Below, one piece after another: positions 1 through 34,004 of a DNA stretch of 34,004 nt (its first letter is position 1; each line of letters opens with the position of its first letter). A program made the position numbers and the translations under genes. Below the pieces are notes generated by a model, which saw only the letters and a program-made list of their open reading frames with translations, ran no database searches and was not told where the DNA came from. Origin of the DNA: Gammaproteobacteria bacterium (GTDB taxonomy: Bacteria > Pseudomonadota > Gammaproteobacteria > Eutrophobiales > Eutrophobiaceae); assembly GCA_963422205.2 (NCBI GenBank), contig CAXMWX010000008.1, positions 1 to 34,004 of the forward strand, read 5' to 3'.

Positions 1-1
1 G

Positions 2-1357
2 CCGGACTTCATCAGCCTGGTTGAGAAAAACTCGCCCGCCGTGGTGAAGATCAGCTCAGTATCAAAACCGCCGACTGGCAAGGGCAAGGGGGGCAAGCTG
101 CCGGAGCAATTCAGGATCCCTGACTTGCCGGAGAACAGCCCTTTTAATGAATACTTCCGGCGTTTTTTTGAGCAACTGCCGGAAGATCAGAACAATTTTC
201 GCCGCCCCCCCTCGCAGGGCTCCGGCTTTATTATTTCCAAAGACGGCTATGTGATCACCAATTATCATGTCATCCGAAATGCAGAACAGGTGCTGGTCAG
301 GTTAAATGACAGGCGGGAGTTTGTCGCTGAGGTGATCGGTGCGGATGAGCGCAGCGACATTGCGGTGCTGAAAATTGCAGGCAATGATTTGCCGCTGCTT
401 GATTTGGGCACGTCTGCGGATTTGAAGGTGGGGGAGTGGGTGTTGGCCATCGGCTCGCCGTTCGGTTTTGACTATTCAGTCACCCAGGGCATCATCAGTG
501 CGATTGGCCGCAATCTGCCGAATGAAAGCTATGTGCCCTTTATCCAGACCGATGTGGCTATCAATCCGGGCAATTCCGGCGGGCCGCTGTTTAATCTGGA
601 TGGCCAGGTCATCGGGGTCAATTCACAGATATTCAGCGGCACCGGCGGTTACATGGGATTATCTTTCGCTGTCCCCATTGATGTGGTGAAAAATGTGTAC
701 ACCCAGTTACGCACCAAGGGCAGGGTGTCTCGTGGCTGGTTAGGGGTGTTGATCCAGGATGTGACCGGAGATCTGGCCGAATCATTTGACATGGACAAAC
801 CGATGGGCGCACTGGTTGCCCGGGTGCTGGCGGACAGCCCCGCTGCTGCTGCGGGTTTTGAAGTGGGTGATGTGATCGTGGGTTATGATGGCAGCGAGGT
901 GGCCTTCTCATCCGACCTGCCGCCCATGGTCGGTGCGACCGGCGTGGATAAAAATGTTCCGGTGGAGATTATCCGGCGTGGCGAGAGCAAGACCTTGCGG
1001 GTCGTGATCGCCGAACTGCCGGAGACCAAAGAAACACTTGCCCAACAACGCAAGCCCGCAGAACAACAAGAGACGCCGGATAATAAGATGAGGATCGTTG
1101 TTGCCGATCTCAACGATGCGATGCGTACTGATCTGAAGCTGCCCAGGCACGGCGTGTTGGTCAAACAGGTGATGGACGGGCCGGCCCGACAGGCCGGGAT
1201 ACGTGAGGGCGATGTGATCATGATGGTGAATAACAAGCGCATCAACGATGTCGCCCATTTCACCCGCCTGATCGCCGGGCTGCCTGAAAATAAATCCATA
1301 CCCGTGCTGATCCAGCGGCGTGGTGCCCCGACCTTCCTCGCCCTCAAGCTGGAATAG
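2..1357 (+). CDS. mucD: DegP/DegQ/MucD-family periplasmic serine endoprotease (5'-truncated by window edge)
   Basis: Frame is open from position 2 (PDFISLVEKNSPAVV). Trypsin triad motifs TNYHV, SDIAV, GNSGGPL and two PDZ domains. Position upstream of lepA matches mucD synteny. Confidence 0.9.
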   Translation, partial: PDFISLVEKNSPAVVKISSVSKPPTGKGKGGKLPEQFRIPDLPENSPFNEYFRRFFEQLPEDQNNFRRPPSQGSGFIISKDGYVITNYHVIRNAEQVLVRLNDRREFVAEVIGADERSDIAVLKIAGNDLPLLDLGTSADLKVGEWVLAIGSPFGFDYSVTQGIISAIGRNLPNESYVPFIQTDVAINPGNSGGPLFNLDGQVIGVNSQIFSGTGGYMGLSFAVPIDVVKNVYTQLRTKGRVSRGWLGVLIQDVTGDLAESFDMDKPMGALVARVLADSPAAAAGFEVGDVIVGYDGSEVAFSSDLPPMVGATGVDKNVPVEIIRRGESKTLRVVIAELPETKETLAQQRKPAEQQETPDNKMRIVVADLNDAMRTDLKLPRHGVLVKQVMDGPARQAGIREGDVIMMVNNKRINDVAHFTRLIAGLPENKSIPVLIQRRGAPTFLALKLE

Positions 1358-1362
1358 TCCCC

Positions 1363-1626
1363 GTGCCGCTGGAGCTGTTTTTATACAGCAAAGCCGCCTG
1401 TGAGCCGTGCCAACATGCCGAAGTGCTGCTCGCCTCGCTTGCCAGTCGGCATCAGTGTGTCTGTCATGTCATCAAAATTGATGGGGATGCCGAGTTGCTG
1501 CACCGCTATGGTGCCCGCGTTCCGGTATTGGAACATCGCCACAGGATCATCAGTGAATCGGGGGTGGTGCGTGCCGAGGTGGAGGGCTGGCTGAACCAGC
1601 ACAGCAAACAACTGCCTTGCCGTTGA
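1363..1626 (+). CDS. Glutaredoxin-like protein (DUF836 type)
   Basis: CxxC (CEPC) near the N-terminus and a RYGARVPVL cis-Pro motif. GTG start. Such genes are common between mucD and lepA. Confidence 0.75.
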   Translation: MPLELFLYSKAACEPCQHAEVLLASLASRHQCVCHVIKIDGDAELLHRYGARVPVLEHRHRIISESGVVRAEVEGWLNQHSKQLPCR

Positions 1627-1683
1627 TACCCATCGGGTTAAGCAGCAGGCTGTCCAGTTCTCTTCGGCGCATTTTTTGCCCAT

Positions 1684-1712
1684 TTTATCTTATCGTATGA
1701 ATACGCTAGAAT
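1684..1712 (+). promoter_or_regulatory. Putative sigma70 promoter for lepA-lepB
   Basis: TTTATC-17 bp-TAGAAT followed by a GC-rich discriminator (CGCCCGC), 40 bp upstream of lepA. Confidence 0.5.
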
Positions 1713-1751
1713 CGCCCGCATTCACGTAACCTGTCGCCGTCTCACATCCAG

Positions 1752-3557
1752 ATGAATAGCATGGAGCGTATAAGAAACTTCTCGATCATTGCCCATATTG
1801 ATCACGGCAAATCGACCCTGGCTGATCGGTTTATCCAGCATTGCGGGGGCTTGTCTGCGCGCGAGATGTCAAAACAGGTGCTCGATTCCATGGAGCTGGA
1901 GAAAGAGCGGGGGATCACGATCAAATCACAAAGCGTGGCCCTGCAATACCACAGCCAGTCCGGCGAGCCGTACCAGTTCAACATGATTGATACCCCCGGT
2001 CATGTGGATTTTAGTTATGAGGTGTCACGTTCGCTGTCGGCCTGTGAGGGCGCCTTGCTGGTCGTGGACAGCGCACAGGGGGTGGAGGCACAGACGGTGG
2101 CGAATTGTTTTTTAGCGATAGAGAATGATCTTGCCGTGATTCCGGTAGTGAACAAAATTGATCTGCCCGCCGCTGATCCGGCGCGAATCATTAAGGAAAT
2201 AGAAGAGATCATCGGGCTGGAGGCCGACCAGGCATTGCAGGTCAGCGCCAAGACCGGGGCCGGTGTGCCGGCCTTGCTGGAGAGCCTCATTGAGCATATT
2301 CCCGCACCGGCAGGCGATCCGAATGCCCAAACCCGGGCGCTGATCATTGACTCCTGGTTTGATAATTATCTGGGGGTGGTCTCGCTGGTGCGTATCATCG
2401 ATGGCAGATTGCACAAGGGGCAAAAAATACGAGTGTTTTCAACGGCACAGGACTATATCATTGATGAGCTGGGCGTGTTCACCCCCAGAAAAAGTCCGAG
2501 GGGGCAGCTTGCCTGTGGCGAAGTGGGGTATGTGATTGCCGGTATCAAGGAAATCGCCGGCGCACCGGTGGGTGATACCATCACCACAGCCCGGCAACCA
2601 GCCTTAACGGCCTTGCCCGGCTTTGCCACGGTCAAGCCCCGGGTCTTTGCCGGTGTGTTTCCGGTCACCTCGGCGGCGTTTGAGGATTTGCGTGAGGCAT
2701 TGGCCAGGCTGCGCTTAAATGATGCCGCCCTGCACTATGAACCGGAGACCTCAGGGGCCCTGGGGTTTGGGTTTCGTTGCGGGTTTTTGGGGATGCTGCA
2801 TCTGGAAATCATACAGGAGCGGCTGGAGCGAGAGTACGATCTTGATCTGATTACAACCGCGCCCACGGTGGTCTATGAAGTGGAGACCACGGCGGGCGAT
2901 ACCCTGTATATCCATAACCCCGCCGACTTGCCGGGCACGGACAGGATGACGGCCATCCGGGAACCGATCATCCAGGCAGACATGCTGCTGCCATCGGATT
3001 ATCTTGGCCCGGTGATCGCCCTGTGTATTGAAAAGCGGGGCTGGCAGAAAAAGCTGCACTATGTCGGCAAGCAGGTGGCGCTGGCCTTTGAGCTGCCGTT
3101 GAGCGAAATCGTGTTAGACTTTTTCGACCGATTAAAATCCGCCAGCAAGGGCTATGCGTCATTTGACTATCACTTTGTCAGGTATCAGCCAGCACCGCTG
3201 GTGAAACTGGATATACGCATCAATGGTGAGAAGGTGGATGCCTTGTCGAGTATTGTGCATCGGGACCTGGCACAGCGACGGGGCCGGGAGTTGACCGAGA
3301 AGATGCGGGAGTTTATCCCGAGACAGATGTATGAAGTGGCGATCCAGGCGGCCATCGGCTCAAAAATCATTGCCCGGCAGACGGTAAAAGCGCTACGCAA
3401 AAACGTCACCGCCAAGTGTTATGGCGGCGATGTCACACGAAAACGCAAGCTGCTGGAAAAACAGAAAGCCGGGAAACGCCGGATGAAGCAATTTGGCACG
3501 ATCGAGATCCCACAAACGGCTTTTATGGCGATACTGCACGTTGGTAAAAATTCATGA
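1752..3557 (+). CDS. lepA: Elongation factor 4 (LepA)
   Basis: [33 protein letters not shown]-terminal [18 protein letters not shown]; 601 aa. Confidence 0.99.
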
Positions 3558-4369
3558 ATTTTGATTTCTCCCTGTTATTGCTCATCTTGACAACCGGCAG
3601 CGGCCTGATCTGGGCGGCGGATGCCTGGTTTTTTGCCCCGCAGCGCCGGGTGCTGGCCGGTACCGAGACCTGCCCTGACCCTGCCGTGGTTGATTATGCG
3701 CGTTCTTTTTTCCCGGTCTTTTTACTCGTGTTGCTGTTGCGCTCTTTTCTGTTTGAGCCGTTTCGTATTCCCTCAGATTCCATGACGCCCACCCTGCTGC
3801 ACGGTGATTTTATCCTGGTCAATAAATTCGACTATGGGATCCGCCTGCCGGTCGTGAATGAAAAAGTGGTTGATCTGGGCGAGCCGGCACGGGGGGACAT
3901 TGTGGTTTTTCGCTACCCGGTGGACTCGAAAACGCCGTATATCAAGCGGGTGATTGGTGTGCCGGGGGATCATGTGGTCTATAGAAATAAAAAACTCACC
4001 ATCAATGGCAAGGAGATGCCCTTGTCGCTGACCGGTGTTTTCCACACCGATGGCATTGCCAGGGATAATAATGGCATGTATGAATACCGGGAGCAGCTTG
4101 GCCCCCTGCAACACAATATTCTCATGTTGCCACCGGACTATCCGGCGATGATGAGTGATAATGTGGATCTGATCGTCCCGGAGGGCAGCTATTTTGTGAT
4201 GGGGGATAATCGGGACAACAGCAAGGACAGCCGCTACTGGGGGTTTGTCCCGGATGAGAATCTGGTTGGCCGGGCCTTCTTTATCTGGATGAACTGGAGC
4301 AGTGGCGGGCTGCTTAAATTCAACTCCTGGGATGTTGCATGGGACAGAATTGGCTCAAGAGTGATATAA
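3554..4369 (+). CDS. lepB: Signal peptidase I
   Basis: Two N-terminal TM segments, Ser/Lys dyad motifs [10 protein letters not shown] and [25 protein letters not shown] overlap with lepA. Confidence 0.98.
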
Positions 4370-4370
4370 T
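4362..4370 (+). promoter_or_regulatory. Extended -10 promoter (TGnTATAAT) upstream of the DUF4845-rnc-era-recO-pdxJ genes
   Basis: Exact TGATATAAT overlapping the lepB stop codon, 85 bp before the next start. Confidence 0.55.
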
Positions 4371-4454
4371 CGCTGCCATGTTATCAGTAGATGAGGTAAC
4401 TAACTACCAGCCAGCAGTGAAGATTTTACTGAAACTAACCGAGAGGTATCACAG

Positions 4455-4856
4455 ATGAGAAAATCCTTCCACAACCAAAGCGGCATATCATTTCTGGGGC
4501 TTGTGCTTGTGCTCGGCCTGATTGCCATCATGACGCTGTTCGCCTTGCGCCTCTTCCCGCTGTATACACAAAAGTTTGCGGTTATTACCTCCATGAACAC
4601 GGTGGCCGCCCGGCCTGAGGTAGTGTCCGGGTCAAAACAGGAGATTGCCAAATTGCTGGAGAAAAATTTCAGCATTAACAGTGTCACAGCAATCCCCAAC
4701 AGCACCCGGGAGATCAGAAAACACATGAAGATCATCAAGCACAAGGATGGTTCGCCTCCCACCCTGCAAATATTTTTTGAAATGGACAATGTCTTGGTTG
4801 CCGATATCTTCTTAAAGCTCAACTTCCAGCATGAGGTGCCATTGACAGGACCTTGA
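4455..4856 (+). CDS. DUF4845-like protein with pilin-like N-terminus
   Basis: QSG-ISFLG prepilin-like leader followed by a hydrophobic helix. Conserved position between lepB and rnc. GAGG RBS. Confidence 0.75.
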   Translation: MRKSFHNQSGISFLGLVLVLGLIAIMTLFALRLFPLYTQKFAVITSMNTVAARPEVVSGSKQEIAKLLEKNFSINSVTAIPNSTREIRKHMKIIKHKDGSPPTLQIFFEMDNVLVADIFLKLNFQHEVPLTGP

Positions 4857-4857
4857 G

Positions 4858-5541
4858 GTGGCCGGGCAACTCGTTCAATTTGGCAAGCAGCTTGGTTATC
4901 AATTTAAGGATACGGCATTACTTAACCTCGCCTTAACTCACAGGAGCCATAAAAAACACAATAATGAGCGGCTTGAATTTCTCGGTGATTCAATCCTGGG
5001 TTTTGTGATTGCCGAGGGCCTGTTCAGCAAATTTCCCACGGCCGATGAGGGTCAGCTCACGCGCCTGCGCGCTTCATTAGTGAAAAAGGAGACGTTGGCC
5101 AAAATCGCCCGGGGGATTGATCTGGGCGCACACATCACGCTGGGCACCGGTGAGAGACGGGCAGGCGGCTGGCGCCGGGAATCCATCCTGGCGAATACGG
5201 TCGAGTCCATCTTCGGGGCGATCTATCTGGATGCGGGCTTTTGTGAATGCCGCCGTGTGATCAACACGCTGTATCAGGTATTGCTGGATGAGATCACGCT
5301 TGAGCATATTCACAAAGATGCGAAGACACAGTTGCAGGAATATCTACAGGCCAGGAAATTGCCGCTGCCCGCCTATGAGATCATCAAACAGACGGGCGAG
5401 GATCACGACAAGACCTTCTCTATCAAGTGCTGTGTTGTCGGTATGGATGAGTCTGTCATCGCTGAAGGGACGAACAAGCGCATGGCTGAACAAAGAGCCG
5501 CCGACAAGATGATAGCCTTGCTGAACTCACAACACACCTGA
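4858..5541 (+). CDS. rnc: Ribonuclease III
   Basis: Signature NERLEFLGDS and C-terminal dsRBD (KDAKTQLQEYLQ...AEQRAA). GTG start. Confidence 0.98.
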   Translation: MAGQLVQFGKQLGYQFKDTALLNLALTHRSHKKHNNERLEFLGDSILGFVIAEGLFSKFPTADEGQLTRLRASLVKKETLAKIARGIDLGAHITLGTGERRAGGWRRESILANTVESIFGAIYLDAGFCECRRVINTLYQVLLDEITLEHIHKDAKTQLQEYLQARKLPLPAYEIIKQTGEDHDKTFSIKCCVVGMDESVIAEGTNKRMAEQRAADKMIALLNSQHT

Positions 5542-5556
5542 CAGCCGGTCAGTTGC

Positions 5557-6462
5557 ATGTCGCAAGGCAGACAGTTCAAAACCGGCTATATTGCCATCAT
5601 CGGGCGTCCAAACACGGGCAAATCGACTCTGCTCAATGCCCTCATCAAGCAGAAGATCAGTATCGTCTCCAGAAGGCCGCAGACCACCCGCTGGCCGGTG
5701 CAAGGCATAAAGACCACAGCAAGCGGCCAGTTGATCTTCATTGACACGCCAGGCTATCAGACAAAACACACCGCTGAGGTAAATCGCCTGATGAATCAGG
5801 AGGTGGTGAACAGCCTGTCGTATTGTGATGCGGTGGTGTGGGTATGCACTGCCCTGAAATGGCAGGCGGAAGAGCAGCTGATGTTACCCTTGCTGGGCAA
5901 CAGGCGCTCGCCGGTTATTTTACTGCTGAACAAAGTGGATCAGGTAACAGACAAACGTACCCTGCTGCCGTTTGTTGAGAAGCTACGCAGGGTTTATACA
6001 TTTGCCGAGATCATGCCGCTGTCTGCAAGAAGGCGCAAAGATGTCGACCGGCTGGAGCGAAAACTCCATGCGTATATGCCGATGCGTGAGCCGGTGTATG
6101 CCGCTGATAGAATCACGAACAAAAGTGTGCGCTTCATCGTTGCTGAGTGCCTGAGAGAGCAGATGTTTTTGCAGCTGGGTGATGAGCTGCCGCACAAGAC
6201 GACAGTGACGATAGACAGCTATGATGAAGGGCCTCAGCTGGTGGTAATCCATGCCACGATATGGATAGCAAGCGAATCCCACAAGGGCATGATCATTGGT
6301 GAGAAAGGGGCAAGATTACGACAGATTGGCCAGGCCGCCCGGGCAGAGATGCAGCGCTTGCTGGATAAAAAAGTCGTGTTGAAGAGCTGGATAAAATTAA
6401 AGCCAAACTGGCGCGATGACATCAACGCCCTGAAACAACTGGGCTATGTCGAATCGGGCTGA
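5557..6462 (+). CDS. era: GTPase Era
   Basis: GRPNTGKSTL, PQTTR, DTPG, NKVD, KH domain IIGEKG. Confidence 0.98.
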   Translation: MSQGRQFKTGYIAIIGRPNTGKSTLLNALIKQKISIVSRRPQTTRWPVQGIKTTASGQLIFIDTPGYQTKHTAEVNRLMNQEVVNSLSYCDAVVWVCTALKWQAEEQLMLPLLGNRRSPVILLLNKVDQVTDKRTLLPFVEKLRRVYTFAEIMPLSARRRKDVDRLERKLHAYMPMREPVYAADRITNKSVRFIVAECLREQMFLQLGDELPHKTTVTIDSYDEGPQLVVIHATIWIASESHKGMIIGEKGARLRQIGQAARAEMQRLLDKKVVLKSWIKLKPNWRDDINALKQLGYVESG

Positions 6463-6464
6463 CC

Positions 6465-7199
6465 ATGCGTGTCGAACTGCATCCCTGTTATGTGCTTCAC
6501 GGCAGAAAATACCGTGAGACGAGTTTGATTTTAGACATATTTTCAGCAGAGTTTGGCAGGCTGCGTCTGGTTGCCCGGGGCGGTCGAAAAGAAAAGAATA
6601 ACAAACGTGCCCTGATGCAGGTCGGCCGGCCGGTAAACATGGCCTGGACGATACGCAAAGAGATGGGCACCCTCACAGCCATCGAGCCTGCCGGCCCGCC
6701 GTGGCATCTGGCCGGGCGCCTGTTGCTGGCCGTTTTTTATATGAACGAGTTGCTGGTCAGGCTGTTGCATCAGCATGAACCCCATGGCGGGCTTTTTTCA
6801 GCCTATGAAGCGGCCCTGGCCGCCCTGGCTAATCAGGCCGATGAAGAGGCCGTGTTGCGTATCTTTGAAAAGCGGCTGCTGGCAGCGTTAGGTTACGGCC
6901 TGGTATTGGCTACAGACAGTGACGGCAATGCCATTCAACGGCTGGGCGATTATCAGTATCATCTGCAAACAGGGCCGGTGCAGTGCAGGCCGGGAAGCGA
7001 TAACATCGTCTCCTGTACGGGCAAAACACTGCTGGCCCTGGCCGATGAGGACCTGGCAGATGCAGACAGCAGGCGGCAGGCAAAGCGGTTGATGCGGTAT
7101 GTGCTGGGCGATCTCCTGGGCGATAAAAAGCTGGCCAGCAGGGTGCTCTACCAAGCCTATCTGCATAACAGAAGCCCGCATGATCAGCCGGCAGGATGA
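6465..7199 (+). CDS. recO: DNA repair protein RecO
   Basis: YVLH..YRETSLI N-terminus, [23 protein letters not shown]. Follows era. Confidence 0.95.
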
Positions 7200-7963
7200 G
7201 CATGGCCACCGTGATAAAACCGATCAAACTGGGCGTTAATATTGATCATATTGCCACCCTGCGCCAGGCACGATTAACGCCGTATCCCAATCCTGTCAAG
7301 GCGGCGGCGATCATCACCCGGGCTGGGGCGGACTCGATTACGGTACACCTGCGTGAAGACAAGCGACACATACAGGATGATGATGTTATCCGGTTGAAAG
7401 AGGAGTTACGCCTGCCATTGAATCTGGAAATGGCCGTGACCGAAGGGATGCTGCGGTTTGCCGAGCAGGTTCAGCCGGCCTATTGTTGCCTGGTGCCTGA
7501 GAAGCGTGATGAGCTGACCACCGAAGGCGGCCTGGATGTTACCGGGCAGGGGGAGAGGATTCGTGCTGCTGTGGCACGTTTGCAGCAGGCCGGCTGTCAG
7601 GTCTCTTTATTCATTGATGCCGATGAGCAGCAGATTGATTCTGCGGCGATGACCGGCACTGACATGATAGAGCTGCATACCGGCCCCTATGCCGAGGCCA
7701 GCACCCCTGCCGGGCGCAAGGCCGAATTGAGCAAAATAGCCACCGCCACAGATCATGCCATCTCATGCCGGTTGCAGGTCAACGCCGGGCATGGCCTGAA
7801 TTATGATAACGTGCAGCCAATCGCCACCCTGCCAGCGCTTGCTGAACTGAATATTGGTCATGCCATCATTGCCAGGGCGGTCTTTACCGGCCTGGAAAAT
7901 GCGGTGCGAACGATGCACAAGCTGATGTCCACAGCACGTACAGGAAACGGGCATGGCGAATGA
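7196..7963 (+). CDS. pdxJ: Pyridoxine 5'-phosphate synthase
   Basis: [45 protein letters not shown]. Start may be 7202. Confidence 0.98.
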
Positions 7964-9551
7964 TGCTGTCAAGAATGAGGTAAATAAACGCCGTACCTTT
8001 GCCATTATCTCCCATCCAGATGCGGGCAAGACCACAGTCACCGAGCAGCTATTGCTCTATGGCGGTGCTATTCAACTGGCGGGCACGGTGAAGGCGAGAA
8101 AAGCCGCCCGTCATGCCACCTCTGACTGGATGCAGATGGAGAAGGAACGGGGAATCTCTATCAGCAGTGCGGTGATGCAGTTCATCTATCAGGGCAAAAT
8201 TATCAATTTGCTGGATACGCCCGGCCATGCCGATTTTTCTGAGGATACCTACCGCACCTTGACCGCCGTTGATTCCGCCCTGATGGTCATCGATGTTGCC
8301 AAGGGGGTGGAAGAGCGCACGGTCAAGCTGATGGATATCTGCCGTTTGCGTAACACGCCTATCCTGACATTCATCAACAAATTAGACCGGGAAGGCAAAG
8401 AGGCGGTAGCCCTGCTGGATGAAATTGAACAGGAGCTCGCCATTGAATGCGCCCCGGTGACCTGGCCTGTCGGGATGGGCAACCGCCTTCTGGGCATCTA
8501 TCACATCCCGAACGATGAGATCATCCTGTATAAAAAAAACACGGAAACACCATCTGCCCATGTCATTAAAGGGCTGGCAAGCGAGCAGGCAAAACACCTG
8601 TTGGTTGAGCAGTACGCCCCGGTGGTTGAAGAGATCGAACTAATCAAGGCCGCCTGCCCGTCTTTTTCCCGGCAGGATTATCTGACCGCCCGCCAGACCC
8701 CGGTGTTCTTCGGCACGGCACTGCATAATTTTGGCGTGGCCGAGATGCTGCACTACCTGATTGAGTATGCGCCCGCCCCGGTGTCCCGAAAGACCCGGCA
8801 ACGCACCGTGTTGCCTGATGAGGATATGTTCAGCGGCTTTGTCTTTAAAATCCAGGCCAATATGGACCCCGCCCACAGAGACCGCATCGCCTTTTTGCGG
8901 ATCTGCTCCGGTGTGTTCAAAAAAGGGATGCGTATTCGGCATGTCCGGTTAAACAAAGACATCCAGGTAAGTCAGGCCCTGACGTTCATGGCGGGTGAGC
9001 GTGCCGCCACAGAGCAGGCCGGCCCCGGCGATATTCTGGGCCTGCACAATCACGGTACCATCCAGGTAGGGGACAGTTTCAGCCAGGGCGAAGTGCTGAA
9101 ATTTACCGGCATACCACATTTTGCGCCGGAGTTGTTTCGCCGGGTGCGGCTGCGTGATCCGATGAAGTCCAAGGCCCTGCTGAAGGGCTTGCTACAACTG
9201 GGCGAGGAGGGCGCTATCCAGGTATTTCGCCCGCTAAGCTGCAACGATCTGATTGTCGGGGCGGTGGGTATGTTGCAATTTGAAGTCGTTATCTGGCGCT
9301 TGCAGACAGAATACAAAGTCGATTGCAGTTACGAACCGGTGCCGGTGGCCACGGTGCGCTGGATAAGCTGTGCCGATGCAAAGCAAATACAACACTTCAA
9401 GGCCCGGTTAGCGGATAACATTGCGCTGGATGGCGGGGATTATCTGACCTATCTTGCCCCGACCAGCATCAACTTAACTCTGACCATGGAGCGCTGGCCG
9501 GAGATCAGTTTTCATGCCACACGTGAGCATAGCGGGGAGATACCGCCATAA
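7953..9551 (+). CDS. prfC: Peptide chain release factor 3
   Basis: [59 protein letters not shown]. Confidence 0.99.
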
Positions 9552-9554
9552 CAT

Positions 9555-9574
9555 CAGGCATGTCTTCGTGCCTG
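9555..9574. terminator. Hairpin just after the prfC stop (possible terminator between convergent prfC and rne)
   Basis: CAGGCATG-TCTT-CGTGCCTG 8-bp stem; only a weak U tract. Confidence 0.35.
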
Positions 9575-9752
9575 TGTATACTGCCAGCTTGCGTTTGCTG
9601 CCGATAAGCCGGGGCAGGGCAGGTGGCTGTCAGGTGGCGCGCCGGATAACATCAAATCAAGCGCACGCATCGGCCAGTCAATGCACACATCACCGCCGTT
9701 GCCGTTGCAGGGGCATGGCCGGCATTTCGCATGGCTGTGCATTGTCAGTATC

Positions 9753-12032
9753 TTAGGTATCCGAATGAGGGCCGGGCAGGGAGAGCGCTGATTCTGCTGC
9801 TTCTGTGGCGGGCCTGCCGTCATTTCCCTGCCTGTTTCCCTTAATATTTTCCTGGGGGGCCGTCACGGCGCTGTGCTTGCTGGCAGCGGTATCAGGTGAT
9901 TTCACATCGGCTTTGACCGCTGTTTGCACGGTGCTGCCGGACATCGTGCCAGGCTCGGCGTCCCTGTCAGCGGGGGTGCTTGCCATGGGATCAGGTGTCG
10001 CTTTTTGGACGGGCTCGCCGGTCATCTCGTCCGCCTTTGCCGGTTGGTTGGACTGATGATTTCTTTGCGGGTCACGATGTGCGCTGCTCTTCCGGTTCTG
10101 CTGACGGTTGCCATGGCGCTGACCACCGCTGCGGTTACGTTGATTGCGGCTACGGTTATAGGTGTTGTCGTTATCTTGTGTTTGTGTCGTGCTGTCAGCC
10201 GCATTCTGCCTGTGTTGGCGAGGTGCCCCCCGGCGCTGATTGCGGGTGCTGCTGCCACGGCGCCGACGGCGGCGATTCGTCTGTGTCGTTCGATCACCAG
10301 GGCTGTGTGTGTTCTCCTCCTCAGCGGTCTTGTCTTCCGTCCCGAACAGGCTGCCAAACAAGCGGGAGACCAGGCTCTTGCCCGTGCTGGTTTGCTGCGG
10401 GGCGGGCTTGCTGTGTATGGTCTGGGTGACTGCCGGTTTTTCCACCGCCCGGGCGGATTCACCCGACAGCGTATCGAGGATGTTGTCCTGTTTTTTATCG
10501 GCCAGCTCATAACTGCTTTTCTGCTGCCTGTCCTGTTCCATATCGGAAATTTTGTAGCGAACCACCCTGTACTGCGGCGTTTCCATCTGTGCATTGGGGA
10601 CGATCACGATGGCCACATCCAGCCGTTCTTCAAGTTCACGCAGGGATGTGCGTTTTTCATTCAACAGGAAGGTGGCCGCATCGACTGGCAGTTGGGCGGT
10701 AATACGTCCGGTCAAGTCCTTCATGGCCTCCTCTTCAATGAAGCGCAACACCGCCAGCGATAGCGATTTCACATCCCGTATGGTGCCTTGGCCATCGCAA
10801 CGCGGGCAAGGGATATGGCTGGATTCGCCCAAGGATGGGCGCAATCTCTGTCGCGACATTTCCAGTAAACCAAAGCGTGAGAGTCGGCCAATCTGTACCC
10901 GGGCACGATCCACGCGCATGGCATCTTTCAGCCGCCCCTCAACGGCACGCTGGTTTCTGTTTTGCATCATGTCGATGAAGTCGATGACGAACAGCCCGCC
11001 CATGTCGCGGATACGTAACTGCCTTGCGATCTCATCAGCCGCCTCCAGGTTGGTGTTCAGCGCCGTCTCCTCAATGTCATCGCCGGCGGTTGCACGGGCC
11101 GAGTTGATGTCGATCGAGGTGAGCGCCTCGGTATGATCGATCACCAGAGAGCCGCCTGAAGGCAGTCGCACCTCGCGCGCAAAGGCGGTCTCGATCTGTC
11201 CTTCAATCTGGTAGCGGCTGAACAGCGGCTCGGTCTCGCAATATAGCTTGAGTTTATCAAGGTTATGCGGCATGACCTGGTGCATAAACTCACGCGCACG
11301 ATCGAAAATATTCGCATCATCAATCCATATCTCCGCAATATCGTTACGCAGATAATCCCGAATCGCACGGATAATCACCTCGCTTTCCTGATAGATCAGA
11401 AAAGGGGCGCTTTTCTTGCTGGCGGCGACCTTGATAGATCTCCACAGGGTGAGCAGATAGTCCAGGTCCCATTGCAGCTCTTCGGCACTTTTCCCCACGC
11501 CCGCGGTACGCATGATCAAGCCCATGCCCTGCGGCACCTCCAGCGTACTCATCGCCTCCCGTGCTTCCGAGCGATCACTGCCGCCGATTTGCCGGGAGAC
11601 ACCGCCGGCGCGCGGGTTATTCGGCATCAGCACACAATAACGCCCGGCCAGGCTGACAAAGCTGGTCACCGCCGCCCCCTTGTTGCCGCGCTCTTCCTTT
11701 TCCAGTTGAATAATCATCTCCATGCCCACGTCCAGGGTTTCCTTGATATTGACCCGGCCGCGATTGTGTCCCTGATTGTGTCCTTGGGTTTTATCATCAA
11801 GCAGGTGGCGGGCAATTTCCTTGAAGGGCAGAAAACCGTGACGTTTGGCGCCATAGTCGACAAAAGCAGCTTCCAGGCTCGGTTCAATACGGGCAACGCG
11901 GCATTTGTAGATATTGGATTTTTTCTGCTCCCTGCCCGTGGCTTCGATATCCAGGTCGTAAAGTTTTTGCCCATCCACGAGCGCCACCCGCAACTCTTCC
12001 GGCTGCGTGGCATTAATCAACATTCTTTTCAT
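9753..12032 (-). CDS. rne: Ribonuclease E (759 aa)
   Basis: [22 protein letters not shown] start with AAGGA RBS (ATG at 12032, not 12092). S1 domain, IDINS and IDFIDM catalytic motifs, Zn-link CPRC, amphipathic [12 protein letters not shown], Arg-rich disordered tail. Confidence 0.98.
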
Positions 12033-12397
12033 TGTTATTTCCTTAAAATCATGTGCCCGCCCGTGCGGCGGCCAGGCCCCTGACCCGTGCATTTACTGAC
12101 AGCAGGCCAAGCTGCCCAGTCACATTGGCCGTTCAGCCAGGGGCTAGTCGTACTGAAAATCTGACCCCAGAACAACCCCGGGTAATCCAGGGCAACCCCC
12201 AGGGTGCCTGTATCGTTGCACGGCGTAAGTTGTGCGCTGCAAGATACATCCCTAAGTGAATCTGCTGGATGAGGGGGCAAACGGCGCAACCAGTCGGCGT
12301 GCCGCTCGGATGGTTACATCTGTTACCCGCTGCATCACATAAAGACAAATGCCCTTTGATCGCTTATCCTGCAGGCTGGTCAATCCGCTGGATTGAC
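12033..12397 (-). promoter_or_regulatory. Long structured rne 5' leader (probable autoregulatory element)
   Basis: About 365 nt between the predicted +1 and the ATG, with hairpins at 12379-12397, 12282-12304 and 12209-12248. Confidence 0.65.
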
Positions 12398-12403
12398 GGG
12401 CTT

Positions 12404-12432
12404 ACTATACCAAGCCTGGCCTTGGGCGGCAA
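12404..12432 (-). promoter_or_regulatory. Putative sigma70 promoter of rne
   Basis: Minus strand TTGCCG-17 bp-TATAGT with TG at the extended -10 position. Confidence 0.65.
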
Positions 12433-12447
12433 TGCAAAAATTCCTAC

Positions 12448-13399
12448 ATGTCTCGGATTATTAACAGGAAATCGAACCTTCTCAGGATGGATTCCGAACA
12501 TGCCGGACGGCGGATTGATAATTTTCTGCTGGCATATCTTAACAGCCTGCCCAAAAGTCGGGTCTATCAGATGCTGCGGCGGGGTGAAGTGCGGATCAAT
12601 GGAGGTCGGATAAAACCGGGCTATCGGCTGCAACCCGGCGATCAGCTGCGCCTGCCGCCCGTCAGATCAGCACAACCGCCCAGGGCCAGCCGGCCACCGG
12701 AGCACCTGCTGGGGTTGATCAAAGACAGCATCATCTACCAGGACGCCAACGTGCTGGCCATCAACAAGCCGGCCGGCCTTGTGGTACACAGCGGCACGGG
12801 GGCGCCGCTATGGCGTCATTGACTTGCTGCGCCATACCATGCAGGCAGACAAGGCAGAGTTGCAACTGGTACACCGGCTGGATCAGGACACCTCCGGCTG
12901 TCTGTTGCTGGCACGCAACATGCCCACCTTGCGCCGGCTGCATGCGGCCTTCCAAGCGGGTGAGATAGACAAGACCTACCAGGCCCTGCTTGTCGGTGTC
13001 ATGCAGCCGCGGCGGGAGACTGTTGCCGTGGCGTTGACCACGAACCGCCAGGTGGCGGGGGAGCGCATGGTAGCGGTTGATCCGGCGGGCAAAGAGGCGG
13101 TGTCCTGTTTTCAACGCTTGCAGCGGTTCGCCGATACCAGCCACGTCCAGATCACGCCAAATACCGGCAGAACGCACCAGATTCGCGTCCATGCGCGCTA
13201 TCTGGGTCATCCGGTGGCTGGCGATCGAAAATATGGCGATAAAGCGGCCAACAAGCGGCTGCGCCAACGCGGGTTGAAGCGGATGTTCCTGCATGCCAGC
13301 GAACTGTGCTTTCCAGACCCGCTGACAGGCCATCAGCGCTGCCTGAAGGCCGACTTGACGGCGGATTTACAGGCCCTGCTAAAATCGTATACTGAATGA
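12448..13399 (+). pseudogene. rluC: 23S rRNA pseudouridine synthase RluC, split by a +1 frameshift (real lesion or sequencing error)
   Basis: S4 domain (GRRIDNFL..LPKSRVY) and NKPAGLVVH lie in one frame; HRLDQDTSG and TGRTHQIRVH lie in another. Removing one G from GGGGG at 12798-12802 gives a 316-aa protein. Confidence 0.9.
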
Positions 13400-13429
13400 A
13401 AAATAACCTAAAACATCAACTACTTGCGC

Positions 13430-13464
13430 CCCTCTGTCCTCTGACCTCCGTCCTCTGTCCTCCG
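13430..13464. repeat. Five tandem heptamers (consensus TCCTCYG)
   Basis: CCCTCTG TCCTCTG ACCTCCG TCCTCTG TCCTCCG read directly. Confidence 0.85.
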
Positions 13465-13471
13465 TTATGGA

Positions 13472-13501
13472 TTGTCTGTCAGAGTTCATAGCATGTATAC
13501 T
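13472..13501 (+). promoter_or_regulatory. Putative sigma70 promoter of the S49 peptidase gene
   Basis: TTGTCT-18 bp-TATACT, 28 bp upstream of the ATG. Confidence 0.45.
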
Positions 13502-13529
13502 GTCGTGATGCACAACGGCGGTAACACCA

Positions 13530-14507
13530 ATGGATAACAACACACCAGAACAACAGACCACCCCCCGGCCCGGGGCAGCACCGGATGAGCAGGCAATCGT
13601 CAACCGGATTGCCCGTGAGTTTCTGCATGAACAACGTCTGGCCAGACGCTGGGGGATTGGTTTTAAGCTGTTTATCAGCCTGTATTTACTATCATTTTTT
13701 GTCATTTACCTGGCAGAGCGCACTGGCGGCATTGATGCGGAGATCAGCACAGATGGGCATACCGCACTGATTGACATCAGCGGGGCGATCGCCAGCACCA
13801 CAGAGGCGAATGCGGATGATGTAACCCGGGGTCTCAGGCGTGCTTTCGAAGATGAGAACACCCGGGGCCTCATCATCCGTATCAACAGCCCCGGCGGCAG
13901 CCCGGTGCAGTCGGGGTATATCAATGATGAGATCATGCGCCTGAAGCAGGCACATCCTGATATTCCCGTGTATGCGGTGATCGGCGATATCTGCGCCTCC
14001 GGCGGGTATTACATCGCCTCGGCGGCGGATTATATCTACGCTGACAAGGCCAGCCTGGTGGGATCGATCGGTGTGATCATGGCCGGTTTCGGCTTTGTTG
14101 AGGCGATAAAAAAACTCGGCATCGAACGCCGGGTGATGTATGCCGGTGAAAACAAGGCCTGGCTGGACCCCTTCAGCCCGCTAAAGCCAGGCGAAGTCGT
14201 GCATACCGATGCCTTGCTGGATGACATCTACCAGCAATTTGTGGAGGTGGTGAAGGCCGGGCGGGGCGACCGGCTGGCCGATGATGAGCAGATATTTTCC
14301 GGCCTGATCTGGACGGGTGAACAGTCGGTGGCGCTGGGGCTGGTGGACGGGCTTGGCAGCCCCGGTTATGTTGCCAGAGAGCTGATCAATGCCGAGCATA
14401 TCGTTGATTTCAGCTATCGGGACAACCTGCTGGAACGGTTTGCCAAACAGATCGGGGCAAGCCTCTATAATCATTTTATGAGTCAAAATTATTTTCAATA
14501 TAAATAG
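13530..14507 (+). CDS. sppA: S49-family signal peptide peptidase (short SppA type)
   Basis: N-terminal TM helix, RINSPGGSPVQS, CASGGYYIAS, GSIGVI, GLVDGLG. Typical position between rluC and maf. Confidence 0.9.
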   Translation: MDNNTPEQQTTPRPGAAPDEQAIVNRIAREFLHEQRLARRWGIGFKLFISLYLLSFFVIYLAERTGGIDAEISTDGHTALIDISGAIASTTEANADDVTRGLRRAFEDENTRGLIIRINSPGGSPVQSGYINDEIMRLKQAHPDIPVYAVIGDICASGGYYIASAADYIYADKASLVGSIGVIMAGFGFVEAIKKLGIERRVMYAGENKAWLDPFSPLKPGEVVHTDALLDDIYQQFVEVVKAGRGDRLADDEQIFSGLIWTGEQSVALGLVDGLGSPGYVARELINAEHIVDFSYRDNLLERFAKQIGASLYNHFMSQNYFQYK

Positions 14508-14524
14508 ATAGTTAAAATATTTAT

Positions 14525-15109
14525 TTAAGGTAAATTCAAGCCCTGGGCGCGCAATAATTCAGCCGTTTTTATCAACGGTAAACCGACCAGTGCCGTGCTG
14601 TCTTCGGTCAGTACGGACTGGAACAACGTGATGCCATAGCCCTCGGATTTGAAGCTGCCGGCACAATCCCAGGGGCGCTCTTTATCGACATAGCGCTCGA
14701 TTTCGGCCAGCGACAGGTCACGGAAGCGAACCTCCACGGGCACCACATCCACCTCCACCTGCCGGGTGCTGGCGTTTAGCACACACACACTGGTATAGAC
14801 CATGACCTTCTCGCCGGATTGCTGCTGTAGCTGGGCGATGGCCGTGTCCTTATCGCCCGGTTTGCCCAGCAACTCGCCGGCGGCAACCACGGCCTGATCA
14901 GAGGCAATAACAAGCGCGGGGGATTCCGTCCTGGCGATGGCTTGCGCCTTTTGCAGGGCCAGGCGGTAGACCAGCGCCACTGGCCTCTCGTCTGCTTGTG
15001 GCGATTCATCAATCGCCGGTGAGATGCAGCGAAAGTTGCGTATCAGACGCTCAAGCAGGCTTCGGCGATAGCGGGAGGAGGAGGCCAGTATCAGGTGCAT
15101 GGTAATCAT
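14525..15109 (-). CDS. yceF: Maf-family nucleotide pyrophosphatase, YceF subtype
   Basis: LILASSSRYR, SDQ signature, LGKPG, CAGSFKSEG, ALVGLPLI. Divergent from yceD. Start may be 15100. Confidence 0.9.
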   Translation of the reverse strand: MITMHLILASSSRYRRSLLERLIRNFRCISPAIDESPQADERPVALVYRLALQKAQAIARTESPALVIASDQAVVAAGELLGKPGDKDTAIAQLQQQSGEKVMVYTSVCVLNASTRQVEVDVVPVEVRFRDLSLAEIERYVDKERPWDCAGSFKSEGYGITLFQSVLTEDSTALVGLPLIKTAELLRAQGLNLP

Positions 15110-15219
15110 CGGTGCAGTTTTTCAGGTATACCCTCATGGCAACATATAAATGCTTATCAAGTCAATAAGTTAGCACAAGTAACATGTCAGTTTTTCTGGT
15201 CAATTTTGCGGCGGGCTTT

Positions 15220-15248
15220 TTGACAGCCACGCCAACTGTGGCTACACT
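15220..15248 (+). promoter_or_regulatory. Sigma70 promoter of the yceD-rpmF-plsX-fab operon
   Basis: TTGACA-17 bp-TACACT followed by GC-rich TGCCCGCC. Confidence 0.7.
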
Positions 15249-15258
15249 TGCCCGCCTG

Positions 15259-15771
15259 ATGCCGCCAGAGTTGCCGCCGTTTATTGATCTACTCCGATTG
15301 GCTGCTGTCAATGAGACACTCAAGGGGGGCTTGCAGGCAGATAGCATGAACCGCCTCAAGGATGCCGTCAAGCACACCGATGGGATGGCCCAAGCTGTGC
15401 TGCGGTTTTTTCAGGACGAGGCGGCCGCTGTGCATGTTCGAGGCACTGTCAGGCTGTGTGTTGAGGTGCTGTGTCAGCGATGTTTGCTGCCCATGAGGCT
15501 TGAACTGGCCAGTGCCGTTGCAGTCATGATAGTGGGTGATGAGGCCGACATCCCGCACCATCAGGCGGAGGTTGAGCCGCTGGTACATGATTCGGCGCAT
15601 GGCGGTGAGCATTTTTATCTGGCAGAGTTTGTTGAGGATGAGCTTTTGCTGGCATTGCCGGTCGCCCCGGTGCATACCGCCCCCCGGTGTACTGCAACGC
15701 AGGTGATGCAGCCGCATCGTGCCACGGCGGCGAGTCCGTTTGCCGTGTTGCAGGATTTACTTAAAAGATAA
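15259..15771 (+). CDS. yceD: YceD/DUF177 large ribosomal subunit accumulation protein
   Basis: CQRCL and VEDELLLALPVAPVH motifs, C-terminal SPFAVL. Upstream of rpmF. Start placed at 15259 because the promoter lies inside the longer ORF. Confidence 0.9.
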   Translation: MPPELPPFIDLLRLAAVNETLKGGLQADSMNRLKDAVKHTDGMAQAVLRFFQDEAAAVHVRGTVRLCVEVLCQRCLLPMRLELASAVAVMIVGDEADIPHHQAEVEPLVHDSAHGGEHFYLAEFVEDELLLALPVAPVHTAPRCTATQVMQPHRATAASPFAVLQDLLKR

Positions 15772-15793
15772 AAACCTTGATAAGGAGTGAAAC

Positions 15794-15979
15794 ATGGCCG
15801 TTCAAAAAACCAAAAAGTCCAAATCCAGGCGTAACATGCGGCGCTCGCATGATGCCTTGATGCCAGCGACGACTTCCATTGAGCCGACAACGGGGGAGGT
15901 ACACAGGCGGCATCATGTCAGCGCCGAGGGGTATTATCGCGGCCGCCAGGTCATCCAGACTGCCGATGATTCGGATTAG
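15794..15979 (+). CDS. rpmF: 50S ribosomal protein L32 (Cys-free form)
   Basis: [19 protein letters not shown]...GEVHRRHHV...GYYRG. Strong AAGGAG RBS. Confidence 0.98.
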
Positions 15980-16042
15980 CCGTGCCCGGCGGCTGGTCTA
16001 GCCGTCCACGCCTGCACTAACCGCCATCTGCAACGTACCAGC

Positions 16043-17056
16043 ATGACGATTCGTATTGCCCTGGATGCCATGGGCGGTGATCACGGCCCGGATGAAATCA
16101 TCCCGGCCGCCTTGCAGAGCCTGAAAAAACACCCGGAGTTGTATCTCTTGCTGGTGGGGCAGAAAGAGGTCCTGGAAGCCAGGCTGGCGTCATTTCCGGC
16201 CACGTACAACACACGCTATGAGCTGATTGATGCGCGCGAGCTGGTGACGATGCACGAGCCGCCCTCCCTCGCATTGCGTAACAAAAAAGACTCCTCCATG
16301 CGTATCGCCATAGAGCAGGTGAAAAACGGCCAGGCACAGGCCTGCGTCAGCGCCGGCAATACGGGCGCCCTGATGGCCATCTCACGTTTTGTGCTGAAGA
16401 TGCTGCCAGGTATCGATCGACCGGCAATCTGCACCACCATACCCGGCATTAATGGCGATACCTGCATCCTTGACCTGGGGGCGAATGTGGATTCCGATGC
16501 CGAGCAGTTATTTCAGTTTGCCGTCATGGGGGTGGAACTCAGCAGCGCTGTGCATAACATGCCGCAGCCGGCTGTCGGCCTGCTGAATGTGGGTGCTGAG
16601 GAGATCAAGGGCAATGACCGGGTCAAACAGGCGGCCTTGTTGCTGACAAACAGCCACCTGAATTATTATGGTTTTGTCGAGGGCAATGATATGTATACAG
16701 GCGAAGTCGATGTGATTGTCTGTGATGGTTTTGTCGGCAATGTCGCCCTGAAGGCCAGCGAGGGCGTGGCCGCTTTGCTGACCCATCATGCAAAATCGAC
16801 TTTTGAGAGTACCTTCTATGGGCGGCTGGCCGCCACGGTCTGCCTGCCCGTGCTGCGGGCAATCAATCAAAAAATTGATCCGCGGCATTATAATGGCGCC
16901 AGTTTGCTGGGATTACGGGGCATAGTCGTCAAGAGTCATGGCAGTGCCGATCAAATTTCCTTTGCCCATGCCATAGAAGAAGCGATGCTTGAAGTGGAGA
17001 AAAACGTGCCGGACCGAATAAACCATCGCCTGGAAAAGCTGCTGGCTGGCGATTAG
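16043..17056 (+). CDS. plsX: Phosphate acyltransferase PlsX
   Basis: IALDAMGGDHGP, SAGNTGA, LDLGAN, DGFVGNVALK, KSHG. Confidence 0.98.
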   Translation: MTIRIALDAMGGDHGPDEIIPAALQSLKKHPELYLLLVGQKEVLEARLASFPATYNTRYELIDARELVTMHEPPSLALRNKKDSSMRIAIEQVKNGQAQACVSAGNTGALMAISRFVLKMLPGIDRPAICTTIPGINGDTCILDLGANVDSDAEQLFQFAVMGVELSSAVHNMPQPAVGLLNVGAEEIKGNDRVKQAALLLTNSHLNYYGFVEGNDMYTGEVDVIVCDGFVGNVALKASEGVAALLTHHAKSTFESTFYGRLAATVCLPVLRAINQKIDPRHYNGASLLGLRGIVVKSHGSADQISFAHAIEEAMLEVEKNVPDRINHRLEKLLAGD

Positions 17057-17070
17057 ATCATCATCAGCCG

Positions 17071-18027
17071 ATGTCGTATTCCCGGATCATTGCCACGGGC
17101 AGCTACCTGCCGCAACGAATCATGCCCAATGCCGAGCTGGAGGCATTGGTCAATACCTCGGATGCGTGGATACAGAGCCGTACCGGCATACATCAGCGGC
17201 ATATCGCCGCAGCGGATGAGACGGCATCGACCATGGCCTGTACCGCCGCACAGCGCGCCCTGGCGGCTGCCGACATTGACGTTGACAGCATTGACTTGCT
17301 CATCCTGGCCACCTCCACGCCGGATCTGATCTACCCCAGCACCGCCTGCCTGCTCCAGGCCCGGCTGGGCATAAGCAATGCCGCCCCGGCCTTTGATCTG
17401 CAAGCGGTCTGCTGCGGTTTTGTGTACGCCCTGAGTGTGGCAGATAAATTTATTCACACCGGGGCAGCGAGCCGGGCGCTGGTGGTCGGCGTGGACATCA
17501 ACTCCCGGCTGCTTGACTGGCACGACAGAACCACCTGCGTCTTGTTTGGTGATGGCGCCGGGGCGGTGGTGCTGGAACGGTCGGCAGCGCCGGGCGTCTA
17601 CAAGACCGTGCTGCATGCCGATGGGCGATATGCAAACCTTCTCCAGGTGCCCTCCGGCATCTCCGCCCCCTCGGATGATCCGCATATCCGCATGCAGGGC
17701 AGCGAGGTATTCAAGTTCGCCGTCAAGGCGATGGGGGAGATCGTTGATGAGACGCTGGCTGGCACGGGCATCGACCAGGCCGACATCACCTGGCTGGTGC
17801 CGCATCAGGCGAATGAGCGCATCATCAGCGCAACGGCGAAAAAACTGAATTTGTCCATGGACAACGTCATCCTGACTGTTGCCGATCATGGCAATACCTC
17901 GGCCGCTTCCATCCCGCTGGCACTGGATACCGGCGTCAAGGATGGCCGTATCCGGCGGGATGACATGCTGCTGCTGGAGGCAGTCGGCGGCGGTTTCACC
18001 TGGGGTGCTGCCCTCATACGTTATTAA
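17071..18027 (+). CDS. fabH: 3-oxoacyl-ACP synthase III
   Basis: Cys-His-Asn triad motifs AVCCGF, PHQAN, GNTSAAS; LFGDGAGA; GGGFTWG. Confidence 0.98.
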   Translation: MSYSRIIATGSYLPQRIMPNAELEALVNTSDAWIQSRTGIHQRHIAAADETASTMACTAAQRALAAADIDVDSIDLLILATSTPDLIYPSTACLLQARLGISNAAPAFDLQAVCCGFVYALSVADKFIHTGAASRALVVGVDINSRLLDWHDRTTCVLFGDGAGAVVLERSAAPGVYKTVLHADGRYANLLQVPSGISAPSDDPHIRMQGSEVFKFAVKAMGEIVDETLAGTGIDQADITWLVPHQANERIISATAKKLNLSMDNVILTVADHGNTSAASIPLALDTGVKDGRIRRDDMLLLEAVGGGFTWGAALIRY

Positions 18028-18045
18028 GATGATTTCACATCACCG

Positions 18046-18996
18046 ATGAGTAACAGCATGAATAAACTTGCCTTTGTCTTCCCCGGGCAAGGCTCACAAA
18101 CCATCGGAATGTGCGCCGACCTGGCCCGCCATAACAGCCTGGTGCAAGAGACCTTTGCGCTGGCTTCGGCAGAATTGGGCTATGATCTCTGGCAACGGGT
18201 GCAGGCCGGGCCCGAGGAGGCGTTAAACCGCACCGAAGTGACCCAGCCGGCCCTGTTGAGTGCCAGTTATGCCATCTGGCAGCTTTGGTGCGCCAAGCAG
18301 GGGAGGCGGCCGGATGTGGTTGCCGGCCACAGCTTAGGAGAGTACGCGGCGCTGGTGTGTGCCGGGGTGCTGGACTTTACCGCTGCCGTCAGCCTGGTGC
18401 AGCAGCGGGGCCGCTTGATGCAGCAGGCGGTACCGGCAGGGCAGGGCGGGATGGCGGCGATCATCGGTCTGGATGAGGCGGCGGTCGACCAGATATGCGA
18501 TCAGGCGGCGGCCGATGGGGCAGTATCAGCGGCCAATTTCAATGCGCCCGGACAGGTGGTGATCGCCGGCACGGCGGCGGCGGTTGAGCGTGCCTGTGCC
18601 GGGGCGAGATCACGGGGTGCAAAGATGGCAAAACCCCTTGATGTCAGTGTGCCAGCCCATTGTGTGCTGATGCAACCGGCCGCCGAGGCGTTTGCCGAGG
18701 TGCTGGAAGCCTTGCCGTTCAAGCCGCCGGCAATCCCGATCATCCAAAACACCGATGCCGATGTGAACAGCGACCCCGACATCATCAGAAAGACGCTGTT
18801 AGAGCAACTCTACCGCCCGGTGCGCTGGCGGCAATCGGTCTTGAAGATGGCCGGGATGGGGGTGACACAGAGCGTTGAGTGCGGCCCGGGCCGGGTGCTG
18901 ACCGGGCTGGGGCGGCGTATCAGCAAGGCGATCAATCATCATGCCCTTAACGATGCAGCCACGCTTGAACAAACCCTGCGGGCGGTGGCGGCATGA
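18046..18996 (+). CDS. fabD: Malonyl-CoA:ACP transacylase
   Basis: FVFPGQGSQ, TQPALL, GHSLGEY, VSVPAH, ECGPG. Start may be 18058. Confidence 0.98.
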   Translation: MSNSMNKLAFVFPGQGSQTIGMCADLARHNSLVQETFALASAELGYDLWQRVQAGPEEALNRTEVTQPALLSASYAIWQLWCAKQGRRPDVVAGHSLGEYAALVCAGVLDFTAAVSLVQQRGRLMQQAVPAGQGGMAAIIGLDEAAVDQICDQAAADGAVSAANFNAPGQVVIAGTAAAVERACAGARSRGAKMAKPLDVSVPAHCVLMQPAAEAFAEVLEALPFKPPAIPIIQNTDADVNSDPDIIRKTLLEQLYRPVRWRQSVLKMAGMGVTQSVECGPGRVLTGLGRRISKAINHHALNDAATLEQTLRAVAA

Positions 18997-19742
18997 GGTG
19001 TGATCTGAAGTCGCAGACCGCGCTGGTGACAGGGGCAAGCCGAGGCATTGGCAAGGCCATCGCCAGGGCGCTGGGGCAGGCGGGGGCCACCATCATCGGC
19101 ACGGCCACCAGCACGGCCGGGGCGGAAAACATTACCGCCGAGTTGGCGGCTGCCGATATTCAGGGGCAGGGGCTGGTTCTGGATGTCACCATGCCCGGTG
19201 CGATCGATGAATTGCAACAGCACTTGCAGGGCGAGGCAGCTTTTCCGGCCATTTTGGTCAATAACGCGGGGATTACACGGGATAACCTGATGCTGCGAAT
19301 GCGAGATGATGCGTGGCAGCAGGTGATCGAGACCAACCTGTCTTCGGTTTACCGCCTGAGCAAGCTGTGCCTTCGGCCGATGATGAAGCAACGCTATGGC
19401 AGAATTATCAATATCACCTCGGTGGTCGCCTTCTCAGGCAACGCCGGTCAGGCCAATTATGCCGCAGCGAAGGCCGGCATGGTCGGTTTCAGCCGCTCAC
19501 TGGCAAAAGAAGTCGGCAGCCGGGGTATCACGGTAAATTGCGTGGCACCGGGATTCATCGCCACCGATATGACAGCGGCCCTGCCAGAAGCACAGCAACA
19601 GGCATTGCTTGCACAGATCCCGTTAGCGCGTCTGGGCACGGCCGATGAGGTGGCACAGGCGGTTGTGTTTTTGGCATCGGCGGCTGCCAGCTACATCTCC
19701 GGTGCGGTTATTCATGTCAATGGCGGGCTGTATACAAGTTAG
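18993..19742 (+). CDS. fabG: 3-oxoacyl-ACP reductase
   Basis: TGASRGIG, NNAGITRDNL, YAAAK, VAPGFI.TDMT. Confidence 0.98.
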   Translation: MRCDLKSQTALVTGASRGIGKAIARALGQAGATIIGTATSTAGAENITAELAAADIQGQGLVLDVTMPGAIDELQQHLQGEAAFPAILVNNAGITRDNLMLRMRDDAWQQVIETNLSSVYRLSKLCLRPMMKQRYGRIINITSVVAFSGNAGQANYAAAKAGMVGFSRSLAKEVGSRGITVNCVAPGFIATDMTAALPEAQQQALLAQIPLARLGTADEVAQAVVFLASAAASYISGAVIHVNGGLYTS

Positions 19743-19810
19743 AATTAATTTTAGATAATTTTTATAATTAACTGTAAAATAAGACTATTTTTATTATTAA
19801 AACAAGCGGC

Positions 19811-19839
19811 TTGCAAGTTGATTATATTTCACTTACCTT
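19811..19839 (+). promoter_or_regulatory. Putative sigma70 promoter of acpP with AT-rich upstream tract
   Basis: TTGCAA-17 bp-TACCTT preceded by a very AT-rich stretch at 19741-19802. Confidence 0.5.
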
Positions 19840-19884
19840 ACACACGCTTCCAGTAGGCGTAGCATTTAGAGAGGTCTAAAGCAA

Positions 19885-20121
19885 ATGAGCAGTATTGAAG
19901 AACGAGTAAAAAAAATCGTGGTTGAGCAGTTGGGGGTGAAAGAAGACGAGGTCACAAGCGAGGCTTCTTTCGTGGATGATTTGGGTGCTGATTCACTGGA
20001 TACGGTTGAATTGGTGATGGCGCTGGAGGAGGAATTCAAGACCGAGATCCCGGATGAGGAAGCAGAGAAGATCACCACCGTCCAGCAGGCCATTGATTAC
20101 GTTAATTCAAACCTCGAATAA
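19885..20121 (+). CDS. acpP: Acyl carrier protein
   Basis: [20 protein letters not shown] phosphopantetheine site; GAGAGG RBS. Confidence 0.99.
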
Positions 20122-20140
20122 GCAGCAGAGTTATACACAG

Positions 20141-20176
20141 AAGGCCGCGCATTGATTGATGGGCGGCCTTTTTCTT
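20141..20176 (+). terminator. Rho-independent terminator after acpP
   Basis: AAGGCCGCGCAT-TGATTG-ATGGGCGGCCTT stem (one mismatch) followed by TTTCTT. Confidence 0.8.
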
Positions 20177-20195
20177 GTATATGAGCCAAGCAGCC

Positions 20196-21434
20196 ATGAC
20201 GAAAAGAAGGGTGGTGGTAACAGGCCTGGGGCTGGTCAGCCCGGTCGGCAATACGGTAAGCGAGAGCTGGCAGACTATCCTCAGCGGCAGGAGCGGCATT
20301 GCCCCATTAACGCATTTTGATGTCAGTGCGTATCCGGTGCGCTTTGGCGGCTCTGTCCGCGGCCTGGATGTAACGGCTTATATATCCCCTAAAGAGGCCC
20401 GGAAGATGGACCCTTTCATCCATTACGGCATGGTGGCGGGGATTGACGCCTTCCGGGATTCCGGGCTGGAAGTGACCGAGGCCAATGCCACCCGTATCGG
20501 CGTGGCCGTCGGGTCAGGCATTGGCGGCCTGCCCGGAATCGAAAAAGGCACCCAGACCCTGCTTGCCAGCGGCCCGCGCCGTATCTCGCCGTTTTATGTG
20601 CCGAGTAACATCATCAACATGATATCCGGCCACCTGTCAATCCAGCTTGGTCTGAAGGGGCCGAATTTTGCCATCGTCACCGCCTGCACCACCGGCACAC
20701 ACAATATCGGCGATGCGGCGCGCATCATTGAATATGGCGATGCCGATGCCATGCTCGCCGGTGGGGCCGAGATGGCGACCTCCCCGACCGGGCTGGCCGG
20801 TTTTGCCAATGCCAAGGCGCTCTCTACCCGCAATGATGCCCATGAACGTGCCAGTCGCCCCTGGGATATCGAGCGGGATGGCTTTGTTTTAAGTGACGGG
20901 GCGGGGGTGGTGGTGTTGGAAGAATACGAACATGCCCGCCGCCGTGGCGCCAACATGTACGCTGAACTGACAGGTTATGGCATGAGCAGCGATGCCTATC
21001 ACATGACCGCCCCGGCAGAGGATGGTGACGGGGCAAGACGCTGTATGCGGAATGCGCTGGATAATGCGGCGATCAATGCCGATGCGGTACACTACATCAA
21101 CGCCCACGGCACCTCCACGCCAGCCGGCGATATCGCCGAAAGCCAGGCCATCCGGGCCGTGTTCGGGGAGCATGCAGGGGCCCTTGCGATCAGTTCAACC
21201 AAATCCATGACCGGCCACATGCTGGGGGCAGCAGGGGGGGCTGAGGCGATCTTCTCCATTCTGGCGCTGGGCGATCAGATCGCACCACCGACAATCAACC
21301 TGGATAGCCCTGATCCGGCCTGTGATCTGGATTATGTCCCCCATACAGCCAGAGACATGGGAATCGATATCGCCATGTCCAATTCCTTCGGTTTCGGTGG
21401 CACCAATGGCACACTCATCTTCCAGCGGGTCTGA
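20196..21434 (+). CDS. fabF: 3-oxoacyl-ACP synthase II
   Basis: [41 protein letters not shown]. Alternative start at 20181. Confidence 0.98.
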
Positions 21435-21512
21435 CTTCACTCCCCGCCGTCCACAAGGTCCGGTTGTCCGGTGCAGCCGCTGCGGGCAACAACATAACGG
21501 CCAGCCCGGCGG

Positions 21513-22325
21513 ATGATGCTCATCAACGGCCAGGCGACTGATCTCATCAAGGCCACGGAGCGCGCCGTGCAGTTTGGTGATGGCGTATTTGAGACCATGG
21601 CGGTGGTGGCCGGGCGGATGTTATGTTTGCAGGCACACCTGGACAGGCTGCACGCCGGGTGTCGGCGGCTGGGCATAGCGGATGTTGACCTGCCGGCTGT
21701 GGAAGCAGAGGCAAGGCAGGTGGCCGGGCAACAGCAGGACGGCATCCTCAAGGTGATCATCAGCCGGGGGCAGTCAACAGGTGGCTACCCCATTCCGGCG
21801 GAGATCCGCCACACCCGCATGATTGCCTCCCGCCCCTGGCCTGACAGCCCGACCAGTACAACCATCACCGCCTGTCTGTGCCAGATGCCCGCAGGCCGTA
21901 ACCCGGTGCTGGCCGGGATCAAACACTTAAATCGCCTGGAGCAAGTGCTGGCACGGCGGGAGGTAGAGGCACAGCGGTGTGATGAGGGGATCGTGCTGGA
22001 TGTGACCGGCGATGTGATCGAAGGCACCGCCAGCAACGTGTTTTTGCTGCATGATAAGACCCTGATCACCCCTGATCTGACATACACTGGCGTGGCAGGC
22101 ATCGTCCGGGTCGAGGTGCTGCGGCTGGCCGAGCAACTCGGCCTTGATACCGAGGTGCGGCAGGTCAAAGAAAACGAACTACAGCAGGTGACGGCGATGT
22201 TCTTTACCAATAGCCTGCGTGGTGTACAGGCGGTGCGGGCCTATGCTGGCAGGACGCTGCGGCTGCCGCCCCTGATCGATACCATCCGTTCACGCTTGCG
22301 CCAAGCACAGGTTATCCCGGCTTAA
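21513..22325 (+). CDS. pabC: Aminodeoxychorismate lyase
   Basis: FGDGVFETM, PLP lysine motif GIKHLNRLEQV, EGTASNVF, GVAGIVR. Confidence 0.95.
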   Translation: MMLINGQATDLIKATERAVQFGDGVFETMAVVAGRMLCLQAHLDRLHAGCRRLGIADVDLPAVEAEARQVAGQQQDGILKVIISRGQSTGGYPIPAEIRHTRMIASRPWPDSPTSTTITACLCQMPAGRNPVLAGIKHLNRLEQVLARREVEAQRCDEGIVLDVTGDVIEGTASNVFLLHDKTLITPDLTYTGVAGIVRVEVLRLAEQLGLDTEVRQVKENELQQVTAMFFTNSLRGVQAVRAYAGRTLRLPPLIDTIRSRLRQAQVIPA

Positions 22326-22326
22326 C

Positions 22327-23337
22327 ATGAGAAAAATCGCCTGGGTTTTCGGTCTGTCGCTGGTGATCATGGTATCCGTGCTGTACTGGCTGTATCAGGA
22401 TATCCAGCAGGAATTACGCCGCCCGCTCAAGATCAGCAAGGCTGAGTTACTGCTCATCACACCGGGCCTGTCGCTGGCGGCCATCGCCCGTGAATTACAG
22501 GCCAGGGCCTGGCTGGAACAGGCGGATTATTTGATTCTCCATGGTCGCCACAGCGGCGTGGCCGGTTCGATCAAAGCCGGAGAATATGCCATCACTCCGG
22601 GCATGACGGCGCTTGAGCTGCTTGATATGCTGGTGGCCGGCAAGGTGGTAGAACATGCGCTGACGCTGGTGGAAGGCTGGACATTTGACGACATCCTGCA
22701 CGCCATTCAGTCCACACCCCGGTTGCAGCACACCGTAAAATCCTCCGAACCTGCCGCCATCATGCAGGCGATTGGCAAGCCGGGGCAGGCCGCCGAGGGC
22801 AGGTTTTATCCTGATACCTACCACTTTCCGACCGGTATGCGTGATGTGGATTTTCTGTCCCGTGCCTATGATAAGCTGGTGCTGGTGTTAGCGGAGGAAT
22901 GGCAGGGGCGGGCGGCTGATTTACCCTATGCCACGGCCTATGAAGCGTTGATCATGGCCTCCCTGATTGAAAAAGAAACAGCCCTGCCGGAAGAGCGCGC
23001 CAGGATTGCCGGCGTATTCGTGCGCCGCCTGCAACACGGCATGCGGCTACAGACAGATCCGACGGTGATCTATGTCCTGGGCAAGCGCTTTGATGGCAAC
23101 CTCACACGCCAGGACTTGAAAGTCGACTCGCCGTATAATACCTACCGCTACCGGGGGTTGCCGCCGACGCCGATTGCCGCCGCCGGGCGGGAGGCCATCC
23201 ATGCCGCCCTGCATCCGGCACCGGGCGATGCGCTGTATTTTGTCGCCCGAGGTGATGGCTCTCACCACTTCTCTGCCACGCTCAAGGAGCATAATGCCGC
23301 CGTGCTAAAATACCAGTTAAGCAGACGCTCACCATGA
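22327..23337 (+). CDS. mltG: Endolytic murein transglycosylase MltG (YceG)
   Basis: N-terminal TM, ASLIEKET catalytic Glu motif, LQTDPTVIY, SPYNTY..GLPPTPI. Confidence 0.97.
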   Translation: MRKIAWVFGLSLVIMVSVLYWLYQDIQQELRRPLKISKAELLLITPGLSLAAIARELQARAWLEQADYLILHGRHSGVAGSIKAGEYAITPGMTALELLDMLVAGKVVEHALTLVEGWTFDDILHAIQSTPRLQHTVKSSEPAAIMQAIGKPGQAAEGRFYPDTYHFPTGMRDVDFLSRAYDKLVLVLAEEWQGRAADLPYATAYEALIMASLIEKETALPEERARIAGVFVRRLQHGMRLQTDPTVIYVLGKRFDGNLTRQDLKVDSPYNTYRYRGLPPTPIAAAGREAIHAALHPAPGDALYFVARGDGSHHFSATLKEHNAAVLKYQLSRRSP

Positions 23338-23981
23338 TCAAGGGAGGCTACTTTATCACCTTTGAGGGCATAGAAGGCGTGGGCAAAAGCACCCAGCTTC
23401 AGCTCGCCCATGCTGCGCTTCGTGAGCAACACGGCGATGCCATCGTACTCACACGGGAGCCGGGGGGGACGGCGGCGGGCGAGGTGATCCGTGAATGGCT
23501 GTTGCAGGATCATGCCAGCGAAATCAGCGCCATGACCGAATTACTGCTGATCTTCGCTGCCCGTGCACAACATGTGAAGGAGTGCATTTGTCCTGCCCTG
23601 GCGGAAGACAGAATCGTCTTGTGTGATCGCTTTACCGATGCCACCTATGCCTATCAGGGCGCGGCACGTGGTCTCGGCCGGCAGGCAGTCGCTGCCCTGG
23701 AGAAACTGGTACAGGCCGGGTTACAGCCTCACCTGACCATCGTGCTGGATATGCCCGTGCCGCTGGCGCTACAGCGGGTGCGTACCCGCCAGATCAAACA
23801 CCCGGGGCAGGATCGTTTTGAAGCCGAACAACAGACATTTTTTCAGCAGGTCCGCCAAGCCTATCTCACGCTGGCCGATGAGCAGCTTGACCGGGTGCAT
23901 GTGATTGCCGCTGATAGGGATATCGACACGGTGGGCGCTGACATCAAGGCATTGTTTCAGCGTCTGGGGCTGCTGGCATGA
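23334..23981 (+). CDS. tmk: Thymidylate kinase
   Basis: FITFEGIEGVGKST, TREPGGT, DRFTDATYAYQG, DRFE. Confidence 0.98.
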   Translation: MIKGGYFITFEGIEGVGKSTQLQLAHAALREQHGDAIVLTREPGGTAAGEVIREWLLQDHASEISAMTELLLIFAARAQHVKECICPALAEDRIVLCDRFTDATYAYQGAARGLGRQAVAALEKLVQAGLQPHLTIVLDMPVPLALQRVRTRQIKHPGQDRFEAEQQTFFQQVRQAYLTLADEQLDRVHVIAADRDIDTVGADIKALFQRLGLLA

Positions 23982-24940
23982 TCTATCCCTGGCAGGAATC
24001 GCAATGGCAGCAGATCAAACAGGTGGCCGACAGCGACCGGCTGCCCCATGCGCTGCTGCTGACCGGGGCTGAAGGCATGGGCATGATGGCGTTTGTGGAG
24101 CATCTGGTGGCGTATGTATTATGCCGTGATGCCGCCGATGCGGCCTCCATTCAGGCGTTGCTGGCCGCCGCCACACACCCGGATGTCCGACGGGTTAGGC
24201 CGGAAGAGGATGGCAAGCCGATTAAGGTGGAGGCGATCAGGGAGTTGATTGCTTTTATTCAACTCAGCAGCCACAATGGCAGATACAAAATCGCGGTGCT
24301 GGCGCCGGCTGAGGCGATGAATCGCAGTGCCGCCAATGCGTTGCTCAAAACCCTGGAGGAGCCGCCCGCCAATGCGCTGCTGGTGCTGTTATCACATCAC
24401 CCGGCCCGGCTGGCGGCGACGATCAGAAGCCGGTGTCAGCGGCTGCATTTCCCCCCGGCAGAGACGGCGATGGCCATGGCTTGGCTGGGTAGTCGGGGGC
24501 TGCAAACACAAGCACTGCCCACGCTGCTTGCATTGGCACAGGGGGCGCCGCTTCAGGTCCTGGCGCTGGATGAGGCGGGGACGTTGGCAGAGTTCCGCCA
24601 GATTACGGCCGACCTTATCGCCTTGAAGCATGGGCAGGCTGAGGCGGTGATGATGGCTGAAAAGTGGCTGGCATACGAGGTAAAGCCGCTATTTCACTGG
24701 CTGCTCAACCTGTTTGGCATGATGGTCAGGCTAAAATGTATCGGTTTCTCAAGAGATGCGGATAAGTCACAGATAAATAAGGATTTACATCATTTGTCAA
24801 ATGCACTAGACTTGGCCACTTTACTGGGCTGTTATGATCGCCTGCTGGCGGGTTATTATGCAGCAACCGGGCCGTATAATCTGAACAAACAAGGCCAGCT
24901 GGAAGAGTTTATCGCTTATTGGCAGATGCAGTTTACTTGA
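23978..24940 (+). CDS. holB: DNA polymerase III delta' subunit
   Basis: MIYPWQ, RLPHALLL, THPD, AANALLKTLEEP, TIRSRCQ. Confidence 0.96.
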   Translation: MIYPWQESQWQQIKQVADSDRLPHALLLTGAEGMGMMAFVEHLVAYVLCRDAADAASIQALLAAATHPDVRRVRPEEDGKPIKVEAIRELIAFIQLSSHNGRYKIAVLAPAEAMNRSAANALLKTLEEPPANALLVLLSHHPARLAATIRSRCQRLHFPPAETAMAMAWLGSRGLQTQALPTLLALAQGAPLQVLALDEAGTLAEFRQITADLIALKHGQAEAVMMAEKWLAYEVKPLFHWLLNLFGMMVRLKCIGFSRDADKSQINKDLHHLSNALDLATLLGCYDRLLAGYYAATGPYNLNKQGQLEEFIAYWQMQFT

Positions 24941-24960
24941 AACACCGGAGAGAATAACAC

Positions 24961-25320
24961 GTGAGCGCACCGGGCGGCAGAGACCCCAGACAAGGCATTT
25001 TATCGCTGACCATACGTGACAAGAGTTCCCTGTATGCCTCGTATATGCCGTTTATCAAAAATGGCGGCCTGTTCATACCGACTGCCAAGCCCTATAAAAT
25101 CGGCGATGAGGTCTTTATGCTGCTGACCTTGACCGGCAGCAAGGAAAAACTGCCCGTTGCCGGTAAAGTCGTCTGGATCACGCCCAAAGGGGCGCAGGGC
25201 AACAAGACGGCCGGTATCGGTGTGCAATTTAGCGAATTGGACAAAGGGGCGACCAGAAACAAGATTGAAAACCAACTGGCCGGTGCACTGAAATCTGACC
25301 GGCCCACCCACACCATCTAG
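24961..25320 (+). CDS. pilZ: Type IV pilus assembly protein PilZ (PA2960 type)
   Basis: GILSLTIRDKSSLYASYMPFIKNGGLFIPT, GIGVQF, C-terminal RPTHTI. holB-pilZ-tatD synteny. GGAG RBS with GTG start. Confidence 0.95.
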   Translation: MSAPGGRDPRQGILSLTIRDKSSLYASYMPFIKNGGLFIPTAKPYKIGDEVFMLLTLTGSKEKLPVAGKVVWITPKGAQGNKTAGIGVQFSELDKGATRNKIENQLAGALKSDRPTHTI

Positions 25321-25382
25321 CCAGCATGACCAACCCGACACATCGGATAAGCCAGCTTCCCCGCCAGGCATAAGCCGCCACC

Positions 25383-26150
25383 ATGCACACTCCCCTGGTC
25401 GATTCCCATTGTCATCTCAACATGATTGAGCATCCTGATGGCACAGCGGCGATCATTGCCAGGGCCAGGGCGGCCGGGGTAGGGCAGATGTTATGCGTGT
25501 CTGTCGACCTGCCGTCTTTCCCCGAAGTGAGGGCGCTGGCTGAACAACATGACGATGTCGCCGCCTCCGTGGGTGTGCATCCGAACAGCGCCTGTGCCGA
25601 GGAGGTCAGCGTGGCCCGGCTGGTTGAACTTGCTGATGATAACAGCATTGTGGCGATTGGTGAGACCGGGCTGGATTATTTTCGCAGCGAGGGCAACCTG
25701 GATTGGCAGCGCCAGCGCTTCCGCACCCATATCCAGGCGGCCAGGGAGATCAACAAACCGCTGATTATCCACACCCGTGAAGCGAAGGCGGATGTGTTGA
25801 GAATATTACAGCAGGAAGAGGCCCGGGCGGTGGGCGGTGTGATGCACTGTTTTGTGGAAGATTGGGAGACCGCCGCCGAGGCCATGGCGATGAATTTTAT
25901 GATCTCCTTCTCCGGTATCGTGACGTTTAAGAATGCGACCCGGCTGCATGAAGTCGCCAGGGCCGTGCCTTTGGAAAATATGCTGATAGAAACCGATTCA
26001 CCGTATCTTGCCCCGGTGCCGCACCGGGGCAGGCAAAATGAACCCGCCTATCTCGTTCATGTGGCTGAGCGCATAGCGGAGCTGAAAGAGATAGCGGTCG
26101 AAAACGTCATTGCCGCCACGACACAGAACTACCATACCTTGTTTCATTAG
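25383..26150 (+). CDS. tatD: TatD-family hydrolase (YcfH type)
   Basis: DSHCH, GVHP, AIGETGLDY, IIHTREA, GVMHCF, ETDSPYLAP. Confidence 0.95.
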   Translation: MHTPLVDSHCHLNMIEHPDGTAAIIARARAAGVGQMLCVSVDLPSFPEVRALAEQHDDVAASVGVHPNSACAEEVSVARLVELADDNSIVAIGETGLDYFRSEGNLDWQRQRFRTHIQAAREINKPLIIHTREAKADVLRILQQEEARAVGGVMHCFVEDWETAAEAMAMNFMISFSGIVTFKNATRLHEVARAVPLENMLIETDSPYLAPVPHRGRQNEPAYLVHVAERIAELKEIAVENVIAATTQNYHTLFH

Positions 26151-26164
26151 CCTTGCTGGCGGTT

Positions 26165-27292
26165 TTAAGGGGAGGCGATGATCTCTGCCACGGCATCCAC
26201 CGCCTGTTGCAGCTGGGCTTCTGGGGTATAAAAATGCGGTGAGAAGCGAATGCCGCCGCCACGATGCGCGCAGATGATGCCCTCGGCCAGCAAGGCCCTG
26301 TGCAGGGCGTGATGATCGGCATCCAGCACCTGAAAGACAAGAATGCCGGCCCGGCGTTGTTGATCTCCGCTGGTCTTGATATGTACGGATTTCAGCCTGG
26401 ACAGGGCGGCATATAAAACATCGATCTTCTCGGCGATTTGCTGCTCCACCTTGGGGATCCCGACCTCCAGCAACAGGCTTAGGCTGGCTGACAAGCCATG
26501 GATGCCCAGCATGTTGGCGCTGCCACACTCATAGCGCCTGGCGCTGCTGGCAGGCGTCCAGCTCATCGCCTCATAATCGCCCGCCTGCTCAACCATGTGC
26601 CAGCCGTATTGATGCAGGCGCAGCCGGTCACGCACCGCTGCCCTGCTGTAGAACAGGGCAATGCCCTCCGGCCCCAGCATCCATTTATGCCCGTCAGCCA
26701 TGACGAAATCCGCCTGGTTGGCCTGCACATCAAAGGCACAGGCCCCCAGGCTTTGAATGGCATCCACGCAGAACAAAATATTATGCGCCCGGCAATGCCG
26801 GCCAAGTTTATCCAGCTTGAGACGAAGCCCGCTGGCATATTGCACCGAACTGATCGCCAGGATGCGGGTATGTTCATCACAGGCCGCTATCAGGGCTTGC
26901 TCCGGCTCCGGGCAATGCAGGCTGACCTGGCGCAGGGTGACGCCGTGCTTGGCCTGTGCCTCCCAGGGGATGCGGTTGGACGGGAATTCCTCATCGGCAC
27001 TGACTACATTATCGCCAGCCCGCCAGTCCAAGCCCGCAGCGACCACAGAAATGGCCTCCGAGGTGCTTTTCAGCAAGGCGATATCGTCTGTTGAAGGGGC
27101 ATTGATTAATGTCTTGAACTGCTGCCTTAGCTCGGCCTCCTTGTCGCTGAAATGCTGCCGATAACGGCTGGCACCATAGCGGACATTTTCAGCAGCAAAC
27201 CGGGCCACGGCATCGAAGGTGCGCTGAGGCCAGGGGGCGAGTGCTGCATGGTTCAGATAAATCAGCCCGTCTGCCTGCGGGAATTCATTCAT
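26165..27292 (-). CDS. Class V aminotransferase-fold PLP-dependent enzyme (substrate unknown)
   Basis: YLNHAA, EFPSN, VDAIQSLG, PLP lysine motif DGHKWMLGPEG, IRFSPHFY. Confidence 0.9.
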   Translation of the reverse strand: MNEFPQADGLIYLNHAALAPWPQRTFDAVARFAAENVRYGASRYRQHFSDKEAELRQQFKTLINAPSTDDIALLKSTSEAISVVAAGLDWRAGDNVVSADEEFPSNRIPWEAQAKHGVTLRQVSLHCPEPEQALIAACDEHTRILAISSVQYASGLRLKLDKLGRHCRAHNILFCVDAIQSLGACAFDVQANQADFVMADGHKWMLGPEGIALFYSRAAVRDRLRLHQYGWHMVEQAGDYEAMSWTPASSARRYECGSANMLGIHGLSASLSLLLEVGIPKVEQQIAEKIDVLYAALSRLKSVHIKTSGDQQRRAGILVFQVLDADHHALHRALLAEGIICAHRGGGIRFSPHFYTPEAQLQQAVDAVAEIIASP

Positions 27293-27556
27293 GCGCTATG
27301 CCGTTTTGTGTTCGGGTAAAAACCGCCATGATGATGCCATGACGGTACGATATCAGCAAAAGCGGCTTATCACCCAAGTCAACGTGTCTGTGCTGCCCCT
27401 GGCTTACTGTGTGCATACCTTGGGGGAGGTGCAAGGCCAGCGCGGTATTTTTGCTGCACGGCTGCCGGGGTGAGCCGTTTCGTCTCACAGAAGCAGCGTT
27501 TGCCTCAGAGCTTGCAAGGTTCTACGGGGCCATGCGGCAGGTCTAAACGAACAGAA

Positions 27557-27985
27557 TCATCCCTTCCATTTTGTCAACAGTTTGGCGTTCAATGAAATAT
27601 CAATGTAGACCGGGGAGGTGACGCTTTTCTTGTAAATGCTCACCGTAGTCTGGTCTTTCGCTAATACCAAATTCGCTGTGTCAGGCCGGGTTTTGACGAG
27701 ATTCCTAAGCGGCTCTTCGATCATTTGCGTGACTTGATGGATGGCTTTATATACGCTGTGCCAGTGCCTGTAATTTTCCAGTGGCGATATGTGGGCATCG
27801 CAAAGAAAGGCATAATAACTCCACAAGATAGCCGATATGGCATCTCCCAGGCCCGGGTGAACATACAGCGATTCTAACAAGTCATAATCCTGACTTCCGA
27901 ACAGCAGATGATCGCCGGTTTGCTCTTCCAGAGAGAAGACAGGGCGTTGTATTTTTCTATTCATATATTTTAGATGTTTAAACAA
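27557..27985 (-). CDS. Hypothetical protein (142 aa from TTG, or 135 aa from ATG 27964)
   Basis: Open frame beginning 15 bp after the deiodinase-like gene on the same strand. No recognisable motif. Confidence 0.5.
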   Translation of the reverse strand: MFKHLKYMNRKIQRPVFSLEEQTGDHLLFGSQDYDLLESLYVHPGLGDAISAILWSYYAFLCDAHISPLENYRHWHSVYKAIHQVTQMIEEPLRNLVKTRPDTANLVLAKDQTTVSIYKKSVTSPVYIDISLNAKLLTKWKG

Positions 27986-28000
27986 TGCAGATTCTTAAAA

Positions 28001-28711
28001 TCAGCCCTGATTCCACTGGACGATGTCAGCCAGCGGTTTGCGGCTTAACTTCGGCACCCTGGCATCATCTGCCGGGTAGCCCACGGGCAGCAGCAGTACC
28101 GGCGTTTCATTGGCCGGCCTGTTTAACAACTCTTTTAAGAAATTCATCGGGTTGGGCGTGTGGGTCAGTGTGGTTAAACCGATATGGTGTACAGCGGCGA
28201 TGAACAGCCCGGCACTGATGCCAACGCTCTCCTCAACATAGTAATTTTTGATCTTCTCGCCTTTATCGTTTACCTGATAACGCTGTTTGAATAACACGAT
28301 GATCCAGGGGGCATCGGTGATGTGTTCTTTAATCCAGTCGGTGCCCAGCTTCGCCAGGGCCAGGCGCCAGGCATCGGTCATGCGCTCGGTGTAGGAGCGA
28401 TATTCCTCCTCCTCACAGGCCGCACGAATCTTCTCCTTCAATGCCTGATCGTTGATGGCAACATAATGCCAGGGCTGTTGGTGTGCGCCGGAGGGGGCGG
28501 TGTTGGAAGTCTTTATCGCCAGCTCGATCAGGGTTTTTGGCACCGCCCGTTGGGAGAAATGCCGGGTCGTGCGGCGGCGGTTGCATTCGGCATACCAGTC
28601 CTGTGCACGTTGCAGCATCTCATCTTCCGGCCGGGAAGTGAAGGCCAGCGGTTCATATTCGGGCTCGGGCAGGTCGGGGTACAGCCGACGGTAAGTGTTT
28701 TTCTCGCTCAT
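28001..28711 (-). CDS. Iodotyrosine deiodinase-like flavoprotein (nitroreductase superfamily, IYD subgroup)
   Basis: RRTTRHFS, TAPSGAHQQPW, lid EEEEYRSY...TDWIKE, YYVEESVGI, TLTHTP, LLLPVGYP...VPKL.RKPL. ATG at 28711 has an AGGAG RBS (236 aa). Confidence 0.9.
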   Translation of the reverse strand: MSEKNTYRRLYPDLPEPEYEPLAFTSRPEDEMLQRAQDWYAECNRRRTTRHFSQRAVPKTLIELAIKTSNTAPSGAHQQPWHYVAINDQALKEKIRAACEEEEYRSYTERMTDAWRLALAKLGTDWIKEHITDAPWIIVLFKQRYQVNDKGEKIKNYYVEESVGISAGLFIAAVHHIGLTTLTHTPNPMNFLKELLNRPANETPVLLLPVGYPADDARVPKLSRKPLADIVQWNQG

Positions 28712-28730
28712 CAGGGACTCCTGTTGGTGT

Positions 28731-28738
28731 TTAAGCAT
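28731..28738. repeat. Target-site duplication, left copy (TTAAGCAT)
   Basis: Abuts the left inverted repeat; 7/8 identical to TTAAGTAT at 31837-31844. Confidence 0.8.
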
Positions 28739-28760
28739 GGAATTTATATGCTTGGCTCCA
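28739..28760. repeat. Terminal inverted repeat (IRR relative to the transposase)
   Basis: GGAATTTATATGCTTGGCTCCA versus the reverse complement of 31815-31836, TGGGTTTATATATTTAACTCCA. Confidence 0.75.
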
Positions 28761-28780
28761 GCATTGTCAAATTTACGAAA

Positions 28781-29950
28781 TTAATCTGTGATTTCGGCAT
28801 CGGTGTGCCTCATATCAAAGGCTAGTATGCCACTATTCTCTTCTTCGACATTGAATTCCACTCTGCTCTGGAAGATAATTTCCTCAACTACGGTTTTGAT
28901 TTTTCCCTCTGAAACAATCGTATCAAATTGTGATAGAAGCATTGGAACATTAATGATCTCTTCGACACATTCAATATAGCGATCAACAATCCTTTTGATG
29001 CCATATTTAGCAGTCGCTTGGATGCGTAATTTTTCCTTGATTGTGTCTGTCATTTCTTCGGTCTTCACGACAAAAGTGATTGGATATCTCTGCACCTTGT
29101 CAATGTCTAAGAAATACTTGCCTGCATATACGGTCTCAGTGACTTGGAAAAATCATCCGAGAGGACGCATAACGAAGTCAATACCACCATCATTTGCATT
29201 TGTCCTGCCTGTCTTAAATAGAGTGAGACTCGTTTCATTCAGCTCTTCGGGCGACCATCCCCAGAACAGAATCCTCTCAGAATAATGTTGTTTCAAAATG
29301 GCATAACTAACGATCTCGAAAACACGAGCATCCACGTTTGGCTGCAAAAGTTGCTTGATGAATTTGGTAGCTGAAGAAATATCTTTGTTTTCGATCTCAA
29401 GAAGTTGAGCACACTCATCCATAAATGAATTGAAAGATGCCATTCTTACTGCAACATAGAATTTGACAATTTCCAGAACTGAAGAGGCCAAATTTACAGG
29501 CATTCCGTCAACGCTGATTTTTATTAGGCTCTCATTGATCCAGTATATGTTTGATGAAACGTCCCTGATGATTGGAAGAGAGTCTTCTAATGGGAAGTAC
29601 TTTCTGAACTCTTCGTTCAGTCTATGATTCAAAGCGTGGTTCTGTAATTTGCTACCGAACGGAAGCTCCCTTTGGCGTTTGAATAAACAAGAAAATTGTG
29701 AACCTTCATAATCCGTATAGTTCAAGTCCCCATCAAAACCATGTGCTAAGTAATCTTCGATGAGAACGTAAAGAGCTTAGTGATTTGCGAAGCTCGCTCT
29801 AGACTTTGAGCTTCTGTCCGCAGCCTTTGTCTTGATGTTGAGATATTGCAGTAAAGGGCTTCTCTCCAAAGCTTCTTCGCCATTACAGCCAGTCTTATTG
29901 CTGACTATCGATACAATTTTTTCGGTGAACCCGTGTTTATTTACTGGCAT
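28781..29950 (-). pseudogene. Putative type II restriction endonuclease (389 codons) with two in-frame nonsense codons
   Basis: Single frame from ATG 29950 (MPVNKHGFTEKI) to TAA 28781, interrupted by TAA at 29779-29777 and TGA at 29155-29153. Nuclease-like GRTNANDGGIDF...FFQVT segment. Overlaps the MTase stop by 14 bp. Confidence 0.8.
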
Positions 29951-30854
29951 AGAACAGATCCTCTACAGCCTCCTCTGCACGAGCATTCTTGATCCCATTT
30001 CGATTCTTCTGCTTGGTGGTTTTTTGCGGTGCGGTCAAAACTCTACCGTCTACTTCGGTGAACTCCAGAACTCGCCGTAGCCCAATATCCACATACTTAC
30101 TGTGAGATTCGACTCCTATGGTTTTGCGTCCTAATCGCTTTGCTACTGCACAGGTGCTGAACGTTCCAGAAAAAGGGTCAAGTATTGTGTCGTCTTTGTT
30201 AGAGCTAGCTAAAATCAATCTTTCAAGAAGTGCTTCGGGTTTTTGTGAGGGGTGGTCTTCATACTCTTCCATACGGTATCTGACGCGGGAGAATTCCCAC
30301 ACATTACCGGGAACTTTCTTTGAATTGTACAGAGTTGGGACAGGTTTGCGATAATCAATCAGCCTTCTTTTGGCTCCCGTCTTTGCTTCTACTGCGATAT
30401 CATCGGCATTAAAGGTATAACTCTTCTTGTTTTTCACGCAAAACAGTAGAGGTTCATACATTGATCCATAGTGCTTTTTGGCCTGCATTACAGAACTGTC
30501 ATAGCTCCAAACAATCCGAGAGAGGATGTGGGTTTTTGATCTAAGATACAGGTCAAGGTAAGGCATCGCTTGAGTGCTGGTCATTACGTACATTGATCCA
30601 TGGTCGGTCAATTTGTCTAAACACAAATCAAGCCAAACCTTACACCATTCGGCATAGGCTTCATCAGAAGGCCACTTATCGTCAAAGTCGCCAAAGCGTT
30701 TCCCTATGTTGTAGGGCGGGTCGGCGAAAATAAGATCAACCGAATTGTCAGGTATATCGTCCCGAAGTACGCAAAGGGCGTCCCCTTGAAATATCAAATG
30801 TAAATCGTTCTCATATTTTTTCGGTCGTTTTTGCATCATTCGAATTCTTCTCAT
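29937..30854 (-). CDS. yhdJ: Beta-class amino-DNA methyltransferase, YhdJ-like (probable ATGCAT m6A)
   Basis: DLIFADPPYNIGK precedes LDPFSG (beta order). IVWSYDSS..QAKKHYGSMYEP, VEAKTG..R.LIDYRK and KVPGNVW.F.RVRY match E. coli YhdJ as recalled. Confidence 0.88.
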   Translation of the reverse strand: MRRIRMMQKRPKKYENDLHLIFQGDALCVLRDDIPDNSVDLIFADPPYNIGKRFGDFDDKWPSDEAYAEWCKVWLDLCLDKLTDHGSMYVMTSTQAMPYLDLYLRSKTHILSRIVWSYDSSVMQAKKHYGSMYEPLLFCVKNKKSYTFNADDIAVEAKTGAKRRLIDYRKPVPTLYNSKKVPGNVWEFSRVRYRMEEYEDHPSQKPEALLERLILASSNKDDTILDPFSGTFSTCAVAKRLGRKTIGVESHSKYVDIGLRRVLEFTEVDGRVLTAPQKTTKQKNRNGIKNARAEEAVEDLFYASK

Positions 30855-31779
30855 CCAATTAAATTTGCATACGTCAGTCGCTTACCAAATGCACAACCAA
30901 CCATCGCATCAATGCGATCCAACGTATGAACCCGCACATTCCCATCATTCATGCGAAATACGAATTCATCAATATAACGATCAATGTGCTTCTTACTGAA
31001 GTGATGAAGTGTCCCCTGATAACCACGCTTCAACACCGCCCACATGGATTCAATCTCGTTCGTTGATGCCATGCCATTCACAAATTCACCCACTGAATGA
31101 TTAACGAGGACATGATGATACCCACGAATCCGCTTATAAAATGTCGCTTCATCCATTGAAATCGTACTTCTCTGAGCAATCTTCTGACCCATGAATTCCT
31201 GCATATTACGTGTATTTACACGATCCATAGACTTCGCCTTAACCCGTCCATCCCGACTTCTCGTACCAACGACGACTTTCTTTGTTTTGGTGGAACGCCC
31301 TTGCGTCCCTTCGGTGCGTTTAGGGGTGTGTTTGTTATTCTCTAAACCGCTCACATAGGCTTCATCAATTTCAACGATACCACCAAGGAAATCATCGTCA
31401 TTGTCATCCTTACAGGCTTCACGAATGCGTTGAAGCATGAACCAGACTTTTGCGTGATACCCAGTTCCCTCGACAACTGCATAGATGATATGCCTTTACG
31501 GGATGTCACGATGAGATAGATCGCGAATATCCATTTATGCAGGGGGATATGGGAGCGTTCAAAAATGGTATTGGTTCTGACTGTAAATTCCTGCTTGCAC
31601 GACTGACAACGGAAATATCCAAGGCGGACACCTTGTCGCTTTGTAATCTTTTCAGAACCACAACGGGGAAACGTTATACTTTCAGGCCAACGTTTTTCTT
31701 CGAGATACGTTCTTGCACTTTCCTGATCTGGAAATCTTTCGAATAACTGAAACACTGAAATTGTAGATTTGCTCATCAT
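30851..31779 (-). pseudogene. IS1595-family (ISXO2-like DDE) transposase, frameshifted
   Basis: Zn-ribbon/HTH half (F.CQSC..FTVRT.TIFE.SHIPL.KW...KGISSMQL.RELGITQK) and catalytic half (WFMLQRIREA, VEIDE, DE, VNHS, TN.IES.W, Y..EF..R) are in different frames, with the break near 31441-31450. Confidence 0.92.
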
Positions 31780-31814
31780 ATCATCCTTATCTCCAATATA
31801 GAAAGAAAAATAGG

Positions 31815-31836
31815 TGGAGTTAAATATATAAACCCA
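31815..31836. repeat. Terminal inverted repeat (IRL relative to the transposase)
   Basis: TGGAGTTAAATATATAAACCCA, 35 bp upstream of the transposase start. Confidence 0.75.
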
Positions 31837-31844
31837 TTAAGTAT
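31837..31844. repeat. Target-site duplication, right copy (TTAAGTAT)
   Basis: Abuts the right inverted repeat; 7/8 identical to 28731-28738. Confidence 0.8.
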
Positions 31845-32117
31845 TCAGCGCAATCTTTCATGCAGGGCCATATCTGTCACCCAGAGGCAAAGCAGCAGGC
31901 GTGCACCCTCTTCAAGGCCGGCGATATAGGCTTTTTGTCCAGACACATCGCCTTTCAGCCGTTTCAATTCGCTCACACTGGCACCGATAGACTGGGTCAT
32001 GGCATCGTTGATATGCAGGTCGGCGACATCCAGCCGCCTTGTCAGGCGGAGTGTCTGCTCGCCAAACAGCCGGGATAAGAAGGCCGATGTCTGCTCATCC
32101 TGCTCAGAGACAGTCAT
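31845..32117 (-). CDS. Hypothetical protein (~90 aa)
   Basis: Helical, protein-like sequence from MTVSEQDEQ. The extension to 32207 looks non-coding. Stop abuts the target duplication. Confidence 0.55.
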   Translation of the reverse strand: MTVSEQDEQTSAFLSRLFGEQTLRLTRRLDVADLHINDAMTQSIGASVSELKRLKGDVSGQKAYIAGLEEGARLLLCLWVTDMALHERLR

Positions 32118-32281
32118 GGGCGTGTGGGTGTGATGCGATGCGGGCAAGGGCAGGGAGGTGGTGGGCGTGTTTATCAAAAAGCGCAAAGGGGACAAGGCGA
32201 TACGCACGGCAGATGCCGGGGCGCGCTGTAGAAGGTTGTCTTACGGGTGACATCAAACAGCGATTGCAGCTTTTGTTCCTG

Positions 32282-32470
32282 CTATGGTGCGAATGACAAC
32301 TTGAGGATGAAGGCCAGGATGACTAACATCAGGCCCAGCATCCATCGGGTCGTTGTACGCATCTCGATCAAAATTGACCGCATATCGTCAATTTCGTCTG
32401 CTGCCTGCTTTGCTTCTTCTTGTGGTGCGCCCGCAGATACCAGCGCACGATACAGGGCGGTTCCGCTCAT
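32282..32470 (-). CDS. Small tail-anchored coiled-coil protein (DUF1640/CCDC90-like architecture)
   Basis: LYRALVSAGAPQEEAKQAA head, short coiled stalk, RWMLGLMLVILAFIL C-terminal TM. Confidence 0.6.
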   Translation of the reverse strand: MSGTALYRALVSAGAPQEEAKQAADEIDDMRSILIEMRTTTRWMLGLMLVILAFILKLSFAP

Positions 32471-32545
32471 TGGTTTATGTAGATTTCACGTTGTTGCTTT
32501 CTCATAACGCACTTGACCGGCAGCGCAATTCGTGATGCCTGCCGG

Positions 32546-32911
32546 CTATTTCTTAAAGAAACTCATGAGCCTGGCAAGGAATCCCTCTTGCTGTTGTACC
32601 AGCCTTCTCTTACTGGCTGTTTTTTTTCTGACCACTTTTTTTCTGACTGCCCTTTTTTTGCTCACCTTACGGGCAGAACCTCCGCCCCCTAAAATCGACT
32701 TCAGCCGATCGCCAGCTTCCGGGCCGATTTTTTTCTCAACTTTGCTAATTAAATAGGGCTTCTCATAGCCTTTTGACAGCAAGTCCTTCAGAATATCCTT
32801 GATGGTTGCATCATCTTTTTGCTTGTCACAAGCAATACACAAGGCCTCCAGCAGCGTCTCCGACCACATCGTCCTCGCTTCGGTCTTTGTATCATCATTA
32901 TCTTCGGTCAT
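32546..32911 (-). CDS. Hypothetical protein with Lys/Arg-rich repeats and a C-terminal amphipathic helix
   Basis: 121-aa ORF: helical N-terminal domain, GGGG linker, KVSKKRAVRKKVVRKKTASKRR, terminal EGFLARLMSFFKK. Confidence 0.65.
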   Translation of the reverse strand: MTEDNDDTKTEARTMWSETLLEALCIACDKQKDDATIKDILKDLLSKGYEKPYLISKVEKKIGPEAGDRLKSILGGGGSARKVSKKRAVRKKVVRKKTASKRRLVQQQEGFLARLMSFFKK

Positions 32912-33020
32912 CTTGTGGTCACGCTCATTGTTTTCCGGCTGTCATTATCAACCCATATCCGCTTAATTAGCAAGTGATATAGCCGCGTATTGCACATAAA
33001 TTTGCATATCAGTCAACCAT

Positions 33021-33050
33021 TTGGCAGATTATAGCGGGAATCAATATGAT
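33021..33050 (+). promoter_or_regulatory. Putative sigma70 promoter of argB
   Basis: TTGGCA-18 bp-TATGAT followed by GCCACGCC. Confidence 0.4.
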
Positions 33051-33116
33051 GCCACGCCTTTTAGCCTGTTGCCTGGCTTATTGCCCGGGCGATTTATCCA
33101 ATAAAGACCGCTAACC

Positions 33117-34001
33117 ATGCAGCACAAGATTTTATTACTGGAAACCGCACGCAAACTGGCCGAACAACATCACTTTGACGGCCCGGCCCTGCGGCAGGCC
33201 ATTCCCTATCTGGAAGAATTTGCCGGCAAGAAGATCGTCCTGAAGATAGGCGGTTCTATTCTTCATAATACCAGTTTACTCCCGCCGCTGATCAGCGATA
33301 TCGTGTTCCTGAAACGCCTTGATATTAACGTCATCATCATTCACGGCGGGGCAAAGCAGGTGGACGCCCGAATGCAGCAACTCGGGTTACAGCCGGAGAA
33401 GATCGGCGGGTTACGAGTCAGCCCCAGGGAGGTATTGGAACTTGCCCACGAGGTCTTCATCGAGATCAGCCAGTCCATCAAAGACGGCATAGATGCCTGC
33501 GGTTATACCGGGGTGATATTGGATCGTGACAGCGACATCGTGCGTGCCCGGCAAAAAAAAATCGAATTACACTACGTCGGCGAGCCGACACATGTCAACA
33601 CCGCAAGGCTAAGGCAACTGGCAGTTGATGAGATCCCCATCATTCCAGCCGTCACCGCCAGCCAGGTGACCGGCGAGCCGGGTTTTAATGTCAATGCCGA
33701 TGAGGTTGCCAGTGCGGTGGCCAGTGAACTGCAAGCGGAGAAACTTATCCTGATGACCGATGTGGATGGTGTGCAGGATGCCAACGGGAGCGTGATATCT
33801 ACCTTGACTCCAGCAGAGGTGAAGGGACTGATCGATGCCAACGTGATCCGTAACGGGATGTTGCCTAAGGTACAAGCCTGCCTGCTGCCGTTGGAACATG
33901 GTGTGCATAAATCCCATATTATCCGCGGCGATGCCGACTCATTCATCAACGAAATTCTCACCGACTCAGGCGTGGGGACACAGTTTGTTAAGCCAGCCTG
34001 A
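33117..34001 (+). CDS. argB: Acetylglutamate kinase
   Basis: AIPYLEEFAGKKIVLKIGG, IIHGG, GLRV, NVNAD, LILMTDVDG, GMLPKV, EILTDSGVGT. Confidence 0.93.
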   Translation: MQHKILLLETARKLAEQHHFDGPALRQAIPYLEEFAGKKIVLKIGGSILHNTSLLPPLISDIVFLKRLDINVIIIHGGAKQVDARMQQLGLQPEKIGGLRVSPREVLELAHEVFIEISQSIKDGIDACGYTGVILDRDSDIVRARQKKIELHYVGEPTHVNTARLRQLAVDEIPIIPAVTASQVTGEPGFNVNADEVASAVASELQAEKLILMTDVDGVQDANGSVISTLTPAEVKGLIDANVIRNGMLPKVQACLLPLEHGVHKSHIIRGDADSFINEILTDSGVGTQFVKPA

Positions 34002-34004
34002 TTA

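Follow-up and report, generated by a model that had tools for sequence, protein, structure and literature searches.

Insertion sequences of the IS1595 family that carry passenger genes (tIS) have been reported in passages of PMC5704250, PMC11891212 and a TnCentral preprint, and the tIS concept also appears in a passage of PMC3129680. According to the relevant passages of PMC5704250, tISCpe8 and MTnSag1 combine an IS1595-type DDE transposase with passenger genes placed between the repeats, are bounded by terminal inverted repeats of approximately 25 bp and generate 8-bp target duplications. A second group of precedents is provided by the units of Furuta, Abe and Kobayashi (2010), in which, in the sections of PMC2853133 considered here, restriction-modification (R-M) genes lie between imperfect inverted repeats associated with an 8-bp target duplication, and in which the Neisseria gonorrhoeae unit contains a third gene with a transposase motif. 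The Introduction of the same paper cites the IS1595 family paper for R-M genes and solitary methylase genes that are associated with IS elements.

The locus described here is an IS1595-family element of 3098 bp (positions 28739-31836), located within a stretch of DNA of 34,004 nt, all of which was analyzed and which is referred to below as the window. Its genes, all on the minus strand, are arranged in the order transposase, YhdJ-type adenine methylase and type II restriction gene, and we consider it very probable that 28739-31836 represents a single tIS of the IS1595 family, with its R-M cargo between the ends, which has since decayed. In the ISfinder classification, passenger-carrying members of the ISNwi1 subgroup reportedly measure 1.75 to 4.75 kb, have the end motif GGnnATTAT and generate an 8-bp duplication, and the element, with its length of 3098 bp and its ends GGGTTTATATA and GGAATTTATAT, resembles them as far as this motif reaches. 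By these ISfinder end motifs we tentatively place the element in an ISNwi1-like group.

Set against tISCpe8 and MTnSag1 by description (PMC5704250, passages only), the window element carries a methylase and a restriction endonuclease in place of lincosamide resistance and mobilization functions, and its transposase, unlike theirs, is broken. The units of Furuta et al. differ, in a comparison likewise made by description of the sections seen, in having repeats of 26 and 65 bp and other R-M types; furthermore, their authors left the moving enzyme open (PMC2853133), whereas the window element has a transposase of identified family, and its ends are seen again around other cargos. The first-pass annotation had raised the possibility that an IS1595 element with such a pair was new in kind, a suggestion which these precedents, as far as the quoted passages extend, do not bear out: an IS1595 tIS is a kind already described, and the element is an addition to it rather than a discovery. 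A search of full-text literature, which was made without the likeliest source, the family paper of Siguier et al. (2009), found no description of an IS1595 element with an R-M pair.

Ends, target site and flanking genes

The left inverted repeat (IRL; TGGAGTTAAATATATAAACCCA) is located on the plus strand at 31815-31836, 35 nt upstream of the transposase ATG at 31779, and its partner distal to the cargo (IRR; GGAATTTATATGCTTGGCTCCA) on the minus strand at 28739-28760, 20 nt past the endonuclease stop codon at 28781-28783. Compared as inverted repeats, the two match at 15 of 22 positions, with six of the seven mismatches being transitions, and each is abutted exactly by a copy of the 8-bp sequence TTAAGYAT. 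The right copy of this target-site duplication, TTAAGCAT, occupies 28731-28738 next to IRR, while the left copy, TTAAGTAT, occupies 31837-31844 next to IRL and directly follows the stop codon (31845-31847) of a 90-aa open reading frame (ORF); the copies are identical at seven of eight positions, and the 8-bp duplications of related elements hold the same position relative to their ends. The spacing and matches of the repeats, and the exact abutment of TTAAGYAT, had been noted at first pass and are read directly from the sequence.

The IRL/IRR pair taken alone is not significant, since its core is one of 48 inverted pairs of similar quality returned by a repeat search of the window. A 22-nt end consensus was built from the relatives L016, L020 and L034 only, with the window left out, and was applied with at most three mismatches. 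It matched the 34-kb window at exactly two positions, IRL (one mismatch) and IRR (three mismatches), in inverted orientation, with an expectation of 0.00 in 100 shuffles, and these were also the only matches in the whole genome of 2,988,056 bases, with a reversed-pattern control of 0/0. The ends of the relatives read GGGGATTATATAC. Comparison of the end consensus, the window and the ends of the relatives revealed no repeat-like sequence directly behind the transposase. The GC profile proposed as a check on the first-pass reading supports it, in that the GC fraction is 0.38-0.46 between approximately 28700 and 31850, versus 0.52-0.59 just outside, and this step coincides with the ends of the element.

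Both flanking genes are regarded as host genes and are encoded on the minus strand. To the right, a nitroreductase-family gene (28001-28711; PF00881, 68.7 bits) starts 19 nt beyond the duplication, with a GGAG sequence 7 nt ahead of its ATG at 28711. On the other side, the co-directional 90-aa ORF (31845-32117) ends at the insertion point; its longer, 120-aa form (31845-32207) produced no Pfam match. When 40 relatives were searched with the DNA from 27500 to 33100, only short gene pieces were matched, and a protein search detected nitroreductase orthologues in 3 of the 40, the best (74%) being that of genome G017, at which locus none of six other window neighbors tested was shared and no homologue of the 90-aa ORF was found; from one genome of the same genus (92% complete), the flanking gene was absent. 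As no empty site was found or could be reconstructed among these 40 relatives, insertion as one unit rests on the ends and the duplication, and not on a before-and-after comparison.

Two putative promoters, each identified by consensus match, are situated at the ends. The first, on the minus strand inside the right end (28741-28770), consists of TTGACA and TAAATT at a distance of 18 nt (10/12) and would point outward to the nitroreductase gene, while the second, also on the minus strand, precedes the transposase at the left end (31795-31823) and consists of TTAACT and TATATT at a distance of 17 nt (9/12). The sequence over 28300-32300 was identical in two sequencing runs of one study, one of them at a depth of 519, which may include the window's own source. 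A joint skipping the element was absent from the contigs of both runs, although contigs cannot show rare variants, and this result has no bearing on presence/absence polymorphism.

Based on what is known of the family, a transposase with a zinc ribbon and a DDE domain would have recognized the two 22-nt terminal inverted repeats and moved its own gene, the YhdJ-type m6A methylase and the type II endonuclease as one unit, the genes presumably being packed as a single co-directional operon. The unit would have landed in the AT-rich 8-bp target TTAAGYAT, within the 27-nt spacer that separates the 90-aa ORF from the nitroreductase gene, and would have duplicated this target.

Related elements and possible origins of the window copy

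Relatives were gathered by the transposase DDE domain alone, which yielded 26 loci, 22 of them distinct. Fourteen of the 22 distinct relatives have a DNA methylase gene whose start is no more than approximately 30 nt from the transposase end, and the methylases carried as cargo belong to five Pfam families, often in the company of a nuclease. Homologous repeats with 8-bp duplications bound this cargo, and the methylase is inside the repeats in relatives for which both ends were found, namely L016 (2715 bp; duplication 7/8), L020 (2720 bp, with an intact transposase, an m5C methylase and a 250-aa ORF; duplication 8/8), L034/L035 (3034 bp, with an m5C methylase and an NgoBV endonuclease; duplication 7/8) and L032, which has both ends and no duplication. 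The element at L018 extends over 4781 bp, with repeats matching at 22/22 positions and a duplication of 8/8. The first-pass proposal that one IS1595-family element encloses the transposase, methylase and endonuclease genes is sustained by relatives in which this arrangement recurs, their genes being intact and their 8-bp duplications perfect, and by the lack of a repeat directly behind the transposase. Weighing against the proposal, a homologous IS that lacks R-M cargo is found at L015/L017. It is 1341 bp long and occurs in identical form at two different sites, where each copy is flanked by an 8/8 duplication of its own, and 330 bp lie between its transposase and its right repeat.

Because most elements returned by a search based on the transposase alone hold, between the same ends, DNA methylases or nucleases of diverse types, this IS lineage seems to have served repeatedly as a carrier of defense and epigenetic modules. 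The relatives appear, from their sequences, to form a clade of IS1595 elements with the same ends and the same transposase-cargo junction and with many different R-M modules, and the cargo of the window element likewise appears to be modular. The nearest transposase, that of L030 (87% amino acid and 84% nucleotide identity), is sister to that of the window with an SH-aLRT support of 100. Its cargo, an HSDR_N plus N6_Mtase protein and a specificity subunit, is unrelated to that of the window, and nucleotide homology between the two does not extend past the transposase gene, indicating that cargo has been exchanged. At L036, a methylase 63% identical to that of the window is found behind a transposase which is only 56% identical, and cargo types do not track the transposase tree (16 rows, with strong support on 1 of 13 inner branches). 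The nearest transposase proteins found are metagenomic.

We tentatively suggest, as a possibility to which we give clearly less than even weight, that this transposase clade is a specialized R-M vehicle, in which the ends and the transposase-cargo junction are fixed (the methylase start codon often overlapping the transposase stop codon), unrelated R-M modules are swapped between the junction and the right repeat, and transposase and methylase would be expressed together on arrival, ahead of restriction. Small IS elements would then represent a systematic route of R-M spread, for which no account was found in the literature searched. The comparative result outweighs the single copy in importance.

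An extension of this modularity to the window copy itself is conceivable, if rather doubtful: IRL and the transposase could derive from an L030-like tIS, and the cargo and IRR from another tIS, the two having been joined, prior to insertion, by recombination close to the transposase gene's 3' end, a history which would refine the main reading rather than replace it. The repeats of the window match at 15/22 positions, compared with 19-22/22 (manual counts) in six relatives with both ends, IRR is more similar to the IRR of L020 (18/22 by manual count) than to its own IRL, and almost the same sequence as IRL is found at the right end of L030 (28 of 32 nt in an alignment that spans IRL). The position at which L030 homology stops, together with the discordance between cargo types and the transposase tree, is also consistent with such a junction. 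Moreover, decay after insertion appears too slight to account for seven changes in 22 nt, as the 8-bp duplication has undergone one change and the approximately 2.1 kb of transposase and endonuclease sequence contain only three disabling lesions. Against this stand the facts that no donor with the same cargo and right repeat was retrieved, that imperfect repeats are common in IS elements, that 22 nt is a small sample and that the tree has strong support on only the single inner branch mentioned above.

It is far less probable that an ordinary IS1595 copy lies beside a pre-existing R-M island, the distal repeat and the 8-bp repeat being coincidental or the relic of a second IS copy from a former compound structure. 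This reading, which we disfavor, can draw on the cargo-free L015/L017 and on the occurrence of the same methylase-endonuclease pair, without an IS1595 transposase, in all four chromosomal loci examined (L013, L061, L062 and L063) and on a Lactiplantibacillus plantarum plasmid, among whose nine annotated features there is no such transposase. However, the consensus derived from other elements fits the distal repeat and just one further place in 2.99 Mb; the methylase start overlaps the transposase stop codon or lies 12 nt past it, which leaves no room for an IS end, and no repeat-like sequence follows the transposase. In addition, the 7/8 duplication and the change in GC lie at the outer limits of the full 3098 bp, and a methylase gene follows the transposase in 14 of 22 relatives and is inside the repeats in those with both ends found (L016, L020, L032 and L034/L035). 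The reading as a single tIS is further favored by the homology of its endonuclease to annotated restriction endonucleases that adjoin yhdJ-type methylases on plasmids; weighing against it are the single copy, the repeat match of only 15/22, the duplication of 7/8, the cargo-free L015/L017 and the lack of a duplication at L032.

Decay of the transposase and fate of the cargo genes

The transposase gene (30851-31779, minus strand) is a pseudogene composed of a zinc ribbon ORF (31351-31779) and a DDE ORF (30851-31438); the loss of 4 nt between 31444 and 31445 has shifted the frame and split the two. In all three aligned relatives, four extra nucleotides are present at the break point and one frame reads through. 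The DDE domain is recognized by PF12762 (121.4 bits; cut-off 27) and NF033547 (129.6 bits; cut-off 75), and the zinc ribbon by PF12760 (35.2 bits; cut-off 25.4) in a separate frame, while relatives encode both domains in one ORF. A programmed -1 frameshift that leaves the transposase expressed and the element mobile was rejected as highly improbable: the DDE frame is indeed -1 relative to the zinc-ribbon frame, and -1 frameshifting is used by IS1, a relative of the IS1595 family, but the transposase is a single uninterrupted ORF of 305-411 aa in all 13 full-length relatives of the tree, the frame is also unbroken across the junction in L030 (whose contig begins inside the gene), the break coincides with the 4-nt deletion and the sequence there is not of the slippery X XXY YYZ form.

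The adenine DNA methyltransferase gene (29937-30854, minus strand), of the YhdJ type, is intact, with an ORF of 305 aa and a likely start at the ATG at 30839, giving 300 aa; depending on the choice of start, it overlaps the transposase stop codon or begins 12 nt beyond it. Its product matches PF01555 (191.6 bits) and the NCBIfam model PRK11524, the equivalog of the E. coli YhdJ family (443.5 bits versus a cut-off of 292), and includes the DPPY and FSGTFST motifs, predicted to serve in catalysis and SAM binding. Its closest homologues share 84% identity with it and have a length of 296 aa.

The type II restriction endonuclease gene (28781-29950, minus strand) is a pseudogene of one frame and 389 codons, interrupted by two in-frame stop codons, TAA at 29777-29779 (codon 58) and TGA at 29153-29155. 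A tblastn comparison aligned it in a single frame with the annotated restriction endonuclease of the L. plantarum plasmid (37% identity over 359 aa), and its homologues, which are up to 86% identical, are intact and 370-400 aa in length. These are named only "restriction endonuclease" in their sources, and no Pfam, NCBIfam or PDB sequence match assigned a family. An alternative genetic code was rejected as an explanation for the interruptions, as two different stop codons are involved and the other genes of the genome read normally. The first-pass description of a whole R-M system must, therefore, be narrowed, with only the methylase intact.

After insertion, the transposase lost 4 nt and the endonuclease gained two nonsense codons; the methylase remained intact. 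With its transposase broken and its endonuclease interrupted, the element is now immobile and confers no restriction, so that the label of mobile defense module, also given at first pass, would apply at most to its past. It is present as a single copy, and the only other intact IS1595 transposase in the genome is 39-41% identical and associated with different repeats; judged from these sequences, the genome appears to offer no helper transposase for the element. In all likelihood, the element's sole remaining function is that of an orphan methylase. The element provides a clean and bounded example of an R-M pair brought into a chromosome by a 3-kb IS, as its passenger, and of a path of decay in which endonuclease and transposase are lost and the methylase, which could still shape the host methylome, is kept.

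The element's own genome, the 26 transposase-anchored loci and 400 Pseudomonadota genomes searched with the endonuclease yielded neither another copy that combines this cargo with these ends nor the intact transposase-methylase-endonuclease copy whose search had been advised at first pass, and of 16 matching records in a plasmid collection, none covered more than 14% of the element. Pairs of a yhdJ-type methylase and an endonuclease on Lactiplantibacillus and Klebsiella plasmids display the same methylase-then-endonuclease order as the window, whose methylase and endonuclease are 53% and 37% identical to the plasmid counterparts, respectively; these plasmid-borne copies, like the chromosomal ones, are without an IS1595 transposase, whereas the window copy has one. 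A possible lead to a second copy is offered by an ENA contig of 241,117 bases, the recorded location of a transposase (P0125, 66%), a methylase (P0257, 82%) and an endonuclease (P0009, 81%).

Boundaries and coding content of the element

All genes of the 3098-bp element (positions 28739 to 31836 of the window) lie on the minus strand. The IS1595-type zinc ribbon of the transposase (PF12760, 35.2 bits) is encoded by the ORF at 31351-31779, while the DDE domain (PF12762, 121.4 bits; NF033547, 129.6 bits) follows in the -1 frame, in the ORF at 30851-31438; alignment with three relatives, all of which read through in a single frame, locates a 4-nt gap at 31444/31445. The adjacent methylase ORF (29937-30854) is intact, scoring 191.6 bits against PF01555 and 443.5 bits against PRK11524, the YhdJ equivalog model (cut-off, 292 bits), and its translation contains DPPY and FSGTFST motifs. 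Its first ATG overlaps the transposase stop codon, and 296-aa homologues suggest that translation is likely to begin at 30839, 12 nt past that stop. The endonuclease gene (28781-29950) occupies one frame of 389 codons with two stop codons inside it, TAA (29777-29779) and TGA (29153-29155). Its translation shares 37% identity over 359 residues with an annotated restriction endonuclease of a Lactiplantibacillus plantarum plasmid, the gene for which stands after a yhdJ-type methylase gene. The protein collection holds 5597 homologues, those among the matches listed being 370 to 406 aa long with a best identity of 86%, and searches of Pfam, NCBIfam and PDB sequences returned no match for the endonuclease family.

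The left terminal repeat (31815-31836; + strand, TGGAGTTAAATATATAAACCCA) and the right terminal repeat (28739-28760; + strand, GGAATTTATATGCTTGGCTCCA) share 15 of 22 bases in inverted orientation, and all but one of the seven mismatches are transitions. Directly adjoining them are TTAAGTAT (31837-31844) and TTAAGCAT (28731-28738), a target duplication with 7/8 identity, i.e., differing at one of eight positions. Taken alone, the repeat pair is unremarkable, and its core is one of 48 inverted pairs of comparable quality in a 3.8-kb repeat search. The decisive control was a 22-nt end consensus built from the related elements L016, L020 and L034, with the window excluded, which at three or fewer mismatches matched the 34-kb window solely at 28739-28760 and 31815-31836 (expectation from 100 shuffles, 0) and the whole genome (2,988,056 bases) at the same two sites only, with reversed-pattern controls of 0 and 0. 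Direct reading and this consensus thus bear out the repeat pair, with its 15/22 match and exact 8-bp abutment, that the first-pass annotation had described, and the distances it had reported are correct, with 35 nt separating the left repeat from the transposase ATG (31779) and 20 nt separating the endonuclease stop codon (28781-28783) from the right repeat. The GC profile delineates a low-GC block at approximately 28700-31850, where values of 0.38 to 0.46 compare with 0.52 to 0.59 immediately outside.

Restriction-modification cargo among transposase relatives

The main point of interest is a clade-wide association of this transposase type with diverse restriction-modification (R-M) cargo. 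Relatives were retrieved using the DDE-domain ORF alone as the query, and retrieval was therefore unbiased by cargo. The 26 loci obtained, 13 each from genome and metagenome contigs, represent 22 distinct elements after merging of L015/L017/L025 (one IS in one genome) and L034/L035/L038 (one element, sharing its flanks). Fourteen of the 22 have a methyltransferase-domain gene that starts within approximately 30 nt of the transposase end, several of these genes overlapping it by 1 to 8 nt. The domains represented are PF00145 (L016, L020 and L034), PF02384 and/or PF07669 (L019, L023, L030, L032, L033 and L039), PF02086 (L022), PF13651 (L024 and L041) and PF01555 (L042), while L036 carries a homologue of the window methylase (63% identity). 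Several of these 14 encode a nuclease or specificity protein next, namely, an NgoBV endonuclease (L034), a GmrSD/HNH protein (L024) and a Methylase_S protein (L030). Among the remaining eight, L018 and L040 harbor nuclease or helicase genes and no recognised methylase, L037 has an unassignable ORF, the L015-type element (1341 bp) is cargo-free, and no call was made for L021, L026, L027 and L031, owing to contig ends, fragments or host genes.

Repeat identities, counted by hand for elements with both ends, are 21/22 in L015 and in L017, the same 1341-bp IS at another site (duplications TTTCTTTA and TAAACTAA, both 8/8), 21/22 in L016 (2715 bp; duplication, 7/8) and in L034/L035 (3034 bp; 7/8), 19/22 in L020 (2720 bp; ATAATTTA, 8/8), and 22/22 in L018 (4781 bp; AAGAAAAA, 8/8) and in L032 (3600 bp; no evident duplication). 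The 15/22 of the window element is an outlier among these values and is hardly explained by decay after insertion, given that the duplication differs at a single position and that no more than three disabling lesions are present in the two pseudogenes. Because of this divergence, we entertain, tentatively and as the less probable course of events, a chimeric origin in which the cargo and right repeat derived from another transporter IS (tIS) lineage.

In the cargo-free L015, approximately 330 bp of non-coding sequence (6583-6913) lie between the transposase stop codon and the right repeat, which may be what is left of a former cargo or a site where new cargo can be taken up. L038:710-2439 corresponds to the m5C/NgoBV element of L034/L035 with the same left flank, and its transposase match is split into halves approximately 1.16 kb apart, suggesting an insertion within the transposase gene.

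Cargo exchange and origin of the methylase-endonuclease pair

The closest transposase, that of L030 (87% protein and 84% DNA identity), is sister to that of the window with an SH-aLRT value of 100 in a weak 16-row tree, in which only one of 13 inner branches is strongly supported and from which duplicate, broken or fragmentary transposases (L017, L025, L021, L023, L027, L034, L035 and L038-L042) are left out. DNA homology between the two elements extends to the last transposase codons and is then absent until the terminal repeat, the L030 cargo there encoding a 687-aa HSDR_N and N6_Mtase protein and a 479-aa specificity subunit. Conversely, in L036 a YhdJ-type methylase follows a transposase with just 56% identity to that of the window, and this transposase clusters with those of elements whose cargo includes an HNH helicase and an Eco57I-like methylase.

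Of 400 other Pseudomonadota genomes searched with the endonuclease, three gave a match at E <= 1e-20, and a DNA search added a fourth locus, in genome G028. In all four the methylase and endonuclease genes stand side by side, and the 8 to 13 kb examined for each showed no IS1595 transposase, nor did the nine annotated features of the L. plantarum plasmid copy include one. The pair is therefore a module in its own right, captured by the IS lineage of the window. Genome G022 has the methylase without the endonuclease. The G028 pair (L013:5585-6972, beside valS) is a further case of this module decaying in place, in which a 195-aa ORF remains of the methylase gene and fragments remain of the endonuclease gene. 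Three collection proteins, P0125 (transposase, 66%), P0257 (methylase, 82%) and P0009 (endonuclease, 81%), are each listed for an ENA contig of 241,117 bases and may represent an intact tIS copy with the same cargo.

Transporter ISs, which carry passenger genes, are reportedly confined to the IS1595 and IS66 families, according to the TnCentral preprint, PMC3129680 and PMC11891212; PMC5704250 describes tISCpe8 and MTnSag1 as members of the IS1595 family in which the repeats measure 25 bp and the duplications 8 bp. Furuta et al. (2010) report R-M units that resemble transposons in having inverted repeats and 8-bp duplications and, in their Introduction, cite the IS1595 family paper for IS-associated R-M and solitary methylase genes (PMC2853133). 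The window element is a further example of this known kind. No publication on an IS1595 element carrying an R-M pair emerged from a full-text literature search, which does not prove absence. Judged by ISfinder end motifs, the element would belong to the ISNwi1 subgroup.

Present state, insertion site and a second element

The region 28300-32300 is identical, with zero differences, in two sequencing runs of one study, which may include the window's own source (word depth, 519 in one), and because the two agree, the lesions are not one-off assembly errors. The first-pass annotation was correct in recognizing R-M genes as IS1595 cargo, yet it overstated the case: the system is not whole, as the endonuclease is interrupted by TAA and TGA, and what was termed a mobile defence/epigenetic module is a dead element, with a 4-nt gap in its transposase and an endonuclease cut at codon 58. 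Restriction is absent owing to this truncation, and the intact methylase most likely survives as an orphan. Type II R-M systems are expected to lose the endonuclease before the methylase, as loss in the opposite order is lethal (PMC2853133, Introduction). The element is present as one copy in its genome, where the only other intact IS1595 transposase (39 to 41% identity) belongs to a different element with perfect 25-nt repeats unlike those of the window; mobilisation in trans therefore seems unlikely.

A 90-aa ORF (31845-32117) terminates immediately before the target duplication, which ends 19 nt ahead of the start codon of a nitroreductase-family gene (ATG at 28711, with GGAG upstream). The element therefore occupies a would-be 27-nt spacer between co-directional genes, and the insertion separates the nitroreductase gene from its upstream neighbour. 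A promoter-like site in the right end (28741-28770, minus strand; TTGACA, 18 nt, TAAATT; 10/12) points outward to the nitroreductase gene and could conceivably drive it. Nearby, approximately 90 nt (32381-32472) in a 62-aa ORF (32282-32470) are 73 to 83% identical to five more places in the genome, on contigs C2 and C13, suggesting a family of small multi-copy genes or repeats.

The divergent IS1595 transposase resides in a second, apparently intact tIS of 2971 bp (L051:4625-7595, corresponding to approximately 32624-35594 of contig C1 in the same genome, G000). Its perfect inverted repeats are bordered by a perfect 8-bp duplication, TTCGCATT, and it encodes a 305-aa transposase, an overlapping 325-aa m5C methylase (PF00145) and a 339-aa ORF product without a Pfam match.
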